From an uncultured Muribaculaceae bacterium (GTDB lineage: Bacteria; Bacteroidota; Bacteroidia; Bacteroidales; UBA932): 64,000 nucleotides of DNA. The stretch covers positions 4,172 to 68,171 of the forward strand of contig CAZITX010000006.1 of NCBI GenBank assembly GCA_964542305.1, given 5' to 3'. The position numbers and the translations under genes were made by a program. Position 1 is the first letter of the stretch, and each line of letters opens with the position of its first letter. Positions 1 through 64,000 of this stretch are shown here, in pieces. The notes beneath the pieces are model-generated. The model was not told the origin of the DNA. It saw nothing but the letters and a program-made list of their open reading frames with translations, and ran no database searches.

Positions 1-1272
1 GTACAGTATTCTGTAAAGATAACAAAAACCGTTGACAACCACCCAGACCACCAGTACGGTCCAGGGCTCCATGCCGTATTTGAGCAGCAGCCAGGTGGCC
101 GGCAGGGTAGTGATGCGGATCAGGGAAACGGTGATCTGGTACCGCCGTATCCGGCCCGCTGCCCAGGTTGTGATCCACAGGGGACCACTCAGGGATTCCA
201 CCAGGTAGTACAACAGGGTAATGCTGCAAAACACGACGGTGTATTGGGGAACTTCCTTTAGCCAGACATTCAGGATGAATTCCATGTTCAAAAGGATGGG
301 CAGGGTCAGGGCAAAGATCATGTAGTAGGAGAACTTGGAGGTCTGGTTGACCAAATCCTGCAGGTACTTTTGGTTCCCGGCTGCCGAGGCTTTGGTGATC
401 TGTGGGTTGAAAGAAGATTGGAAGTAGATTACAAAATTGTAGACCGCCGTACTGACCTGGGTGGCAATGCTCATAGCGGCATTGGTAACGAGCGGTGTAA
501 ACAGGTTCAGCAGGAATACCCGTCCTTGGGTGACGGCCAGCTGAGCGCCGGAATCGCACAATGTCCATCCGGAAAATCCCGCCATTTCCTTTAACAGCGG
601 CTTGTCCCAGGTGAGGCGGAACCGGCAGACACTGAATTTTCGCAGGGCATACCCGCGGGTGATGAAGAAGATCACCACAGATACAACCAGCAGCAACCCG
701 GCATAAGAGGCCAGTTTGTCCACGGGCGATACCATGAGCAGGAACACCACGCCCAATTTGAGCACCACATCGGCAATGCTGATCCAGGCGTAGAAGGACA
801 TTTTTTCGTGGGCAATGATGCTGGCGTTGTAGGGGGTTTGGATGATGTTCACACAGGTGACCAGGATCGTGAATTGAAACACCCAGTTGACCGCGTTCAT
901 GCGTTCAGGAGGAATAACAAGCTGCGTATTGAGAAACCACAGACCAACCGACTCGGCAATGACCACAATGATCAGTGCCACCACAAGGTAAAGGGTCATA
1001 CTCACGTCAAAGACGCGTTTTAGCCTCGGCAAGTCCCCGCGTCCCAGTTCCACGCTCATAAAGCGCTGTGTGGATGCGTTCAGGGCCGTTTGCAGGAAGG
1101 TGAACAGGGTGACGATCCCGCCCACGATCCCGTACAGGGCGAAGTCGTCCACGCCCAGCACATCCAGCACGATCCGCGAGGTATACAGGGTCATGGCCAG
1201 CCGCACCAGCATGCGAACGTAAAGCGCAACAGTGTTTTTGGCAATCAGTCGTTTGTGTTCAAGTTCCGTCAT
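1..1272 (-). CDS. wzx: Wzx-like polysaccharide/O-antigen flippase (MOP superfamily), partial: the C-terminus lies beyond the window start
   Basis: Absent from the ORF track because it runs off the window. My translation of the minus strand from the ATG at 1272-1270 gives MTELEHKRLIAKNTVALYVRMLVRLAMTLYTSRIVLDVLGVDDFALYGIVGG... and stays open to position 1 (424 codons). The product is strongly hydrophobic and multi-TM. It is the last gene of the rfbA-rfbB-ugd string. Confidence 0.75.
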   Translation of the reverse strand, partial: MTELEHKRLIAKNTVALYVRMLVRLAMTLYTSRIVLDVLGVDDFALYGIVGGIVTLFTFLQTALNASTQRFMSVELGRGDLPRLKRVFDVSMTLYLVVALIIVVIAESVGLWFLNTQLVIPPERMNAVNWVFQFTILVTCVNIIQTPYNASIIAHEKMSFYAWISIADVVLKLGVVFLLMVSPVDKLASYAGLLLVVSVVIFFITRGYALRKFSVCRFRLTWDKPLLKEMAGFSGWTLCDSGAQLAVTQGRVFLLNLFTPLVTNAAMSIATQVSTAVYNFVIYFQSSFNPQITKASAAGNQKYLQDLVNQTSKFSYYMIFALTLPILLNMEFILNVWLKEVPQYTVVFCSITLLYYLVESLSGPLWITTWAAGRIRRYQITVSLIRITTLPATWLLLKYGMEPWTVLVVWVVVNGFCYLYRILY

Positions 1273-1286
1273 AGGTTTCCCGGGCA

Positions 1287-1339
1287 GTTTTGTGGCAGTT
1301 CCAGGCGGTTTTGTGGCAGTTCCAGGTTGTTTTGTGGCC
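1287..1339. repeat. 21-nt direct tandem repeat, 2.5 copies (GTTTTGTGGCAGTTCCAGGCG), in the ugd/wzx intercistronic gap
   Basis: Units at 1287-1307, 1308-1328 and 1329-1339 (partial). The reverse complement CCTGGAACTGCCACAAAAC loosely resembles the GTGGAACC...GCGCCAAAA REP unit. Confidence 0.85.
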
Positions 1340-1345
1340 GGAGGC

Positions 1346-2665
1346 TTATGCCCCCAGTCCAATTCCTATGTATTCAAAGCCTTTCTCTTTGATTTCCTGT
1401 GGGTTGTAAATATTGCGCCCGTCAACGACCAGCGGCGTATGCATGATCTTGCGCAGCACGTCCCACGCAGGCATGCGGAATTCTTTCCACTCGGTCACCA
1501 GCACCAGCGCGTGCGCATCGTTAGCCGCTTCGTACATGTCGTTTGCAAAATGAATTGATTTGCCGAGTAGGCCGCGCGCCTGGTCCATGGCCACGGGATC
1601 GTAAGCCTGTACGCGGCATCCGGCTTCCAGCAGACTTTCAATGAGCACCCGGGAAGGCGCTTCCCGCATATCGTCGGTCTGTGGCTTGAAGGAAAGCCCC
1701 CAAACCGCAACGGTTTTACCTTTGAGCGCACCGCCGAAGTGTTTGTGCAACTTGTCAAACAGCACCTTCTTTTGAGCTTCGTTCACCCGGTCCACCGATT
1801 CTATGAGTTCCATAGGATACCCGTGCTCGCGGCCCATGCCAATGAGCGCCTTCACATCTTTTGGGAAGCAACTGCCTCCGTAGCCCGGCCCGGCGTACAG
1901 GAATTTATGCCCGATGCGGGTGTCCGAGCCGATCCCTACGCGCACGCTGTTCACATCGGCACCCATTTTTTCACAAAGGTTGGCCATCTGGTTCATGAAC
2001 GAGATGCGGGTGGCCAGCATGGCGTTGGCTGCGTATTTGGTCATCTCGGCAGAAGGAACATCCATAAAGAGCACCCGGAAATTCTTCAGCAGGAAAGGCC
2101 GGTAGAGGTTTTCCATGATCTTGCGGGCCTTTTCGGTTTCCACACCTACGACCACCCGGTCCGGGCTCATGAAATCGCGGATGGCGTCGCCTTCCTTCAG
2201 AAATTCGGGATTGGAAGCTATGTCAAAAGGGATATCGGCTTTTCGCTTGCCGAGTTCTTCGTTGATCACCTGTTTTACTTTGGCGGCGGTGCCTACCGGA
2301 ACCGTACTTTTGGTGGTGAATACCAGGTAGTTGGTCATGTGTTTTCCCACAGTCCGGGCCACATCCAAAACGTAATGAATGTCCGCGCTCCCGTCTTCAT
2401 TAGGCGGCGTACCGACGGCACTGAACACAATTTCCGTGTTTTCCAGGCAATCCTTCAGTTCTGTGGTAAAATGCAAACGCCCTGCAATTACGTTCCGGCT
2501 GACCATGGGCTCCAGTCCGGGTTCATAAATGGGCAAAATTCCTTTTTTCAGGTTCTCGATCTTCTGTTTGTCAATGTCCACACACGTCACGTGTGCGCCC
2601 ATCTCGGCAAAACAGACTCCGGACACAAGTCCTACGTACCCGGTTCCTACAATGGCAATATTCAT
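1346..2665 (-). CDS. ugd: UDP-glucose 6-dehydrogenase
   Basis: 439 aa. N-terminal Rossmann motif IVGTGYVGLVSG, catalytic Cys motif GYGGSCFPKDV, and full-length family resemblance. Confidence 0.93.
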   Translation of the reverse strand: MNIAIVGTGYVGLVSGVCFAEMGAHVTCVDIDKQKIENLKKGILPIYEPGLEPMVSRNVIAGRLHFTTELKDCLENTEIVFSAVGTPPNEDGSADIHYVLDVARTVGKHMTNYLVFTTKSTVPVGTAAKVKQVINEELGKRKADIPFDIASNPEFLKEGDAIRDFMSPDRVVVGVETEKARKIMENLYRPFLLKNFRVLFMDVPSAEMTKYAANAMLATRISFMNQMANLCEKMGADVNSVRVGIGSDTRIGHKFLYAGPGYGGSCFPKDVKALIGMGREHGYPMELIESVDRVNEAQKKVLFDKLHKHFGGALKGKTVAVWGLSFKPQTDDMREAPSRVLIESLLEAGCRVQAYDPVAMDQARGLLGKSIHFANDMYEAANDAHALVLVTEWKEFRMPAWDVLRKIMHTPLVVDGRNIYNPQEIKEKGFEYIGIGLGA

Positions 2666-2690
2666 ACGGTTTTGGTTTGGGGAGCAGGGG

Positions 2691-2798
2691 GAATCTCTGA
2701 GATTCTGCGCAACTGCTCTTTGTTGAAATTCTTATATATCATATAATCAGCGTTTTGTGGTACTAACGGCCGAGTTCTTGCGCAGAATCTCTGAGATT
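2691..2798. repeat. REPIN/MITE-like inverted REP doublet (~108 nt) at the rfbB/ugd junction
   Basis: Arm 2691-2712 is GAATCTCTGAGATTCTGCGCAA. A 65-nt spacer follows. Arm 2778-2798 is the inverted copy, TTGCGCAGAATCTCTGAGATT. Each arm contains the palindrome GAATCTC-N-GAGATTC. Confidence 0.85.
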
Positions 2799-3805
2799 AC
2801 CGTCCGCTCCAGTCCCTCCCGGAAGGTCATCTGCTGCTGCCAGCCGAGTTCGGTTTTGATCTTGGTGGCGTCTATGGCATAACGCAAGTCGTGTCCCGGG
2901 CGGTCGGTGACAAAGGTGATGAGCGGGAGGGAGTCGCCTGCCGGACGGCCCAGCTGACGGTCGGTGATTTCTATGAGCAGGCGCACCAGTTCAATATTCT
3001 GCCACTCGTTCTCCCCGCCTATATTATAGGTTTCACCCACACGGCCCTTATGAAACACCAGGTCAATGGCCCGGGCATGGTCTTCCACATACAGCCAGTC
3101 ACGAACGTTTTCGCCTTTGCCGTATACGGGTAGTGGTTTGCGGTTTACTATATTGTTGATGATCACGGGGATCAGTTTTTCCGGGTACTGGCAGGGTCCG
3201 TAATTGTTGGAGCAATTGGATATCTTCACGGGCAGCCCGTAGGTATGGTAAAAAGCCCTTACAAAATGATCTGCCGAGGCTTTGGAGGCCGAGTAGGGGG
3301 AGCGGGGGTCATAGGGGGTGGTTTCCCGGAAGGGTTCGTCCCCAAAGTGAAGTGCACCGTAAACTTCATCTGTGGATATCTGGTAAAAAAGGTGTTTGTG
3401 GTAGTCTTCCTTTTTCCAGTACGTTTTGGCCGTTTGCAACAGGGTAAGCGTTCCCATCACATTGGAGCGGGCAAAGGCAAACGGATCCGTAATGCTGCGG
3501 TCCACATGGCTTTCGGCCGCCAGGTGTATCACGGCATCTATTTGGTATTTACGGAAGATCTCCTCCATTTTCGCATGATCGCACACATCGGCCTGTATGA
3601 ACACATAATTGGGTTCATTTTCAATATCTTTCAGGTACTCCGGGTTGGCTGCATACGTTAATTTATCCACATTGATGATGCGGTACTGCGGATACTTCTT
3701 CACAAAATGCCTGACCACGTGCGATCCAATGAAGCCACACCCGCCGGAGATGAAAATCTCAGAGATTCTGCGCAAGTCCATGAGGTTGTTTTTTGCACTT
3801 TCCAT
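2747..3805 (-). CDS. rfbB: dTDP-glucose 4,6-dehydratase
   Basis: 352 aa. Rossmann motif SGGCGFIGSHV and SDR catalytic motif PYSASKASADHF. An alternative start at the second ATG (3781, MDLRRISEIF...) fits the usual short N-terminus better. Both termini are encoded by the repeat elements. Confidence 0.9.
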   Translation of the reverse strand: MESAKNNLMDLRRISEIFISGGCGFIGSHVVRHFVKKYPQYRIINVDKLTYAANPEYLKDIENEPNYVFIQADVCDHAKMEEIFRKYQIDAVIHLAAESHVDRSITDPFAFARSNVMGTLTLLQTAKTYWKKEDYHKHLFYQISTDEVYGALHFGDEPFRETTPYDPRSPYSASKASADHFVRAFYHTYGLPVKISNCSNNYGPCQYPEKLIPVIINNIVNRKPLPVYGKGENVRDWLYVEDHARAIDLVFHKGRVGETYNIGGENEWQNIELVRLLIEITDRQLGRPAGDSLPLITFVTDRPGHDLRYAIDATKIKTELGWQQQMTFREGLERTVISEILRKNSAVSTTKR

Positions 3806-3862
3806 AAAATCAGCAGGTTAAGATTTGGTGGTGTTGTGTGTTGCGCAGAATCTCTGAGATTC
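3754..3862. repeat. REPIN/MITE-like inverted REP doublet (~109 nt) at the rfbA/rfbB junction
   Basis: Arm 3754-3775 is AAATCTCAGAGATTCTGCGCAA. A 65-nt spacer follows. Arm 3841-3862 is TTGCGCAGAATCTCTGAGATTC. The spacer shares a CATA(A/T)AATCAGC block with the 2691-2798 copy. Confidence 0.85.
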
Positions 3863-4744
3863 CCGGGCGGCTGCTGCGTTTGCAAGCTCCAGGATGTACT
3901 GCCCGTATTCATTGCTTTTCATGGGCTGGGCATCTTCGCGGAGCTGTTGGGCAGTGCGCCAGCCGTTGCGCAGGGCGATTTCTTCCAGGCAGGCGATTTT
4001 CAAACCCTGCCGGGCCTGGATGGTTTCCACAAAGTTGGACGCCTCGGCAAGGGAACTATGCGTGCCGGTGTCCAGCCAGGCAAAGCCTCGGCCCAGAGTG
4101 GTTACGTGCAGACGCTGTTGCTGGAGGAAATGGTCGTTGACCGAGGTGATTTCCAACTCGCCCCGGGCAGAGGGTTTCACACGCGCGGCCACTTCCAGCA
4201 CGTTGTTGGGGTAGAAATAGAGGCCCGTGACGGCCAGGTTTGATTTGGGTTGCTGCGGTTTTTCCTGTATTGAGAGGGGATTCCCGTTTTTGCCTATTTC
4301 TACGACGCCGTAGCGTTCCGGGTCTTTTATGGGGTAACCGAAGATGTGTGCAAAGCCTTTGTTTGCCGAGTCCAAGGCCTGGTGGAGCATGGTCCGGAAA
4401 CCTTGCCCGTAGAAAATGTTGTCGCCCAGAACCAGGCTGACGCAGTCGCTGCCCACAAAGTCCCTGCCAATGATGAACGCCTGTGCCAGCCCTTCCGGCC
4501 GGGGTTGGGGGGCATATTGGAATCGGACACCAAAGGATTCACCTGAGCCCAGCAGCCTTTCAAAGGAGGGCAGGTCCTGAGGGGTGGATATGATGAGGAT
4601 GTCCTGTATTCCGGCCAGCATCAGGACAGATAACGGGTAATAGATCATGGGTTTATCGTAGATGGGGAGCAATTGCTTGGAGACTCCTTTTGTTATGGGG
4701 TACAGGCGTGTGCCCGAGCCTCCTGCCAGAATAATTCCTTTCAT
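3818..4744 (-). CDS. rfbA: Glucose-1-phosphate thymidylyltransferase
   Basis: 308 aa. The N-terminus [18 protein letters not shown] carries the G-G-x-G-T-R signature, and the RmlA resemblance is full-length. The last ~17 residues are read through the REP arm. Confidence 0.93.
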
Positions 4745-4766
4745 ATTCAGGATTTTTGAATGTGAA

Positions 4767-4774
4767 CAAAGTTA
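4767..4774 (-). promoter_or_regulatory. Bacteroidota-type -7 promoter box (TAACTTTG) for the rfbA-rfbB-ugd-wzx operon
   Basis: The plus strand reads CAAAGTTA, whose reverse complement TAACTTTG matches TAnnTTTG. It lies 22 nt upstream of the rfbA ATG (4744). Confidence 0.45.
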
Positions 4775-4779
4775 ATAAT

Positions 4780-4787
4780 TATCTTTG
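4780..4787 (+). promoter_or_regulatory. -7 promoter box (TATCTTTG) for the SBP-permease gene
   Basis: Matches TAnnTTTG. Only 4 nt separate it from the ATG at 4792. A TTTG at 4755-4758 could be the -33 element. Confidence 0.45.
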
Positions 4788-4791
4788 AGCG

Positions 4792-6498
4792 ATGAAATGT
4801 TTGTGGATACTGGCAACCATCCTTTTTATGCAGGGTCACGGGCTGCCCCCAGCCGCAGCTGCAATGCCCGAAATGCCAGCGGTCGCAGCTGCAATGCCCG
4901 GACTGGCCGCTTCCGCAGCTCCAATCCCCGAACTGCCCACGTCCGCTTCTGCAGCTGCACTGCCCGGGCTGACCGTGGTTGACGGGACAGGCAAAACGGC
5001 GGCTTCATCCGCAGGAACAGATATTGACAGTTTGCAGGTGATTGCTGACAGCTTGCTCAATGGCAAAACTGTTGCGGTGATGACAGGATCCCTGGGCGAG
5101 ATGATGCTGACCGATGAATGCCCGCAAGTGGTAGTACGCTGTTTTGACGATATCATGGACGGCTTTGCCGCGCTGCGGGCCGGAAAGGTAAATTACGTGA
5201 TGACCGCCTACACAACAGCCTATGTGGTGAACCGTTCCGAACGGTCGTACCGGATATTACCGCATCATTTGACCAATGAAGGGGCCGGGGTGGCCATATC
5301 CAAAAGCAATGATACCGGGTTGTTGCGGGGAATCGATTCGGTTCTGGCTGTTTTTAGAAAGGACGGTACTCTGGACGCGATCATAGGGAACTGGATCCGA
5401 CACGACGGCTCGGATTATGTGATTCCTGAATTCGGGAATAATGACAGGCAACAGGACAGATCTACAAGTGTTCATGAGGGCAGGCCTGCTAACTCTCAGC
5501 AAGACAGACCGGTGTTGCGGGTGGGTACTGCAGCCAACAGGGAGCCCATGTGTTTCATTCAAAACAACAAGATTGCCGGACTGGACTGGGAGTTGATGAT
5601 GCGTACCGGTGAGGCGCTGGGTATGGAAGTGGAATTTGTGGATATGAAATATGCCGCCCTGATAGCAGCCTTGCAATCGGGAAAGATAGATGCCATCGCA
5701 TCAAATATGACAGCAACAGCCGAGCGGAAAAAGCAGGTGGATTTTTCCGAGGTGTATTTTGTGAATCCACAGGTGCTGATCGTTTGGGATCCCGGTGAGC
5801 TTTCTGAAAATGAAGGGAATGCCACTCTTGGTCATTGGGATCAGTTAAAAGACGGATTGCAACGGAATCTGATCCACGAAAAACGTTACCGATTGATATT
5901 GGACGGATTGTGGATTACATTCGTCATTGCCATTCTCTCTGTGATCCTGGGGACACTGGTGGGGGCAGGTATCTGTGCTTTGCGCATGTCTTCGCACCCG
6001 ATAAGTAGAAATTTTGCAAAGGGATACATTTCTTTATTCCGGGCGATCCCGCACGTGGTTATTCTGATGTTGATGTTTTACGTGGTGTTTGCTACGTTGC
6101 GGATCAGCGGAATTTTTGTTTCTGTCATTACGTTTGCCATGATCTTTGCGGCATATTCTTCAGAGTTATTCCGAACATCCCTGGAGAGTATTCCCACAGG
6201 TCAGCGTCATGCTGGACTGGCCCTGGGTCTTAATAAATTCCAGACATTTTGGTACATTTTACTGCCCCAGGCCGTACGGATTGCGTTTCCGGTCTACAAG
6301 GGCGAGGTGATTTCACTTATTAAAATGACGGCAATTGTGGGATATATTGCGGTTCAGGATCTTACAAAGGCCGGAGATATAATTCGCAGCCGCACTTTTG
6401 ATGCATTCTTTCCACTGGTGATGGTCGCCCTGATCTATATGGTGATCATTTGGGTCATCACCCGGCTTTTGAACCTGATCTCTTTCAAGCAGAGTTAA
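4792..6498 (+). CDS. Fused amino-acid ABC transporter protein: two SBP_bac_3-like substrate-binding modules plus a His/Glu/Gln/Arg-type permease domain
   Basis: 568 aa. Signal-like N-terminus, Ala/Pro repeat linker, SBP-like segments (GKTVAVMTGS...DGTLDAIIGNW; LRVGTAANREPMCF...SGKIDAIASNMTATAERKKQVDFSEVY), then a multi-TM permease (LDGLWITFVIAILSVILGTLVGA...). Confidence 0.75.
   Translation: MKCLWILATILFMQGHGLPPAAAAMPEMPAVAAAMPGLAASAAPIPELPTSASAAALPGLTVVDGTGKTAASSAGTDIDSLQVIADSLLNGKTVAVMTGSLGEMMLTDECPQVVVRCFDDIMDGFAALRAGKVNYVMTAYTTAYVVNRSERSYRILPHHLTNEGAGVAISKSNDTGLLRGIDSVLAVFRKDGTLDAIIGNWIRHDGSDYVIPEFGNNDRQQDRSTSVHEGRPANSQQDRPVLRVGTAANREPMCFIQNNKIAGLDWELMMRTGEALGMEVEFVDMKYAALIAALQSGKIDAIASNMTATAERKKQVDFSEVYFVNPQVLIVWDPGELSENEGNATLGHWDQLKDGLQRNLIHEKRYRLILDGLWITFVIAILSVILGTLVGAGICALRMSSHPISRNFAKGYISLFRAIPHVVILMLMFYVVFATLRISGIFVSVITFAMIFAAYSSELFRTSLESIPTGQRHAGLALGLNKFQTFWYILLPQAVRIAFPVYKGEVISLIKMTAIVGYIAVQDLTKAGDIIRSRTFDAFFPLVMVALIYMVIIWVITRLLNLISFKQS
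4855..4977 (+). repeat. Imperfect 30-36 nt tandem repeat x4 encoding an Ala/Pro-rich linker
   Basis: Units GCAGCTGCAATGCCCGAAATGCCAGCGGTC (4855-4884), 4885-4914, 4915-4950 and 4951-4977. They encode AAAMPEMPAV / AAAMPGLAAS / AAPIPELPTSAS / AAALPGLTV. Confidence 0.8.
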
Positions 6499-7664
6499 TC
6501 CAACTTATTGTAATACACGAATTTGTGCTTGGGCAGGGCGTCTGGGTAAAAAATCGCGACCAGATCGGCCAGGATTAGGTGCGGACTGACGGCCCCCGAC
6601 TCGAAATAATCACTACCACCTCCACGCGTGCTGCGCAGGTTGTTGTTCCAGACGTTGCCGTTGCGGAAAGCCGGAATCTCGGCAAATCTCTGATCCGATG
6701 CCGCCAGCGAAGAAAGATCGGAGAACTGGTTTGGATGAAGCCAAAAATCTGCTTCAAGTGCATAAATGTAAGCCTGTTCCGTGCTGATGACCGTCGTTTT
6801 TTTTCCGTGTTCCGAGCCGAGTATGACGCCTCCGGCGTCCCTGATCAGGATGTGTTGATGGCTCTCCGTTCCGGGCACGTACCAGACGTCTTTGAACGGT
6901 GCGTTGATCAGGACTTTAACCGGTTTGAAGGTTGTGTTGAGCGAGTCCTGGCTGCTGCTGCCGTTTTCCAACGCTTTGCGCCGTTGCCTGAGTGTTACTG
7001 CCTGCCTGGCCAGGAGGCAATATTCTTCGTAAGTCTCGTATATCCAGTGGAATTGCTCCATCGCCATCACCTCTTTGTCAAAATATGCGGCAAAGGCCAC
7101 CAAGAACTCGGCCTTCCCAAGGGGATGATCTTCAAGGTGTTCGGGCACTTCTACAACACATATACCCAACTTCCTGATCTTCTGGATGTAATCAGCAGGC
7201 TGTCCCGGTACGGCATATGCGAAAACGATGTCAGGCTCCAATGCCATCAGGGTTTCATAATCAATTGCCGATTCGTAACCCACATCCACGGCGTTCCTGA
7301 GTTTGTCATTATATATATACTGACGACCGGAAATACCTATAATTGAGCGGGTTTCGTTGATGGCATCCAGGTAGGCAATGTGAGTGGTTGACAAGCAGAC
7401 CACCCGTTTCACTTTATGAATAACCTGCCTGGTTTCTTTCTTTGACACCGGATCTTTAAGGTACAAAACCTTTTCCCCGTCTTCCCTCGCAATAAAGAAG
7501 TTATTGGCATACAGTGGTTTATAGATATATTCAATATCACCCTCTTTAAAAGGCTCTTGCGTCAAATTCTGTATACGAAAATTCCTGCTCCGGGGACCGG
7601 GACAAGATTGAAATGCCAGTGTGAACAGCAATACGCAGGAGCCGATAACAGCTCCCCTGAGCAT
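6495..7664 (-). CDS. ABC-transporter periplasmic binding lipoprotein (Peripla_BP_2 / BtuF-FecB-like)
   Basis: The ORF-track start at 7730 overlaps the tRNA, so I trimmed it to Met23 (ATG at 7664). That start gives MLRGAVIGSCVLLFTLAFQSC, a lipobox. The family-like core is VVCLSTTHIAYLDAI...LEPDIVFA... Confidence 0.75.
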   Translation of the reverse strand: MLRGAVIGSCVLLFTLAFQSCPGPRSRNFRIQNLTQEPFKEGDIEYIYKPLYANNFFIAREDGEKVLYLKDPVSKKETRQVIHKVKRVVCLSTTHIAYLDAINETRSIIGISGRQYIYNDKLRNAVDVGYESAIDYETLMALEPDIVFAYAVPGQPADYIQKIRKLGICVVEVPEHLEDHPLGKAEFLVAFAAYFDKEVMAMEQFHWIYETYEEYCLLARQAVTLRQRRKALENGSSSQDSLNTTFKPVKVLINAPFKDVWYVPGTESHQHILIRDAGGVILGSEHGKKTTVISTEQAYIYALEADFWLHPNQFSDLSSLAASDQRFAEIPAFRNGNVWNNNLRSTRGGGSDYFESGAVSPHLILADLVAIFYPDALPKHKFVYYNKLD

Positions 7665-7694
7665 TCTGGTTTTTTTCACAACTAATTGTTTTTG

Positions 7695-7767
7695 AGCCTT
7701 CCACGGGACTCGAACCCGCGACCTGCTCATTACGAATGAGCTGCTCTACCGACTGAGCTAAGAAGGC
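7695..7767 (-). tRNA. tRNA-Thr (anticodon CGT)
   Basis: The reverse complement folds as a 73-nt cloverleaf. Acceptor GCCTTCT/GGAAGGC; D arm GCTC-AGTCGGTA-GAGC; anticodon arm GCTCA-TTCGTAA-TGAGC; variable loop AGGTC; T arm GCGGG-TTCGAGT-CCCGT. CCA is not encoded. Confidence 0.9.
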
Positions 7768-7781
7768 TTGGCTTAGGGCTG

Positions 7782-7789
7782 CAAAGATA
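7782..7789 (-). promoter_or_regulatory. -7 promoter box (TATCTTTG) upstream of tRNA-Thr
   Basis: The plus strand reads CAAAGATA, whose reverse complement is TATCTTTG. It lies 14 nt upstream of the mature tRNA 5' end. Confidence 0.4.
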
Positions 7790-7800
7790 AACAAAAAAAA

Positions 7801-7902
7801 CTGCGCCGCAAATGGAGTTTGCTGCGCCAGAGACCCGCAGTGAGTGCGCCACAAATGGAGATTGATGCGCCACAGACCCCACCTGCTGCGCCAAAATTTT
7901 GG
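7801..7902. repeat. ~42-nt tandem array (2.3 copies), each unit carrying a REP-like AAATGGAG(T/A)TTG(C/A)TGCGCCA core
   Basis: Units at 7803-7845, 7846-7887 and 7888-7902 (partial). REP cores lie at 7810-7829 and 7853-7873. Confidence 0.85.
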
Positions 7903-7921
7903 TGCAGTTAAAGTACGTTCG

Positions 7922-7929
7922 TACCTTTG
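7922..7929 (+). promoter_or_regulatory. -7 promoter box (TACCTTTG) for the flavoprotein gene
   Basis: Matches TAnnTTTG and lies 4 nt before the ATG at 7934. Confidence 0.4.
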
Positions 7930-7933
7930 GTAA

Positions 7934-9328
7934 ATGGATGTAATAGTAATAGGAGCAGGAGCTGCAGGCATGATGGCAGCGGGTACGGCGGCCGAGCGGG
8001 GAGCACGGGTTGTGTTGCTGGAGAAGATGGAGAAGCCGGGGCGTAAACTGGCCATTACCGGCAAAGGCCGTTGCAATATTACGAATCTTAAGGATTGGGA
8101 AGCGTTCAGCCCCCACGTCCATCCGCTAAAAAGGTATTTCAAGCCTGCATTTTATCAATTTACAAGTGAGGATACGGTGAATTTTTTCAATGACATTGGG
8201 TTGCCTACGGTTGTGGAACGCGGTACCCGGGTGTACCCGGCTTCACAACAGGCTTTTGATGTGATCGATGTTATGAAATCGTGGCTGGAACGTCTTGGCG
8301 TTCAGATAGTATACAATTCTCGGGTACTGGAATTCATTACGGAAGACAAAAGGGGCACAGATGATGATCGGGCTGCACAATCGGCAATGACCTCTGCGGG
8401 CGAAATTTCAGCAGAAGGCACCAGGGAGGTAGCAGGTCAACAGAAAGTTGACTCGGCAAAGACTAAGAAGGAGGACCTGCTGAAAATCAGGGCGGTGAAG
8501 GTGGAAGGCGCAGACGGTAAGTTCAGGTCTCTGGAAGCGGACCATTTCATCCTGGCCACGGGCGGACAGTCCTATCCCAGAACGGGTTCGACCGGAGACG
8601 GGTACCCTTTGGCCTCGGCTTTAGGACATACCATTGAGCCACTATTTCCGACGTTAACTGCCTTGATGCCTGTGAATTACGACCGAAGCCTGGAGGGGAT
8701 TCAACTGCGCAACGTGCGCCTGGAGCTTTACACCGAGCAGGTGCTCCGGCGTTCGGAAGACGGCGAACTGTATTTCACCAACCTCGGGATCGAAGGTCCT
8801 ATTGGCTTTCGCGTGAGCCGGCAAGCGGTCGTGGCCCTGAACAAGGGTCAACGCGTTGCCTTGCACCTGAATCTGAAACCCGCACTTACGCGGGAGCAAT
8901 TGATGGCTCGGTGGGAGCGGGAATCAATGGCCCGGTGGGAGCGGGAATCAATGGCCCGGTGGGAGCGGGAATCAATGGCCGTCGCGCTTTCCCTGCGATT
9001 GAAACGTTATTTGCCCGAGGCGTTGATTGCTCCCTTTATAAAATACCTTGCCGAGTCGGGGCTGCACCCTGTAGATGGTATGCTTCGATGGGTCTTTCCC
9101 ATAGCCTCTTACGGAGACTGGGCCCGGGCAGTCGTCACTGCAGGCGGAATTTCTATGAAAGAGATCGACCTACACACCATGCGTTCAAAACGCGTTGCAA
9201 ATTTATCGATTGCAGGTGAAGTCATGGATTTGGACGCAGACAGCGGCGGCTACAACCTCCAGATAGCCTTTGCTACCGGCAGGGTGGCGGGAAATGGCGC
9301 GGTAGGTGGAACCTTCCGCGCCAAATAA
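7934..9328 (+). CDS. HI0933/BaiN-type NAD(P)/FAD-dependent oxidoreductase (aminoacetone-oxidase family flavoprotein)
   Basis: 464 aa. FAD-binding motif VIVIGAGAAGMMAAGTAAERG, family motif ITGKGRCNITN, and C-terminal GGYNLQIAFATGRVAG. It carries two insertions and a REP-encoded tail (GGTFRAK). Confidence 0.85.
   Translation: MDVIVIGAGAAGMMAAGTAAERGARVVLLEKMEKPGRKLAITGKGRCNITNLKDWEAFSPHVHPLKRYFKPAFYQFTSEDTVNFFNDIGLPTVVERGTRVYPASQQAFDVIDVMKSWLERLGVQIVYNSRVLEFITEDKRGTDDDRAAQSAMTSAGEISAEGTREVAGQQKVDSAKTKKEDLLKIRAVKVEGADGKFRSLEADHFILATGGQSYPRTGSTGDGYPLASALGHTIEPLFPTLTALMPVNYDRSLEGIQLRNVRLELYTEQVLRRSEDGELYFTNLGIEGPIGFRVSRQAVVALNKGQRVALHLNLKPALTREQLMARWERESMARWERESMARWERESMAVALSLRLKRYLPEALIAPFIKYLAESGLHPVDGMLRWVFPIASYGDWARAVVTAGGISMKEIDLHTMRSKRVANLSIAGEVMDLDADSGGYNLQIAFATGRVAGNGAVGGTFRAK
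8903..8980 (+). repeat. 24-bp perfect or near-perfect tandem repeat, 3.25 copies, in frame (MARWERES x3)
   Basis: ATGGC(T/C)CGGTGGGAGCGGGAATCA at 8903-8926, 8927-8950 and 8951-8974, plus a partial copy at 8975-8980. Confidence 0.95.
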
Positions 9329-9405
9329 TTGAAGCTGTTTCTTATATGTCTAATAGTTAGATATATGGAAAATACGTTACTTTTTTGGCGCGCTAAGGTT
9401 CCACC
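9305..9405. repeat. Inverted REP doublet A (REPIN-like)
   Basis: 9305-9325 is GGTGGAACCTTCCGCGCCAAA. 9384-9405 is TTTGGCGCGCTAAGGTTCCACC, an inverted copy with a small indel. The spacer is 58 nt and AT-rich. The doublet overlaps the ends of both convergent genes. Confidence 0.9.
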
Positions 9406-10237
9406 TCCTAAGACTAGTTTCGGCAATATTCAACACTCTGCTTAATTGTTTAATTGATACCGGTAACTTTTGTCTGACACTTCTAGCCAGTCGGATTTTT
9501 TCGGTGACTGAAAGCTGTGGAATGGTTTTTGGTGAAATTTGTTTTAAAATCAACTGGCTTATATAGATATCCGGATACCTTACCTTCATTGAATATTGTA
9601 GAGATTCCAGCTCAGACTTCTCTTTATCAGTAGGATTGGATAATTTGATCATGGCCTTATCATAGGGTCCAAGATATTTTTCTACTTCTTTTATTTTCAA
9701 AAAGCTACCAGGATAAATGTGTCCTTTATTGTTTACACAGTAATGATCAGGTATTTGCTCTGACGAATAGGGTAGATTTGTATTCTTTTCAACTAGTTGA
9801 TAATCTTTGCCATAGTCGATTCCACGGTCTTTTTGATAATAATACCTGGCTGAACAAAAAGGATCGCTATAGGGATGTTTCACTGTTCCATGTCTGGTTG
9901 AATTGCGTAAAACATAAATCAGTTTCTCTATCAACTCTTCTTCATTTCTTGCCAAAACCGACACATATCCCCTGCTGCCTACACTTCCTTCAGTTTTGTA
10001 TTTATGATTGTAATAATTGGCATAGCTAACTCGTAATGCTTTAATAAAAAAGGAAGGATCTGTGCATCTTACAAATAGATGTAAATGGTTTGATAGAAAA
10101 TCATACGCAAGAACCTCCACATCGTATTTGTAGGCAAATACAGCCAGCAAATCAATCATATGATATATATCTTCTTTCTCCAGGAATAAGCTTTGATGCG
10201 CATTTCCTCTGATACATATGTGGCGGTAAATCTTCAT
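9377..10237 (-). CDS. REP-associated tyrosine transposase-like protein (HUH / Y1_Tnp, IS200-like fold) with a C-terminal HTH-like extension
   Basis: 286 aa. HUH motif FLSNHLHLFV (H51-L-H53) and Tyr motif LIYVLRNSTRHG (Y108). The C-terminal segment SVTEKIRLARSVRQKLPVSIKQLSRVLNIAETSLRRW looks like an HTH. REPs flank the gene on both sides. Confidence 0.8.
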   Translation of the reverse strand: MKIYRHICIRGNAHQSLFLEKEDIYHMIDLLAVFAYKYDVEVLAYDFLSNHLHLFVRCTDPSFFIKALRVSYANYYNHKYKTEGSVGSRGYVSVLARNEEELIEKLIYVLRNSTRHGTVKHPYSDPFCSARYYYQKDRGIDYGKDYQLVEKNTNLPYSSEQIPDHYCVNNKGHIYPGSFLKIKEVEKYLGPYDKAMIKLSNPTDKEKSELESLQYSMKVRYPDIYISQLILKQISPKTIPQLSVTEKIRLARSVRQKLPVSIKQLSRVLNIAETSLRRWNLSAPKK

Positions 10238-10290
10238 ATGATCAAAGAAAAGTACAATTTGTAGAATAAAAGGGACAAAAAAGATAAAGA

Positions 10291-10393
10291 GGTGGAACCT
10301 TCCGCGCCAAAAATCATCTAGATATTTTATAAATATCAGATTAACAAGGTGTTTATAAAATAGGGACTAATAAATGGCGCGGAAGGTTCCACC
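10291..10393. repeat. Inverted REP doublet B (REPIN-like)
   Basis: 10291-10313 is GGTGGAACCTTCCGCGCCAAAAA. 10375-10393 is the inverted copy TGGCGCGGAAGGTTCCACC. The spacer is 61 nt and AT-rich. Confidence 0.9.
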
Positions 10394-10980
10394 TAGATTA
10401 TCTTAAAATCCACTTCCGGCAGTACTCTTATCCTGGATCCGGGAGCAGCGGGTAAAGGCGTATGAAGCTCCAGAATTAGTAAATCTCCCATTTTCAAATA
10501 TACAAAACCTGATAAATGGGCTATTCTCTTTGCAACAAATTGGCTAGAGGGGATGGGAAATGTCAGCACTTGACGGTCATCCGCTTGGAGTGGATTATCG
10601 TCTTTTTGCATAGAAATTTGTTCAATTTGATCTTTGCCGAGGAAAGTCCTTGGCATGGACAAGGAGTAGTCGAGTGCGAGGCCGGGAATCCACAGGGATC
10701 CATTGTGCTTTATGTCTGCATTTGGATCCGAGTTAGTTTCTGATAAAACTTTCGGATGTCCGTAGATACAAACACCATAATTTACTTCTGAATAATACCT
10801 ATGAGCAAACTGTTCCTTTATACTTCTGCCTAAGCGGTTGAATTTGAGAATATAACATGAAGTGTAAGTAATACTTCCACAAACCGGGGGAATAAAAAAA
10901 TCATCTGTAGGTTTAGCCAGAGCCGTATCCGGTTTCATGTAAAAATCATCAGCCCCAAAAGGATAGGCAAAGAGTTTCAT
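10393..10980 (-). CDS. Short FAH-family-like protein, apparently degenerate (hypothetical)
   Basis: 195 aa. The segments FYMKPDTALAKP...FIPP, KEQFAHRYYSEV and LKMGDLLILE...G resemble the ~200-aa FAH-type proteins of Bacteroidota. The acidic metal-site positions look substituted. This rests on memory-based comparison only. Confidence 0.45.
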   Translation of the reverse strand: MKLFAYPFGADDFYMKPDTALAKPTDDFFIPPVCGSITYTSCYILKFNRLGRSIKEQFAHRYYSEVNYGVCIYGHPKVLSETNSDPNADIKHNGSLWIPGLALDYSLSMPRTFLGKDQIEQISMQKDDNPLQADDRQVLTFPIPSSQFVAKRIAHLSGFVYLKMGDLLILELHTPLPAAPGSRIRVLPEVDFKII

Positions 10981-11044
10981 AAATCAGGCAAACATTACGG
11001 TTCGTAAACCAAAAATGAAAGTATGGCGGAGTATTATGGGATTT

Positions 11045-11064
11045 GTGGCGCATCAAACTCCATC
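11045..11064. repeat. Solo REP unit (GTGGCGCATCAAACTCCATC, reverse complement GATGGAGTTTGATGCGCCAC) overlapping the exonuclease stop codon
   Basis: Same core as the units at 7810-7829, 7853-7873 and 11883-11905. Confidence 0.75.
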
Positions 11065-11820
11065 TGATAATTTAATCTCCGTGAGTACCTTTTTTGTATC
11101 CAGGGTGAAGTCGCCTCTCATCATCCAATCGTAGTAGGAGGGCTCTTTTTGAAATACTTCTTTTACACGGCGGCCTTTGTGTTTGCCAAAATTAAAGACG
11201 GGTTGATCTTCGTCATCAAGAACAACCCGACCGGCATAATCCAGATTGCGTGTTTTTGTAGAGAATTCTGAAAGAAAGCTTATTTCGTTTTGCAAGTCTT
11301 GCGGGTAGCGGTCCAGCTGGGCTTCCAGGATTTCATAAGTGGCAACTGTATCTGCTTCTGCACTATGTGCATTTTCAAGATCCTTATCACAATAGAATCT
11401 GTAGGCGGCTTTTAGTGTACGTTGTTCCATTTTATGGAATATGTTCTGTACATCTACAAGCTTGCGTTTACGGAAATTGAAATCTATGCCGGCACGTAAA
11501 AATTCTTCCGATAACATGGGAACGTCAAATCGGGTAGAATTATAACCTGCTATGTCACAACCTTCCATCCATTTGGCAAGCGATTTGGCGATCTCTTTAA
11601 AAGTAGGTTCATTAGCTACGTCTTCATTTGAAATACCATGAATAGCCTGAGCTTCAGGTGAAATGGGAATAGTAGGATTTATTCGCCTGGTTTTAATTTC
11701 GCGTGTACCATCGGGACTGATTTTAAGCACACATATCTCTACAATGCGATCAGAAGCAACATTCAATCCAGTTGTTTCAAGGTCCAGAAAAAGTATAGGT
11801 CGTTTGAGATTTAATTTCAT
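11053..11820 (-). CDS. DEDDh 3'-5' exonuclease (DnaQ / Pol III epsilon-like)
   Basis: 255 aa. Exo I motif FLDLETTG, Exo II motif GYNSTRFDVPML, Exo III motif HSAEADTVAT. It lies downstream of dnaN. Confidence 0.88.
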   Translation of the reverse strand: MKLNLKRPILFLDLETTGLNVASDRIVEICVLKISPDGTREIKTRRINPTIPISPEAQAIHGISNEDVANEPTFKEIAKSLAKWMEGCDIAGYNSTRFDVPMLSEEFLRAGIDFNFRKRKLVDVQNIFHKMEQRTLKAAYRFYCDKDLENAHSAEADTVATYEILEAQLDRYPQDLQNEISFLSEFSTKTRNLDYAGRVVLDDEDQPVFNFGKHKGRRVKEVFQKEPSYYDWMMRGDFTLDTKKVLTEIKLSDGV

Positions 11821-11882
11821 ATTATGGCTAATTATGGTGATCAGAATGCAAACTTACAAAAATTTATGGTGGCTGGTAGGTT

Positions 11883-11983
11883 AAATGGAGTTTGACTGCG
11901 CCAACAAAATCATCTGTTTTGTAATTTTCATAAATACAGATGTTTATGTTTACGAAAATAATGTGGCGCAGCAGTCTCCATTT
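11883..11983. repeat. Inverted REP doublet C (REPIN-like) in the dnaN/exonuclease spacer
   Basis: 11883-11905 is AAATGGAGTTTGACTGCGCCAAC. 11963-11983 is the inverted copy GTGGCGCAGCAGTCTCCATTT. The 57-nt AT-rich spacer begins AAAATCATCT, like the spacer of doublet B. Confidence 0.88.
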
Positions 11984-12068
11984 GACGGCCTAAAAACGCC
12001 ACAAGCACCGCAAATGCCTGGGTAGCCTGGGCATGAATATGCTGTCGCAGTTGTTACTTGCAGCCTTG

Positions 12069-13193
12069 TTACTGTGTGATCATCATGGGCATGATGAGGG
12101 CGCAGATCTCTTCGTTTTCCGAGTCCGGGGTGATGGGGGTGACTAAGCCGACGCGGGAGGGATCGCTCAGGGCGATGTTGACTTCGGTGCCGGGCAGGTT
12201 GGCGAGAATCTCGGCAAGGAATACGGATTTGAAGCCCATTTCTATTGCCGGGCCTTCGTACTGGCAGGTGATGCGTTCCTGGGCGGCTATGCGGAATTCA
12301 ATGTCCTGGGCGGATACAAAGATCTGGTTGGAGGAGAAGAGCAGTTTAATCAGGTTGGTGGCCTGGTTGGAGCATACGCTCACGCGGCGTACGGCATTCA
12401 TCAGTTCTACGCGGTCTGCAATGATGTTGTTGGGGTTGTTCTGGGGAATGACGCTGCGATAAGCAGGGTAGTTGCCTTCCACCAGCCGGCAGATCATGCG
12501 GTATGATCCAAATGAAAAGAAGGCGTTTGTTTTGTCGTAAGATATGACAATGTCGTCCTCAATTTTGACCAACAGGTTTTTGAGAATGTTAGCCGGTTTT
12601 TTGGGCAAAATGAAGGAGGAATCCTCGGGGGCGTTGATATCCGAACGGGTGTAGCAAACCAGTTTATGGGAATCGGAAGCAACCAGATTGGCAGCTTCTT
12701 TTTTCAGGTCAAAGAAGACTCCGTTCATTACGGGACGCAATTCTTCGTCACCGGCAGCAAAAAGCGTACGGTTTATACCTTCCAACAATACATCCGGCGA
12801 AAATGAAATTGACATACTTTCAACCGGTTCTTTGATCTGGGGATAATCCTCGGCCGGGAATCCGGGTACCTGGAATTTTCCCGTGGACCAGGTGAATTCA
12901 ATGATATTCTGTTCTTTGTTGAAAGCAAAAGTCAGCGGCTGCTCGGGAAATTCCTTCAAAGAATCTGTGAGAATACGCGCGGGAATGGCTACACTGCCTT
13001 CTTCTGTCACAGAATCCAGCTGCATGGTTGTGCGTAAGGTAGTCTCCAGGTCCGATGCTGTTATGGTAAGCGAGTCCCCGGTCAGATTGAACAGAAAATT
13101 GTCCAGAATGGGCAACGTATTTTTGGAAGCGATAACCCTGCTTACGGATTGAAGTCTTCCCAACAGTTCTGAGCTTGATACAACAAATTTCAT
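12069..13193 (-). CDS. dnaN: DNA polymerase III beta sliding clamp
   Basis: 374 aa. The N-terminus MKFVVSSSELLGRLQSVSRVIASKNTLPILDNFLF and overall length are typical of DnaN. Confidence 0.93.
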   Translation of the reverse strand: MKFVVSSSELLGRLQSVSRVIASKNTLPILDNFLFNLTGDSLTITASDLETTLRTTMQLDSVTEEGSVAIPARILTDSLKEFPEQPLTFAFNKEQNIIEFTWSTGKFQVPGFPAEDYPQIKEPVESMSISFSPDVLLEGINRTLFAAGDEELRPVMNGVFFDLKKEAANLVASDSHKLVCYTRSDINAPEDSSFILPKKPANILKNLLVKIEDDIVISYDKTNAFFSFGSYRMICRLVEGNYPAYRSVIPQNNPNNIIADRVELMNAVRRVSVCSNQATNLIKLLFSSNQIFVSAQDIEFRIAAQERITCQYEGPAIEMGFKSVFLAEILANLPGTEVNIALSDPSRVGLVTPITPDSENEEICALIMPMMITQ

Positions 13194-13220
13194 AAGTCTC
13201 TATTTTATCATACAAATATA

Positions 13221-14834
13221 CTAAAAAAGTGCGTTGGAAGATTCAGGCGCATAGGATTTTTCCATAGCCAGTAATTTTTGCTTCCGTTCCAGTCCGGCTG
13301 CATAGCCCACAAGGGATCCGTCGGACCCGATCACCCTGTGACAGGGAATAACCACCGCAAACGGATTCGCATAATTTGCCTGTCCTACTGCACGCGTAGC
13401 TTTCGGATTATCAATCATATCCGCCAACTCGGCATATGTAGTGGTCGTCCCGTAAGGAATCTGTTGCAGTGCTGACCATACATGCTTCTGAAAATCAGTG
13501 CCTTCTATATGCAGTGGCAAATCAAAAGTCCGCCTGGTGCCTTTAAAATACTCATCCAGTTGTTCAATGGCCATCAGCAAAACCGGCGGCCGCGCTTCCT
13601 CTGCGTCCATGGGCTCTCCGCTCTTGTAAAAGCCTTTCAAATTGTAATTGTCTTCAAATGCCGAGGCGGTCAGTTCTTCGAACTCATTTGCCGAGAAGGA
13701 GAAGTTTCCCAGCGGTGTTTGTGTGTAGACTTTATACCGAGGCACTTGCGGTCCTCCGGTGAGCATTTGGTACATGTGCTGAGCCACACGCCCTGAAACG
13801 CCGTCGTTGCCCAGGATCCTGTGCAAGCGCTTGTAGTCAGCCAGCACGCTCCGTCTTTTCTGACGTCCTTTCAGCAGTAAACGGAGTTCCTCCCGGAGCT
13901 TTTCCGGATTGCAGTCCTTTTGAATGAGTTCCCGGACCGAGTTTTTCTCCAGGATCAGGTTGGGAAGGGAGATGTGTTTTACCTTGATGATTTTCCGTGC
14001 AATGGCCACGGACAGAGGATTTCCTCCGTAACAAACTACCTGGGGACATTGCAGAAGTGCTGCTTCAAGGGTGGCAGTACCGCTGGTAACCAGGGCGGCT
14101 TCTGCCTGTTGCAGTATCTCGTAAGTGTGTCCGTACATAACCCTTACGGGTAAATCCTTAAGAATACTATCGTACACCGTAATGGGAATGGAAGGCGTTG
14201 CCGCAACGATCCATTGGTAATCGGGGAAATCGCGTATTATTTCAGCAGCCCGGGGCAGGATGAAATTGATCTCGTTCAGGCGGCTTCCCGGAAGAATGGC
14301 CAATACGGGTTCAGATCCGATCTTGTATTTTTTCCTGAAAACATCTGGCGTATCCATTGTTTCCACGGCATCTGCCAGATTGTCCAGAACAGGATTTCCC
14401 AGGTAAACGGCCTTGATCTTTTTGGAACGGAAATAATCCGTTTCAAAAGGAAAAATAACGTACAGCTGATACACGTACTTCCTGATCTTTTTGACACGGC
14501 ATTCCCGGGAAGCCCATACTTTGGGTGCAATGTAATAAAACGTTTTAATTCCCTTCCTGGAAGCAAACCGCGCCATACGCAGGTTAAACCCCGGGTAATC
14601 TATCAAAATCAGTACATCGGGATCGTATTCCAGCAGGTCTTTCTTGCAACGGGAAAGGTCTTTGACGATCGATCCTATACGGGCGGCTACTTCTACAAAA
14701 CCCATCACGGCCGTCCTGGTATCGGGACCCCTGTACATAAATTCAGCCAGCGGGTCCGCCTGGGTCAGCGATTGCATAAGCTGTTTGGCGTAATGATCAC
14801 CGGATACTTCTCCGGCAATGATGAAGTATCGCAT
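13221..14834 (-). CDS. lpxB: Lipid-A-disaccharide synthase fused in frame to methylated-DNA-protein-cysteine methyltransferase (LpxB-Ogt)
   Basis: 537 aa. Residues 1-~360 are LpxB-like (IIAGEVSGDHY, GSRLNEI, TSGTATLEAALL). Residues ~364-537 form a complete Ogt/MGMT (two domains, active site IPCHRVIG). No stop codon separates the two parts. Confidence 0.85.
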   Translation of the reverse strand: MRYFIIAGEVSGDHYAKQLMQSLTQADPLAEFMYRGPDTRTAVMGFVEVAARIGSIVKDLSRCKKDLLEYDPDVLILIDYPGFNLRMARFASRKGIKTFYYIAPKVWASRECRVKKIRKYVYQLYVIFPFETDYFRSKKIKAVYLGNPVLDNLADAVETMDTPDVFRKKYKIGSEPVLAILPGSRLNEINFILPRAAEIIRDFPDYQWIVAATPSIPITVYDSILKDLPVRVMYGHTYEILQQAEAALVTSGTATLEAALLQCPQVVCYGGNPLSVAIARKIIKVKHISLPNLILEKNSVRELIQKDCNPEKLREELRLLLKGRQKRRSVLADYKRLHRILGNDGVSGRVAQHMYQMLTGGPQVPRYKVYTQTPLGNFSFSANEFEELTASAFEDNYNLKGFYKSGEPMDAEEARPPVLLMAIEQLDEYFKGTRRTFDLPLHIEGTDFQKHVWSALQQIPYGTTTTYAELADMIDNPKATRAVGQANYANPFAVVIPCHRVIGSDGSLVGYAAGLERKQKLLAMEKSYAPESSNALF

Positions 14835-14840
14835 TTTCCT

Positions 14841-16732
<1,892 letters not shown>

Positions 16733-16757
16733 CAACACAACGAATAACATATGAAAA

Positions 16758-16788
16758 AGGATAGCCTCATGGTTATCCTTTTTTTTTA
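16758..16788 (+). terminator. Rho-independent terminator after gap
   Basis: Stem AGGATAGCC (16758-16766) pairs with GGTTATCCT (16771-16779), including one G-U pair. The loop is TCAT, followed by a T9 run. Confidence 0.7.
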
Positions 16789-16797
16789 TATTTGTGA

Positions 16798-17811
16798 ATG
16801 GTTTCTGTGATCATGGCAGCGTATAATACGCGGGGATTTGTTTCCGCTGCACTGGACAGTGTTTTTGCACAGACTTATACTGATTTTCAGATCATTGTGG
16901 TTGATGACGCCTCCAGCGACGGAACGGCTGAGATATTGCGATCCTACAACGACCCGCGATTGATAGTCCTGCGTAATGAGACCCGTAGCGGAGCTGCCTA
17001 TTCACGTAACAAAGCAATGGATGAGGCTACCGGTGAATACCTGGCCGTGTTGGATGCCGATGATTTCTGGGCACCGGATAAACTGGAAGCACAAGTAGAA
17101 TTCATGGATGAACATCCTAAAGCTGCCGGGGTAGGCAGTTATGTATACGAAACCGATGAAAACGGTAAACGTATACGAGCCGTTCGCTTTCCGGTGTATC
17201 CTGGACAAATCCGGTGTTCCACTTTTTTTCGCTGCACGATCGTACATTCTTCGGTTATGCTCAGGCATTCATTTATGACAGACAATGAACTTAGGTATGA
17301 TGAAACGTTTCCCGGATCCCACGATTTTGAGTTGTGGAGCCGTGCCGTTTTTGTCGGTAATTTTCACCATATTTCCAGGTACCTGACGTATTATCGTAGA
17401 AATCCCGGACAGATATCCCTGGATGTTACCGGTACCCAAAAAGAACACGCCATAAAAGTTTACCGTACCCTATTGCAAAAAATGGGATTCGAACCTACTG
17501 CAATAGAATTGGATTGTCATTTACGGCTCGTCGGTATTGATACAGATCCGGAAGATGAAAAGACCAGATGCAAAAATGTTTTGGACTGGTGTGAAAAACT
17601 TTATTACAGGAACCAGGAAAACATGGTTTTCAGACAATACCTCTTTGCCAATGAGATCTTGTTGCGTTTCCTGAAATACTGTTATGACAATTCCCTGGGT
17701 TTTTTCCGTACGTTGCGGTTGATGATCTGCCTGCATTGGCGCATGAAATGGTGTTTTTTTCCATATTTTCAATTATTCCAGCGTCTTTCCATAAATTACA
17801 AAGATGTTTGA
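16798..17811 (+). CDS. Family 2 glycosyltransferase
   Basis: 337 aa. The motifs VSVIMAAYN, VVDDASSDGT and LDADD are typical of GT2. Confidence 0.85.
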   Translation: MVSVIMAAYNTRGFVSAALDSVFAQTYTDFQIIVVDDASSDGTAEILRSYNDPRLIVLRNETRSGAAYSRNKAMDEATGEYLAVLDADDFWAPDKLEAQVEFMDEHPKAAGVGSYVYETDENGKRIRAVRFPVYPGQIRCSTFFRCTIVHSSVMLRHSFMTDNELRYDETFPGSHDFELWSRAVFVGNFHHISRYLTYYRRNPGQISLDVTGTQKEHAIKVYRTLLQKMGFEPTAIELDCHLRLVGIDTDPEDEKTRCKNVLDWCEKLYYRNQENMVFRQYLFANEILLRFLKYCYDNSLGFFRTLRLMICLHWRMKWCFFPYFQLFQRLSINYKDV

Positions 17812-18565
17812 CATCAAAGAATACCGTCGTAAAGAAGCCGAGATTCAGCGGGTAACATCTCTAATGCGTATGCTTCCTGCAGAAGCCGGAGAAGTATTGG
17901 AAGCAGGTTGCCGGGATGGTTTTATCACACGTAAACTGGTAGATAAATACGCCTTTGTAACGGCTCTGGATCTGAAATTACCCCGGATTGATCATCCCAA
18001 CGTTACTTGCGTACAAGGGGATATAACGGTTTTACCATTCAGGGACAGATCCTTTGACCTGGTAGTATGTACGGAAGTACTGGAACACATCCCGCCGGAA
18101 AAACTGGGAAAAGCCTGCCGGGAACTGATGCGGGTGTCCCGCCGTTTTTTACTGATAGGAGTACCTTACAAACAGGATCTGCGTGTTCATGCACTGAAAT
18201 GTATTCATTGCGGGACAATCAATCCTACGACAGGTCATGTAAACACCTTTGATGAAAACCACCTGATAACTCTTTTCAATAATATGAAGCCCGTAACCGT
18301 TGAATACCCGGGGTCCGGAGTATACAGGACCAACCGGTTGTCGTATGCCATTTATAAACGGTTCGGCTTTCCTTACGGATCTTACGAGCAGGAAGAAGGT
18401 TGTATTTTTTGCGGCTTACCCTTACAAAAGCCGCGTCTTAACTTTTTTGTCAGGTTGGTATGTCTGTTTGCAAAAGGGTTGGAATTCCTGCAAAACAAAA
18501 TAGGGCCCTGTAAGAGCCCTATTTGGATCCATATTATTTGGGATATTAGTCGGCAGGATTCATAG
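17804..18565 (+). CDS. Class I SAM-dependent methyltransferase with two CxxC pairs
   Basis: 253 aa. Motif I is VLEAGCRDG, followed by DLVVCTEVLEHI. The Cys pairs are CIHCG and CIFCG. It overlaps the GT2 gene by 8 nt. Confidence 0.8.
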   Translation: MFDIKEYRRKEAEIQRVTSLMRMLPAEAGEVLEAGCRDGFITRKLVDKYAFVTALDLKLPRIDHPNVTCVQGDITVLPFRDRSFDLVVCTEVLEHIPPEKLGKACRELMRVSRRFLLIGVPYKQDLRVHALKCIHCGTINPTTGHVNTFDENHLITLFNNMKPVTVEYPGSGVYRTNRLSYAIYKRFGFPYGSYEQEEGCIFCGLPLQKPRLNFFVRLVCLFAKGLEFLQNKIGPCKSPIWIHIIWDISRQDS

Positions 18566-21359
18566 AAATGTCTATGAAATTGCCTTGTTTGAGGAATTTT
18601 TTCAGGAATTTCTGTACAGAACCGGGAGTGATACCTTTTACGATCTGTTCGTAATCGGTCATAATATCCAGGTCATCCGTATAGTAATTCACCAGTACCT
18701 GGTTCCAGTAATTATTCCTGATAAGGTTTTCCTGGCGGTTTTTCAGGAAGTTTTCTTTTGTTTTGTTCACATATTCTTCCGTCGGTCCGTTATCAACCAG
18801 GTTGGTTACATCGGCCTCCACGATCTGGCGCATCTTTTCCTGTCTTTCAGGATCGGTATCAAATAAGATGATCAAGGCAGCATGTGCTTCCGGCTGATCG
18901 GCGGTGATTACCTGAACGGATGCTCCGTAGGTACCGCCTTCATCTTCACGCAAACTCTGAACATAAGCCATATCCAGGATGGATTTAACGGCATCCATGT
19001 AAACCTGGTTCTCAAGTGTATAATCCTGATCGGCAGAGTATACATTTACAATGCTGGTTTTGGGTGTTTCCATGACCACCTTGAAATGATTTTCTACTTT
19101 CCCTTTTTGAATACGGTTGTCGTTTTTCACCCAGCCGGCAGGTTCAGTGGCGGCGGGTAATGATCCCAGGTACAATTCCACTATGGGTTTAAGTTCCTGA
19201 AGATCTACATTTCCAACAATGGTTACAACAGCTCCGTTGGTGTTTTTAAAGCAGGTCCGGTATGCTTTTTCCAGGTTTTCCATATTCACTTTGGAAAGAA
19301 TTTCCGAGGAAATCAGCTGACTGCGCGGATTGTTATTATACAGGGATTTGTATAGTTCTTTTTGCAGTACGTAATTGGGTGTTTTCTCCAGGTTGGGAAC
19401 AATGGCATTCAGTTGTGCCATGGAAGCCTCAAATTCACCGGCTTCAAAACGCGGAGTCACAATATTGGCGTATACCAGTTCAAATAATGTCTGTAGATCC
19501 TGCGGTGATGCACTGCCACGAATGCCCTGGCTGTAATCATTGATATAGGGTGTGGCATTGGCAATTTTGCCGGTCAATTTCTTCCTGAGTGCCGTTGCAC
19601 TGAAATTGCCTACTCCGTTGCTTTGTGTCCACAGACTGAAAACATTGCTTTCTACGGAAGGAAGCAATTCTTCTGAAAGAATGGATAAACCTCCGTCGTT
19701 CTTCAAATTGAATAGCACTTCGTCTTTTTTGTAAGTGGTAGGTTTGATCACCACTTTTATTCCGTTGGACAAAGTCCAGACCGTGCTTTCAAAAGCACCT
19801 GCTTCTTCCTTAACTACTTTACCGGGAACAATGGCGTCAACATTTACCAGCGGTTCATCGGATACTTCTTCTTCATAAGCCTGAAGTTCCATACCTTCCA
19901 CTGAATCCATAATGCCTTTGATTTCTTCAGTTGTAGGGATTACAAGTCCTTCCCGTTTGGGGCTGGAGAGTATCACAACCCTGTTTTCAGGGGTAATTAC
20001 CTGTTGTCCTATCTGGTTAATCTGTTCCAATTGAATGAAAGGCAGGTATCCTTTGGCAACTTCCAGTTCGTAAGCGGGATCTAAAATAGGTTCATTGAAA
20101 GCGTAGTGACTGATCATATCATTGATGAATTCGCTGTTCATCCGGTCACCGGCATTTTCGGCAGCGCGTTCCAGGCGGCGCATGAAATTGGTTTTTGCGC
20201 GTTCAAGTTCTGCATCGGTAAATCCAAACCGGCGCATTTTTTCAACTTCCATCATCAGGGCTTCAAATGCTTTGGCACTTTCCCCGTCCTTGCTGCCAAC
20301 AGAAAAAGCGGTGGCATCGCTTGAGGTGGTCATGGAAGAGAAAGACATGTTGGCACCCAGGAAAGGAGCATCGGGCTTTTGTGCAATTTCTTCAAACCGG
20401 TCGTTCATCATACGGGAAACGAAATATTTGAACATGTCTACCATGTAGATCATTCCCAGGGGACGCATTTCATTTGGAACGGGTTCCGATTTGATCAAAA
20501 ATTCAATGGATGTGCCCTGTGCTTCGGGATCCGTGATAATTCCAATAATGGGTTCATCGTTTTCCGGAATGGGGATCACTTTTTTGGGACTGGAAGTTGC
20601 AGGTGCAGGTACGTCTTCGAATAATGCAACGAGTTTGTTTTCCACCTGGTCTACATCTACGTCACCTACAACAATGACTGCCTGGTGATCCGGACGGTAC
20701 CATGTTTCGTAAAAATCAACAAGTTCCTGAGGATCAAAAGTGGAAAGGCCTTCTACAGTTCCTATGAGATTGCACTCGGCATATTTGGATCCTTTGTACA
20801 AATAGGGAAGGGAGGCTTCAAAAAGACGCCATTGTCCGGTTCTGCGTGTGCGCAGTTCCTCAATAATAACACCGCGTTCTTTTTCAATCTCTTCAAAATC
20901 GTTTGTAACAAAGGCGGCATAATCGTGCATGATAAGCAAACAGGTATCAAGAATACCTTCCCTTAACATGGGGACATTGTTCAACATGTACATGGTTTGC
21001 TCTACACCGGTTCCGGCGTTGATGTTACGGCCAAAACTGCAGCCGATGCTTTCCAGGTAGCTGATAAGCATTTTTCCCGGAAGGTTTTCTGTGCCGTTCA
21101 GGCACATATGCTCCAGGAAGTGGGCAAGACCTGCCTGGCGTTCGTTTTCCTGAATAGCGCCAACGTTGGTAAACAAATAAAACTCGGCACGTTTTTCCGG
21201 TTTGGTGTTGTGCCGGATATAATACGTAAGCCCGTTATCAAGTTTTCCAATCCGTACCGCCGGGTCATTCTTCAGTGGTTCGTTTGGATTGGCCATTTGT
21301 GCGAAACTGGCCGTGCCTGCCATCAATAAGACAAGCAGACTGGTAAGTAATTTCTTCAT
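18546..21359 (-). CDS. M16-family (pitrilysin/insulinase-like) zinc metallopeptidase, secreted
   Basis: Start trimmed to MKKLLTSLLVLLMAGTASFAQ (ATG at 21359). The inverted zinc motif is HFLEHMCLNGTE. The protein has two M16 halves, ~937 aa. Confidence 0.9.
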   Translation of the reverse strand: MKKLLTSLLVLLMAGTASFAQMANPNEPLKNDPAVRIGKLDNGLTYYIRHNTKPEKRAEFYLFTNVGAIQENERQAGLAHFLEHMCLNGTENLPGKMLISYLESIGCSFGRNINAGTGVEQTMYMLNNVPMLREGILDTCLLIMHDYAAFVTNDFEEIEKERGVIIEELRTRRTGQWRLFEASLPYLYKGSKYAECNLIGTVEGLSTFDPQELVDFYETWYRPDHQAVIVVGDVDVDQVENKLVALFEDVPAPATSSPKKVIPIPENDEPIIGIITDPEAQGTSIEFLIKSEPVPNEMRPLGMIYMVDMFKYFVSRMMNDRFEEIAQKPDAPFLGANMSFSSMTTSSDATAFSVGSKDGESAKAFEALMMEVEKMRRFGFTDAELERAKTNFMRRLERAAENAGDRMNSEFINDMISHYAFNEPILDPAYELEVAKGYLPFIQLEQINQIGQQVITPENRVVILSSPKREGLVIPTTEEIKGIMDSVEGMELQAYEEEVSDEPLVNVDAIVPGKVVKEEAGAFESTVWTLSNGIKVVIKPTTYKKDEVLFNLKNDGGLSILSEELLPSVESNVFSLWTQSNGVGNFSATALRKKLTGKIANATPYINDYSQGIRGSASPQDLQTLFELVYANIVTPRFEAGEFEASMAQLNAIVPNLEKTPNYVLQKELYKSLYNNNPRSQLISSEILSKVNMENLEKAYRTCFKNTNGAVVTIVGNVDLQELKPIVELYLGSLPAATEPAGWVKNDNRIQKGKVENHFKVVMETPKTSIVNVYSADQDYTLENQVYMDAVKSILDMAYVQSLREDEGGTYGASVQVITADQPEAHAALIILFDTDPERQEKMRQIVEADVTNLVDNGPTEEYVNKTKENFLKNRQENLIRNNYWNQVLVNYYTDDLDIMTDYEQIVKGITPGSVQKFLKKFLKQGNFIDISMNPAD

Positions 21360-21391
21360 ATTGTCAAATGTTGTATAAGAATCAAGATCAA

Positions 21392-21399
21392 CAAAGGTA
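21392..21399 (-). promoter_or_regulatory. -7 promoter box (TACCTTTG) for the M16 peptidase gene
   Basis: The plus strand reads CAAAGGTA, whose reverse complement matches TAnnTTTG. It lies 32 nt upstream of the ATG at 21359. Confidence 0.4.
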
Positions 21400-21460
21400 G
21401 CAAAAAAACGTTGCGGTGTCTGTCTTTTTTGTATTTTTACAAACTTGACAAATAAAATTA

Positions 21461-23137
21461 ATGCCAATGAAATCCAGAAAAATCGTATTGAGCCTTACTG
21501 CTCTTTTCCTGAGTGCCGGTCCGCTATTGCCGTGTACTAATTTAATAGTAACCAAAGGTGCGTCTAAAGACGGATCCGTAATGGTCAGTTATTCCGCCGA
21601 TTCACACCAGTTATACGGCGAACTTTACTACTGGCCCGCTACCAGGTGGGAAGAAGGAAGTATGTTGAAGATTTATGAATGGGATACCGGAAAGTTTATG
21701 GGGGAAATACCCCAGGCAAGAGAAACGTATTCGGTTACCGGAAATATGAATGAGTACCAGCTGCTTATTGGGGAAACCACCTATGGCGGCCGCAGGGAAT
21801 TCAGGGACAGAAGCGGGATTATGGATTACGGTTCTTTGATATACGTTGCCCTGCAACGATGCAAGACTGCACGTGAAGCCATTGCTTTGATAGACAATTT
21901 GATGCAAACATATGGATACGCATCCAGCGGAGAATCGTTTACCATTGCCGATCCTGATGAAGTCTGGATAATGGAGATCATGGCCAAAGCTCCGCGTATG
22001 GTGGAAGGAGTAAATGTAAATAAAGGTGCCGTATGGGTGGCCAAACGCATACCCGACGGATACATTAGCGCTCATGCAAACCAGGCACGCATAACTACAA
22101 TAGATTTTAACGACCCGGACAATTGCCTTTACAGCCCCGATGTAATATCACACGCCAGGGAAATGGGTATCTTCTCCGGAAACGATAAGGAATTCAGTTT
22201 TTCAGATGTATATGCTCCGGTGGATTTCGGGGCTGCCCGTTTCTGTGACGCACGCGTATGGGCTTTTTTCAACCGCTACGCAGACGGGATGGACAAATAC
22301 CTGGATTACGCTATGGGGTATGATCTGTCCAACCGCATGCCTTTGTATGTCAAACCCAATACGAAACTGTCTGTGAAGGACGTTGCCGACATGATGCGCG
22401 ATCATTATGAAGGAACTCCTATGGATATGTCTTGCGATATTGGAGCAGGAGGAAATGCCTTGCCTTACCGCTGGAGGCCAATGTCTTTTGAACTGGACGG
22501 GAAAACCTACCTGAACGAGCGGGCCATTGCCACACAACAGACCGGATGGTGGTATGTGGGACAATGCCGCAGCGATATGCCCCGCGATCTGGGCGGTTTG
22601 TTCTGGTTTGGAGTGGACGATGCCGGCACTTCTGCCTTAATACCTATATATAGTGTATCCAGCCGGGTTCCGGAATGTATTGAAAAAGGAAATGGCAGCA
22701 TGATGGAATATTCGGAAACTTCTCTTTTCTGGATAGTAAACAGGGTAACACAATTTGCATACCTTCGTTACAACCAGGTTGGGGCCGAAGTGCGTTCCGT
22801 TGTGGACAAGTGGGAAAATGAAATGATGGATAAAACCCGCCATTTAGACCAGATTGCAGTTGAGATGTACCGCCGCGATCCTGATCTTGCCAGGGAATTT
22901 TTAACCGACTTCAGTGTCAATGCGGCACAGACCTTATTCAAAAAATGGGTTGAACTTGACAAGTATTTGATGGTTAAATATATAGACGGCAATACAAAAC
23001 GCCAGGAATCAGACGGGTCCTTCTCCAATAACGGTCATGATCCGCGTATACCGGCCTCTCCCAAAAACGAAGGCTATACGCAGAAATGGAAAGAAGCCGT
23101 TGTGAAGGATAATGGAAAGGTCCTGGAAAGTAAATAA
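21461..23137 (+). CDS. C69-family dipeptidase
   Basis: 558 aa. A signal peptide is followed by the nucleophile Cys in the context LLPCTNLIVTKGASKDGS. Confidence 0.85.
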   Translation: MPMKSRKIVLSLTALFLSAGPLLPCTNLIVTKGASKDGSVMVSYSADSHQLYGELYYWPATRWEEGSMLKIYEWDTGKFMGEIPQARETYSVTGNMNEYQLLIGETTYGGRREFRDRSGIMDYGSLIYVALQRCKTAREAIALIDNLMQTYGYASSGESFTIADPDEVWIMEIMAKAPRMVEGVNVNKGAVWVAKRIPDGYISAHANQARITTIDFNDPDNCLYSPDVISHAREMGIFSGNDKEFSFSDVYAPVDFGAARFCDARVWAFFNRYADGMDKYLDYAMGYDLSNRMPLYVKPNTKLSVKDVADMMRDHYEGTPMDMSCDIGAGGNALPYRWRPMSFELDGKTYLNERAIATQQTGWWYVGQCRSDMPRDLGGLFWFGVDDAGTSALIPIYSVSSRVPECIEKGNGSMMEYSETSLFWIVNRVTQFAYLRYNQVGAEVRSVVDKWENEMMDKTRHLDQIAVEMYRRDPDLAREFLTDFSVNAAQTLFKKWVELDKYLMVKYIDGNTKRQESDGSFSNNGHDPRIPASPKNEGYTQKWKEAVVKDNGKVLESK

Positions 23138-23143
23138 AACAAT

Positions 23144-24445
23144 ATGAAACGATTTTTTCTCCTGTTGCTGTGCCTTGTGCCTTTACTGGCTCGTGGTGCC
23201 GATACGTGCCGGGTGTACGTATTGACCATTGACAGCGAGATCCATGCCAAATCAGCCAGAACACTGGAAAAGGCTCTGGAAGAAGCCAAAAACCTGGAAG
23301 CAAACGTTTTTCTGATGCGATTGAATACATTCGGGGGCGCCCTGGATGCTGCGGACAGGATGCGGACAGCATTGCTGGAGGCACCCTTTACCACCGTCTC
23401 GTTCATTGACCACCAGGCTGCCTCGGCAGGTGCTTTGATCTCTTTGGCGTGTGATCTGATCTATATGTCCCCAGGATCAACCGTAGGCTCGGCAACTGTG
23501 GTCAACCAGAACGGAGAGCCCATGCCCGAGAAATACCAGTCTTACATGCGTTCCCTGATGAGGGCAACTGCCCAGGAGACGGGCAGGGATCCCGAATTGG
23601 CGGAACAAATGGTGAACGGAGAAACGATCGTCAGCCTTACTACAAAGGAAGCTCTGGAAATCGGTTTCAGCCAGGGGCAGGCAGAGAACATAACAGAGGT
23701 AGTGGACCAGTTGGGATACGCCCATTGTGAGATACATCAATACAAGGAAACCTGGCTGGACAAGATTATTGGGTTTTTCCTGTTGCCACTGGTGCAGGCA
23801 CTGTTGCTTATGGGGATGATTGGCGGGGTGTTCTTTGAGCTCAAAACACCCGGTGTAGGATTTCCCCTGGGATTGGCCATAGTGTGTGCCATCTGCTATT
23901 TTTCTCCTTTGTTTTTGGAAGGCATGGTGCAATACTGGGAAGTCATTGTTCTGATAGTGGGTGTGATCCTCATTTTCCTGGAAATTTTCATTACTCCCGG
24001 ATTCGGGATTTTGGGCATCCTGGGAATCATTTTTGTGGGAACGGGGCTGACTTTTTCCATGATAGACAATTGGGTCTTTGAATTTGAAGGGCCTTTCCCA
24101 TGGAACAATCTTCTGACTCCTGTGGCAATCGTATCCCTGTCAGGACTGGCAGCCGTTTCAACTCTTTTATTTTCAGTTCACATGCTTTTCCCTACCAGGG
24201 CATTCAATCATATTGCCCTGAGAAAAGATCTGAAAACCGAAGAAGGGTTTGTGGGAGTTCCCGTTTTGCAGGACATAAAAACCGGGCAGGAGGGTGTTGC
24301 CTTTACCGATCTCAGGCCGGCAGGTAAAGTTACCATTAACGGCAAATGGATGGAAGCCCGGGCAGCCGTAGGATACATAACAAAAAACACGAAAGTGAAG
24401 GTAGTCCGTATAGAAGGCGGCGTTATTTTTGTTGAGACTCTATAA
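23144..24445 (+). CDS. NfeD-family membrane protein (ClpP-class protease-like N-domain plus C-terminal OB fold)
   Basis: 433 aa. ClpP-like segment LNTFGGALDAADRM...AASAGALISLACD, central TM helices, and C-terminal NfeD segment AFTDLRPAGKVTINGKWMEA. Confidence 0.8.
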   Translation: MKRFFLLLLCLVPLLARGADTCRVYVLTIDSEIHAKSARTLEKALEEAKNLEANVFLMRLNTFGGALDAADRMRTALLEAPFTTVSFIDHQAASAGALISLACDLIYMSPGSTVGSATVVNQNGEPMPEKYQSYMRSLMRATAQETGRDPELAEQMVNGETIVSLTTKEALEIGFSQGQAENITEVVDQLGYAHCEIHQYKETWLDKIIGFFLLPLVQALLLMGMIGGVFFELKTPGVGFPLGLAIVCAICYFSPLFLEGMVQYWEVIVLIVGVILIFLEIFITPGFGILGILGIIFVGTGLTFSMIDNWVFEFEGPFPWNNLLTPVAIVSLSGLAAVSTLLFSVHMLFPTRAFNHIALRKDLKTEEGFVGVPVLQDIKTGQEGVAFTDLRPAGKVTINGKWMEARAAVGYITKNTKVKVVRIEGGVIFVETL

Positions 24446-25694
24446 GTTCCAGCAACCGCTCTACAGCTTCTTCCTGAGGAATCCCCCGTATGACGGGGGT
24501 TTTTCCTTTATACAGGGTTATCTTTCCATTGCCTTCTCCCACGTATCCGTACTGGGCATCGGCCATTTCACCGGGACCGTTTACTATACAGCCCATGATG
24601 GCAATGGTGCAGCCTTTCAGGTGCGCGGTAGCTTTTTTTACGGAGCGAACGGTTTCTTCCAGGTTGAATTTGGTTCGTCCGCAACCGGGACAGGAAATGT
24701 ATTCGGGTTTGGTAAACACACAACGGGTGGCCTGTAACAGGTCCATACAGAAATCTTTCAATTCTTCTTCAGTACCAAAAGAAGCTTGCACAAAAGGCAT
24801 GGGAAGTGTTTTCCAGTCTATGATTCCGTCCAGCAGACCGGGTGCCCACCGATGACAGGCACTGACTATGAGTTCGTCCCAATTTTCAGAACGAATTTCT
24901 TCTTTAACAGAGAGAAACAGTTTTCCAAACCGGATTTCTTCTTCCGGGGCTTCGGTCAGGGAAACCCTGAAAGTATCTCCTATACCTTCTTTCAACAAAG
25001 TAATTATTCCTGCAGCGGATTTTAAACGTCCCTGGCGGTCGCTCCCGGATTCGGTTACGCCCAGGTGGACCGGATAGCTCATGCCTGCTTCTTCCATTCG
25101 TTCAGCCAGCATACGGTTTGCCTGTACCATGACCCGGGTATTGCTGGATTTCAGGGAGACCACTACATCTGAAAAATCCAACTCCCGGCACAATTCCAGG
25201 TATTCCATGGCAGCACGGCACATTCCTTCGGGTGAATTACCGTACGTTTCCAATATATGAGGCGGCAGGGACCCGTGATTTACGCCTATGCGCAGACACG
25301 TCTTGTTTTCCCGGCATATTTCAAACAATTGGATCAACAATTCCTTAACACGGGAAAAATCGCGTGAAAAATTACCCGGATTGATACGGACCTTTTCTGC
25401 CACTCGTGCAGCTTCCATGGCAGTGGAAGCAGAAAAATGCACATCGGCAACCAGCGGAACATCAATGCCTTGGGCGTGAAGCCGTTCTTTAATAACGGAC
25501 AATGCTTTTACCTGTGCTGGTCCTTGGGTGGTAAGACGGATCAATTGAGCCCCTTCACCGGCCACCAGTATACACTGGGCAACTGAGGCTTCAATATCCA
25601 GGGTATCTGTATTACACATAGTTTGTACAGAAACAGGGGTTCCTCCTCCAATGGCCAGCTTTCCGGCATAAACGGTATGTGTTTTCATGGTCAC
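24423..25694 (-). CDS. ispG: 4-hydroxy-3-methylbut-2-en-1-yl diphosphate synthase
   Basis: 423 aa. Family-typical segments are GGGTPVSVQTMCNT, VRINPGNF and the C-terminal 4Fe-4S motif ISCPGCGRT...MGCIVNGPGE. Confidence 0.92.
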   Translation of the reverse strand: MTMKTHTVYAGKLAIGGGTPVSVQTMCNTDTLDIEASVAQCILVAGEGAQLIRLTTQGPAQVKALSVIKERLHAQGIDVPLVADVHFSASTAMEAARVAEKVRINPGNFSRDFSRVKELLIQLFEICRENKTCLRIGVNHGSLPPHILETYGNSPEGMCRAAMEYLELCRELDFSDVVVSLKSSNTRVMVQANRMLAERMEEAGMSYPVHLGVTESGSDRQGRLKSAAGIITLLKEGIGDTFRVSLTEAPEEEIRFGKLFLSVKEEIRSENWDELIVSACHRWAPGLLDGIIDWKTLPMPFVQASFGTEEELKDFCMDLLQATRCVFTKPEYISCPGCGRTKFNLEETVRSVKKATAHLKGCTIAIMGCIVNGPGEMADAQYGYVGEGNGKITLYKGKTPVIRGIPQEEAVERLLELIESQQK

Positions 25695-26359
25695 AAGTGT
25701 ATAAAGACGCCCAGCGTAAAGAGCAATTGATTGGGATATCCGTAGGTATAATATTCGTTGCTGTACAATGCCGGATTTTCTATCATGGAGAGGGAATAAA
25801 GGTAATTTGCCTCTATGTGGAATTCAAAAGGATGCAAAACCAGGGCCAGACCGCCTCCGGCCTGGATGCCGTAATCCAAATAGATATGGTTGCAGTCAAA
25901 GTCTACCGGAAGGCCTTCCGGGTGTTCCGTAGTGAAATCCACTGCACTCATCCGATAGCTCCCAAAGCAGCCCAGGTTGACCAATATACGCATCTTCCAG
26001 AAATCAATGTGGAATTGGGAAGTCAGTGGGATACGCACCACTTCGTAGATCCGTTTCAGATCGGGGGTTTCGTAGCCTTGTTGCGTATAGGTCAGTCCCG
26101 TTTGTAAACCAAAATAGGGCATAGTGCCCCAAAGATCATGGTAGTACGTATAGAGAAGGGATGCATTTATATAGGAAGGAACGGTGCTTTGTTTTCTGTC
26201 AGGATTGAAATGCACGCCGTTGAAAGCGTATCCTCCCCGGACACCTATCATGTGTTGTTTTTCGGGAAGGGTCTGGCCTGCCAGGGCAGTACCTGAAAGC
26301 AGCATGATCAAAAGGATCAGGCCTTTAACGTTTTCTTGCCGGTGCAGTAATTGTAACAT
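25691..26359 (-). CDS. Outer-membrane beta-barrel protein (PorT/OMP_b-brl-like), hypothetical
   Basis: 222 aa. It has a signal peptide, alternating aromatic/Gly beta-strand patterns and a C-terminal aromatic residue. It overlaps both neighbours, which suggests an operon. Confidence 0.55.
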   Translation of the reverse strand: MLQLLHRQENVKGLILLIMLLSGTALAGQTLPEKQHMIGVRGGYAFNGVHFNPDRKQSTVPSYINASLLYTYYHDLWGTMPYFGLQTGLTYTQQGYETPDLKRIYEVVRIPLTSQFHIDFWKMRILVNLGCFGSYRMSAVDFTTEHPEGLPVDFDCNHIYLDYGIQAGGGLALVLHPFEFHIEANYLYSLSMIENPALYSNEYYTYGYPNQLLFTLGVFIHL

Positions 26360-28211
26360 TCTGATTCAATACTTGTTCTATATCAATGGTTTGTGTTAGT
26401 TCCATTTTTTCTGCCAGTTCCAGCAAACTGCCGCCTCCCGGAAAACGGAACATCCTCACTTTCTCTGCCTGTGCTCTCTTCATCACGTTTCCTGTATCCC
26501 AAAAACCGTTTCCGTTTGTATCTCCGATTATTCGCAGGGCAAATTTTCCGGCTTTAAGATATGGGATAACTACAGTTGTATCCGAATTTACACGATGCGA
26601 TCTTAGCACCTGTGTACGGCCTTCATTCATCAAATCAAGGATTACCGGAATGACTACATTTTGTAAATTCAGGGTAAGGGATCCGAAATCTTCGGATAAA
26701 AACGTTTCAAAAGTGGTCATAAGGGAATCGTTCCTGAATCCGTTGATATCAGTAAAGACATCGGCGGGGATCAGGTAGTTGTACGGGGTACCTTCAATAT
26801 ACGTATCCGGAAAAATACGATACAGACAAAGGTCAAGGGAATCCCGGGTTACTGAAAAAGGAACAGGAACCGTGTCTTCCTGTGGGGTAATGCGGGTCAT
26901 TTGTGTAAGATTGAAATCCGGATCCAGCGGCAAATCATTGAATTTTATTGTAAAGCCCTTACTAATAATTACATCCGGTTCAACGGTTACTTTAATTTTC
27001 ATTGTCTCCCTATCCGGTTTTACAGAAGGCGGGGCCTGTTGTCTTTCTCCGCGGCGTCCAAGGTTGTTCAGGTTGTCCCGGGCCTGTTGCTCTTCTTCTT
27101 TTTCATCTTTGAAAGGGTTAAAACGGAGTGTGTCCGTACGGGGAACTAGTGTGTTCAGGGAATCGTCCGTTGCCATATAGGTCAGATGCAACAAAACAGT
27201 GTCGGGAACGGAAGGAGCGGCAAGCCACCAAATAAGGCTGTCCCGGTAATAATTGTGTTGACGAATGATCTGTGTGGAGTCCATTCCGGGAATGACGGCT
27301 TTTATAATTTGAGGATAAGGTGCTCCGAATTTCAGCTCCAGTGCCCTGGTACGGATCCTGTTGTAACTGCGCAGGTATTGCCTGGAACTTGCTTCTTTGA
27401 AAAGGAAGACGTTCCCTTCTACAGGGCGACGTAACAGACCGGCCGTATCAGTAGCAAAATATGGCTGGATCTCCGGCGCATAAGTAAACATCGTTTTTTG
27501 AGGAATGATCTCTTTGTCCAGAAATCCAACTTGTTCCCCGCTAACCGGATCGTACCGGTAATTGTTGTTTTGATCTGTTATTGCGAATAATGAATACAGG
27601 GTATCCTTAAGATTTCGCAAAACAAAATAACCGTAAGTATCCGTTCGTGTAACAGCTACAGGCAAAGATTTTGTCAAAGAAGTATCCGCCGGATTGATAT
27701 GAAGCAATACCGTAGCGTTTTCTATGGGTAAAAGAGTAGAGGCATCTACCACCAGACCGGAATACATCAATGAATCCATACGCTCTCCTGTAGAAAAACT
27801 GAGAGCAAAAACCGGGAAGGGATTGCCTTCGTTGTTGTCCTGTATGGCGTTCCCAAAATAAAGACTATACGTAGTATTGGGCAAAAGCTCATTCACCAGG
27901 TCTACAACAACACCTTTTCCTTTAGTCCGTACTGTGGGATTCTTTTCAGGGGGAGGCGAAAGCATGATGTTCTTGTTTGGATCTACCAACTTAACGTATT
28001 CGTTGAATTGTAATTCCACCCTTTTTAATGTGGTGTTGACACGTGTTTGATTGATATCGGGAATGGTGGCTGTCAGCAGGGGAGGGATGGAATCCACAGC
28101 TCCTCCGGAAGGGGCAGCCGTCGTATTGGCACAACTTTGCGGAAGGACCAGGGATGCCGCAAAGAATACTACAGCCGTGAACAGGACACTATTTTTTATG
28201 TTCTTTTTCAT
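26325..28211 (-). CDS. Ig-like (SbsA_Ig/Big_5-type) domain lipoprotein, hypothetical
   Basis: 628 aa. The lipobox is LVLPQSC. The N-terminal segment DSIPPLLTATIPDINQTRVN...VELQFNEYV is typical of this Bacteroidota family. Confidence 0.6.
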   Translation of the reverse strand: MKKNIKNSVLFTAVVFFAASLVLPQSCANTTAAPSGGAVDSIPPLLTATIPDINQTRVNTTLKRVELQFNEYVKLVDPNKNIMLSPPPEKNPTVRTKGKGVVVDLVNELLPNTTYSLYFGNAIQDNNEGNPFPVFALSFSTGERMDSLMYSGLVVDASTLLPIENATVLLHINPADTSLTKSLPVAVTRTDTYGYFVLRNLKDTLYSLFAITDQNNNYRYDPVSGEQVGFLDKEIIPQKTMFTYAPEIQPYFATDTAGLLRRPVEGNVFLFKEASSRQYLRSYNRIRTRALELKFGAPYPQIIKAVIPGMDSTQIIRQHNYYRDSLIWWLAAPSVPDTVLLHLTYMATDDSLNTLVPRTDTLRFNPFKDEKEEEQQARDNLNNLGRRGERQQAPPSVKPDRETMKIKVTVEPDVIISKGFTIKFNDLPLDPDFNLTQMTRITPQEDTVPVPFSVTRDSLDLCLYRIFPDTYIEGTPYNYLIPADVFTDINGFRNDSLMTTFETFLSEDFGSLTLNLQNVVIPVILDLMNEGRTQVLRSHRVNSDTTVVIPYLKAGKFALRIIGDTNGNGFWDTGNVMKRAQAEKVRMFRFPGGGSLLELAEKMELTQTIDIEQVLNQNVTITAPARKR

Positions 28212-28214
28212 TTA

Positions 28215-30368
28215 TTATTCCGGTTTTACCGTTTCTATGCCTTTGATCTTTTTGAGTTGTTCAGTAAGGTTGTCCAGATCGGTGTGTTTTTGAACGTACA
28301 CTTCCAGTATTCCGTCAAAGATATTATCGTGAGCAACAAGCTGAAAACTACGGATGTTGACACACAAAGTCAACGAAACTGTATGCGTGATTTCGTGGAT
28401 AATTCCCATTCGGTCCTGACCCCTGAGATTTAATTTTACCAATGTGGAAGAAAGGTGTTGCTTTTTCCATACCACATTTACCGTCGCATTGTCGTTGCGG
28501 TGCAATCTTTTTAGGGCATCAATGCGGGTACAGTTTGCTGAATGTATATACAAATCATGCGTTTTCCTGTCAATAAAACCAATCAGTTTGTCATCGGTTG
28601 TGGGACGGCAACACGGGGCAAAATGGAAGGCATTGAAATCTTTTCTCCGTTTCCAGTCAGGTGAAGGGATCCAGGTTACGAATTTTCGTGAAGGTGTCCC
28701 TTTGAGTAACACATCGCGCAAACCCGAAAGATCCAGCATTCCGGCACCAATCCTTCCGTACAATTCTTCCGGAGAACCAATTTTGTAAGCGGCCAGCAAT
28801 TTGTTCATCAGACGGGTATGCGGCTTGATGCCGAATTCCGCCAACCTTGTGTTCAAAAGGTTTCTACCTTCCTGGATGTGGTCAATACCCCGTTTTTTCA
28901 AGGCATCCAGGATCATATTGCGGGCTTTGGATGTGGTCACGCTTCCCAGCCATTCTATCATTACCCGGGATTCTTGTGTAGTAATGATCTCAACCTGGTC
29001 TCCTCCGCGAAGCGGGGTGGACAAAAGCATCAGTTTTTCGTTAATCTTGGCGGCCAGTGCATGATTTCCCACCTGGGAATGAATATAATAGGCGAAATCC
29101 AATGCAGTAGCTCCTTTGGGTAACATCCGCATTTCTCCCTTGGGAGTGAAGACATACAATACAGAGATCAGGTTCCCGGGTTGGAAATTGTCAAAGAACT
29201 CCAGGCTTTCGTTGTCTTTTTTCTCCAGGGTTTCCCGTACCCGTGCCAACCACCTCTCCATACCGCTGATCTCGGGTGTGATTCCTTTGTATTTCCAGTG
29301 GGCAGCCACCCCCTGCTCGGCAATATCGTCCATACGTTTACTACGGATCTGGACTTCCAGCCATTTCCCGGAAGGCGTTAAAAACGTGGAGTGCAATGCT
29401 TCGTAGCCTGTTTCTTTAGGTTGCGAAAGCCAGTCCCGCCGGCGTTCGGGGTAAGGTTCCCAACGGCGGTTCAACAAGCTTTCAATGTAATAACAGATCC
29501 TGCGTTCTTCCTCAATATTCGTTTCTTCAGGCCGAAAAACAATGCGCAAGGCAAACAGGTCAAAGATTTCTTCAAAGGATACGTTCCTTTTTCGCATCTT
29601 GGACCAGATGGAATACGGTGTTTTGATACGGGTGGAAACAGAAAAATTCAAGCCTTCGCCGGCAAGAATTTCCTTAATTGGCTCCAGGAACGTTTGGGTG
29701 ATCTCGGTGCCCTGCCGTCCCATCTCGGCCCTGACTTTTTCCTCGATTTCCCGGTATTCCTCCGGCATAACGTATTTCATCCAGATGTTCTCGATCTCGG
29801 ATTTGATGGAATACAATCCAAGCTGGTGGGCCAGGGGTGCAAACACGTACATGGATTCACCCAGATTACGGGCCCGTTTTTCCACCGGCAATTCTTCCAG
29901 GTTTCTCAGGTTGTGTAGCCGGTCGGCCAGTTTGATCAGCAACACACGGATATCCTGGTTGACCGTCAGGAGCATTTGTTTGAACGTTTCCTCCTGCGTC
30001 TTGTCCTGCGCGGCAAAAACACGTTCCATCTTGCCGAGTCCTTCCACCAGCTCTCCGATCTTTTCTCCGAACATCCCGGCAATCTCTTCCGGACTGTAGT
30101 CGGTATCTGTAAATATGTGATGGAGCAGTGCCGTCACTATAGATTTATAGCCCAGCCCGATCTCATCGACCACGATCTTTGCCACATCAATGCTGTGCAT
30201 GATAATGGGTTCACCCGAGATCCGTTTCTGGTTCTTGTGCGCTTCCTTGGCAAACTGGTATGCTTTGAAGACAAGCTCGCATTCTTGCGGGCCGGCACAG
30301 CGCTTCAGGGTGGATTGCCTTAGCGGTTCAAAATACTGATCTATAAGGTCAGGTGTTTCCAAAGACAA
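28215..30368 (-). CDS. RelA/SpoT-family (p)ppGpp synthetase; the hydrolase HD motif looks degenerate
   Basis: 717 aa. The synthetase core is RIKTPYSIWSKMRKR...GYEALHSTF...EVQIRSKRMDDIAEQGVAAHWKYK. TGS and ACT-like C-terminal regions are present. The HD region reads ALLHHIFTDT. Confidence 0.88.
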   Translation of the reverse strand: MSLETPDLIDQYFEPLRQSTLKRCAGPQECELVFKAYQFAKEAHKNQKRISGEPIIMHSIDVAKIVVDEIGLGYKSIVTALLHHIFTDTDYSPEEIAGMFGEKIGELVEGLGKMERVFAAQDKTQEETFKQMLLTVNQDIRVLLIKLADRLHNLRNLEELPVEKRARNLGESMYVFAPLAHQLGLYSIKSEIENIWMKYVMPEEYREIEEKVRAEMGRQGTEITQTFLEPIKEILAGEGLNFSVSTRIKTPYSIWSKMRKRNVSFEEIFDLFALRIVFRPEETNIEEERRICYYIESLLNRRWEPYPERRRDWLSQPKETGYEALHSTFLTPSGKWLEVQIRSKRMDDIAEQGVAAHWKYKGITPEISGMERWLARVRETLEKKDNESLEFFDNFQPGNLISVLYVFTPKGEMRMLPKGATALDFAYYIHSQVGNHALAAKINEKLMLLSTPLRGGDQVEIITTQESRVMIEWLGSVTTSKARNMILDALKKRGIDHIQEGRNLLNTRLAEFGIKPHTRLMNKLLAAYKIGSPEELYGRIGAGMLDLSGLRDVLLKGTPSRKFVTWIPSPDWKRRKDFNAFHFAPCCRPTTDDKLIGFIDRKTHDLYIHSANCTRIDALKRLHRNDNATVNVVWKKQHLSSTLVKLNLRGQDRMGIIHEITHTVSLTLCVNIRSFQLVAHDNIFDGILEVYVQKHTDLDNLTEQLKKIKGIETVKPE

Positions 30369-30374
30369 TACAAT

Positions 30375-31571
30375 TTATAAGGTTGAGGCAAATGCTGTGA
30401 TAGGATCGTTCAGGCTTTTCAGAGCTTCTGCCGTCGGGTTACCCGGAAGTTCTATTCCGGGAGATTGTACTTCCCATTTATACTTTTCGGACATGTTTTG
30501 TGCAAAAAGACGTAAATTTTTCAGTCCGCCGCCGCTCCAGGAATACCCTCCAAACAGGAAAGCTTTTTTATTTCCGGGCTGCATAATCTCTATTTCGTGG
30601 CAAAGATGGTGCATATTGGGATGCATGCCGGTATTGTAGGAACAGGACCCTAAAACGATCCCGTTGTATTTCCATATTTCTTTCAAAATGAATGACGGAT
30701 GCGTATTCGAAACGTTGAATACGCGGATGTTGCGGATGCCGTTCACGGCCAGCTGCCGGGCAATGTGATCCGCTGTTTTTTCAGTATGACCGTACATCGA
30801 GGCATAAGCTAGCACCACGCCAGTATCTCCTTTACTTGCTGCCCACCGGCTGTACCAGTCAAATACGACGGAAGGCTTGGTACGCCATACCGGCCCGTGT
30901 ACCGGGCATATGATCCGGATGGGCAGAGTGGCGGCTTTTTGAAGTGCTTTTTCTACCTGGCCTGAAAAACGTCCTATAATATTTGTGTAATAACGGAGCA
31001 TTTCGTCTTTGTAGTAATCCAGGTTGATCTCGTCGTCAAATATCCCTCCGTCCAATGTGCCGAATGTACCGAAGGCATCCTGCGAGAACAGTATGTTTTC
31101 TTCTGTACAGTATGCCATCATGGATTCCGGCCAGTGTACCATGGGTGTCATAACAAATTGCAGTTTGTGATGCCCCAGTTCCAGGGTATCGCCTTCTTTA
31201 ACCTCCCTCATCCTGCTTTTGTCAAGTTCCGGGAAATAGATCTCCAGCAATTTGATGGCCTTTGCGTTGGTAACCACCGTGGCAGATGGGTAACGTAGCA
31301 ACAGTTCACCTATCATTCCGGCATGGTCCGGTTCCATATGCAGGATCACCAGGTAATCCAGATCCCTCCCGTCCAGGATACCGGCCACTTCTTCCATATA
31401 GGAACGGTCACTGCCGTATTCTATGGTATCCAGAAGTGCGGTCTTTTTGTCTTTGATCAGGTAAGAATTGTATGAGATCCCAAAGGGCAGGGGCCAGTTG
31501 CTTTCGAATAACGTTTTGTGCCTGTCGTTTGTACCTATAAAATAAAGGGTTTCCAGAATTTTTGCTGTCAT
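30375..31571 (-). CDS. FprA-type flavodiiron protein (metallo-beta-lactamase-like plus flavodoxin domains)
   Basis: 398 aa. The di-iron motif is HMEPDHAG. The C-terminal part is flavodoxin-like (VVLAYASMYGHTEK). Confidence 0.85.
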   Translation of the reverse strand: MTAKILETLYFIGTNDRHKTLFESNWPLPFGISYNSYLIKDKKTALLDTIEYGSDRSYMEEVAGILDGRDLDYLVILHMEPDHAGMIGELLLRYPSATVVTNAKAIKLLEIYFPELDKSRMREVKEGDTLELGHHKLQFVMTPMVHWPESMMAYCTEENILFSQDAFGTFGTLDGGIFDDEINLDYYKDEMLRYYTNIIGRFSGQVEKALQKAATLPIRIICPVHGPVWRTKPSVVFDWYSRWAASKGDTGVVLAYASMYGHTEKTADHIARQLAVNGIRNIRVFNVSNTHPSFILKEIWKYNGIVLGSCSYNTGMHPNMHHLCHEIEIMQPGNKKAFLFGGYSWSGGGLKNLRLFAQNMSEKYKWEVQSPGIELPGNPTAEALKSLNDPITAFASTL

Positions 31572-31573
31572 AA

Positions 31574-33652
31574 TCAGAATAAGGTTGTTTTTTGTTCCGT
31601 CTCAAAAACTGTGCCTTCACCCGGTAATTCTCCAATAAGACGCAGAAAGCCGGTTTCGTTAATGATCGGAATATTGAGTTTTGTCGCTTTTTGCCATTTG
31701 GCCGGTCCCGGCTTTTCCCCGGCAAGCAGGTAATCCGTCTGGCCCGAGATTGCCGAGATCACTTTCCCTCCGTGGGATTCGATGAGCTTCTTCATCTCTT
31801 CGCGGGAACGGGAAAAATTGCCCGAGATGACAAGCTGCTTGTCCCGCAGCTTGTCTGACAGGGTTGCCCTTTCTTCCTCTGCCTGACTGAATGGCAGTCC
31901 TGCCTCGCGGAGTTTCTCAAGCATTGCCAGGATGCGGGGTTCCTTGAAGTATTGAATGATGGATGAGGATATTTTTTCCCCGATCTCGGGGGCCTGTGTC
32001 AGTTCTTCATCCGGTGCGTGGCGCAGGTTATCCAGCGATCCAAAATGGGATGCCAGGTATTTGGCTGTGGTCTCTCCCACGTAAGGGATTCCAATGGCAT
32101 AAAGAAACCGGTGGAACGGTACATTGTGCGAGGCATCTATACTTTTTAACAAATTCTCTGTGGATTTGTCGCCCCAGTTATCCAGGGATTTCAGCATATC
32201 AGGGGTAAGGCCGTAAAGGTCCGACGGGTCTTTTACCAGTTCCTTGCTGAATAATTGTTCTACAAGTGCCTCACCTCCCAGAATGTTCATGGCTTTGCGG
32301 CTCATGAAATGTTCAATCCTGCCTTTGATCTGCGGGGGACATCCCCAGCGGTTGGGACAAAAATGTTTGGCTTCTTCCGGATCCCTTTCAAGCGGGGTTC
32401 CGCATTCAGGACAATGAGTGATGTATAGGAAAGGGACGGTGCCTTCCGGTCGCGTTTCCAAATCTACACCTACCACTTTGGGTATGATCTCACCGCCTTT
32501 TTCCACAAATACCGTATCGCCCAAACGGATATCGTGCAGGGCTATCTGGTCTGCGTTGTGCAGGGAGGCTCGTTTGACGGTAGTACCCGATAGCAGTACC
32601 GGCTGCAGGTTGGCTACAGGTGTAAGCGCTCCCGTACGTCCCACCTGGAAATCAACGGACAAAAGTTTTGTGGCGGCCTGTTGTGCCTTGAATTTGTATG
32701 CGGTTGCCCAACGCGGGCTTTTAGCGGTCATACCCAGGGCACGTTGCAGGGAAAATTCGTTGACTTTGATCACAACACCGTCTGTGGCTACTTTCAAATA
32801 GGTACGTGCCGTATCCCAGTGATCCAGGTAATCATTGATCTCTTTAAGGTCACGGCATAATTTCCGGTGTTTTGATATGGGAAAGCCCCAGTCCAGGGCG
32901 GCTTCCATTGCCTGCCAATGGTTGCTGACACCGGGTATATCGGCAATCAGGTGGTAGAGAAAACAGTCCAGTCCCCGGCGTTCCACCTCATCGGCAGAAA
33001 GCAATTTCAAGGTTCCGGCAGCGGCGTTGCGGGGATTGGCGAACGGGGTTTCCTGCTGCTCTTCTTTCATGGCGTTCAATTCTCTGAAACTGCTGAATGG
33101 CATGAGTATTTCCCCGCGAATCTCAAATGCTGAGGGCCAGGGCACCTTACAGGAAGAAACAGGGGGCAAGGAGGCCGGGATGGATCTGATGCGTTCCACG
33201 TTACGTGTAACATCGTCACCCACGGTGCCGTCCCCTCGGGTGAGTGCCCTGAAGAGTTTTCCGTTTTTATAGGTCAGACAGATAGCTGTTCCGTCAAATT
33301 TGAGTTCGCAGACGTACTCAATTTCCTTATCTGTAGTTTTGGCGATGCGGTTGTGAAATTCCAGCAACGCTTCCCGGTTGTAAGTATTGCTCAGCGAAAG
33401 CATGGGGTGTTTATGCGGGTACTGACGGAAAGACCTGTTTTCCGTGGATATGTCACTTCCAACGTTTTGTGTTGGGGAATCTTCCGTAACCAGGTCAGGA
33501 TACTTTTTTTCCAGGGAAGTCAGTTCCTGAAGAAGCACATCGTATTCGAAATCGGAAATGGAAGGGGCATTCAGTACGTAATACTTCTTATTATGCTCAT
33601 TGATAGCATTTTTCAATTCCCTGACCCGGATTGCGGCCTGACTTCGGTTCAT
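31574..33652 (-). CDS. ligA: NAD-dependent DNA ligase
   Basis: 692 aa. The adenylation motif is CELKFDGTAI. A Zn-finger (CPECGTPL...CPN), HhH and BRCT regions follow. Confidence 0.95.
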   Translation of the reverse strand: MNRSQAAIRVRELKNAINEHNKKYYVLNAPSISDFEYDVLLQELTSLEKKYPDLVTEDSPTQNVGSDISTENRSFRQYPHKHPMLSLSNTYNREALLEFHNRIAKTTDKEIEYVCELKFDGTAICLTYKNGKLFRALTRGDGTVGDDVTRNVERIRSIPASLPPVSSCKVPWPSAFEIRGEILMPFSSFRELNAMKEEQQETPFANPRNAAAGTLKLLSADEVERRGLDCFLYHLIADIPGVSNHWQAMEAALDWGFPISKHRKLCRDLKEINDYLDHWDTARTYLKVATDGVVIKVNEFSLQRALGMTAKSPRWATAYKFKAQQAATKLLSVDFQVGRTGALTPVANLQPVLLSGTTVKRASLHNADQIALHDIRLGDTVFVEKGGEIIPKVVGVDLETRPEGTVPFLYITHCPECGTPLERDPEEAKHFCPNRWGCPPQIKGRIEHFMSRKAMNILGGEALVEQLFSKELVKDPSDLYGLTPDMLKSLDNWGDKSTENLLKSIDASHNVPFHRFLYAIGIPYVGETTAKYLASHFGSLDNLRHAPDEELTQAPEIGEKISSSIIQYFKEPRILAMLEKLREAGLPFSQAEEERATLSDKLRDKQLVISGNFSRSREEMKKLIESHGGKVISAISGQTDYLLAGEKPGPAKWQKATKLNIPIINETGFLRLIGELPGEGTVFETEQKTTLF

Positions 33653-33679
33653 GCTGTAAAGATACGAAGTATATCTGAA

Positions 33680-35608
33680 TTATGTAGTATGACCGTTCCA
33701 GTGCAGGGTATAGTCCTGGATACGTATTTCCCCGCTCTCGGCCATAGCCCGGAGCACTTCCAAAACTTGTTCCTTTGACTCGGAAAAAAGAAGGTCCAGT
33801 TGTTGCACCTGAACGGGACCTTTGCGCAGGGTCTGACCAATCTTTCCGGCGATTCTTTGAAAGGTTTCCTGTGGATTTTCACGACCTTTGCGTGCCAGAC
33901 ATACATCACAGATGCCACAGTCTCCGGTGGTTCCCTCTCCGAAATAGGCCAGCAATTGTTTGCTCCTGCAGGGTGCATCGGATCCGGCATATTGCAACAT
34001 GGCTTCCATCCTCCGGGCATAGGCATCTTTTCGTTGCAGGAAACGGGCCGGATTCAGGGCTACGTTTCCGGGCTCCAGGCGATACGTGTGTAAAAAAACC
34101 TGTGGGGATCTTTTTCTGGGAATGTAAGATATGACTCCCAGGCGGGATAAATGGATCAGGTATTCGCTAATGACACGCGGTGCGTTTCGGCTCAAATTGG
34201 CCAGGTATTCCTCGTCGATGGATACAAATCCGTTGAAAAGTCCGGTATAGGTTCGCAAGAGCAATTTAATAAAGGTATCCAGCCGCGGATTGGCAATTTG
34301 AACGCGATACAATTCATCGCGTGAAACCCTGAACATGATGCGCGAAGGGTTGTTTACTTCTTCGGTCAGGGAAATGTATCCTTCCTGTTCCAGGCTTTGC
34401 AGGGCATACCACAGGGTAGAGGGGTGTTTTTTTCTGCGCCGGGCAAATTCTTCCAGTTTAAAATCAAATTGTTGTTCGGCTCCTTCCCCGTAACCCAGTC
34501 CCAGAAAGGAATAGAGTTCCTGATAGGTTTCCCGGATGAGTTCCGGATCTGGAAATGAAACCGAATAGATCTGTTTCAGGCGTTTGGCATCGGAAGGGTT
34601 GTATAGCAGTACGGCGTATGCCTTTTCTCCGTCCCTTCCCGCACGGCCGGCTTCCTGGAAATACGCCTCGGGCGAATCGGGCACGTCAAAGTGACAGACA
34701 AAGCGGACGTCGGGTTTATCAATACCCATTCCGAAGGCGTTGGTGGCTACCATGACCCGGATTGCGTCGTTCTTCCAGGCTTCCTGTTTGGAAGCTCTCT
34801 GCCGGGAATCCATCCCGGCATGGTATGCATCCGCTTTAACACCGTTAAAAATCAGGAACTCGGCAACATCCTCGGCTTTCTTCCTTTCCCGGACATAAAC
34901 CAGGCCGCTGCCTTCCACACCCTGCACAATGCGCAGGAGCTGCCCCATTTTATCCTCGGCTTTACGGACAACATAAGCCAGGTTTTTTCGCTCGAAAGAA
35001 CTTTGAAATACTTTGTGGTCTTTGCGGAATTGAAGTTTTTCCGTGATGTCTTCAACTACCTGGGGGGTTGCGGTGGCTGTGAGGGCCAGAACGGGCACAT
35101 CGGGGAAAATTTCCCTGAATTCGGCAATACGCAGGTAAGAAGGACGAAAATCGTATCCCCATTGGGAAATGCAATGCGCCTCATCAACCACTATGGCGGT
35201 AGGTTCCATTTTGCGTACGCGTACCTTGAATAACTCCGTTCCCAGGCGTTCGGGGGAGAGGTATAAAAATTTGTACGATCCATACGCCGCATTGTCCAGT
35301 GCAATGTCAATCTCGTAGGAACTCATCCCGGAATGAACACACAATGCCTTGATCCCCAATGTTTTTAATATCTCTACCTGGTCGTTCATCAGCGCGATCA
35401 ACGGGGTAACCACTATGCAAATGCCTTCTTTGAGCAGAGCAGGGATCTGGAAACATATTGACTTTCCTCCTCCGGTGGGCAAAAGAGCCAGGGTATCCTT
35501 TCCTTCATAAATTGAAGCTATGACATCTTCCTGGTTTTCACGGAACGAAGTGTAACCCCAGTAACGAAGCAGGGTCTGGCGGAATATTTCGGAATGATTT
35601 TTGTGCAT
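33680..35608 (-). CDS. recQ: RecQ-family ATP-dependent DNA helicase
   Basis: 642 aa. Helicase motifs [26 protein letters not shown] and RAGRDG, plus the C-terminal Zn motif CGICDVC. Confidence 0.9.
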
Positions 35609-35621
35609 AATCCCGTTATTG

Positions 35622-35629
35622 CAAAGATA
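35622..35629 (-). promoter_or_regulatory. -7 promoter box (TATCTTTG) for the recQ-ligA-fprA-relA string
   Basis: The plus strand reads CAAAGATA, whose reverse complement matches TAnnTTTG. It lies 13 nt upstream of the recQ ATG. Confidence 0.4.
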
Positions 35630-35702
35630 AATAAAATGAGTATCTTCGCAACTTGGTTAAAAAGATGTTTATTCAATTATATTTACCCTTAATTAATTAA
35701 TT

Positions 35703-37298
35703 ATGAGCAAAATAGATCTATCCAAGTATGGAATTACGAATGTAGGGGAGATTGTGTACAACCCTTCTTATGAAGAATTGTACCAGGCAGAAATGGACAC
35801 TGCCAATGAAGGGTTTGAAAAAGGTGTTCTGACCAATATGGGTGCCGTGAATGTGCTTACCGGACGTTTTACGGGACGTTCCCCAAAAGACAAATTTATT
35901 GTTAAAGATGCAACTACCGAGAATACGATATGGTGGGATGGTGTTGTAAACAAACCCGTTACCACTGAAGTGTGGAATTCACTCAAGACTATAGCACAGG
36001 ATCAGCTTTCCGGAAACAAGAAACTTTATGTTGTGGATGCGTTCTGTGGAACCAATACCGATACACGCCTGAAAGTGCGTTTTATAATGGAAGTGGCCTG
36101 GCAGGCTCATTTTGTAACCAATATGTTTATCCGTCCTTCAGGTTATGAACTGGAAAATTTCGGAGAACCCGATTTTGTGATGATCAATGCTTCCAAGGCA
36201 ACCAATCCCAATTGGAAAGAGCAGGGCATGCATTCAGAGGTGTTTGTGGTATTCAACCTGACCGAGCGTCTTTCCGTAGTGGGCGGCAGCTGGTACGGTG
36301 GTGAAATGAAGAAAGGTATTTTCTCCATGATGAACTATTACCTGCCTTTGAAAGGGATTGCAGCCATGCACTGCTCGGCCAATGTGGGCGAAGAAGGCGA
36401 TGTGGCCATTTTCTTTGGTTTGTCCGGAACGGGAAAAACCACGTTATCTGCAGATCCCAAACGTTATTTGATCGGAGATGATGAACACGGATGGGACGAT
36501 CACGGCATATTCAACTTTGAAGGCGGCTGCTATGCCAAATGTATTGATTTGAGCCAGGAAAAAGAACCCGATATCTGGAGAGCCATCCGCCGGGATGCTT
36601 TGCTGGAAAACGTAAAAGTATTGCCGGACGGAACACCCGATTTCGAGGACGGCTCCATCACGGAAAACACCCGCGTTTCTTATCCCATATACTTTATCAA
36701 TAAGATTGTACTGCCTACGAAAGCCGGGCATGCCAAAAAAGTGATCTACCTTTCCGCCGACGCTTACGGTGTATTGCCTCCGGTTTCAATCCTGGATGAC
36801 AAACAGGCCCAGTACCACTTCCTGTGCGGTTATACTTCCAAACTAGCCGGTACAGAACTGGGGATCACCGAACCCGTACCTTCTTTCTCGGCTGCTTTCG
36901 GAGAGGCCTTCCTGACCGTTCACCCGACTATCTATGCCAAAAACCTGGTAAAGAAAATGAAGGAACACGATGCCAAGGCTTACCTGGTAAACACCGGATG
37001 GAACGGAACGGGCAAACGTATTTCCTTGAAAGAAACACGCGCCATCATTGACGCCATTCTGGATGGAAGCATTGATGAAGCACCCACCAAGCACGTTCCC
37101 ATAATGAATCTGACAATCCCCACACAATTGCCCAATGTTTCGTCAGACATTCTGGATCCCCGTGATACTTACCAGGATGTTAAGGAATGGGAGAAGAAAG
37201 CCGTTTCACTGGCTACCAAATACATCAAGAATTTCGAGAAATACTGCGATACCCAGGCTGCCCGTGACCTGATCCCTTCAGGACCGCAATTGCCGTAA
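35703..37298 (+). CDS. pckA: Phosphoenolpyruvate carboxykinase (ATP)
   Basis: 531 aa. The kinase-1a motif is [13 protein letters not shown], and the resemblance is full-length. Confidence 0.95.
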
Positions 37299-37320
37299 TA
37301 TTACGTATTATTTAAAATGA

Positions 37321-37362
37321 AGGTGACTAGAAAGTCAATTTGACTGCTAGTCACCTTTTTTA
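37321..37362. terminator. Strong hairpin plus T-run; bidirectional terminator between the convergent pckA and pfp genes
   Basis: AGGTGACTAG (37321-37330) pairs with CTAGTCACCT (37347-37356). An inner AGTCAA/TTGACT pairing extends the stem. A T6 run follows, and an A-rich tract precedes the hairpin. Confidence 0.8.
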
Positions 37363-37375
37363 TTGCCTCTCCGTA

Positions 37376-38617
37376 CTAGAAATTCAGGATCTTATGAAAA
37401 TCAAATTCTTCCGGGTTGGGGACGATAGCTTTGGCGGCTTCGTAATCCGATTCCATAATGTAATCCATGATGTGCTTCATGTAGAACTGGACTTCGTGTG
37501 ATTTCATATTCACCTGGCGGGCAGGAATCTTCCCGGTTACAGGATCCTGCAGGTCCTGCAAAAACAACGGGATGATCTTTCCGTTGCCGTCGCGGCAAAC
37601 CATACAACCGCTTACCCCTTTGATAAAGAGTTCGTAAACGCCCATTCCCAGCATGGAGCAATACTCCAGGTCAAAGGATTTTGGGGTGATGCAACGTACT
37701 TCATAACCAACTTCAACAGGACGGGTTTTTACCTTAATGCCCAGTTCTGTCATTTTTTTCTCTACCAGGTTGTCTATGATATGTGATTTTGAGATCTTGC
37801 CCAGTTCCGGATGTCCGTGTGCATCATAGGAAAAAGCAATACCGGCATCCTTGACGTCTTTTTCCGAAAGGGACTGGAAGACGCCTTCAGAGATCATGAT
37901 GCAGCCGTAAGGTATGTTGCGGATCTGGCGTTTGATCACTGATGATACGATCAGGTTCACGATCTTGTCTATGGTCATCTGGGTCTTGTAGAACATTTCC
38001 GATATGATGATCATTGGGAAATGGCAGGAAGATCCGATCCCGAAAGCCAGGTGACCGGCCGAGCGTCCCATTGCCGTTACTATGAACCAGTTTTCGCTGG
38101 TACGGGCGTCTTCATAAACGGTACGTCCCAGGTCAGTGCCTTGTGCCTTAGCACTCTGGTAGCCGAAAGTGGGAATACCTTCAGGCAGGGGCAAATCGTT
38201 ATCTATGGTTTTGGGTACGTGGATGTTGGCAATGTTGTATTCCTTCTGTACCAGGAACTTGGATATGCGGTTAGCTGTAGAGGCCGTATCGTCACCGCCC
38301 ACCGTAACCAGGAGTTTTACGTTGTTTTCCTTGAAAAAATCCAGGTTGAAACGTTCTTCAAAATCTTTGTCTGTAGGTTTAAAACGGCTCATACGCAGGT
38401 ACGATCCGCCCCGGTTGAAGAGCATATCGGCTTTGTCAAAATCCATATCCTCCTGACGGCATTTCTCTTTACAGAACAATCCGGTATATCCGCCATGCAG
38501 TCCAATTACGCGGTATCCCTTGGTAATGAAAGTTTTTGTGATTGTGCATACTACCGTGTTGATCCCGGGAGCCGGGCCGCCACCGCATAGTATGGCTATT
38601 GAAGGTTGTTTTTCCAT
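37376..38617 (-). CDS. pfp: Phosphofructokinase-family enzyme, probably PPi-dependent (diphosphate-fructose-6-phosphate 1-phosphotransferase)
   Basis: 413 aa. The N-terminus reads CGGGPAPGIN. The motif VGGDDTAST has Asp where ATP-dependent PFKs have GGDGS. Confidence 0.8.
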   Translation of the reverse strand: MEKQPSIAILCGGGPAPGINTVVCTITKTFITKGYRVIGLHGGYTGLFCKEKCRQEDMDFDKADMLFNRGGSYLRMSRFKPTDKDFEERFNLDFFKENNVKLLVTVGGDDTASTANRISKFLVQKEYNIANIHVPKTIDNDLPLPEGIPTFGYQSAKAQGTDLGRTVYEDARTSENWFIVTAMGRSAGHLAFGIGSSCHFPMIIISEMFYKTQMTIDKIVNLIVSSVIKRQIRNIPYGCIMISEGVFQSLSEKDVKDAGIAFSYDAHGHPELGKISKSHIIDNLVEKKMTELGIKVKTRPVEVGYEVRCITPKSFDLEYCSMLGMGVYELFIKGVSGCMVCRDGNGKIIPLFLQDLQDPVTGKIPARQVNMKSHEVQFYMKHIMDYIMESDYEAAKAIVPNPEEFDFHKILNF

Positions 38618-38662
38618 ATCTGATGTTTTTAAGAAGCGACAAATTTAGGGAAAAAGCTTTGT

Positions 38663-39307
38663 TTACGGAAATGATACGGCATTAAGTTGCTTCAACCGGC
38701 TCCAGATTTTTTGCACGGGGAATCCCATCACGTTGAAATAACTGCCCTCAATACGGTCAATACCTATGTATCCAATCCATTCCTGCACCCCGTAGGATCC
38801 GGCTTTGTCGTATGGTTTATACCTTTTTATATAATAGTCTGTCTCCCGTTCATCCAATTGAGAAAACCAAACGAGTGTCTGATCCTCAAAACCCCCGGAG
38901 ATTGCAGTATCTTCTCCTGAACGCAGGTAAACGCCGGTAATAACCTTGTGGCAACGTCCGGAAAGATGTTGCAACATACGGCGTGCGTCTTTTGCCGAGT
39001 TGGGTTTTCCCAGCACCGACCAGGTTCCGTGCTCCTTATCACTTGCAGGGGTGGCAGACTGTATGCCTGTAAAGACAAGCGTATCTGCTGTAATCAGCAA
39101 TTCATCCCTTTTGAGAATTCGCGGAAAAGCCAGGGATTTGGACCGGGCCAGCCATAAAGGAATATCGCAGGGTTCCAGGTCTGCGGGGAAATGATCTTCA
39201 TCCACTCCGTGAACCGGCTGAACGGTGAAAGGCAAATCCAAGCCCTCCAGAAGGTGTTTTCTGCGGGGAGAAGCCGACCCCAATATTATCTTGTAGTTTG
39301 AGTGCAT
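38663..39307 (-). CDS. maf: Maf-family nucleoside triphosphate pyrophosphatase
   Basis: 214 aa. The N-terminal signature is IILGSASPRRKHLL, followed by KAGSYGVQE. Confidence 0.88.
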   Translation of the reverse strand: MHSNYKIILGSASPRRKHLLEGLDLPFTVQPVHGVDEDHFPADLEPCDIPLWLARSKSLAFPRILKRDELLITADTLVFTGIQSATPASDKEHGTWSVLGKPNSAKDARRMLQHLSGRCHKVITGVYLRSGEDTAISGGFEDQTLVWFSQLDERETDYYIKRYKPYDKAGSYGVQEWIGYIGIDRIEGSYFNVMGFPVQKIWSRLKQLNAVSFP

Positions 39308-39310
39308 AGG

Positions 39311-39859
39311 TTATTCCGAAGGAGCTTCCAGCATATCTTCCGGGACTTCTTCCTTTTCCTTGTACCATTTGCTGTGAAGCCTGAGCGTCTGTTCCACCAG
39401 GTCCCTTACACAACCCCTTCCTCCCGGGAAAGGAGATATATAGCGGGATATGTGACGTACCTCAGGGGCGGCGTCGGCAGGGCAGAAAGGAAGTCCGCAT
39501 GCTTTCATGGGAGGAATATCGGGGATGTCATCCCCGGCATACGCCACCTCGGAAGGATCCAGATCGTATTTTTTGCAAAAATCCAGAAACGGGGGGATCT
39601 TGTCACGGGCTCCGGAATAAATGTCTTTGACTCCAATGTTCCGGTAACGTTTTTCTACCGAAGGAGAGACTCCTCCGGTGATTATGGCCACGGGATACCC
39701 GTGTTCCACGGCAATCCTGATGGCATAGGCATCACGTGCATAATGGGTTCTGAAAAGATCACCGTCCGGCATAGACATTACACCTCCGTCTGTAAGTACT
39801 CCGTCAACGTCAAAAGCAAATGCTTTGATCTTATGGAGCTGGCTTTTGTAATTACTCAT
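39311..39859 (-). CDS. kdsC: KDO 8-phosphate phosphatase (HAD-IIIA)
   Basis: 182 aa. HAD motif I is FDVDGVLTDG, followed by ITGG and YAGDDIPD. Confidence 0.85.
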   Translation of the reverse strand: MSNYKSQLHKIKAFAFDVDGVLTDGGVMSMPDGDLFRTHYARDAYAIRIAVEHGYPVAIITGGVSPSVEKRYRNIGVKDIYSGARDKIPPFLDFCKKYDLDPSEVAYAGDDIPDIPPMKACGLPFCPADAAPEVRHISRYISPFPGGRGCVRDLVEQTLRLHSKWYKEKEEVPEDMLEAPSE

Positions 39860-39866
39860 AATGTTG

Positions 39867-39874
39867 CAAAGTTA
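39867..39874 (-). promoter_or_regulatory. -7 promoter box (TAACTTTG) for kdsC-maf
   Basis: The plus strand reads CAAAGTTA. It lies 7 nt upstream of the kdsC ATG. Confidence 0.35.
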
Positions 39875-39875
39875 T

Positions 39876-39883
39876 TATATTTG
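39876..39883 (+). promoter_or_regulatory. -7 promoter box (TATATTTG) for the large lipoprotein gene
   Basis: Matches TAnnTTTG and lies 20 nt upstream of the ATG at 39904. Confidence 0.4.
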
Positions 39884-39903
39884 CATCACAAACATACTGG
39901 TAT

Positions 39904-42720
39904 ATGCGTAATTTTCGTTTCCCGGGTTTTGCCTTGTTGTTATTGGCTGCTTCTTTTTTTATTTCCTGCGATAATACAGGAACCACAACCACGTTTGCCG
40001 GAAGGGTAACTGATGCAAAGACGGGAAATCCCATCAAAGGTGTGTCGGTAACCGTTATGCCATTCAGCCTGGGAGAAGAAACGGATGATGATGGTACGTA
40101 TACCATAGAATTGCCCCGGACCACTGAAAACGTATACCTGGTATTCAGTATCCCCGGGTATGACAGCTGGCAAACGGAATCCATGCCACTTTCTCCCAAA
40201 AGAAAAAACCTCTATACCATAGATGTATCCTTGGAACCCCGCATAGCAATAGCCGTACTTTCTTCAAATACAGTTGATTTTGAGGCCGGTGCCGTATCTG
40301 TGGAACGTATCCTTACCAATTCGGGCAGTGACACGCTGCGCTGGAATTTTTTGGACCTTTATTTTCCGGAATGGCTGACTGTGGATCCGCTTGACGGGGT
40401 TTTGCTAATGGATGGATCCCAAACGATAACTTTTCATTGTGATAGGACCGGTTTGCCGATTGGGGACCAAAGTGCTGAAATTCAATTGGTAGGGGGGCAA
40501 ACTCCACTGACCGTGGAAGTGCTGCTGCTGGTAGAAGGAGCCGTCTTGTCCGTCAAGGACACGGAATTTGATTTTGGGGAAGAAGAAACACAGATGCAGA
40601 CAACCCTTTCAAACCCGGGTAACATTCCCCTGGAATGGCATTTGGAAGAATCATTGCCTGCCTGGCTCTCCTGGGATCCGGGTGTGAGCGGGAGCGTTCC
40701 GGCAGGGGAAGACAGACTGATAACCGTAATTGCTGACCGTTCCGCAATGGATTACGGGAACTATAGTTTCAGCACCAGACTCTTATCAAACGGTGGGGAT
40801 ACTTCATATGTCTTTTCCATAGCAAAAACACAGGACCTGATACAGGTTGCACCTCAATCAATCGATTTCGGGACACAGGACACGGAACGGTCTTTTACCG
40901 TTTCCAGGCTTTCGGGAATTTACGACGTTCCATTTACCGTTACTTGCGAAGATCCGCTTTTAGGTTTGTCTGCGGCAGAAGGAAGCATAACGCGAGAGGT
41001 CAATGAGGCAGAAATTCTTATTACTCTGGACCGGGAAAACATCCCGGCAGGGAAATCCGAAAGCGTAATTTTGGTCAATGCTCCGGACCAACAATTTACC
41101 GTACTGGTCACGTATTCAACGGCGGCCGTACAGCCCCAGGTAAGCACAGACGGATTTGGACTGGATAAGGAATACCGGGTGCATTTCAAAGGGACACTGG
41201 TAAGCAACGGGGGAGGATCCGTCCTTCAGCACGGACATTGCTGGGGAACGAATCCCAATCCGGACACTGACAACGGATACTACTCACAACTTGGATCTGC
41301 CGGGGAAGGGCAAACGTTTGTTTCTTACCCGGAAACGATGCCTCAGGCAGGAACTACCTGGTATTACAGGGCTTATGCCACAAATGAGATGGGAACTTCT
41401 TACGGGGAAACGCAAACGTTGCAATACAATCCTCCTGTATTAACAAATCCTGTAATTGTTTACAATGCATTCTCCAATTCACTTGTTTATAGGGTAACGG
41501 CAACTTCACAAACACCGCTTAACGAGCGTGGATTTGTGTGGAATACTACCGGTCAGGTTCCCGTTTTGGGTCAGGACAGTGAGACACGGCTTAGTCCGGA
41601 GGCTCCTGCATTTTTTTATACATTGAATGCACCGCAAAAAGGTACCCGGTATACCATGCGTGCTTTTGCCGTAAATGAATCCGGTTTAACTTATTCAGAT
41701 ACCACTTCCTATTATCTGGATATTGAATTGCCACAAATAGTGACATTAAAAGCGGGCGAAACCGTAAATGCAGATTTATATAGTGCTTCAATAATAGGAA
41801 GTATAGCGAAATTGGGATCGGAACCGGTGCTTGCATACGGACATTGTTGGAGTACAGCGGAGAATCCGACTGTGGAAGACGATAACACCCAATTTACGCA
41901 AACGGAAAATCCGGGTGATTTTGTTTCAAATATCACCGGATTAATGCTTAATACAACGTATTACGTGCGAGCCTATATACAAACAAGCCGCGATATATAT
42001 TACGGGGAACAGGTAGACTTCAGTACATTAAATGATGAGGGAATTGTAGTGTCAGAGGGTATGAAAATGTACATTACCACCAATGCCGTCCCAAAAGCCT
42101 ACGAATGGACGGGACGTGTTCCAGGTCTTACTGTATCCAACGGAATTACCTACAATACCGGTAATAAACCCAAAGGTACTATTGCCGCCATATCTTTCAA
42201 CGGCAGCAGCGGCTATTTGCTGAGCCGTTATTACAACCCGTTATCAGGAGCCGACCGTGGCACGTTTAATTTTTGGATGCGTTTCCGCAACAAAATGAAC
42301 AAGTCCCTGGTATATCCCTTCTTCGGTTCCGTTTCCGAAGGCGGATTTTACGTAGAAATCCGTCACAATGGCACAGACTGGGTACTGACCTTATGCCTGG
42401 GTCCGGACAAAGAGACGTATGTCATTCCCTTGCCTTCCTATGCGGGAATGGATATTACTGATTTTTTGGGAGTAAGCTGGCATATGATGTCTATAGTTTC
42501 AAACGGTACTTCCATGACCGTATACCTGGACGGTATGAACCTCTATACGGAACCTATGGAAATGTCTTTTGGTGTACAGGATGATTTTGTGATAGGGGCC
42601 AATGCCCTGAACGGAACAACACTGAATACGTTCCTGCCGGCCGATATGGCCTGTCTGCGTTTTTACGATCGTGTGCTTACCGATTCGGAGATAGCACAGA
42701 TCTTCAATGCCGGTCAATGA
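39904..42720 (+). CDS. Large surface lipoprotein: CarboxypepD_reg-like domain, BACON-like repeats, three HGxCW...YxRAY repeats, C-terminal LamG/concanavalin-like domain
   Basis: 938 aa. The lipobox is FFISC. The N-terminal domain reads FAGRVTDAKTGNPIKGVSVTV...DDDGTYTIE. Repeated segments include LEWHL..LPAWLSWDP..G. The C-terminus is LamG-like (NFWMRF...LRFYDRVLTDSEIAQIF). Confidence 0.6.
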   Translation: MRNFRFPGFALLLLAASFFISCDNTGTTTTFAGRVTDAKTGNPIKGVSVTVMPFSLGEETDDDGTYTIELPRTTENVYLVFSIPGYDSWQTESMPLSPKRKNLYTIDVSLEPRIAIAVLSSNTVDFEAGAVSVERILTNSGSDTLRWNFLDLYFPEWLTVDPLDGVLLMDGSQTITFHCDRTGLPIGDQSAEIQLVGGQTPLTVEVLLLVEGAVLSVKDTEFDFGEEETQMQTTLSNPGNIPLEWHLEESLPAWLSWDPGVSGSVPAGEDRLITVIADRSAMDYGNYSFSTRLLSNGGDTSYVFSIAKTQDLIQVAPQSIDFGTQDTERSFTVSRLSGIYDVPFTVTCEDPLLGLSAAEGSITREVNEAEILITLDRENIPAGKSESVILVNAPDQQFTVLVTYSTAAVQPQVSTDGFGLDKEYRVHFKGTLVSNGGGSVLQHGHCWGTNPNPDTDNGYYSQLGSAGEGQTFVSYPETMPQAGTTWYYRAYATNEMGTSYGETQTLQYNPPVLTNPVIVYNAFSNSLVYRVTATSQTPLNERGFVWNTTGQVPVLGQDSETRLSPEAPAFFYTLNAPQKGTRYTMRAFAVNESGLTYSDTTSYYLDIELPQIVTLKAGETVNADLYSASIIGSIAKLGSEPVLAYGHCWSTAENPTVEDDNTQFTQTENPGDFVSNITGLMLNTTYYVRAYIQTSRDIYYGEQVDFSTLNDEGIVVSEGMKMYITTNAVPKAYEWTGRVPGLTVSNGITYNTGNKPKGTIAAISFNGSSGYLLSRYYNPLSGADRGTFNFWMRFRNKMNKSLVYPFFGSVSEGGFYVEIRHNGTDWVLTLCLGPDKETYVIPLPSYAGMDITDFLGVSWHMMSIVSNGTSMTVYLDGMNLYTEPMEMSFGVQDDFVIGANALNGTTLNTFLPADMACLRFYDRVLTDSEIAQIFNAGQ

Positions 42721-42721
42721 C

Positions 42722-43987
42722 CTAACGCCTGTAGATCATGTATTGATTCCAGTCACTGAATACCTTTAGGTGTTTTCCCTTAACCAGCAATACATGATTT
42801 CCCATACCGTTTAAATGAAAATCAGCCAATGGTTGCTCCAATTGGAGTTTCATCTGTGTACGGCATTTGTAATCTGTGTGTTCCGATTCAACGGTAACTC
42901 CTTGCGAAACAAAAAAACGTTCCAGCCTTTTCCCGATCCATTTAACGATGGTATAGGGTTCCCCCGGAGTGAAATATCCTTCAACACCCACACTCACACC
43001 GGACTCAAAATGGGAATTGAAAGCATAGTCTTGTGGCATGGAAAACGGGACACTGCAATGGGCAATATCTATGGTGTTTTGTTCCCGGTCAAAATCTATG
43101 GGATTGGCCATAAAAACGGGTTCTCCTGTCAATTCTCCGGCAAAGATCATGGACAACAGGGAAGGTAAGTCTCCCTCACAGGCCGCCGGAATACCCTCCT
43201 GGTTGAATAGTGCAAGTGCAGTACAAGCCGTTACATTACATTCATTTAGAAGATTAAAACACTTGATTGTTAATGCGTTGCATGAATGATACACCAGAAG
43301 ATCATCCAATGATTGGTACATTCTTACTGAATCGTATACGTCCTCCTTGGTGCAATGGGTCATACCGGAAGCGTTTTTCAGGATTTTCTGGTAAATGGTA
43401 ACGTTGTCCCGGCTGAGTTTGGTGTGCTGTTTGTAACTATCCACAAGAGATGCAATATCAATACTTTGAAAATGCATACCGAACATACGGGTCAGGGCTT
43501 CTGAATCCACATGGTTTGATAAGAGCCACGGAGATGGACCCCCAATAAGTGCTATGTGTATTTTCTTTAGCTTACGCACCGTATGTTGCATGCGGTAAAA
43601 CACCTCCATCATTTCCGGTTGAATCTCATTTTCGGAAAAGATCATAGGCACATTCAACTTACCCTCTGAAAAGTAAGTAGCCAACTCCAGGGCGGCAGGC
43701 AGTGAATTGTGCATATGGTCGTACAGGAAAATCAGTGGCAGTGGCAGGGAATAGGAATAACTCTGAAATATTTCCTCGCATCCGCCGGACGCAATAAAAG
43801 GGAGGTAAATTTTATCGGGATCGGCAAAGTGATCCGCAGAAATTTTATTGTAAGGAATTACCGATAGCTTGAAACGTTCCTCGAGCGATTCAAGCAAAGA
43901 CCTTCTTGATTCAGCCAAAACACGGAATTCCTGTAATGGAGAATAGAAGAAAATCAGTTCCAGTTTAAGCTTCCGGGGTTCCATCAC
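42722..43987 (-). CDS. L-fucose/L-arabinose isomerase-family-like protein, uncharacterised
   Basis: 421 aa. The segment ACEGDLPSLLSMIFAGELTGEPVFMANPIDFD...IDIAHCS resembles the catalytic-domain signature of FucI/AraA-like isomerases. Confidence 0.5.
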   Translation of the reverse strand: MMEPRKLKLELIFFYSPLQEFRVLAESRRSLLESLEERFKLSVIPYNKISADHFADPDKIYLPFIASGGCEEIFQSYSYSLPLPLIFLYDHMHNSLPAALELATYFSEGKLNVPMIFSENEIQPEMMEVFYRMQHTVRKLKKIHIALIGGPSPWLLSNHVDSEALTRMFGMHFQSIDIASLVDSYKQHTKLSRDNVTIYQKILKNASGMTHCTKEDVYDSVRMYQSLDDLLVYHSCNALTIKCFNLLNECNVTACTALALFNQEGIPAACEGDLPSLLSMIFAGELTGEPVFMANPIDFDREQNTIDIAHCSVPFSMPQDYAFNSHFESGVSVGVEGYFTPGEPYTIVKWIGKRLERFFVSQGVTVESEHTDYKCRTQMKLQLEQPLADFHLNGMGNHVLLVKGKHLKVFSDWNQYMIYRR

Positions 43988-44279
43988 CGAAATGTAAAGG
44001 AATGTTGGGCATTCCCGATCCGGAAAGATTGATTTTACCGAAATGCTCTTCGTATTTTCTGAGGTTATCCTGTAGTGCGTTGAAGAATCTTTTGGCGTGT
44101 TCAGGAGTCATAACAATCCTGTTCTGGACCTTTGCCTTGGCAATGCCGGGCATCATTCGAATGAAATCGAATACGAATTCACTGCTGGAATGCGTGATGA
44201 TTGCCAGGTTTGAATAGCATCCCTGGGCAACGTCTTCAGGCAATTCAATATTGATTTCTTTCTTTGGTTTTTGTTCCAT
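43965..44279 (-). CDS. DUF3467-domain protein
   Basis: Start trimmed to [39 protein letters not shown]... (ATG at 44279), giving ~104 aa. It overlaps the downstream gene by 23 nt. Confidence 0.7.
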
Positions 44280-44298
44280 AGCCTTATCTTTTATAATG

Positions 44299-44306
44299 CA
44301 AAAGTA
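44299..44306 (-). promoter_or_regulatory. -7 promoter box (TACTTTTG) for the DUF3467 / isomerase-like pair
   Basis: The plus strand reads CAAAAGTA. It lies 19 nt upstream of the ATG at 44279. Confidence 0.4.
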
Positions 44307-44316
44307 GTATTTTTTA

Positions 44317-44324
44317 TATATTTG
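44317..44324 (+). promoter_or_regulatory. -7 promoter box (TATATTTG) for valS
   Basis: Matches TAnnTTTG and lies 21 nt upstream of the ATG at 44346. Confidence 0.45.
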
Positions 44325-44345
44325 CGTCTTATTCCCCAAAAGTAT

Positions 44346-46997
44346 ATGGAACTACCTGCAATATACGATCCCTCAGCTACAGAAGATAAGTGGTACAGTT
44401 ACTGGTTAAAGCACCGTTATTTCCATTCTAAGCCCGATGAGCGGCCCAAATACAGTGTGGTGATCCCGCCCCCTAATGTAACCGGAGTGCTCCACATGGG
44501 GCACATGCTCAACAATACCATCCAGGACGTACTTGTAAGACGGGCCCGCATGCAAGGTAAAAACACCTGTTGGGTACCGGGAACCGACCATGCTTCCATA
44601 GCTACTGAAGCCAAAGTAGTTGCCCTTTTAAAAGAAAAAGGAATAAAAAAGACCGACATATCAAGGGAGGAATTCCTGGAATATGCCTGGGCCTGGAAAG
44701 AAAAACACGGCAACATCATTTTGGAACAGTTGAAAAAGCTGGGCGCTTCCTGTGACTGGGACCGTACCAATTTTACGATGAACCCGGATATGAGCCGTGC
44801 CGTTACGGATACCTTTGTACATCTTTATAACGAAGGGTTGATCTACCGCGGAGTACGTATGGTGAACTGGGATCCCCAGGGGAAAACGGCCGTTAGTGAT
44901 GAAGAAGTCATTCACAGGGAAGTCAACGAAAAATTGTATTACCTGCGGTATTTTTTTAGCGACAACGGAAAACGCAGCGACAACTATTTGTCTGTGGCCA
45001 CCACAAGGCCCGAAACCATTATGGCCGATGTGGCCGTATGCGTGAATCCCGGGGACGAAAGGTATTCCGGACTGATTGGGAAAAAAGTCCTGATCCCATT
45101 AATTGACAAAGAGATCCCTGTAATTGCGGATGATTACGTGACTATGGATTTCGGGACGGGCTGTTTGAAGATTACACCCGCTCATGATCCCAACGACTAT
45201 GAAATAGGATTGCGTCACAAATTACCCGTAATAGACATCATTGATCCGGACGGCACCCTGAACCATCAGGCACAGATCCTGGTAGGGGAGGACCGTTTTG
45301 CCGCACGCAAAAAAATCCGTACCATGCTACAGGAATCCGGCTGCCTGGAGAAAGAAGAACCGTATGTCACACAGGTGGGCTTTTCCGAACGGACCAACGC
45401 AGTTATTGAGCCGAGGCTTTCGCTGCAGTGGTTCTTAAAACTGGAAGTGCCTGCAAAAAAAGCATTAGCGTATGTGGAAGACGGGCGGGTAAAACTGATC
45501 CCCGATAAATACCGCAACACCTACCGCCATTGGATGGAAACAGCACGGGACTGGTGCATATCCCGCCAATTGTGGTGGGGACAGCAGATCCCTGCCTGGT
45601 ACCTGCCAAGCGGTGAAATCATCGTGGCCGCCACGGCGGAAGAGGCCCTGAAACTGGCCCGGAAAAAAGATCCCTCTCTTACTGAAGAGGACCTGAAACA
45701 GGATCCCGATGTGGTAGATACCTGGTTCTCTTCCTGGCTATGGCCCATTTCTGTGTTTGATCCCGGGAAGCCCGGTCATCCCAAAAAAACACCCAATGAA
45801 GAACTGGCCTATTATTACCCTACTGACGATTTGGTAACAGCTCCAGACATCCTATTCTTCTGGGTTGCCCGCATGATCATGGCCGGAGATATGTATTGCC
45901 AGGAGAAACCGTTTTCCAACGTATACCTTACCGGAATGGTACGGGACAAAATGGGACGGAAAATGTCCAAATCACTGGGCAATTCCCCGGACCCCATAGA
46001 ACTGATGAACAAATACGGAGCCGATGGGGTTCGTATGGGTTTGATGTTGTGCACTTCTGCCGGGAACGACATTTTATTTGACGAAAGCCAGGTGGAACAA
46101 GGACGGAATTTTTGCAACAAAATCTGGAATGCTTACAGGCTGGTTCGTTCCTGGAAACGGGACACCACCTTACCATTGGAAGAGACTTCCGGACAGGCCA
46201 TTAAATGGTTCCGCCAATTATTGGCGTCCACAAGGGTCGAAGCCGATGATCTCTTTTCCAAGTTCCGTCTGTCGGAAACCCTGATGCTGCTTTACAAACG
46301 CTTCTGGGATGACTTTTGTTCCTGGTACCTGGAGATCATAAAGCCTGCAGGTAATGGAAAGAAAAAAATTGATGCGGCTACTTACGATACGACCCTGGAA
46401 TTTTTCGATATTCTTCTGCATATGCTGCATCCCTTTATGCCCTTTATTACTGAAGAATTGTGGCAGAACCTTTATGAACGCCGGGACGGAGAAAGTATCA
46501 TGGTTTCTACGGTTCCCGGTACCGGTTCATTCAAGCAGGAAGAGCTGGAAGATTTTGCCCGTTTACAGGAATTGATCGTTTCAATCAGGGGTTTGCGGCA
46601 AAAAAAGCAAATACCCGGAAAAACAGAATTGAAACTCTATGTTAAAGGTAAATTTGCCGGTAACCTTTACGGTATTGCCAAACGTATGGGAGGACTGCAA
46701 GAAGTTGTACCTGTAACAGAAACTCCCGGCGATGGCAATGTGTATTCGTTCCTGATAGGGACGACTGAATTTTTCATTCCCCTGGGAGAACTTCTGGATA
46801 CAAAAGAAGAACGTTCCAAGATCAACGGGGAACTGGAGTACTACCATAATTTCCTGGCCGGTGTTGAAAAGAAACTCAACAACCCCAATTTTGTTCAACG
46901 GGCCCCGGAGCAGGTAGTAGCTACCGAACAGAAAAAACGTTCGGACGCTTTGGCAAAAATTGCCGCACTTGAGCAGCAATTATCATCATTACAATGA
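44346..46997 (+). CDS. valS: Valine-tRNA ligase
   Basis: Start trimmed to [20 protein letters not shown]. The HIGH motif is VLHMGHMLN and the KMSKS motif is [12 protein letters not shown]-terminal coiled coil is present. Confidence 0.95.
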
Positions 46998-49900
46998 AAT
47001 ACAGACATTTGATCCTGACATTGATCTCCTTCACATTACTTGCTCAATGTGTTAAAGTCAGTGAATTGGATGACAATGCCCACATTTCTTCCTGCGGGAT
47101 CACCGCAGTATCTCCACAGGCAGTAATCTTTGATACACCTTTGGTAGAGGGGGATCAGATCACCCTCCCTATGAATTACGGAAAATACGAATTCCCTGTA
47201 ACCGTTACCCTGGATATAAAAACAGCGCAGAAGATCGATAAGATCCTGGGTATGGACGAAGGCAACACCCTTATTTTTGAAAATGAAGGGATCGTACGCA
47301 AGATCCACCTCATAGCCCTGAGCGGTGTGGTACATACATACGAAGTACGTATTGAAGTGGCTCCCCGTAGCGACCTGGCCTCTATTTCTGCTGTTACATT
47401 GCAGGAATATACCCCGGATAATTTTTTACTTGCCCGGGAAGTTGTAATAGATCTTGTTGAAAACCAGGTGGTCATTTATGCCATAAAGGAACAGTCATTA
47501 CCTTTAAATGTAACACTGCAGATGGAACTCAGCCCGGGAGCTCACCTGGACGATCAGCAGGCAGTGAAGACATTTACTATAAATGACTACGATACCGCTA
47601 TCCCGTTCACCGTTACCGCTGAAAGTGGCAAAGAAGAAATATGGTCCGTAATCTTAGCCGGTATAACAACAGTAGAAGATCTTTCTCAGACTCAACCCGA
47701 TGTTTGGGAACGGATGGTACCTGTGGGACCTTACACGGTTACCTTGCAAAATGAAAGACCGGTGGTAGTAAATATCCGTGCCGATGCTTCCGCCGGAAAA
47801 CTTATTGTCTGCGTGCGTGAACAAGGAACGGCATTCCCCTGGAATGTTTCCCTGAATTATGGTCTGCAACCATACGTATTGCCTGTGAAGATTGTACCGG
47901 GAGATGTTTTCACTGTTTCCGGATGGGAAGAAACACACAGGTTCTACCTTATGGATGTATTGTCTTTGCAGGCCCGTGTATGGGACCTGATCTGGGAAAG
48001 GTGGTTGAATCCGGAAAACAAAGTGTTGTCTTTTGATGTTCTGGAATACAAATCGGCACAAGATCAGATGGAACTGGGAGATCCTGTGATAGATACCCTG
48101 ACAAGGGAAGTAAGTATCCCCATGATATCCGGAAATGACTTTCCGCTGGAGATCACTTCTTATGATATAACGGTCTCTGACAGCGCCACCTGTCAAATTC
48201 CCGGACAACTATTTTTTGAATCATACAAAAGCGTACTTCCTTTTACCGTTACCTCCCAGTCCGGTAATGAAAAACAATGGGTACTGAAAATAGAACCCTG
48301 GTTCAGTACAAGTACAGATATTCTGTCTTTTACAGCGGAAAATTACCACTCGGAACAAAACCTGGTACAGCTGGAATCCCCGGAGGCCACTATTGATACA
48401 GAAAACAAAACCCTTACACTGGTGATAAAAGCCGGGTACGATTTTCCTTTTTCCATAGACAGTTATGGATTGGTACTATCCGAAAACGCAGTACTACAGG
48501 AAGATTATTCACAAGGAATCGTGTTTAGTACGATCGATCAGGCTGTTCCTTTAACTGTTGTAGCTGAAAGCGGCGATACCGCACAATGGACGCTGCAGTT
48601 GGTGGATGAACGTACCGAAAACCTGGAGGCATTGGTACTTGATTATCGCATAGTAAGTTACCAGGGAACCACTGAAACGGCAAACAACATGGTCCTGGAA
48701 GAGTGGGGTGTCGTGGATACGATCAACCGTACCGTTTCACTGATCATCAATGACTGGTCCTCCAAGATGCCCGTTACCGTTGAAGGGATCATGAGCATTT
48801 CCAAAAACGCGACCCTGGAAGGCACCGTTGTCAATGATTGTGAACATCAAATTGTCTTCCATACAGTTGATGAAACATTTGAATTTACTGTTACATCTGA
48901 AAGCCGCACCAATACAACTACGTGGACCCTATTACTGGAAGATCGTTCTCCCGCCAGGAGTTCAGAGGCGGAAGTAACCGGCTTTATCACGGGCAACCCT
49001 TCATCGGGTTTTGTATTTGATAAAAAATACCTGGAATCCGGTCCCGGTACCATAACCATACTGGTAAGCGAAAGACCTTCCCCTGGAGCGCTGCTGGCCA
49101 TCAAACCACAGATCACAGTTTCCCCTGAGGCAAGGCTTCAAGGGATTACCTCCGGTGCTCCGCTTGCCTTATCCTTCACAGAACCTTATGTTTTCCGGGT
49201 AGTGGCCCAGGACGAATCCGTAAGGGAATGGCAGATACGCCTTATTTATGCCCCACAGGTTTATAACAGCAGTTATGAAGAATGGGGTACCGTAGATGGC
49301 GTCCAGAATATTTTACCTTCCAACGGGAACGGATGGACAACCGGCAATAATGCCCAGGTTATTGGTACAACAAGGATTACGGGAAATAACAGTCCATATG
49401 CCGCCCAAATGCTGACACAATTGAAAACCGTGAATTTGATCGTGATCAAGGTGACAAGCCTGGCTGCAGGTGCCGTTATGTTGGGCAAATTCAATTTCAG
49501 TATGGACGTGGAAGCCGTGTTGAATCCTACCAGTATGTCCGATTTCGGGATCCCGTTTACGGCGGATTCAAATCCCGTAGGTTTTGAAATTGATTACAAC
49601 TACCAGTCCGGCGGTCAGCGGGTATATACCCAGGCCTACAAAGGGGCGTTCGGTATGCCGGCCTTTAAGGATCCGGTGAATGTCTCCGGTCCCGATAAAG
49701 CGGTAATAGCCACCGAAATCCATTATAGCGAAGGAAGTGAATGGGATTACGATTTGAAAAACAGGCCTACACTGATAGCCGAAAGAGAGATCCTTACGGA
49801 AGGAACCGCAGGGTGGACCCGTTCCCGTCTGATTTTCAACAAGGTACCGGGCAAAGAACACCTTAAAATGACGCACCTGGTTGTGCGGATGTCTTCTTCC

Positions 49901-50005
49901 TATCAGGGAGACGAATTCAAGGGAGCCGACGGAAGCAAGTTGACCGTCGACAATTTCAAACTGATCTATTACATTCCCGGGGAGGAGGCCACAACATTGC
50001 AATAA
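46994..50005 (+). CDS. Large surface lipoprotein with about six repeated Ig-like modules and a C-terminal PCMD-like (putative carbohydrate metabolism) domain
   Basis: 1003 aa. The lipobox is LLAQC. The recurring module ending is (P/A)FTVT(A/S)ESG...W.L.L. The C-terminus reads WTTGNNAQ...[13 protein letters not shown]. Confidence 0.55.
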
Positions 50006-50007
50006 TT

Positions 50008-50418
50008 ATGATGGAATATACTTCTAAAATAACTGTCAGGTATTACGAGACAGACCAAATGGGGGTGGTGCACCATTCCAATTACATCCGCTATTTTGAA
50101 ACAGGACGTGAAGAAATGATGGAACATTACGGTGTTCCATATAAGGAAACCGAATCGCGCGGTATCATCATGCCGGTGCATGCCGTTCACTGCGATTACA
50201 TACATCCGGCACGTTACGGGGAAGTGTTGTCTGTAGAGACCCGTCTGGAAGAAATGCCCCGTTCACGCATTACATTCCGCTACAACATCTATAATCCGGA
50301 ACAGGTACTTCTGGCCAAAGGGTATGTGACATTGGCTTTTGTAGATGTTTCCCGGGGAACACCGGTAAGAGCACCCCGTTTTCTGACGGAAGTATTGGAA
50401 AAATACATAAATTTGTAA
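50008..50418 (+). CDS. YbgC/FadM-type acyl-CoA thioesterase (4HBT hotdog fold)
   Basis: 136 aa. The signature is VRYYETDQMGVVHHSNY. Confidence 0.85.
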   Translation: MMEYTSKITVRYYETDQMGVVHHSNYIRYFETGREEMMEHYGVPYKETESRGIIMPVHAVHCDYIHPARYGEVLSVETRLEEMPRSRITFRYNIYNPEQVLLAKGYVTLAFVDVSRGTPVRAPRFLTEVLEKYINL

Positions 50419-50435
50419 AACAAGACTAAAGGAAT

Positions 50436-50642
50436 ATGAGTAAATTATTATTGTTCGGCACTCTGGGTGCCACCGAGATCATAATCATTGCTTTGATCGT
50501 TCTGCTTCTTTTCGGAGGCCGCAAGATACCCGAATTGATGAAAGGCATAGGTAAAGGCGTAAAAAGTTTTAAAGACGGAGTCAAAGGCCTTGAAGACGAT
50601 CTGAAAGAAGAAGAAAAAGATATTGACAAGGATCTGAAGTAA
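50436..50642 (+). CDS. tatA: Twin-arginine translocase subunit TatA/E
   Basis: 68 aa. An N-terminal TM helix is followed by [21 protein letters not shown]. Confidence 0.9.
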
Positions 50643-50647
50643 CAGCG

Positions 50648-51478
50648 GTGGCCGATTCTTCCCGGGATACGATTGAGATGACCTTTTGGGAACATCTGGA
50701 TGAGTTTCGCAAGGTTTTGTTTCGCTCTGCAATTGCCTTAATTTTATTAATGGTAATTGTCTTTGTGAATAAAAATTTTGTATTTGAAACTGTCATATTT
50801 GCGCCCAGAACTTCCGATTTCATCCTTTACAGGTGGATGGAATCCCTTGCTGCATGGACCGGATTTTCTTCATTTTCACCGGACCCTTTTGAACTTCAGT
50901 TGCAAAACATAGAGCTGGCCGCACAATTCTTTACCCATATAAGCGTTTCTTTCAGCATAGCTTTTGTTCTGGCGACCCCGTTTCTGTTGTACCAATTATG
51001 GCTTTTTATAAGGCCGGCTTTGTATCCTACTGAAAAAAAATCCGTTGTAGGAGCCTTTGCCTGGTGTTCGCTGCTATTCTTTTTGGGAGTTTTGGTGGGA
51101 TACCTTTTTGTCTTTCCGTTGACGATTAATTTTTTAGGCAGCTACCAGGTTAGTGAACTGGTGGAAAACCAGATCACCCTGCAATCCTATATTCACATGT
51201 TCACCTGGCTGGTGATCATTATGGGGATCGTATTTGAAATGCCGGTTTTGTTACGTGTTTTATCACGGATTGGGGTCATATCCAAGGAACTGCTGAAAAA
51301 ATACAGAAAATACGCAATCGTTATTCTTTTGGTACTGGCTGCGATCATAACACCAAGCGGGGATGCATTCACATTGTTCGTTGTAGCATTGCCCTTGTAT
51401 CTTCTCTACGAAATAAGTATACTTGTATGTTACAGCAAGTCGGCAGAAGAAGAAGATGATGAAACCAGCAAAGCGTAA
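50648..51478 (+). CDS. tatC: Twin-arginine translocase subunit TatC
   Basis: 276 aa from a GTG start; an alternative ATG at 50678 gives MTFWEHLDEFRKVLF. The protein has six TM segments and lies directly after tatA. Confidence 0.88.
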   Translation: MADSSRDTIEMTFWEHLDEFRKVLFRSAIALILLMVIVFVNKNFVFETVIFAPRTSDFILYRWMESLAAWTGFSSFSPDPFELQLQNIELAAQFFTHISVSFSIAFVLATPFLLYQLWLFIRPALYPTEKKSVVGAFAWCSLLFFLGVLVGYLFVFPLTINFLGSYQVSELVENQITLQSYIHMFTWLVIIMGIVFEMPVLLRVLSRIGVISKELLKKYRKYAIVILLVLAAIITPSGDAFTLFVVALPLYLLYEISILVCYSKSAEEEDDETSKA

Positions 51479-53039
51479 ATCCTTTATTCTGATAACAGGC
51501 GGGATCGTTTTTTTGTGCCTGATCCTGTTCATTATTCCTTTTTTCTGGAAACAACCCGTTTTTTGGCTGTTAAAAAGCAATCTTTTCAACGGGTACAGGA
51601 AAGCCGGTCTTATTGCTCTTTACAATCCGGCTCCCCCTGACATTATACGCGAACATGTTGATCTCTATAACGGAGGTTTCAAACCGCAAAATTTCCGGGC
51701 AGGTCCCGTATATATACCCGGCAAGGGATACAATTACATGGACTCGCTGGGATTGCTGATGACAAGTGATTTTTACCGTATGGCAGAACCTTTCTGTAAC
51801 GGACTGGGCCGGGTGAATACGGAAACGGGTTACGGAATGCTCAATCACAAAGGAAAATGGGTGCTTACTCCCCAATACGATACCATCATCCCTTTTGAAC
51901 AGGTCCTGATAGTAAAACAGGAAAACCGGTACGGAGTTACCGGAGAGAAAGGCCGTTTTCTTATTCCCCTGCAGGAAGAAACAATTTCAACTGACTATAA
52001 CAATTTTGCATTGCCTTTCTTGCTGGCTTACCGTAGAGACGGGTCGTTTTCCGTTATCCATCCAAAAGGAAAACCATCTGAGGCTGCCCCTTACGACAGT
52101 CTGGACATAAGGAACAACACCCTGTTCGTTCGCAGGAACAATTTCTGGGGCGTTTTGGACTATACGGGATCAGAGATAATACCCCTGATTTATGACCGGG
52201 TAGGTGTTTATAAGCCGGGCTTGTATACCGTTACCAGCAATGGTTTACAGGGATTTCATCTTCCGGGCGAACCCACAGCGCTGATTCCTCCCCTATACGA
52301 GAAAGTGGATATATGCACTCCTGAGACCTACCGGGTCTTCAAGGATAATCATTACGGATTGCTGGACAAGAAAGCGGCAATACTAATTGAACCGGTGTAC
52401 GATACAATATATGCCCATCACGGGAAAGAGTGGATCGTTACAGGGGATCACAACCGGTATGCCTTGCGCAACACAAATAATTTGTCGTTTCCTTCCGGAT
52501 TTTATGAAATGATAGGTCCCTGCAGGGAAGGCATGACTGTCGTTCGTAATGAGGACGGTTACGGGGTTTTGTCTGAAGACGGCGCCGTTACGGTAATACC
52601 TCAATACGATTCCATTCGCCATTACAGCAGCAACCTGGCGGTTGTGTACCATAACCGGCAATACGGAGCCATTGACAAAACAGGAGCCTTTACCATACCG
52701 TTCTCACTGAAACTGGTGGAACTGTATGATTTTCACGACGGCATAGCTCTGGCTGCACAATTGAACCTGATGACAGCACGCATCAGAAAACAATACGGAT
52801 TTATTGACAAAGATGGCAACACCGTGGTCCCGTTCATATACGAAGACGGGCATAAAGTCTTTTCCAACGGATTGGCAGGAATGCGCCTGAATGGTGCCTG
52901 GGGTTTCATAAACATTAAAGGGGAAAACATCATTCCATTCCTGTACGATACCGTTACCCGGTTTTCAAACGGAATGTCACAGGCTGTTTACCACGGATCC
53001 ATACATACTATTGACACACAAGGGAGAACCGTAGAATGA
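51456..53039 (+). CDS. WG-repeat-containing protein
   Basis: Start trimmed to MMKPAKRKSFILITGGIVFLCLILF (N-terminal TM anchor). More than eight repeats of the type YG(V/L/F)(L/I)D..G..(I/V)IP..YD are present. Confidence 0.7.
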   Translation: MMKPAKRKSFILITGGIVFLCLILFIIPFFWKQPVFWLLKSNLFNGYRKAGLIALYNPAPPDIIREHVDLYNGGFKPQNFRAGPVYIPGKGYNYMDSLGLLMTSDFYRMAEPFCNGLGRVNTETGYGMLNHKGKWVLTPQYDTIIPFEQVLIVKQENRYGVTGEKGRFLIPLQEETISTDYNNFALPFLLAYRRDGSFSVIHPKGKPSEAAPYDSLDIRNNTLFVRRNNFWGVLDYTGSEIIPLIYDRVGVYKPGLYTVTSNGLQGFHLPGEPTALIPPLYEKVDICTPETYRVFKDNHYGLLDKKAAILIEPVYDTIYAHHGKEWIVTGDHNRYALRNTNNLSFPSGFYEMIGPCREGMTVVRNEDGYGVLSEDGAVTVIPQYDSIRHYSSNLAVVYHNRQYGAIDKTGAFTIPFSLKLVELYDFHDGIALAAQLNLMTARIRKQYGFIDKDGNTVVPFIYEDGHKVFSNGLAGMRLNGAWGFINIKGENIIPFLYDTVTRFSNGMSQAVYHGSIHTIDTQGRTVE

Positions 53040-54994
53040 TATCTCTGTCCAACATAACCGTTTCTTTTGCCCACCTGGACCTGCTATCGGATGTGTCTTT
53101 TGCACTGGGCCGGAGGGACAGGGTCGCTTTGGTGGGAAAAAACGGGGCCGGGAAATCCACATTGCTTAAGATAATGGCCGGGATACAGGAACCTTCCGCA
53201 GGCACCGTGGTACGTTCCACAGACCTGAAAATCGGTTACCTGCCCCAGCAAATGACACACGCCCGGAACAAATCGGTGCTGGAGGAAGCATTGACTGTTT
53301 TTGCAGCCGTTGAGAACCTTCGCCGGGAGACGGAAAGGATCACAAAAGACCTTTCCCGGAGAGAAGATTACGATTCCAATGAGTACAAAAAACTTATGGT
53401 AGATCTGACCGAGGCAACCGACCGTCTGCACATCCTCTCTTCTGACAATCCACGGGGAAATGCCGAGAAAACGCTTGTAGGCCTGGGATTTAAAGCCGGT
53501 GAACTGGACAGGTCCACCCGCACCTTTTCCGAGGGATGGAATATGCGCATTGAGCTGGCAAAATTGTTGCTTTCGAGGCCTGATGTACTTTTGCTTGACG
53601 AGCCTACCAATCACCTGGACATAGAAAGCCTCCGGTGGCTGGAACAATACCTGGAATCCTTCCCCGGATCGTTACTTGTTATTTCGCACGACCGTACCTT
53701 TTTGGATAACGTTACCCAAAGGACCATTGAGATCTCGCTGGGCAAAATATTCGATTACAAAGCGCCTTATTCCCAGTACCTGGAATTGCGCAAAGAGCGT
53801 CTGGAACAACAAACGGCAGCCTGGGAAAACCAGCAGCGCACTATAGAAAAAACGGAAGAGTTCATTGCCCGCTTCCGATACAAACCCACCAAATCCAACC
53901 AGGTGCAAAGTCGCATCAAACAGTTGGAAAAGATGGAACGCATAGAAATTGATCCGGTGGATAACGCGCGGATCCGCATATCTTTTCCTGAAGTTCCCCG
54001 TAGCGGAAAAATTGTATTCAAATGCCATAACGTAGCTGTGGGTTATGATAAAGGTCCTATCTTTACGGGAACAGATATGGTAGTGGAAAGAGGAGAAAAA
54101 GTGGCTTTTGTAGGCAGGAACGGAGAAGGAAAGACTACCATGATGAAATTGTTGACCGGACAAAAACAAGCCATTGAAGGCAAGTTTGAAACGGGGTACA
54201 ACGTTCTTTTGGGATACTATGCACAGAACCAGGACGAATTGCTGGATGACGGCCTGACAGTATACCAGACATTGGATGAAATTGCATTAGGGGATGTGCG
54301 TACCCGTTTGCGGGATATCCTGGCTTCATTTCTTTTCCGGGGAGAAGACGTGGATAAGAAAACCGGGGTTTTGAGCGGCGGGGAACGGTCCCGCCTGGCA
54401 ATGGCAAAATTAATGCTCCAGCCATACAATGTACTGGCACTGGACGAGCCTACCAACCATATGGATATCCGCTCGCGGGAAGTCATGAAAGAAGCCTTAC
54501 GGCAATACAGCGGAACACTGATAGTAGTTTCCCACGACAGGACTTTCCTGGACGGCCTGGTAGACAAGATCTACGAATTCAGGGACGGGAAAGTAAAAGA
54601 ACATTTGGGAGGGATCCGGGACTTTATGGAAAGAAGAAAGCTGGAAACCCTCCGGGAACTGGAGGAAAGTACAACGGCAGAAGCCAATAACCGGGCAGGA
54701 CAGGAAAATAGCGAAAAAGACGCCCAAACACTGTACCGGTTGAAAAAAGAAAGGGATAAAGCATTGCGCAAGCTCCAACAGAACGTGACCCGGTGCGAGA
54801 ACCGGATTGAACAACACGAAAAAGGGCTGGCCATTATGGATGAAAAATTATTGTCACCTCCGGCCGAAGGGTTTAGCACGGCTTTTTACCAGTTGTACGA
54901 AAAAGAAAAAAGAGCGTTGGATGAAGCCATGAAAGAATGGGAAAAAGCTCACAATGAATTAGATACATTTATTAAGACAGAAAAAGATGCTTGA
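53036..54994 (+). CDS. ABC-F family ATPase (two ABC domains, no TM domain)
   Basis: 652 aa. The Walker A motifs are GKNGAGKST and GRNGEGKTT. The signature LSGGERSRL is present, and the C-terminal tail is a coiled coil. Confidence 0.88.
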   Translation: MISLSNITVSFAHLDLLSDVSFALGRRDRVALVGKNGAGKSTLLKIMAGIQEPSAGTVVRSTDLKIGYLPQQMTHARNKSVLEEALTVFAAVENLRRETERITKDLSRREDYDSNEYKKLMVDLTEATDRLHILSSDNPRGNAEKTLVGLGFKAGELDRSTRTFSEGWNMRIELAKLLLSRPDVLLLDEPTNHLDIESLRWLEQYLESFPGSLLVISHDRTFLDNVTQRTIEISLGKIFDYKAPYSQYLELRKERLEQQTAAWENQQRTIEKTEEFIARFRYKPTKSNQVQSRIKQLEKMERIEIDPVDNARIRISFPEVPRSGKIVFKCHNVAVGYDKGPIFTGTDMVVERGEKVAFVGRNGEGKTTMMKLLTGQKQAIEGKFETGYNVLLGYYAQNQDELLDDGLTVYQTLDEIALGDVRTRLRDILASFLFRGEDVDKKTGVLSGGERSRLAMAKLMLQPYNVLALDEPTNHMDIRSREVMKEALRQYSGTLIVVSHDRTFLDGLVDKIYEFRDGKVKEHLGGIRDFMERRKLETLRELEESTTAEANNRAGQENSEKDAQTLYRLKKERDKALRKLQQNVTRCENRIEQHEKGLAIMDEKLLSPPAEGFSTAFYQLYEKEKRALDEAMKEWEKAHNELDTFIKTEKDA

Positions 54995-55727
54995 AGACCG
55001 CATATATGGAATACACCCTGTACGGGAAGCCCTGATTGGAAATAAAAAGCTGGAAAAGATTCTGATACGAAAGGGAATGGAAAGTCCGGCCGCTGCAGAG
55101 ATCACGGAACTGGCACGGCAGCAGAACGTTCCGGTTCAATACGTTCCCCAGGAAAAACTCAACCACCTGAGCGGAAAAGGGAACCACCAGGGGGTGGTGG
55201 CCGTATTGGCACAGTTGGATTACATTTCCCTGGAAGAAGCAGCGCAAGCTGCCTCGGCAAAAAGCAAATTTCCCACGGTACTGCTGCTGGACGGGGTTAG
55301 TGATGTGCGCAATTTCGGGGCGATAGCACGCACCTGTGAATGTGCAGGGGTAGGGGCCTTGATCCTGCCTGCCAAAGGCGGGGCCGCCGTCAACCAGGAT
55401 GCCATAAAAACCTCGGCAGGGGCCTTGCTGCGCATTCCCACCTGCAAGGTGCCCAACCTGAAAACGGCCTTGTATTACCTGAAAGAGTCGGGTTATACCA
55501 TAACAGGCACAGTTTCCGGGGCGGAACGTTCCATATACGATGCCGATTTTTGTCGTCCGGCCGCATTTGTTATGGGAGCTGAAGGAAAGGGAATTTCCGA
55601 CGGTGTTATGCAATTGTGTGACCAGCTGGTTTCCATTCCGCAATTGGGGGAAATCGGGTCGCTTAATGTTTCTGCGGCTACTGCCATAGTATTGTTTGAA
55701 GCCGTAAGGCAACGTATCAATAAATGA
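54987..55727 (+). CDS. rlmB: 23S rRNA (guanosine-2'-O-)-methyltransferase RlmB-like (SpoU/TrmH family)
   Basis: 246 aa. The N-terminus is IYGIHPVREAL. The SpoU motifs are LDGVSDVRNFGAIART, FVMGAEGKGIS and IPQLGEIGSLNVSAA. Confidence 0.82.
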   Translation: MLEDRIYGIHPVREALIGNKKLEKILIRKGMESPAAAEITELARQQNVPVQYVPQEKLNHLSGKGNHQGVVAVLAQLDYISLEEAAQAASAKSKFPTVLLLDGVSDVRNFGAIARTCECAGVGALILPAKGGAAVNQDAIKTSAGALLRIPTCKVPNLKTALYYLKESGYTITGTVSGAERSIYDADFCRPAAFVMGAEGKGISDGVMQLCDQLVSIPQLGEIGSLNVSAATAIVLFEAVRQRINK

Positions 55728-55728
55728 A

Positions 55729-57249
55729 ATGATGCTTTTCCGGAATAATGCCTTAAAACGTTTGGCCGGGGAAACCGCCGTGTACGGGATGAGTACCATC
55801 CTGGCCAGGGTTTTGAACTTTTTGCTGGTTCCCCTGTACACCCGCGTTCTTACAGATCAGGCGGCTTACGGGGTGGTTGCCGAGTTTATGGCGTACATTG
55901 CCGTATTGCAGGTGGTGCTGGTTTTGGGCCTGGAAACAGGTTGTTTCCGGTACGCATCGTTGGCCGGACAGAAGAACGACCGTGAGGGGGCATCCCGGGT
56001 ATTTTCCACTTCGCTGACCACGGTTACCCTGGTGGCCGGGCTGTTTTTTGCCACCGTCGTTTTGTGGAGGCAGCCCATTGCCGAGGCATTGGGGTACGGG
56101 AACAATTCGGAATGCATTTTTTACGTGGCAGGGATCCTCCTGCTGGACAGCATCACGGCTATCTTGTTCGCTCGTCTTCGCTACGAACACAAGGCCCTGA
56201 AATTTGCTGTCTTTAAAACCATCAAGATCTGTTGCGAGCTGGGATTCAACTTGATTTTCTTCCTTTGGGCTTCGGGATTTATGCAAGCCAACCCGGGATC
56301 GTTCCTGGAACGTTTCATACCGGCAGTCCCGGATTACAATTACGTGCTGTTTGCCATATTCCTTTCCTGCGTGGTGGCCTTATTGCTTTTCCTTCCGGAT
56401 CTTATAAGGAAAAACGCTTTTCTCTTTGACCGCAAACTCTGGACCCGCCTGATGATCTACTCATTGCCCCTGATGATCGCCGGATTGCCGGGGATCCTGA
56501 ACGATTTCAGCGACCGGTTGCTGTTCCGCTTTCTCATTCCCGAAGGTATTTCCTGGAGGGCTCAGATGGGCATATACCAGGCCGGGATCAAGCTGGCGGT
56601 ACTGATCAATTTGTTTATTCAAATGTTCCGCTACGCGGCCGAACCGTTCTTCTTTGGACAGTCGGAAGATAAAAACGCTCCGGGAACTTACGCCCGGGTT
56701 CTGGATTATTTTACCGGGTTTGCGATGCTTGTTTACCTGGGAATCCTGCTTTATATAGATCTTTTTGCACTCATACTGGGTGAAAATTACCGGGAGGGAA
56801 TAGTTGTGGTGCCTGTTATGGCACTGGCATACGTAATGCTGGGTATCTATTTCAACATCAGCATCTGGTTTAAATTATCCGGGAAAACCGGTTATGCCGT
56901 GCTCATTACATCGGCCGGTCTGGCAGTGACATTAGTGATTAATGTATTGTTTTTGCCGCGTTACGGGTATATGGCAGCCGCCTGGGGACACCTGGCCAGC
57001 TACCTGACCATGACCGTGATATGTGCCCTGATGGGCCGCAAACGCTATCCCATACCTTATAACTGGGTTAAGAACTTGTTTTATATAGGATTGGGAGTGG
57101 GTCTGTTCTTCTTTTCGCAATTGTTCAGCCAAATGGACCTTGTACCCAAATTGGTTATCAATACCGGAATTCTTTTGGTTTACCTGGCTATCTGGGCAGG
57201 GGCGGAAGGTTTCTACGGAAAGCTGCGCAGACTATGGCAGCGGCAATAG
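55729..57249 (+). CDS. Oligosaccharide/polysaccharide flippase-family membrane protein (MOP superfamily)
   Basis: 506 aa with about 12-14 TM segments. The N-terminus is ETAVYGMSTILARVLNFLLVPLYTRVL. Confidence 0.75.
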   Translation: MMLFRNNALKRLAGETAVYGMSTILARVLNFLLVPLYTRVLTDQAAYGVVAEFMAYIAVLQVVLVLGLETGCFRYASLAGQKNDREGASRVFSTSLTTVTLVAGLFFATVVLWRQPIAEALGYGNNSECIFYVAGILLLDSITAILFARLRYEHKALKFAVFKTIKICCELGFNLIFFLWASGFMQANPGSFLERFIPAVPDYNYVLFAIFLSCVVALLLFLPDLIRKNAFLFDRKLWTRLMIYSLPLMIAGLPGILNDFSDRLLFRFLIPEGISWRAQMGIYQAGIKLAVLINLFIQMFRYAAEPFFFGQSEDKNAPGTYARVLDYFTGFAMLVYLGILLYIDLFALILGENYREGIVVVPVMALAYVMLGIYFNISIWFKLSGKTGYAVLITSAGLAVTLVINVLFLPRYGYMAAAWGHLASYLTMTVICALMGRKRYPIPYNWVKNLFYIGLGVGLFFFSQLFSQMDLVPKLVINTGILLVYLAIWAGAEGFYGKLRRLWQRQ

Positions 57250-57940
57250 CTACGTTCAGGGATTCAGATCCTTCCCGGTAAGAGGGAATAAACAATTTTG
57301 TCTGAATGGTTTCCATCACAGGAGGAGTGATCCCCGTGGATTCATTTCCCATAACAACGATGCCTTCGGCAGGCAGCGAAAGGGTGTTTATGTCTGAGCC
57401 TCCTTGCAAAACGGTTCCCAATACCGGGAGTTGTGTTTCCTTCAGGAGGGGTTCCAGTGACGTATAATAAACGGGGACCCTCAGAATCGCACCCATTGTG
57501 GATTGGACTGTCTTGGAATTGTATAGATCCACACAGTCCGGGGAAGCATAAACTGCCGCAATGTTGAACCAGTCTGCCAGGCGAAGTATGGTGCCGAAAT
57601 TCCCGGGATCCTGCACCCCGTCCAGTACAAGGTACAGGTTTCCTTGCTGTGGGACGGCCGGCTTGATGTCCGGAATGGCCACCACGGCCAAAGCTCCTGA
57701 AGGGGTATACTGTAACGATATACGATCCATTTCAGTGGCAGTCACATATTCCACCACAATATCCTTTGGTGTTTCCAAAACACCTTCCTGCAGGAACAGT
57801 CTTTTGATGACATAAGGTCCGGGCGCTGCCAGCAACTCGGCAATCATTTTTTTCCCCTCTATAATAAACTCCTTTTTTTCCTGACGGAATTTCTTCTGGT
57901 TCAGGGATCTGATGGATTTTATATCGGCTTTGCTCAACAT
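57188..57940 (-). CDS. TrmH/SpoU-family RNA 2'-O-methyltransferase
   Basis: 250 aa. The motifs are LDGVQDPGNFGTILR, VVMGNESTGI and ESLNVAIAAAI. The 3' end overlaps the convergent flippase gene by 62 nt. Confidence 0.82.
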   Translation of the reverse strand: MLSKADIKSIRSLNQKKFRQEKKEFIIEGKKMIAELLAAPGPYVIKRLFLQEGVLETPKDIVVEYVTATEMDRISLQYTPSGALAVVAIPDIKPAVPQQGNLYLVLDGVQDPGNFGTILRLADWFNIAAVYASPDCVDLYNSKTVQSTMGAILRVPVYYTSLEPLLKETQLPVLGTVLQGGSDINTLSLPAEGIVVMGNESTGITPPVMETIQTKLFIPSYREGSESLNVAIAAAIVCAAFRRNLPPLPR

Positions 57941-57944
57941 GGTA

Positions 57945-59333
57945 TTAGTATCCCAGTACCTTTAACATGGATTTATACGTTTGTTCCTTGGAAAACAATT
58001 TGGTGTAGTATTCCCCGTCTTCTTCTCCGATAATGACCATTTTTGGGGCCGGCATCAGGCAATGCTGTACGCCTCCGAACCCGGAGATGGATTCCTGGTA
58101 GGCCCCGGTATTGAAGAATCCTATGTAAAGCGGTTCCCCGTTCTCGTTTTTAGGAAGGAACACGGCATTGGCATGTGCTTCCGCGTTGTAGTAATCCTGG
58201 GAATCACAGGTCAAACCACCCAGGAACACGCGTTGGTAGGGTTCGTTCCATTTGTTGATGGGCAGAAGTATAAAACGCCGTTTGATCCCCCAGGTATCGG
58301 GCAGGGTAGTCATAAAAGAAGAGTCTATCATATACCACCTTTCCCGGTCGTTTTGTTGCTTTTCACCAAGTACCTGGTATATGTTCGCCCCGCTTTCCCC
58401 CACGGTAAACGATCCGAACTCGGTAAATATGTCCGGTTCTTTTACATTACGACTGGCACATATGCTTTTGATCTGGGCAATGATCTCTTCTGTCATATAC
58501 TCATAATCGTAATCAAAAGAAAGAGAATTTCTTACAGGAAAGCCACCTCCAAGGTTCAGGGAGTTCAGATCTTCACAAAAATTTTTAAGGTCGCAATACA
58601 CGTTCACGCATTTGGCCAGTTCGTTCCAATAATATGCGTTGTCCTGGATACCGGTATTTATGAAGAAGTGGAGCATCTTGAGTTTGAACTTGGGATTCCT
58701 TTTGATGTATTTATGGTAAAACGGGACTACATCGCTGTAACGGATCCCCAACCGGCTGGTATAAAATTCAAATTTCGGTTCCTCTTCCGCAGCTATACGG
58801 ATCCCGATCTTGCATTCTTTTTCCACGGTCTTGTCCAGGGCTTCAATTTCGGGCATGTTGTCCAATATGGAAATGGTGTTTTCCCAGCCCGAATTCATAA
58901 GATTGGCAATGTTTTCCACGTATTGCTGTTTCTTATAACCGTTGCAGATCACGTAAAGATCCTTGTCCACGATCTTTTGTTCGTAAAGCGATTCGATCAG
59001 GTTAAGATCAAATGCGGAAGAAGTTTCTATATGGATATCGTTCTTAAGAGCTTCCTCCATCACAAATGAAAAATGAGACGATTTGGTACAGTAACAGTAA
59101 TGGTATTCCGCATCGTAATCCACCTTGGCCATTGCCACGTTGAACAGTCTTTTTGCTTTCTGTATCTGTTTGCTTATCTGTGGCAGATAGTAAAACTTTA
59201 AAGGTGTTCCGTATTGCTGGATTAAATTCATTACCGGTATGTCGTGAAACAGAAGTTCACCGTCTTCAACCCTGAATTCTTCCTGCGGAAAATCAAAACT
59301 CTGCTGTATCAGATCTATGTACTTGTTTTTCAT
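57945..59333 (-). CDS. speA: Type III PLP-dependent decarboxylase, short arginine decarboxylase-like
   Basis: 462 aa. The segments QQYGTPLKFYYLPQI, CYCTKSSHF (PLP Lys context) and HIETSSAFDL resemble the ~460-aa arginine decarboxylases of Bacteroidota. Confidence 0.7.
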   Translation of the reverse strand: MKNKYIDLIQQSFDFPQEEFRVEDGELLFHDIPVMNLIQQYGTPLKFYYLPQISKQIQKAKRLFNVAMAKVDYDAEYHYCYCTKSSHFSFVMEEALKNDIHIETSSAFDLNLIESLYEQKIVDKDLYVICNGYKKQQYVENIANLMNSGWENTISILDNMPEIEALDKTVEKECKIGIRIAAEEEPKFEFYTSRLGIRYSDVVPFYHKYIKRNPKFKLKMLHFFINTGIQDNAYYWNELAKCVNVYCDLKNFCEDLNSLNLGGGFPVRNSLSFDYDYEYMTEEIIAQIKSICASRNVKEPDIFTEFGSFTVGESGANIYQVLGEKQQNDRERWYMIDSSFMTTLPDTWGIKRRFILLPINKWNEPYQRVFLGGLTCDSQDYYNAEAHANAVFLPKNENGEPLYIGFFNTGAYQESISGFGGVQHCLMPAPKMVIIGEEDGEYYTKLFSKEQTYKSMLKVLGY

Positions 59334-59392
59334 TTTTGAAATGTAAGTGAGTTACTTTTGCTAAAATTATACAATGTAAACGAATCGGATTG

Positions 59393-59400
59393 CAAATATA
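59393..59400 (-). promoter_or_regulatory. -7 promoter box (TATATTTG) for speA
   Basis: The plus strand reads CAAATATA. It lies 59 nt upstream of the ATG at 59333. Confidence 0.35.
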
Positions 59401-59441
59401 AAGGAATATTTACAGGTAGTATAGTATTTGTCCTTTTTTTC

Positions 59442-59449
59442 TACTTTTG
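59442..59449 (+). promoter_or_regulatory. -7 promoter box (TACTTTTG) for the TamL-like gene
   Basis: Matches TAnnTTTG and lies 4 nt before the ATG at 59454. Confidence 0.4.
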
Positions 59450-59453
59450 TATT

Positions 59454-61712
59454 ATGCGTAAAAGCCGGGGGTTTCTCATTATTTCAGTCATTTCTTTATT
59501 GCTGAATTTTATTTTATCGGGATGTGCTGCAACACGTTACGTGCCCGAAGGAGAATACCTTTTAAAAAAGAATACGGTTGAGGTTGTTCCCAGAAAAATT
59601 GTGCCCGTATCATCCCTGACTCCGTATATCCGTCAAAAACCCAATACCAGTATAGTTTTTGGTTGGAAGGCTTTCCTGAATATTTACAGTCTGAGTCCCG
59701 AAAAAGACAACGGATGGAGCCGGTTTTTACGCCGACTGGGTGAACCGCCTGTTGTATTTGATCCGCAGCTGATCGATTACAGCAAGAGGAATATGGATAA
59801 TTACCTGACATCCCTGGGCTATTATTTTAATACCATTACCGATTCTGTAACCTACCATAAACAAAAGGCTACCGTTCATTACGATGTTATGCCGGGTAAA
59901 ACATATACGGTAGATTCCATTGCTTTGAGCCGGGCGGACACCAACCTGACCCGTTTGTATGAACAGAACCTGGACCGTTCCCTTATAAAGACAGGAGACA
60001 GGCTTTCTTCCCTGACACTGGAAAAAGAAGCTGCCCGCATAAGCACCGTAATGAGAAACAACGGGTATTACAATTTCAACAGGAGCCTGGTCTCTTTCAG
60101 GGCAGATACCCTGGAACAGGACGGAACAGCCAGCCTGGAAGTGCTTTTACCGGCAGATTCCTCCCAAAAACCCTACCGCATCAGGAATATTGATGTGTAT
60201 CCGGGTTATGACCCCATGCAAGCCGTTATGGACTCTTCCTATTATTCTCAAATGGACACGCTTAATTACAGGGATATGGTGTTCCATTTCAAAGGAAAAC
60301 CTACTATCCGGCCGAAGGTGATCAGGAATATGAGTTACATTCTTCCGGGAGAACTGTACAACGAATCCAAAGTAAAAACTACTTACGACCGCTTTTCCTA
60401 TATAAGTCTGTTTAACGGGGTGACGTTGCTTTTTGACGAAGTCCCCGGATCCCTGCAAAGGGATACTGCACTGGTAGATTGTACCATCCGTCTGAGCCCG
60501 GGCAATTCACAGGGTTACAAACTGAACCTGGAAGCGTCCAGCAACTCAAACGGCCTGATAGGGATCTCTCCGGCATTATCCTATTACCATAAAAATATTT
60601 TCCGGGGAGGGGAGTGGCTGACATTGGGCTTTATGGGGAACTTCCAGTTTAAATTGAAAGATCCCACCCGTGCCACTGAACTGGGCGCCTCGTTGTCCCT
60701 TTCTTTTCCAAAAATGCTTTTTCCCATAAGTCAGCGAATTTTCCGCGGACGTGTTCCCCGCACGGATGTCTCGGCAAGTTACAATTACCAATCCCGTCCG
60801 GAATATACGCGGAATATTGTTTCCACCACTTTCGGTTATGTCTGGAGTATGGGAGAGAATTTCCACTACACAGTAAACCCACTGCGATTGAAACTGGTTA
60901 AGCTCTACAATATGAGTCCGGGATTTCTGGCATCCCTGAACGATCCGTTTTTGATCGATACTTACAGGGACCACTTTGACCTGGGATTTTCTTCCATTTT
61001 TTATTACACCAGCGACAACTCCACCGTACACCGCAACAGCTGGCATTACGTCAGGCTGGGGCTGGAATCGGCAGGAAATTTTCTGAGTGCCTTCAATTCC
61101 CTGATGCAGACAGATACCACCGGAAGTTACACCATAGGAGGGATTGCTTATTCGCAATACATTAAAGCCGAATTGAACACGGGGTATACTTTTATTCGTA
61201 ACAAGCACCAGCTGGCGGGACGATTCTATGCCGGAATTGGGGTGCCTTACGGAAACGCTTCTACGCTTCCCCTGGAGCAAATGTTTTTTGCCGGAGGGGC
61301 AAACAGTCTTAGGGGCTGGCAGGCCCGAACGGTAGGTCCCGGTTCCATGCCGGTAGATTCCACGTTTACCATTCCTAACCAGGCCGGGGATATCCGGCTG
61401 GAAGTGAACCTGGAATACCGTTTCCCGCTTTTCTGGAAGCTGGAAGGTGCGATCTTTGCCGATGCCGGAAACATCTGGACTTTGCCCCGGGAAGAAGCAG
61501 CCGAAGCGGGTGTTTTTCGCTGGAATAATTTTTATAAAAGCATTGCCATGGATACGGGCCTGGGGATCCGTGTGAACCTGGATTTTGTCATCCTGCGACT
61601 GGATTTGGGAATGATAGTGAGAAATCCCGTAAAACAGGCATGGGTGCCCGTTTCCCAATGGTTAAAGCGGGAAAATTACGCGATCCAGTTTGGTGTGGGA
61701 TACCCGTTCTAA
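59454..61712 (+). CDS. BamA/TamA-family outer-membrane protein, lipoprotein form (TamL-like)
   Basis: Start trimmed to MRKSRGFLIISVISLLLNFILSGC (lipobox). POTRA-like N-terminal regions are followed by a C-terminal Omp85 barrel (FFAGGANSLRGW...FADAGNIW...GVGYPF). Confidence 0.8.
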   Translation: MRKSRGFLIISVISLLLNFILSGCAATRYVPEGEYLLKKNTVEVVPRKIVPVSSLTPYIRQKPNTSIVFGWKAFLNIYSLSPEKDNGWSRFLRRLGEPPVVFDPQLIDYSKRNMDNYLTSLGYYFNTITDSVTYHKQKATVHYDVMPGKTYTVDSIALSRADTNLTRLYEQNLDRSLIKTGDRLSSLTLEKEAARISTVMRNNGYYNFNRSLVSFRADTLEQDGTASLEVLLPADSSQKPYRIRNIDVYPGYDPMQAVMDSSYYSQMDTLNYRDMVFHFKGKPTIRPKVIRNMSYILPGELYNESKVKTTYDRFSYISLFNGVTLLFDEVPGSLQRDTALVDCTIRLSPGNSQGYKLNLEASSNSNGLIGISPALSYYHKNIFRGGEWLTLGFMGNFQFKLKDPTRATELGASLSLSFPKMLFPISQRIFRGRVPRTDVSASYNYQSRPEYTRNIVSTTFGYVWSMGENFHYTVNPLRLKLVKLYNMSPGFLASLNDPFLIDTYRDHFDLGFSSIFYYTSDNSTVHRNSWHYVRLGLESAGNFLSAFNSLMQTDTTGSYTIGGIAYSQYIKAELNTGYTFIRNKHQLAGRFYAGIGVPYGNASTLPLEQMFFAGGANSLRGWQARTVGPGSMPVDSTFTIPNQAGDIRLEVNLEYRFPLFWKLEGAIFADAGNIWTLPREEAAEAGVFRWNNFYKSIAMDTGLGIRVNLDFVILRLDLGMIVRNPVKQAWVPVSQWLKRENYAIQFGVGYPF

Positions 61713-63616
61713 AGTTTCATTCCTTCACGATACAGTCGGAAAAGTTCTATGGCCTGGTACTCGGCCATTCCCAGTTTGTCATAAAGCACTGCCGTATTGT
61801 GATTGCGCTCCTCGGCCCTTCTCCAGAATTCACGCGGGTCGTTCCCCGGGAACATGGCCGGATCTTTCTGGCTCTGGTGGCGGAATATGGCGTTTCTTTT
61901 AATGACCACTTCCTCGGGGCTTAAGGGAACGGCCATATCTACATCGGCAACGTCCCATTCCTGCCAGGCACCACGGTAGAGCCACAGGCGGCAATCTTTC
62001 ATCCAGGGTCTGTCTTTGAGTTGTTTCAACGCTTCCAGTATAGCCATATAGCATACACGGTGCGTACCGTGGGGGTCGCTCAGATCACCTGCGGCAAAAA
62101 TCTGGTGTGGTTTCACTTTTTCCAGGAGATCACAGATAATGCGTATATCTTCGTCAGACAAAGCTTTTTTCTTGACCCCTCCTGTCTCATAGAAAGGCAT
62201 TTCCAGAAAATGCACGTGTTCGGGTGCAATGTCCAGGTACTCACAGGCAGATTTGGCTTCTCCCCGGCGGATCATTGTCTTAACCTGACGAATGGCCGTG
62301 GTGTCCGGCTCCCCGGGTTTTTTGTTGGCCATATCCTTGCGGGCCTGCTCGAAAATGGCTTTTGTTTTTTCCTGATCCAGCCCGTATACGGGAGATATTT
62401 CCTTCAGGAAATCCAGGAAACGGGTAACTTCGTGATCAAATACGGCAATATTGCCGGAAGTATGATAGGCTATATGTAATATGTGTCCCTGATCTGCCAA
62501 CCGGGCCACAGTCCCTCCCATAGAGATCACGTCATCATCGGGGTGGGGACTGAATACGATCACGCGTTTGGGATAGGGCAGGGCTCTTTCCGGACGGGTG
62601 GAATCGTCGGCATTGGGTTTTCCCCCCGGCCAACCGGTAATACTGTGCTGCAGGAAGTTGAACGTATCTATGTTGATCTTGCTGAAAGGTCCGCGTTCCG
62701 TGATCAGATCACTCATCCCGTTATCGTTGTAATCCCGGGCTGTAAGTTTCAGAATGGGCTTGTCCAGGTGACGGCACAACCAGAATACGGCTTTCCGGGT
62801 CAATTCTTCAGTCCACACGCAGGGTCCTGTAAGCCAAGGTGTTGCAACTCGGGTTAATTCTTCCGAAGCCGCCCTGTCAATGATCACTTCTGTCTGGGTA
62901 TGGTTTTGCAGGTAGCTGGAGGGATTGGTTTCATCTACTTTGCCTTCCACCATTTTCCTAACAGATTTTGCTTCACCTTCTCCCCAGGCCAGGTAATAAA
63001 TGGAACGACATTCCAGGATGGTCTGGATGCCCATTGTCAGGGAATAATTGGGCACGTAATCAACGCCAAAGAATTCACTGGCAGCCGATATCCGTGTACT
63101 TGTATTGAGTGTGATCAAACGGGTCCGGGAACTGTAATGGGAACCGGGTTCGTTGGTACCCATCCCGGAGGTGATCAATACGTCAATACCACCGTAAGAG
63201 GCTATCTTGTTTTCGAAATCTGCACAATGACGGGCAACCTGGGAGCGGGGAATGTCTCCGTCCAGGTAATGGATCTGGGTAGGAGGGATGTCCAGGACAT
63301 CAAAAACGTATTCCTTCAGAAAACGGTAATGAGATTGTATTTCATCTTTGTGTAACGGATAATATTCATTAATACTGAACACCACCACGTTTTTGAAACT
63401 TCTTCCGTTTTGGTACGCTTTAGCAAAAAGTTCGTAAACGGGAATCATGGCAGGCCGTGATGAGAGTCCCAGAACCAGTTTCTTTCCCTGCGATTCTTTT
63501 TGAGTAAGTATAGTCAGGATATTTTCCACAAGATACGTAGAGGCTTCCACCTGGTCATCGTATATAAATACAGGTAAATTCTCGTACCTTCTGCTGAAAT
63601 CGTAATTTACTGTCAT
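61709..63616 (-). CDS. nagB: Long-form glucosamine-6-phosphate deaminase (NagB-like N-domain plus LmbE/PIG-L deacetylase-like C-domain)
   Basis: 635 aa. The N-terminal part is sugar-isomerase-like. The C-terminal part carries the motif VIVFSPHPDDDVISMGGT. Confidence 0.8.
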   Translation of the reverse strand: MTVNYDFSRRYENLPVFIYDDQVEASTYLVENILTILTQKESQGKKLVLGLSSRPAMIPVYELFAKAYQNGRSFKNVVVFSINEYYPLHKDEIQSHYRFLKEYVFDVLDIPPTQIHYLDGDIPRSQVARHCADFENKIASYGGIDVLITSGMGTNEPGSHYSSRTRLITLNTSTRISAASEFFGVDYVPNYSLTMGIQTILECRSIYYLAWGEGEAKSVRKMVEGKVDETNPSSYLQNHTQTEVIIDRAASEELTRVATPWLTGPCVWTEELTRKAVFWLCRHLDKPILKLTARDYNDNGMSDLITERGPFSKINIDTFNFLQHSITGWPGGKPNADDSTRPERALPYPKRVIVFSPHPDDDVISMGGTVARLADQGHILHIAYHTSGNIAVFDHEVTRFLDFLKEISPVYGLDQEKTKAIFEQARKDMANKKPGEPDTTAIRQVKTMIRRGEAKSACEYLDIAPEHVHFLEMPFYETGGVKKKALSDEDIRIICDLLEKVKPHQIFAAGDLSDPHGTHRVCYMAILEALKQLKDRPWMKDCRLWLYRGAWQEWDVADVDMAVPLSPEEVVIKRNAIFRHQSQKDPAMFPGNDPREFWRRAEERNHNTAVLYDKLGMAEYQAIELFRLYREGMKL

Positions 63617-63618
63617 AA

Positions 63619-64000
63619 TTATTCTTGTATATCTTGTTGTGACATGAGGTAAGTTTGCCTGAAGGCGACTACCTTACGGACCAGGGATTCCATTTGTTCA
63701 AGCGGCAACATATTGCTTCCGTCGGACAGTGCCTGAGCAGGATTGGGATGTGTTTCAAGGAACAGACCATCGGCCCCTGCAGCCACCCCGGCAACTGCCA
63801 TGGTTGAGATCATTTTGGGATCGCCTCCTGCAATGCCTCTTGTCTGGTTGGGCTTTTGCAGGGAATGCGTTACATCCAGGACCACGGGAACATGCAGTTT
63901 CTTCATGATGGGAATGCTGCGTACATCAAAGATCAGGTCTGTGTAACCAAACTGGGCACCTCTTTCGGTCAGCATGATATGCTCCCGGATGGCTCCAAAC
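63619..64000 (-). CDS. kdsA: 3-deoxy-8-phosphooctulonate synthase, partial: the N-terminus lies beyond the window end
   Basis: The frame stays open to the window edge. The sequence reads ...LTERGAQFGYTDLIFDVRSIPIMKKLHVPVVLDVTHSLQKP...GADGLFLETHPNP... Confidence 0.88.
   Translation of the reverse strand, partial: FGAIREHIMLTERGAQFGYTDLIFDVRSIPIMKKLHVPVVLDVTHSLQKPNQTRGIAGGDPKMISTMAVAGVAAGADGLFLETHPNPAQALSDGSNMLPLEQMESLVRKVVAFRQTYLMSQQDIQE

Follow-up and report, generated by a model that had tools for sequence, protein, structure and literature searches.

Results

Two inverted-repeat elements at the junctions of a polysaccharide operon

The window, by which we mean the whole 64-kb stretch of DNA analyzed here, carries a minus-strand operon in which rfbA, rfbB, ugd and wzx follow one another. 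rfbA (3818..4744) encodes a 308-aa protein of the glucose-1-phosphate thymidylyltransferase family (Pfam NTP_transferase), rfbB (2747..3805) a 352-aa protein of the dTDP-glucose 4,6-dehydratase family (Pfam GDP_Man_Dehyd/Epimerase), and ugd (1346..2665) a 439-aa protein of the UDP-glucose 6-dehydrogenase family, whose orthologs contain UDPG_MGDP_dh domains. Two inverted-repeat doublets, E1 (2689..2801) and E2 (3752..3864), occupy the rfbB/ugd and rfbA/rfbB junctions, respectively; like all doublets below, they are given without a strand. The initial annotation had described them as two inverted-repeat elements of ~108 nt with 65-nt spacers, and our searches bore this out. The 21-nt arm TTGCGCAGAATCTCNGAGATT, here called type A, is present in four copies in 64 kb, against an expectation of zero, and the copies form two inverted pairs, each enclosing a 65-nt spacer. 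A search with the arm pattern TTGCGCAGAATCTCTGAGATT, permitting up to three mismatches, returned exactly four matches in the window, at 2692-2712 (−), 2778-2798 (+), 3755-3775 (−) and 3841-3861 (+), and none in 100 dinucleotide shuffles. These cores enclose the spacers of E1 (2713-2777) and E2 (3776-3840) and extend outwards to 24-nt arms, at 2689-2712 and 2778-2801 in E1 (92% complementarity) and at 3752-3775 and 3841-3864 in E2.

A 7+1+7 palindrome, GAATCTCNGAGATTC, had been proposed for each arm; it is exact in two of the four and carries one mismatch in the other two. The two spacers are ~43% alike by a hand count on their alignment, in which the central block said to be common to both, CATAWAATCAGC, is indeed present. 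Each element has a plus-strand central motif that fits WATCARNNNNTTR, namely AATCAGCGTTTTG at 2745..2757 in E1 and AATCAGCAGGTTA at 3808..3820 in E2. It had also been suggested that an arm could fold alone or pair with its partner. Each whole element is predicted to form a 22-24 bp stem on either strand, with RNA folding energies of −39 to −47 kcal/mol and z-scores of −5 to −7.8, whereas a lone type-A arm folds weakly (DNA, −3.2 kcal/mol, z −1.9). Single arms of types C and D, described below, have predicted folds weaker than that of type A, and folding prediction found no fold for a single type-F arm. Because single arms fold weakly, and those of type F not at all, the 'REP palindrome' does not appear to be a property of the family as a whole. 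An integron attC-like cassette junction was rejected on inspection: AAC/GTT-like bases are located at the inner rather than the outer ends of the arms, GCGCAAC does not fit RYYYAAC, and the elements are also found between convergent or divergent genes.

The elements sit exactly on the rfbA/rfbB and rfbB/ugd junctions, as originally described, but they overlap the ends of the coding sequences and are not purely intercistronic. The last ~20 codons of rfbA cross one arm of E2, and the ORF stops within the E2 spacer, where the TTA of the central motif, read on the minus strand, gives the TAA that terminates rfbA (3818-3820). rfbB starts inside the same spacer (ATG at 3803-3805) and runs through the other arm, with its first 17 codons (MESAKNNLMD-LRRISEI) encoded by E2 spacer and arm. 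At its 3' end, rfbB crosses one arm of E1 and terminates within the spacer; its final 16 codons (ISEILRKNSAVSTTKR) come from this arm and spacer. Viewed on the minus strand, the E1 central motif overlaps the rfbB stop codon (2747-2749) and adjoins the ATG (2740-2742) of a 26-codon bridge ORF (2662..2742, −). The bridge ORF starts 4 nt past the rfbB stop, crosses the second E1 arm and terminates at a TGA that shares bases with the ugd start codon (ATGA). In sum, the spacers provide the stop codons of rfbA and rfbB, the start codon of rfbB and the bridge into ugd. Reading the sequences of relatives, we found the bridge-ORF frame also open in L010 despite its type-B arms, and in L003 rfbB itself extends to an ATGA at ugd. 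The spacer-encoded start peptide (MEDNKN-like) is retained across relatives, while the arm-encoded residues vary with arm type.

The initial annotation had suggested that the elements may act in mRNA processing, stability or attenuation. A scan of the whole window at Rfam gathering thresholds detected one tRNA and no other known RNA family, and a scan for sigma-70 promoters and terminators gave no signal above chance. Candidates for the Bacteroidetes promoter (TTTG ... TAnnTTTG) in the spacers, judged by eye, all had one mismatch and were mis-spaced. The central ATG block was ruled out as a family-wide translation signal, as its orientation with respect to transcription is not the same at all junctions; more probably it is a motif of the DNA itself, and genes make opportunistic use of its ATG or TAA. 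The third junction, ugd/wzx, carries a different repeat, as had been noted, consisting of a 21-nt unit in three copies at 1280-1340.

A RAYT-like transposase gene flanked by doublets of the same build

About 6 kb from E1 and E2 lies a RAYT-like Y1/HUH transposase gene (9377..10237, −), which encodes a 286-aa protein with the motifs SNHLH and IYVLRN and a C-terminal part that is HTH-like. The protein scored 27.2 bits against Pfam Y1_Tnp (cut-off 23). Its best NCBIfam model was REP_Tyr_transpos (E = 1e-7), below the cut-off: its score of 32 bits, like further scores of 21 and 16 bits obtained with this model, did not reach the 80-bit equivalog threshold of NF047646, although this model still ranked best, ahead of IS200. 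The closest sequence matches in the PDB were IS200-type transposases (E = 0.009). Across 19 homologs, neither the HUH motif (SNHxH) nor the tyrosine motif (IYVxRN) varies, and JGI names close homologs RayT.

Doublets with a different arm, type C, but built like E1 and E2, lie on both sides of this gene. One (10290..10394), consisting of AGGTGGAACCTTCCGCGCCA, a 65-nt spacer and TGGCGCGGAAGGTTCCACCT, is located 53 nt upstream of the RAYT start. The other (9304..9406) lies at the 3' end of the gene; its left arm (9304-9323) encodes the final codons of an HI0933-like ORF, and from its right arm (9386-9406, one indel) comes the C-terminal tail of the RAYT protein, RRWNLSAPKK. A type-D doublet with an exact left arm, AAATGGAGTTTGACTGCGCCA, and a decayed right arm lies between an RNase T-like gene and dnaN (11883..11985), and two direct, degenerate type-D-like single arms are found in a divergent intergenic region beside a tRNA gene (7802..7879, +). 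A tblastn search of the 64-kb window recovered the type-C-flanked gene only and no type-A RAYT. Because only this gene is present in the window, we infer from relatives that the genome would encode a cognate type-A enzyme.

Arm types match RAYT-like genes in related genomes

In L016 (MAG WOFB08), a paralog 43% identical to the window RAYT-like protein has type-A doublets on both sides. L031 and L032 carry an 89% relative of this paralog, which is likewise flanked by type-A doublets on both sides. For types B and F, the RAYT-like homolog has its own arm type on both sides; for types E and G, on a single side. The homologs with type B, E, F or G arms are found at the ackA/pta-TPR-gyrA locus or displaced nearby in the same neighborhood. 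The C-terminal tail of each RAYT-like protein is encoded by its own arm. Gene order around the window RAYT lineage (dnaN - RNase T - 181-aa gene - RAYT - HI0933) is kept across species. Three homologs of the type-A lineage show the order ackA/pta - RAYT - TPR - gyrA, and the gene is displaced within the neighborhood in two others. Such conserved synteny across species is the behavior of vertically inherited RAYTs. The likely mobilizing enzyme of the type-A doublets is a RAYT-like tyrosine transposase, a relative of which is encoded 6 kb from E1 and E2.

The doublets are dispersed, with conserved arms and a fixed geometry

Exact type-A arms were identified in five Bacteroidales/Rikenellaceae MAG species, nearly all of them in doublets with 86-nt start-to-start spacing. 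MAG WOFB08 alone holds at least eight type-A doublets, and the copy number so far is ~10 per MAG, as drawn from incomplete MAGs and 8-kb loci. Types B and D are present in the same MAGs as type A. The type-A doublets lie at co-directional, convergent and divergent gene junctions, and many of their arms overlap ORF ends. The initial annotation had taken the elements for REPIN-like REP doublets, which agrees with the dispersal of arms and 65-nt spacing in related genomes, with the RAYT-like gene and its same-build doublets in the window, and with the type-A arms flanking a paralogous RAYT-like gene in relatives. It had reasoned that conserved sequence in the operons of distant relatives, with no copies elsewhere, would speak against this reading; copies are present at unrelated loci. 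A tie of the family to operon junctions or polysaccharide genes was not borne out, as doublets also lie between convergent and between divergent genes.

The GCGC-to-GCGC distance is exactly 77 nt in 31 of 46 doublets, across arm types. The central motif WATCARNNNNTTR is exact in 11 of the 46 (0.6 expected), always at the same offset, and is present with at most one mismatch in 34 (10 expected). Reading of the sequences revealed an inner YGCGCMA tail on the arms, and the GTAG or CGTC tag of described REP superfamilies was absent from them. In 13 pairwise comparisons of orthologous copies between species, the arms were 95-100% identical; in 12 of these pairs the spacers were 68-89% and the flanks 61-92% identical.

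Arm conservation far above that of the flanking DNA, a central motif at a fixed position that resembles an IHF site, and an rfbA/rfbB element common to a clade are also what local, non-mobile regulatory structures might show, with the arms serving as operators for a dimeric transcription factor or as operon RNA structure and the central block as a nucleoid-protein site. However, the same arm and spacing are found again at numerous unrelated loci, whatever the orientation of the genes, arm types track RAYT paralogs and orthologs, and one junction holds a doublet in some species but not in others. We consider purely local regulation very unlikely, whereas exaptation of a resident REPIN for regulation is compatible with our main explanation. 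The elements could also be conventional MITEs, mobilized in trans by a DDE transposase that recognizes the 21-nt terminal inverted repeats; this reading would match the 108-nt size, the perfect terminal inverted repeats and the dispersed copies. MITE copies normally have their interior in common, whereas here the interiors of non-orthologous copies are 43-49% identical apart from their fixed length and one central motif. Moreover, no target-site duplication is evident, and the only gene consistently flanked by arms, with matching types, is the Y1/HUH (RAYT-like) one. A MITE origin also appears very unlikely, and we favor a REPIN-like family.

History of the two junctions

The initial annotation had proposed that mobile elements colonized the junctions. 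One clean filled-versus-empty junction was found, at pta/ackA, where type B is present in L031 and L033 and absent from L034 and L035; the sequences are too diverged for a target-site duplication, exact insertion boundaries or a clean excision footprint to be defined there. The proposal agrees with this junction but fits the operon less simply: E2 is old and common to a clade, with an orthologous copy in L003, and the rfbB/ugd site in relatives is full, collapsed or decayed. In L010, type-B arms occupy both operon junctions around spacers homologous to those of the window's type-A elements, and other relatives have intermediate or hybrid arms at the operon junctions while retaining the spacer-encoded start peptide. 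Simple transposition does not account for this change of arm type in situ at orthologous sites. For a type-F doublet found between rfbB and ugd in a distant relative, homology of the spacer to that of E1 could not be demonstrated.

Perfect inverted repeats in four alternating orientations within a Bacteroidales polysaccharide operon, the inner pair of which (2777-2798 and 3755-3776) is 100% complementary, are reminiscent of invertons. A site-specific recombinase would then invert either the 65-nt spacer or, between the inner arms, the 956-nt rfbB core, and so switch translation or transcription of rfbB/ugd, as at Bacteroides capsule loci; by our reading of the sequence, a spacer flip would remove in-frame stop and start codons. 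The RAYT cassette between its two doublets is in fact inverted in WOFB08 relative to the window, so recombination at the arms is possible on evolutionary time scales. However, the orientation of the spacer relative to flanking genes was constant in every orthologous set examined (five type-A sets, the two window/L010 junctions and eight assemblies of one type-C' locus). Doublets also lie at convergent junctions, with nothing there for a switch to control, and the enzyme associated with them belongs to the Y1/HUH transposases and not to the serine or tyrosine recombinases. In addition, 65 bp between sites is short for recombinase synapsis. We consider an inverton very unlikely.

Discussion

We propose, with a probability of roughly 80%, that E1 and E2 are type-A copies of a Bacteroidales REPIN-like family, that their arms are recognition sites of a RAYT-like enzyme, and that the surrounding genes have adapted to them. 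They are a new family of a known kind of element rather than a new kind of regulator, because the repeats are dispersed and REPIN-like and a relative of the likely mobilizing RAYT-like enzyme is encoded nearby. Each element would consist of two inverted arms of ~21-24 nt, each a short palindrome with an inner YGCGCMA tail, around a spacer that varies in sequence, is fixed in length (77 nt from GCGC to GCGC) and has a central motif fitting WATCARNNNNTTR. A cognate, vertically inherited RAYT-like Y1/HUH transposase would recognize the arms, and it probably maintains the repeats and occasionally copies them.

In the operon, the elements would have lodged in the very tight rfbA/rfbB and rfbB/ugd junctions, where ATGA-type stop/start overlaps were probably present before. 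The genes appear to have adapted in three ways: the upstream ORF crosses the first arm and takes its stop from the spacer, a spacer ATG became the rfbB start, and the 26-codon bridge ORF may restore a stop/start overlap with ugd. Within the polycistronic mRNA, pairing of the arms would give a 22-24 bp stem with these stop and start codons inside it. To complete the upstream cistron, a ribosome would need to open this stem, and this could couple translation across the junction. The elements also account for odd N- and C-terminal extensions in the annotated rfbA, rfbB and RAYT proteins of these MAGs, and their sequences can be flagged as repeats able to confuse assembly and gene calling.

For the in-situ change of arm type, it is conceivable, though doubtful, that a RAYT-dependent process rewrites or homogenizes arms in place. 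The substrate of such rewriting might be a bent hairpin of fixed 77-nt geometry with IHF or HU bound to it. If this were true, REPIN populations would evolve by concerted conversion and not by transposition alone, and the elements would be load-bearing operon parts, donating stop and start codons and coupling translation. In-situ arm change and translational coupling, if real, would make this a good system for studying repeat maintenance and host use of repeats.

In a REPIN, two inverted REPs enclose a variable spacer, and the RAYT shares its extragenic space with flanking REPs of its own type (bioRxiv 10.1101/2021.07.10.451892). Bertels and co-workers report a link to REPINs for RAYT Groups 2 and 3 only. 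The family described here resembles the REPIN-RAYT systems of Pseudomonas and Enterobacteria (Bertels & Rainey 2011; Groups 2 and 3) in its conserved inverted arms, variable spacer and long hairpin, in having several arm types per genome, each with its own RAYT, in the flanking of the RAYT by its own type at a conserved extragenic position, and in arms that stay conserved while spacers drift. It differs in its Bacteroidales host and in a RAYT-like protein of ~286 aa, with an HTH-like C-terminal half, that falls below the NCBIfam cut-off. The arms have an inner YGCGCMA tail and no GTAG, fold weakly when single, and routinely contribute to ORFs, among them the RAYT gene at its own 3' end. Spacer length is strictly fixed and the central motif is conserved, and there are ~10 copies per type, whereas Pseudomonas and E. 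coli REPINs typically number dozens to hundreds. REPs that overlap ORF ends and provide stop codons are known (PMC3733652).

E. coli BIME-1, or RIP (RIB), elements are composed of a REP, an IHF site and an inverted REP. Like them, the doublets are dispersed intergenic inverted REP pairs with a positioned central motif that appears to fit the IHF consensus WATCARNNNNTTR; the arms of the doublets are not related in sequence to those of E. coli, and Bacteroidales DNA-bending proteins may recognize sites other than the IHF consensus. Among Bacteroidetes, a TnpAREP subclass has been reported as 'flanked by atypical secondary structures' (PMC6006769). TnpAREP subclass 2.6 and the 'TIRYT/TIRtron' arrangements (Quentin et al. 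2018, PMC6006769; Di Nocera et al. 2013, PMC3733652) share the NHxH HUH motif, but the tyrosine motif here is IYVxRNS instead of YIH[QN]NP and the protein is ~100 aa longer. As far as we found, the doublet architecture described here is apparently unreported in these two papers (PMC6006769, PMC3733652). Rickettsia palindromic elements and intragenic REPs, compared by description, are likewise palindromic repeats in frame within coding sequence that add short peptides, whereas the elements here lie at ORF termini and bring stop and start codons. In Porphyromonas gingivalis, a 77-bp inverted repeat in the K-antigen capsule operon was shown experimentally to influence surface-glycan expression (PMC8757827). 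It, too, is an inverted repeat within a Bacteroidales polysaccharide operon, but its 77-bp arms enclose a long region encoding a 550-nt antisense RNA; we rejected it as the same thing on the basis of this architecture, and the shared '77' is a coincidence.

REPIN-RAYT systems have so far been characterized almost entirely in Proteobacteria, and the accessible literature on Bacteroidetes describes only 'atypical secondary structures' beside TnpAREP-like genes. The family reported here would add a clear Bacteroidales example, with several arm types, each matching a RAYT lineage, a 77-nt geometry and a positioned central motif.

Two inverted-repeat doublets overlap the rfbA-rfbB-ugd reading frames

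With up to three mismatches allowed, the 21-nt type-A arm TTGCGCAGAATCTCTGAGATT matched the 64-kb window at only four positions, 2692-2712(-), 2778-2798(+), 3755-3775(-) and 3841-3861(+), and 100 dinucleotide shuffles of the window yielded no match. These matches pair up as two inverted repeats with exactly 65 nt between the arms in each, confirming the two elements described in the initial annotation: E1 at the rfbB/ugd junction and E2 at the rfbA/rfbB junction. Of the four arms, all previously credited with the 7+1+7 palindrome GAATCTCNGAGATTC, two carry it without a mismatch and two with one. The E1 and E2 spacers are only ~43% identical by a hand count on the alignment, yet both contain the central block CATAWAATCAGC, as had been noted. 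Folding predictions gave each whole element a stem of 22-24 bp on both strands (RNA, -39 to -47 kcal/mol; z, -5 to -7.8), and a single arm alone folded weakly (DNA, -3.2 kcal/mol; z, -1.9).

Both elements lie at the junctions of a minus-strand operon comprising rfbA (3818-4744; Pfam NTP_transferase), rfbB (2747-3805; GDP_Man_Dehyd/Epimerase) and ugd (1346-2665), but they are not cleanly intercistronic, as open reading frames end inside the arms and spacers. The rfbA frame passes through one E2 arm to a TAA (3818-3820) in the spacer. rfbB starts in the same spacer, at ATG 3803-3805, and the other E2 arm is translated within MESAKNNLMD-LRRISEI-FISGG. At the 3′ end of rfbB, an E1 arm is translated as ISEILRK before a TGA (2747-2749) in the E1 spacer. 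A 26-codon bridge ORF (2662-2742, minus strand) begins four bases past this stop, translates the second E1 arm and terminates in a TGA overlapping the ugd ATG. Homologues from more distant Bacteroidales lack the element-encoded extensions and start with MKNILITGG.

The third junction, ugd/wzx, does carry a different repeat: a 21-nt unit, present in three copies of CCNGGCNGTTTTGTGGCAGTT, fills the intergenic gap (1280-1340). The length of this gap varies among relatives, and WOFB08 and LW3_103, two related assemblies, align only to its two sides. A 30-nt tandem repeat (four copies, 4844-4969) encodes a Pro/Ala/Gln-rich linker in the N-terminal part of ORF 4792-6498.

Arm types are paired with RAYT-like genes

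A window-wide search for inverted repeats at ~65-nt spacing revealed a third doublet at 10290-10394 (AGGTGGAACCTTCCGCGCCA, 65 nt, TGGCGCGGAAGGTTCCACCT), whose arm, type C, differs from type A. This doublet and a fourth, also type C (9304-9406), flank ORF 9377-10237 on the minus strand. Its 286-aa product scored above the cut-off for Pfam Y1_Tnp; the best NCBIfam model was 'REP-associated tyrosine transposase' (RAYT; E 1e-7), at 32 bits, far under the 80-bit cut-off. Close homologues are named 'REP element-mobilizing transposase RayT' by JGI. The SNHxH (HUH) and IYVxRN (tyrosine) motifs and an HTH-like C-terminal segment were invariant across 19 RAYT-like homologues.

A paralogue in WOFB08 (L016 2752-3615; 43% identical) has type-A doublets on both sides, arranged exactly as in the window, as does an 89% relative of that paralogue in two further assemblies. 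RAYT homologues in the ackA/pta, TPR and gyrA neighbourhood carry other arm types: B (CATCTTCAAGCTG-CCGCGCCAC) and F were found on both sides of their RAYT homologues, E and G on one side. In every case, it is the gene's own arm that encodes the C-terminal tail of the RAYT (type C, WNLSAPKK; type D, KWSLSAPKY; type A, ISEILRKKV; type B, IFKLPRH), and the chromosomal position of each of the two RAYT lineages is conserved between species. Bertels and co-workers link RAYTs to REPIN populations on the same criteria (bioRxiv 10.1101/2021.07.10.451892). A MITE of the DDE type is an unlikely identity, given that the interiors of the copies are unrelated and that the sole gene matched to the arms is a Y1 gene. 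An invertible switch is likewise unlikely: the spacer has a single orientation in every comparison, and the enzyme associated with the arms is no recombinase.

Relative to the window (9377-10237), WOFB08 carries the RAYT cassette in the opposite orientation (L003 6923-7807) between colinear flanking genes, as might result from recombination between the inverted doublets that border it. Next to the window's cassette, an HI0933-like flavoprotein ORF (7934-9328) codes for three tandem copies of MARWERES, and its last codons (GGTFRAK*) fall in a type-C arm. Type D, the arm flanking the orthologous RAYT in WOFB08 (L003 6704-6806), forms a doublet at 11883-11985 between an RNase T-like gene and dnaN, with an exact left and a decayed right arm. 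Two direct, degenerate type-D-like single arms, reading TGCGCC.CAAATGGAG.TTG.TGCGCCA, occupy a divergent intergenic region (7802-7879) following a tRNA gene (7695-7767, minus strand). REP-type elements, of types A, C and D, were detected only in the first 12 kb of the window, where they surround the RAYT gene; the other 52 kb (12001-64000) yielded none.

Dispersal and conservation of the doublets

We scanned one genome per species for the exact arm pattern. The type-A arm was present in five Bacteroidales/Rikenellaceae MAG species; outside Bacteroidales, three single, chance-like matches fell in unrelated phyla. When mismatches were allowed, nearly all Bacteroidales matches paired into doublets whose arms likewise start 86 nt apart, and WOFB08 alone held at least eight type-A doublets. 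The proposal that mobile REP doublets had colonised the intercistronic junctions is supported in part. Because copies lie at convergent and divergent as well as co-directional gene junctions, the family is not confined to operon junctions or to polysaccharide genes. A locally evolved operator would leave the copies at unrelated loci unexplained. In relatives, some doublets directly adjoin long tandem repeats rich in G and C, one GGCAGCACCCC-like and one GCGCACCCAGCC-like (L031 8354-8570 and L035 20570-20640).

Across all types, the distance between inner GCGC motifs was exactly 77 nt in 31 of 46 non-redundant doublets. Once oriented, the spacers show a common consensus with a core, AATCAGnnnnTTA, that conforms to the IHF consensus of enterobacteria, WATCARNNNNTTR (exact in 11/46 doublets vs. 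0.6 expected; at most one mismatch in 34/46 vs. 10 expected), at a constant offset from the centre. In E2, the TTA of this motif is the rfbA stop codon and the adjoining ATG the rfbB start. Since its strand relative to transcription varies between loci, the motif is more likely a DNA-level feature.

In 13 pairwise comparisons between species, orthologous type-A elements had arms 95-100% identical, against 68-89% for spacers and 61-92% for flanking DNA in 12 of the pairs; the thirteenth was more diverged. Type-A arms are thus maintained, by selection or by homogenisation. In some arms (L010 1007-1117, L033 6400-6530, and the L037 and L040 rfbA/rfbB junctions), the palindrome has the GC-rich tail at each end, as in GTGGCGCG-TCATCTTCAAGCTGC-CGCGCCAC. 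These 31-34 nt units fold well alone (-9 to -10 kcal/mol as DNA), and in L040 one is inserted in frame within the rfbB N-terminus.

Arm type can change at a fixed site

The operon has orthologues at ~86-87% nucleotide identity in L003 (WOFB08) and L010 (SO_2017_LW3_103). At the rfbA/rfbB junction, L003 carries E2 with type-A arms; the L010 element shares this architecture and has a homologous spacer, but its arms are type B. An arm of L037 (TGGCGCAGCATCTCGGAGATT) is intermediate, those of L038 and L039 are decayed, and L040 has lost the first arm; the spacer-encoded start peptide is MEDNKN-like in all. At the rfbB/ugd junction, L010 has type-B arms, a spacer homologous to that of E1 and a still-open bridge ORF. 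L003 retains a collapsed remnant, an A-type palindrome directly followed by a B-type arm, and its rfbB reads straight on to an ATGA overlap with ugd. By these comparisons, the rfbA/rfbB element is old and the rfbB/ugd site in flux. Simple transposition does not explain how arm type changed at a fixed site while the spacer persisted.

The pta/ackA junction (type B) offered one clean filled-versus-empty comparison. The 'empty' junction in L034 and L035 holds a terminator-like hairpin (GGGGCTG-CACAA-CAGCCCC, then T8) where relatives have a type-B doublet.

A RAYT-like enzyme may recognise the arms as single-stranded hairpins and maintain or copy them. In the mRNA, the long stem would enclose the stop and start codons, and ribosomes that translate the upstream cistron across the first arm would open it, making downstream initiation possible. 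Terminator- or promoter-like signals did not exceed chance, and no Rfam family matched.

Comparison with known systems

With same-spaced arms dispersed in relatives and a doublet-flanked RAYT-like gene in the window, the initial assignment to REP doublets stands, and what is described here is a Bacteroidales system of the REPIN-RAYT type. Systems of this kind are known: earlier work flagged TnpAREP-like genes of Bacteroidetes that come with 'atypical secondary structures' (PMC6006769), and also REPs overlapping ORF ends (PMC3733652). The aspect most deserving follow-up is the in-situ switching of arm type. In their positioned, predicted IHF-like central motif, the doublets resemble E. coli BIME-1/RIP elements. 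Compared with known REPIN-RAYT systems, the RAYT-like protein is longer and divergent, the arms carry a YGCGCMA tail instead of the GTAG or CGTC tag, the 77-nt geometry is strict, the central motif is positioned, and the arms are routinely used as coding sequence.

What the first reader, a model, noticed from the sequence alone, without database searches (positions are those of the whole stretch)
9305..10393. RAYT-like HUH/Y1 transposase gene bracketed by two inverted REP doublets (REPIN-type architecture) in a Bacteroidota-like genome
Seen directly in the sequence:
- ORF 9377-10237 (-) has an HUH motif (FLSNHLHLFV, H51-L-H53) and a Tyr motif about 55 aa later (LIYVLRNSTRHG, Y108). That is the layout of Y1/IS200-type HUH enzymes.
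- Four copies of the unit GGTGGAACCTTCCGCGCCA(AA) lie at 9305-9325 (+), 9384-9405 (inverted, small indel), 10291-10313 (+) and 10375-10393 (inverted).
- The copies form two doublets with the GCGCCA ends facing inward and AT-rich spacers of 58 and 61 nt, one doublet on each side of the gene.
- No IS-style long terminal repeats are visible.

Established knowledge: single-copy RAYT genes flanked by REPs, with REP doublets (REPINs) as the mobilised unit, are described mainly in Proteobacteria.

Inference: this is a RAYT/REPIN-type system with its own REP family in a phylum where such systems are, to my knowledge, barely characterised.
Basis: partly seen in the sequence, partly recalled or inferred. 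Interest (0 to 1): 0.8.

Follow-up and report, generated by a model that had tools for sequence, protein, structure and literature searches.

The report
RAYT-like gene with hairpin repeat doublets
A single-copy, vertically inherited relative of the REP-associated tyrosine transposases sits in an uncultured Bacteroidales genome between two 103-105-nt hairpin repeats whose copies also occur at a few other places in related genomes; it is a real and tidy example of a known kind of system, in a long, little-described protein subfamily.

Summary
ORF 9377-10237(-) encodes a 286-aa Y1 HUH protein. It passes the Pfam Y1_Tnp cutoff, H51/H53/Y108 are invariant in 56 relatives, and the best fold match of its AlphaFold model is E. 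coli TnpA_REP bound to a REP.

The gene is bracketed by two 103-105-nt doublets of the unit AGGTGGAACCTTCCGCGCCA. It behaves like a domesticated RAYT, not an IS:
- It holds the same syntenic slot in every contig shown or grouped as similar, and in orthologs down to 54% identity.
- dN/dS is about 0.1.
- Each ortholog is flanked by its own co-varying repeat variant.

The doublets are dispersed but rare. A related MAG has three further doublets, and five non-RAYT sites were found overall. They show no target duplications and vary structurally between strains.

It differs from canonical RAYT/REP systems in four ways:
- The units are not themselves good palindromes.
- The protein lacks the W motif and scores below NCBIfam's RAYT cutoff.
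- It carries a roughly 150-aa C-terminal extension ending in a helix-turn-helix-like region.
- The inner 3' repeat is translated as the protein's tail.

A second, related repeat type (AAATGGAGTTTGACTGCGCCA) coexists in the locus. RAYT-like genes with repeats in Bacteroidetes were already catalogued in 2018, so novelty is moderate.

The parts
9377..10237 (-). RAYT-like Y1 HUH gene (286 aa plus stop). N-terminal HUH/Y1 domain of about 130 aa. C-terminal extension of about 150 aa ending in a helix-turn-helix-like three-helix unit. The last 9 residues, RWNLSAPKK, are encoded by the inner repeat unit.
   Evidence: N50, H51, H53, Y108, R111, N112 invariant in 56 sequences; pLDDT 89.7; dN/dS 0.08-0.18.
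10290..10394 (.). Upstream type-1 doublet, 105 nt. Arms are 10290-10309(+) and 10375-10394(-), perfectly complementary over 20 bp, with a 65-nt AT-rich spacer. It ends 52 nt before the gene's ATG. Its outer end supplies the AG of the TAG stop of the 195-aa ORF.
   Evidence: I2; z = -10.6; orthologous in other lineages, with arms co-varying.
9304..9406 (.). Downstream type-1 doublet, 103 nt. The outer arm 9304-9323(+) encodes the last residues of the flavoprotein ORF, ...GGTFRAK*, whose stop codon follows at 9326-9328. The inner arm 9386-9406(-) is the 21-nt variant AGGTGGAACCTTAGCGCGCCA, which lies inside the RAYT coding sequence.
   Evidence: (z = -6.6).
9295..9323 (.). 29-nt palindrome TGGCGCGGTAGGT-GGA-ACCTTCCGCGCCA. 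It is a partial extra unit fused to the outer arm. The same arrangement is seen at another site, L033 2023-2051.
   Evidence: (I9).
11883..11985 (.). Type-2 doublet, 103 nt: AAATGGAGTTTGACTGCGCCA ... TGGCGCAGCAGTCTCCATTT, with a degenerate right arm. It lies between the ExoX-like gene and dnaN. This is the repeat type that flanks the 54%-identical ortholog.
   Evidence: exact 21-mer, 0 in shuffles; z = -6.5.
11046..11065 (-). Single type-2-like unit AGATGGAGTTTGATGCGCCA. It overlaps the 3' end of the ExoX-like gene and encodes ...DGV*.
7802..7900 (+). Array with a period of about 21 nt. It contains two type-2-like units (7810-7829, 7853-7872) interleaved with GCGCCACAGACCC-type units. It lies between tRNA-Thr and the flavoprotein gene start.
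   Evidence: Comparable arrays flank relatives in L141, L143 and L153.

Best explanation
This is a REPtron-type locus. It holds a chromosomally fixed, vertically inherited Y1 HUH single-strand DNA endonuclease/transferase of the RAYT (TnpA_REP) kind, together with its cognate non-autonomous elements. Here those elements are 102-105-nt 'doublets' built from two inverted 20-21-nt units.

Shown:
- The gene is intact and under purifying selection.
- It keeps the HUH histidines and the Tyr in a Y-[IV]-x-x-N-P-type motif.
- It folds like TnpA_REP.
- It does not move, while its flanking doublets have copies at other intergenic sites, without target duplications.
- Those sites are often flush with stop codons and differ in structure between strains.
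- The repeat sequence changes in step with the protein across orthologous loci.

Inferred mechanism:
- On single-stranded DNA, for example the lagging-strand template, the two arms of a doublet pair into a 20-bp stem.
- A dimer of the protein recognises the stem and its feet. The C-terminal helix-turn-helix-like domain may add sequence-specific contacts.
- The protein cleaves through a 5'-phosphotyrosine link at Y108, with metal held by H51/H53.
- It occasionally excises, copies or rearranges the doublet into new single-stranded sites. The low copy number suggests a low rate.
- The gene's own flanking doublets are the resident copies.
- The type-2 units in the same locus and genome probably belong to an older repeat family that the type-1 family is replacing.
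For: Protein:
- Pfam Y1_Tnp is above its cutoff.
- The NCBIfam best hit is REP_Tyr_transpos.
- N50, H51, H53, Y108, R111 and N112 are invariant in 56 relatives.
- The AlphaFold model has pLDDT 89.7.
- The top Foldseek hit is 4er8_A, TnpA_REP with a REP hairpin (E = 1e-5, TMt 0.68).
- The family profile's best PDB sequence hit is 4er8.

Immobility and selection:
- 24 contigs were read. The 10 places shown have the same context and the other 14 were grouped as similar.
- Orthologs at 75%, 69% and 54% identity occupy the same slot.
- dN/dS is 0.08-0.18 with saturated dS.
- No full-length relatives occur on plasmids or phages.

Repeats:
- Exact units are far above chance.
- Nine generic-motif units lie within 7810-11983 against 0.04 expected.
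- The related MAG has three further doublets.
- Five non-RAYT sites were found in related contigs, with perfect 20-bp arms, diverged spacers and no target duplication.
- The doublets form hairpins with z = -6.5 to -10.6.

Co-evolution:
- Each ortholog is flanked on both sides by doublets of its own variant, with compensatory changes in both arms.

Dynamics:
- One site carries a type-1 doublet in some contigs and a type-2 doublet in others.
- Another site carries a 102-nt doublet, a 45-nt palindrome, or a doublet plus an extra unit, depending on the contig.

Family-wide pattern:
- Six more distant members (19-45% identity) each have the same element of about 100-140 nt on both sides of the gene.
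- Four of those six fold as long hairpins.
Against: - No activity was tested. Mobility is inferred from distribution and polymorphism only.
- Copy number is low: 9 exact 18-mers in the related MAG and none outside the locus in this 64-kb window. Three of the dispersed doublets sit within one 10-kb stretch.
- The 20-nt unit alone is not a convincing palindrome and lacks the canonical GT[AG]G-foot hairpin. It has GTGG and a 4-bp mini-stem only.
- The protein scores 32 bits against NCBIfam's 80-bit RAYT cutoff.
- It has G-S where all published subclasses have W-Q, W-E or F-Q (versus the table in PMC6006769).
- No clean empty site was recovered for any doublet.
- The complete source genome could not be scanned, so single-copy status and genome-wide counts rest on contigs and one related MAG.
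Confidence: 0.75

Rival explanations
1. It is better filed as a TIRtron/TIRYT (Di Nocera et al. 2013; probably subclass 2.1 of Quentin et al. 2018). That is a long RAYT-like protein with a C-terminal helix-turn-helix domain, flanked by non-palindromic terminal inverted repeats that form a moderately abundant family organised as dimers. Mechanistically this is the same idea, a Y1 enzyme acting on its flanking repeats. The difference is that recognition of the repeat relies on the extra DNA-binding domain rather than on a REP hairpin.
For: - The protein has 286 aa with a C-terminal extension whose end looks like a helix-turn-helix. This rests on the model's secondary structure and on weak local fold hits.
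- The units are not self-complementary.
- The outermost units form perfect 20-bp terminal inverted repeats.
- The repeats are organised as dimers and occur in low-to-moderate copy number.
- Overlap of a flanking repeat with the 3' end of the gene ('3'ov') is described for such loci in PMC3733652.
Against: - The published conserved repeat motif GGGGWSAS is absent.
- The published subclass 2.1 signatures (NHVH or NH[YF]H; W[EQ] or FQ; YIELNP or Y[IV]HLNP) do not fit NHLH; G-S; YVLRNS.
- No Pfam Bac_DnaA_C, HTH_23 or HTH_28 hit was found in any of 56 family members.
- Membership of subclass 2.1 could not be tested directly, because no subclass models were available.
Confidence: 0.3
2. The doublets are host structural or regulatory elements, such as terminators or mRNA-stabilising hairpins at gene 3' ends, or protein-binding sites. 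They would be maintained by selection. The Y1 protein would have a non-transpositional host role at them, or would merely neighbour them. Dispersal would then be ancient and no longer ongoing.
For: - Doublets sit immediately after, or overlapping, stop codons of several genes.
- Element length is constant at 102-105 nt across lineages although the spacers have diverged.
- Copy number is low.
- The orthologous flanking doublets have been kept in place over saturated synonymous divergence.
Against: - The arm sequence changes in step with the protein in every lineage and is homogenised among dispersed copies within a genome. The arms are 100% identical while the spacers are less than about 50% identical. 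That pattern is expected for copying by a cognate enzyme and not for independent regulatory sites.
- Strain-level rearrangements occur at the same sites.
- A 65-nt AT-rich loop without a following T-run is not a typical intrinsic terminator.
Confidence: 0.15
3. It is an ordinary autonomous IS200/IS605-type insertion sequence. The gene plus its subterminal hairpins would transpose as a unit, and the short doublets would be its deletion derivatives.
For: - The protein has a Y1_Tnp domain.
- Hairpin-forming sequences lie on both sides of the gene.
- There are no target duplications.
- The outer 20-bp inverted repeats bound a 1.1-kb unit.
Against: - The locus is the same in every contig shown or grouped as similar, and across orthologs down to 54% identity, with dS saturated.
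- The Tyr motif is Y-x-x-x-N, as in RAYTs, and not the IS200 type Y-x-x-x-Q.
- The NF033573 IS200 model scores only 15 bits.
- There is no tnpB.
- No plasmid or phage copies were found.
Confidence: 0.03

Closest known systems
REPtron: E. coli TnpA_REP (RAYT, YafM; PDB 4er8) with flanking REP/BIME (REPIN) pairs; Pseudomonas RAYT-REPIN systems (Bertels & Rainey 2011; Ton-Hoang 2012; Messing 2012)
   Same: - Single-copy, vertically inherited Y1 HUH gene.
- The best structural and profile match is 4er8.
- The Tyr motif is of the Y-[IV]-x-x-N-P type.
- The gene is bracketed by inverted repeat pairs whose family is dispersed in intergenic DNA, often just 3' of genes.
- The repeat type is specific to the gene lineage, that is, the two co-evolve.
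- Several related repeat subtypes occur within one locus.
   Different: - The protein is about 120 aa longer, with an uncharacterised C-terminal domain.
- There is no W-Q or W-E motif.
- The score is below NCBIfam's RAYT cutoff.
- The units are not individually palindromic and have no GT[AG]G foot.
- There are only about ten units per genome instead of tens to hundreds.
- The inner 3' unit is translated.
TIRtron/TIRYT (Di Nocera et al. 2013, PMC3733652) and TnpA_Y1 subclass 2.1 (Quentin et al. 2018, PMC6006769)
   Same: - Long RAYT-like protein with a C-terminal helix-turn-helix-type extension.
- Flanking inverted repeats that are not REP palindromes.
- Repeat families of moderate size, organised as dimers or clusters.
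- Repeats that can overlap the gene's 3' end.
   Different: - The sequence signatures of subclass 2.1 and the GGGGWSAS repeat motif are not present.
- Subclass 2.1 was reported as lacking REP-like sequences near the gene, whereas here doublets flank the gene in every lineage examined.
- No Pfam DnaA_C or HTH hit was found.
TnpA_Y1 subclasses 2.4 and 2.6 (Bertels groups 4 and 5), the Bacteroidetes-rich RAYT subclasses (PMC6006769)
   Same: - Same phylum.
- NH[LIV]H-type HUH motif.
- Flanking 'atypical secondary structures' with copies elsewhere in the genome (2.6).
- 'Double-foot' long palindromes and in-frame REP sequences inside the gene (2.4). The 45-nt palindrome in L087 and the translated 3' unit here are comparable.
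   Different: - Those proteins are 179-194 aa with W-Q and YIH[QN]NP or YIxNNP motifs. This one is 286 aa with G-S and YVLRNS.
[quoted passage not shown]
IS200/IS605 TnpA (IS608, ISDra2)
   Same: HUH/Y1 fold (Foldseek hits 2-30). Hairpin-forming flanks. No target duplication.
   Different: The gene is not mobile and not multi-copy. The Tyr motif is not Y-x-x-x-Q. The hairpins are about 105 nt long with 20-bp stems, instead of about 25-nt subterminal hairpins.

Membership tests
RAYT / TnpA_REP (class 2 TnpA_Y1) | HUH motif and a catalytic Tyr about 55-60 aa downstream, on an IS200-like Y1 fold | tested here: met
   N50-H51-L-H53 and Y108 are invariant in 56 relatives. Pfam Y1_Tnp scores 27.2 bits against a cutoff of 23. 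Foldseek top hit is 4er8_A, E = 1e-5.
RAYT / TnpA_REP (class 2 TnpA_Y1) | RAYT-type Tyr motif Y-[IV]-x-x-N-P, as opposed to Y-x-x-x-Q of IS200 | tested here: met
   The window protein has YVLRNS and the family consensus is YVLRNP. The profile aligns it to YIYINPVKHG of 4er8. Subclass signatures were taken from PMC6006769.
RAYT / TnpA_REP (class 2 TnpA_Y1) | [quoted passage not shown] | tested here: not met
   The corresponding strand reads V-G-S-R-G-Y, and no conserved W or F-Q column exists in the family alignments.
RAYT / TnpA_REP (class 2 TnpA_Y1) | Score above the curated model cutoff (NCBIfam NF047646 REP_Tyr_transpos, 80 bits) | tested here: not met
   32 bits, E = 9.8e-8. It is the best NCBIfam hit but lies below the cutoff.
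RAYT / TnpA_REP (class 2 TnpA_Y1) | Single copy per genome, vertical inheritance, not on plasmids | tested here: met
   24 contigs were read: the 10 places shown have the same context and the other 14 were grouped as similar. Orthologs are syntenic down to 54% identity. dN/dS is about 0.1. No plasmid or phage relatives were found. A closed genome was not available, so paralogs elsewhere cannot be excluded.
REPtron / REPIN system | Gene flanked by inverted repeat pairs (doublets) able to form long hairpins | tested here: met
   Doublets lie at 9304-9406 and 10290-10394. Folds give z = -6.6 and -10.6. The same architecture is seen in the orthologs.
REPtron / REPIN system | Flanking repeat over-represented genome-wide (Bertels 2017: flanking 16-mers at about 12-140 copies, against about 5 for housekeeping genes) | tested here: inconclusive
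   The related MAG has 9 exact 18-mers, 6 of them away from the locus. Five non-RAYT doublet sites were found in related contigs. None lies outside the locus in this window. This is far above chance but at the low end of published RAYT groups. The source genome itself could not be scanned.
REPtron / REPIN system | Each unit is itself an imperfect palindrome (REP) with a GT[AG]G foot | tested here: not met
   The unit AGGTGGAACCTTCCGCGCCA has only a 4-bp AGGT/ACCT mini-stem, and GTGG rather than GT[AG]G. Stable stems arise only between units.
REPtron / REPIN system | Repeat type co-evolves with its cognate gene | tested here: met
   Four orthologous lineages have four unit variants, with compensatory changes in both arms of both doublets.
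REPtron / REPIN system | Cleavage and rejoining of the repeat by the protein; mobility of doublets | not testable with these tools
   Only indirect evidence is available: site-level polymorphisms between contigs.
IS200/IS605 insertion sequence | Gene plus ends transposes as a unit, giving multiple near-identical copies at varied sites | tested here: not met
   The locus is fixed in every contig shown or grouped as similar, and in all orthologs. NF033573 scores 15 bits against a cutoff of 55.
TIRYT / subclass 2.1 | C-terminal Bac_DnaA_C, HTH_23 or HTH_28 domain; HUH NHVH or NH[YF]H; Tyr motif YIELNP or Y[IV]HLNP; terminal inverted repeats with GGGGWSAS | tested here: not met
   No C-terminal Pfam hit was found in 56 members. 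The motifs differ. The repeat lacks GGGGWSAS. A helix-turn-helix-like end of the protein is suggested only by the model and by non-significant fold hits.

The most novel reading that the evidence does not exclude
The protein may represent an unclassified, Bacteroidales-wide long subclass of RAYT-like Y1 enzymes. Members would be about 290 aa, lack the W motif and carry a novel C-terminal domain of about 150 aa with a terminal helix-turn-helix.

All members would carry a cognate hairpin element of about 105 nt on both sides of the gene. This contradicts the published generalisation that long C-terminal-domain subclasses lack REP-like partners.

In the clade of this window the inner 3' unit is part of the coding sequence: RWNLSAP in one lineage and KWSLTAP in another, including a two-base synonymous Leu change. 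The enzyme's tail and its DNA substrate would then be physically the same sequence.

Two successive repeat types coexist in one genome. That would give a natural snapshot of a RAYT switching its repeat family.
Probability: 0.4. Interest if true: 0.55.

Novelty: new variant of a known kind. Interest (0 to 1): 0.42.

Why it matters
RAYT-REPIN systems are the main known example of mobile DNA that persists by vertical inheritance inside bacterial lineages. Almost all mechanistic and population work on them comes from Proteobacteria.

This locus offers three things:
- It shows the same logic in uncultured Bacteroidales, with a divergent long-form enzyme. The logic is a fixed single-copy Y1 gene, lineage-specific flanking doublets and dispersed copies.
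- It suggests that the association of flanking hairpin elements with long, C-terminally extended Y1 proteins is general. Nine lineages were examined and all have matching flanking elements. This revises a published negative.
- It provides a small, tractable system for testing how a RAYT and its repeats co-evolve. There are few copies, two coexisting repeat types, orthologous loci with four unit variants, and a repeat embedded in the coding sequence.

It is not a new kind of system, and no function was demonstrated.

Tried and rejected
- Rfam at gathering thresholds on the whole window found only tRNA-Thr. No known RNA family covers the doublets.
- Foldseek of the C-terminal domain alone (model pLDDT 81.5) gave no significant PDB match. 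Only weak local hits to small helix-turn-helix domains appeared, so the domain stays unassigned.
- Pfam on 56 family members found nothing on the C-terminal half.
- A search for a conserved motif in doublet spacers found only AT-rich words. No shared site emerged.
- No target-site duplication is visible at any doublet (flanks), which argues against DDE-type MITEs.
- No orthologous empty site was found. The window does not contain the sites that carry doublets in related contigs. The sites that could be compared carry a different repeat arrangement rather than none.
- The metagenome scan returned only 70 stretches and missed known carriers of the locus, so it could not give a per-genome census.
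- The supplements of PMC6006769 contained no Bacteroidales genus names, so the subclass of close relatives could not be looked up.
- About 42 single 18-mer hits in unrelated, mostly GC-rich genomes were treated as chance background.
- Two of six distant relatives (L153, L146) have flanking direct repeats that do not fold as hairpins over the coordinates tried.


Full report
**1. The observation**

ORF 9377-10237(-) encodes 286 aa with FLSNHLHLFV (H51, H53) and LIYVLRNSTRHG (Y108). The 19-mer GGTGGAACCTTCCGCGCCA is exact at 9305(+), 10291(+) and 10375(-). Shuffles give 0.03 expected even with 3 mismatches. A fourth, 21-nt variant (AGGTGGAACCTTAGCGCGCCA) lies at 9386-9406(-).

With the unit taken as the 20-mer AGGTGGAACCTTCCGCGCCA, the gene is bracketed by two doublets:
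- 10290-10394: 105 nt, perfect 20-bp arms, 65-nt AT-rich spacer.
- 9304-9406: 103 nt.

As single-stranded DNA they fold into long hairpins, with z = -10.6 and -6.6. In addition, 9295-9323 is a 29-nt palindrome, that is, a partial extra unit. The outermost units form 20-bp perfect inverted repeats around the 1.1-kb segment. No other copy exists in the remaining ~60 kb of the window.

**2. The protein**

- Pfam Y1_Tnp scores 27.2 bits against a cutoff of 23.
- The best NCBIfam model is REP_Tyr_transpos, but at 32 bits against a cutoff of 80. The IS200 model scores 15 bits.
- An exhaustive HMMER search finds 4,072 representative clusters at E <= 1e-3 and 183 at E <= 1e-10. Many are about 290-320 aa and align over the full length.
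- In alignments of 35 and 56 relatives, N50, H51, H53, Y108, R111 and N112 are invariant or nearly so. The Tyr motif consensus is YVLRNP.
- An AlphaFold model built on 56 sequences is confident (pLDDT 89.7, pTM 0.90).
- Its best PDB fold match is E. coli TnpA_REP bound to a REP hairpin (4er8_A, E = 1e-5, TMt 0.68). IS200, IS608 and ISDra2 transposases follow.
- The family profile's best PDB sequence match is also 4er8. It aligns the HUH motif, the Y-x-x-x-N-P motif and the residues beyond.
- Residues from about 130 to 286 have no Pfam match in any of 56 members and no significant fold match. The last three helices (244-257, 262-269, 273-277) look like a helix-turn-helix, which is an inference.
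- The W-Q, W-E or F-Q motif present in every published subclass (table in PMC6006769) is replaced by G-S.

**3. The gene is fixed, not mobile**

The exact protein was read on 24 metagenome contigs. In all 10 places shown, and in the 14 grouped with the first as similar, it lies between an HI0933-like flavoprotein gene and a 195-aa ORF, an ExoX-like gene and dnaN. Orthologs at 75% (P0002), 69% (P0003) and 54% (P0004) identity occupy the same slot. In the P0004 lineage the gene with its flanks is inverted relative to its neighbours. Pairwise dN/dS is 0.08-0.18 with synonymous sites saturated. No full-length relatives occur in the plasmid or phage collections. This is RAYT-like (domesticated) behaviour, not IS behaviour.

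**4. The repeats are a dispersed, low-copy family**

Scanning one genome per species (596 Gb) for the 18-mer gave multi-hit loci only in the MAG 'Bacteroidales bacterium SO_2017_LW3_103'. That MAG carries the 97%-identical ortholog. It holds the RAYT locus plus three further doublets on another contig. About 42 single hits in unrelated, mostly GC-rich genomes are background.

Metagenome contigs add more. After clustering, there are five distinct non-RAYT doublet sites, plus singlets. All doublets share these properties:
- They are 102-105 nt long.
- Their arms are 100% identical while their spacers have strongly diverged.
- They have no target duplication.
- They often abut or overlap stop codons.

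Three of the sites lie within about 10 kb (L064). This is well above chance, but it sits at the low end of the published range. Bertels 2017 reports flanking 16-mers at about 12-14 copies for groups 1 and 4 and 57-140 for groups 2 and 3.

**5. Co-evolution**

Each ortholog is flanked on both sides by doublets of its own unit variant:

| Lineage | Unit variant |
|---|---|
| window | AGGTGGAACCTTCCGCGCCA |
| P0002 | GAGGTGGAACCTCGTG(A/C)GCCA |
| P0003 | AGGTGGAACCTCAGCGCGCCA |
| P0004 | AAATGGAGTTTGACTGCGCCA |

Alignments of the orthologous upstream and downstream doublets show compensatory changes in both arms.

The inner 3' unit lies inside the coding sequence in all four lineages. AGG TGG AAC CTT AGC GCG CCA encodes RWNLSAP here, and AAA TGG AGT TTG ACT GCG CCA encodes KWSLTAP in P0004. 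The two units share 13 of 21 bases, and the differences include a two-base synonymous Leu change. In P0002 the in-gene copy keeps the peptide (RWNLLAP) although it departs from that genome's repeat consensus.

**6. A second repeat type in the same locus**

In the window it forms:
- a 103-nt doublet with a degenerate right arm at 11883-11985;
- a single unit at 11046-11065 that supplies the ...DGV* end of the ExoX-like gene;
- two units in an array of about 21-nt period at 7802-7900.

The generic motif A[AG][AG]TGGA-N7-9-GCGCCA occurs 9 times in the window, all within 7810-11983, against 0.04 in shuffles. The locus is therefore a repeat cluster around the gene, as in a REPtron. Type-2 doublets are also frequent in related contigs. 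One orthologous site carries a type-1 doublet in some contigs and a type-2 doublet in others. Another site carries a 102-nt doublet, a 45-nt palindrome (two units 5 nt apart), or a doublet plus an extra tandem unit. These are the expected traces of ongoing rearrangement, but no clean empty site was found.

**7. Generality**

Six more distant members were examined: P0008 at 45% identity and P0198, P0169, P0223, P0249 and P0191 at about 19-27%. All lie at single loci between housekeeping genes. Each has the same element of about 100-140 nt on both sides of the gene. Four of the six fold as long hairpins with z = -4.8 to -6.9. Several also have adjacent 19-22-nt tandem arrays.

**8. Comparison with the literature**

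Quentin et al. 2018 (PMC6006769) classify TnpA_Y1 proteins into 11 subclasses:
- Subclasses 2.4 and 2.6 are common in Bacteroidetes and have flanking repeats. Subclass 2.4 has 'double foot' palindromes and in-frame REPs inside the gene. Subclass 2.6 has 'atypical secondary structures'. Both are 179-194 aa with W-Q.
- The long subclasses with C-terminal domains (2.1, 2.3) were reported as not associated with REP-like sequences.
- Subclass 2.1 is probably equivalent to the TIRYT/TIRtron of Di Nocera et al. 2013 (PMC3733652). Those are RAYT-like genes flanked by inverted repeats that form moderately abundant families organised as dimers and sometimes overlap the gene's 3' end.

The present system lies between these descriptions. 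It works like a REPtron or TIRtron, but it matches none of the published sequence signatures. The protein cluster is already labelled 'REP element-mobilizing transposase RayT' by JGI. No paper on RAYT or REP systems in Bacteroidales was found.

**9. Verdict**

The finding is real and correctly interpreted in kind. It is a RAYT-like, domesticated Y1 enzyme with cognate hairpin doublets. Four features set it apart:
- the long C-terminal extension;
- the non-palindromic units used only as doublets;
- the translated 3' unit;
- the coexistence and succession of two repeat types.

The mechanism is inferred by analogy with TnpA_REP and IS608 and was not tested. That mechanism is recognition of the hairpin on single-stranded DNA and Tyr-mediated cleavage and rejoining at the feet of the stem. 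Novelty is moderate: a new variant, probably a new subclass, of a known kind.

Noticed in passing
window 8903-8980: In-frame 24-nt tandem repeat x3.2 (MARWERES) inside the HI0933-like flavoprotein gene 7934-9328(+). Called products of 464 and 456 aa in different metagenome contigs suggest copy-number variation of one repeat unit.
   Followed up: partly
window 7802-7900; L141 1903-2030 and 3105-3230; L143 3993-4111; L153 1099-1245, 2372-2458, 2656-2884: Tandem arrays of 19-22-nt period lie next to the hairpin elements that flank RAYT-like genes in several lineages. In this clade they are built from GCGCCA-containing units. Their relation to the doublets is unexplained.
   Followed up: partly
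L140-L142 versus window 9300-10400: In the P0004 lineage the RAYT-like gene and its flanking doublets are inverted relative to the same neighbours (flavoprotein gene; 188-aa ORF; ExoX-like gene). This is consistent with recombination between the inverted flanking units.
   Followed up: partly
window 9305-9328, 10393-10395, 11046-11065; L056 434-436; L141 ~1790-1812: Repeat units repeatedly supply stop codons or the last few residues of neighbouring genes: flavoprotein ...GGTFRAK*, ExoX-like ...DGV*, and TAG stops formed by T plus the AG of the unit. Doublets therefore sit flush against gene 3' ends.
   Followed up: partly
window 10393-10980 (-): A 195-aa ORF with no Pfam match lies immediately upstream of the RAYT-like gene. 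It is syntenic (181-195 aa) in most orthologous loci. It is absent from the gene calls of the P0003 lineage. Its function is unknown.
   Followed up: no
window 11053-13193: The locus lies next to an ExoX/RNase_T-type 3'-5' exonuclease gene and dnaN (beta clamp). IS608 TnpA has been reported to interact with DnaN (cited in PMC6006769). The adjacency may be coincidental.
   Followed up: no
window 1283-1338 and 4853-4953: Two further tandem repeats. One is a 21-nt unit GGCAGTTTTGTGGCAGTTCCA x2.7, downstream of the 439-aa ORF 1346-2665(-). The other is a 30-nt unit x3.4, inside the 5' part of the 568-aa SBP_bac_3/BPD_transp_1 gene (4792-6498).
   Followed up: no
window 7694-7767 (-): tRNA-Thr(CGT). 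The mechanical 411-aa ORF 6495-7730(-) overlaps it, so the real start of that Peripla_BP_2 gene is probably further downstream. The metagenome call is 389 aa.
   Followed up: no
L101 ~3640-3840 versus L037 ~2880-3010: Downstream of the same tRNA-like 3' end, one contig has a terminator-like hairpin followed by a type-1 doublet. A related MAG has AAATGGAG... fused to a single inverted type-1 unit. This is another variable repeat site.
   Followed up: partly
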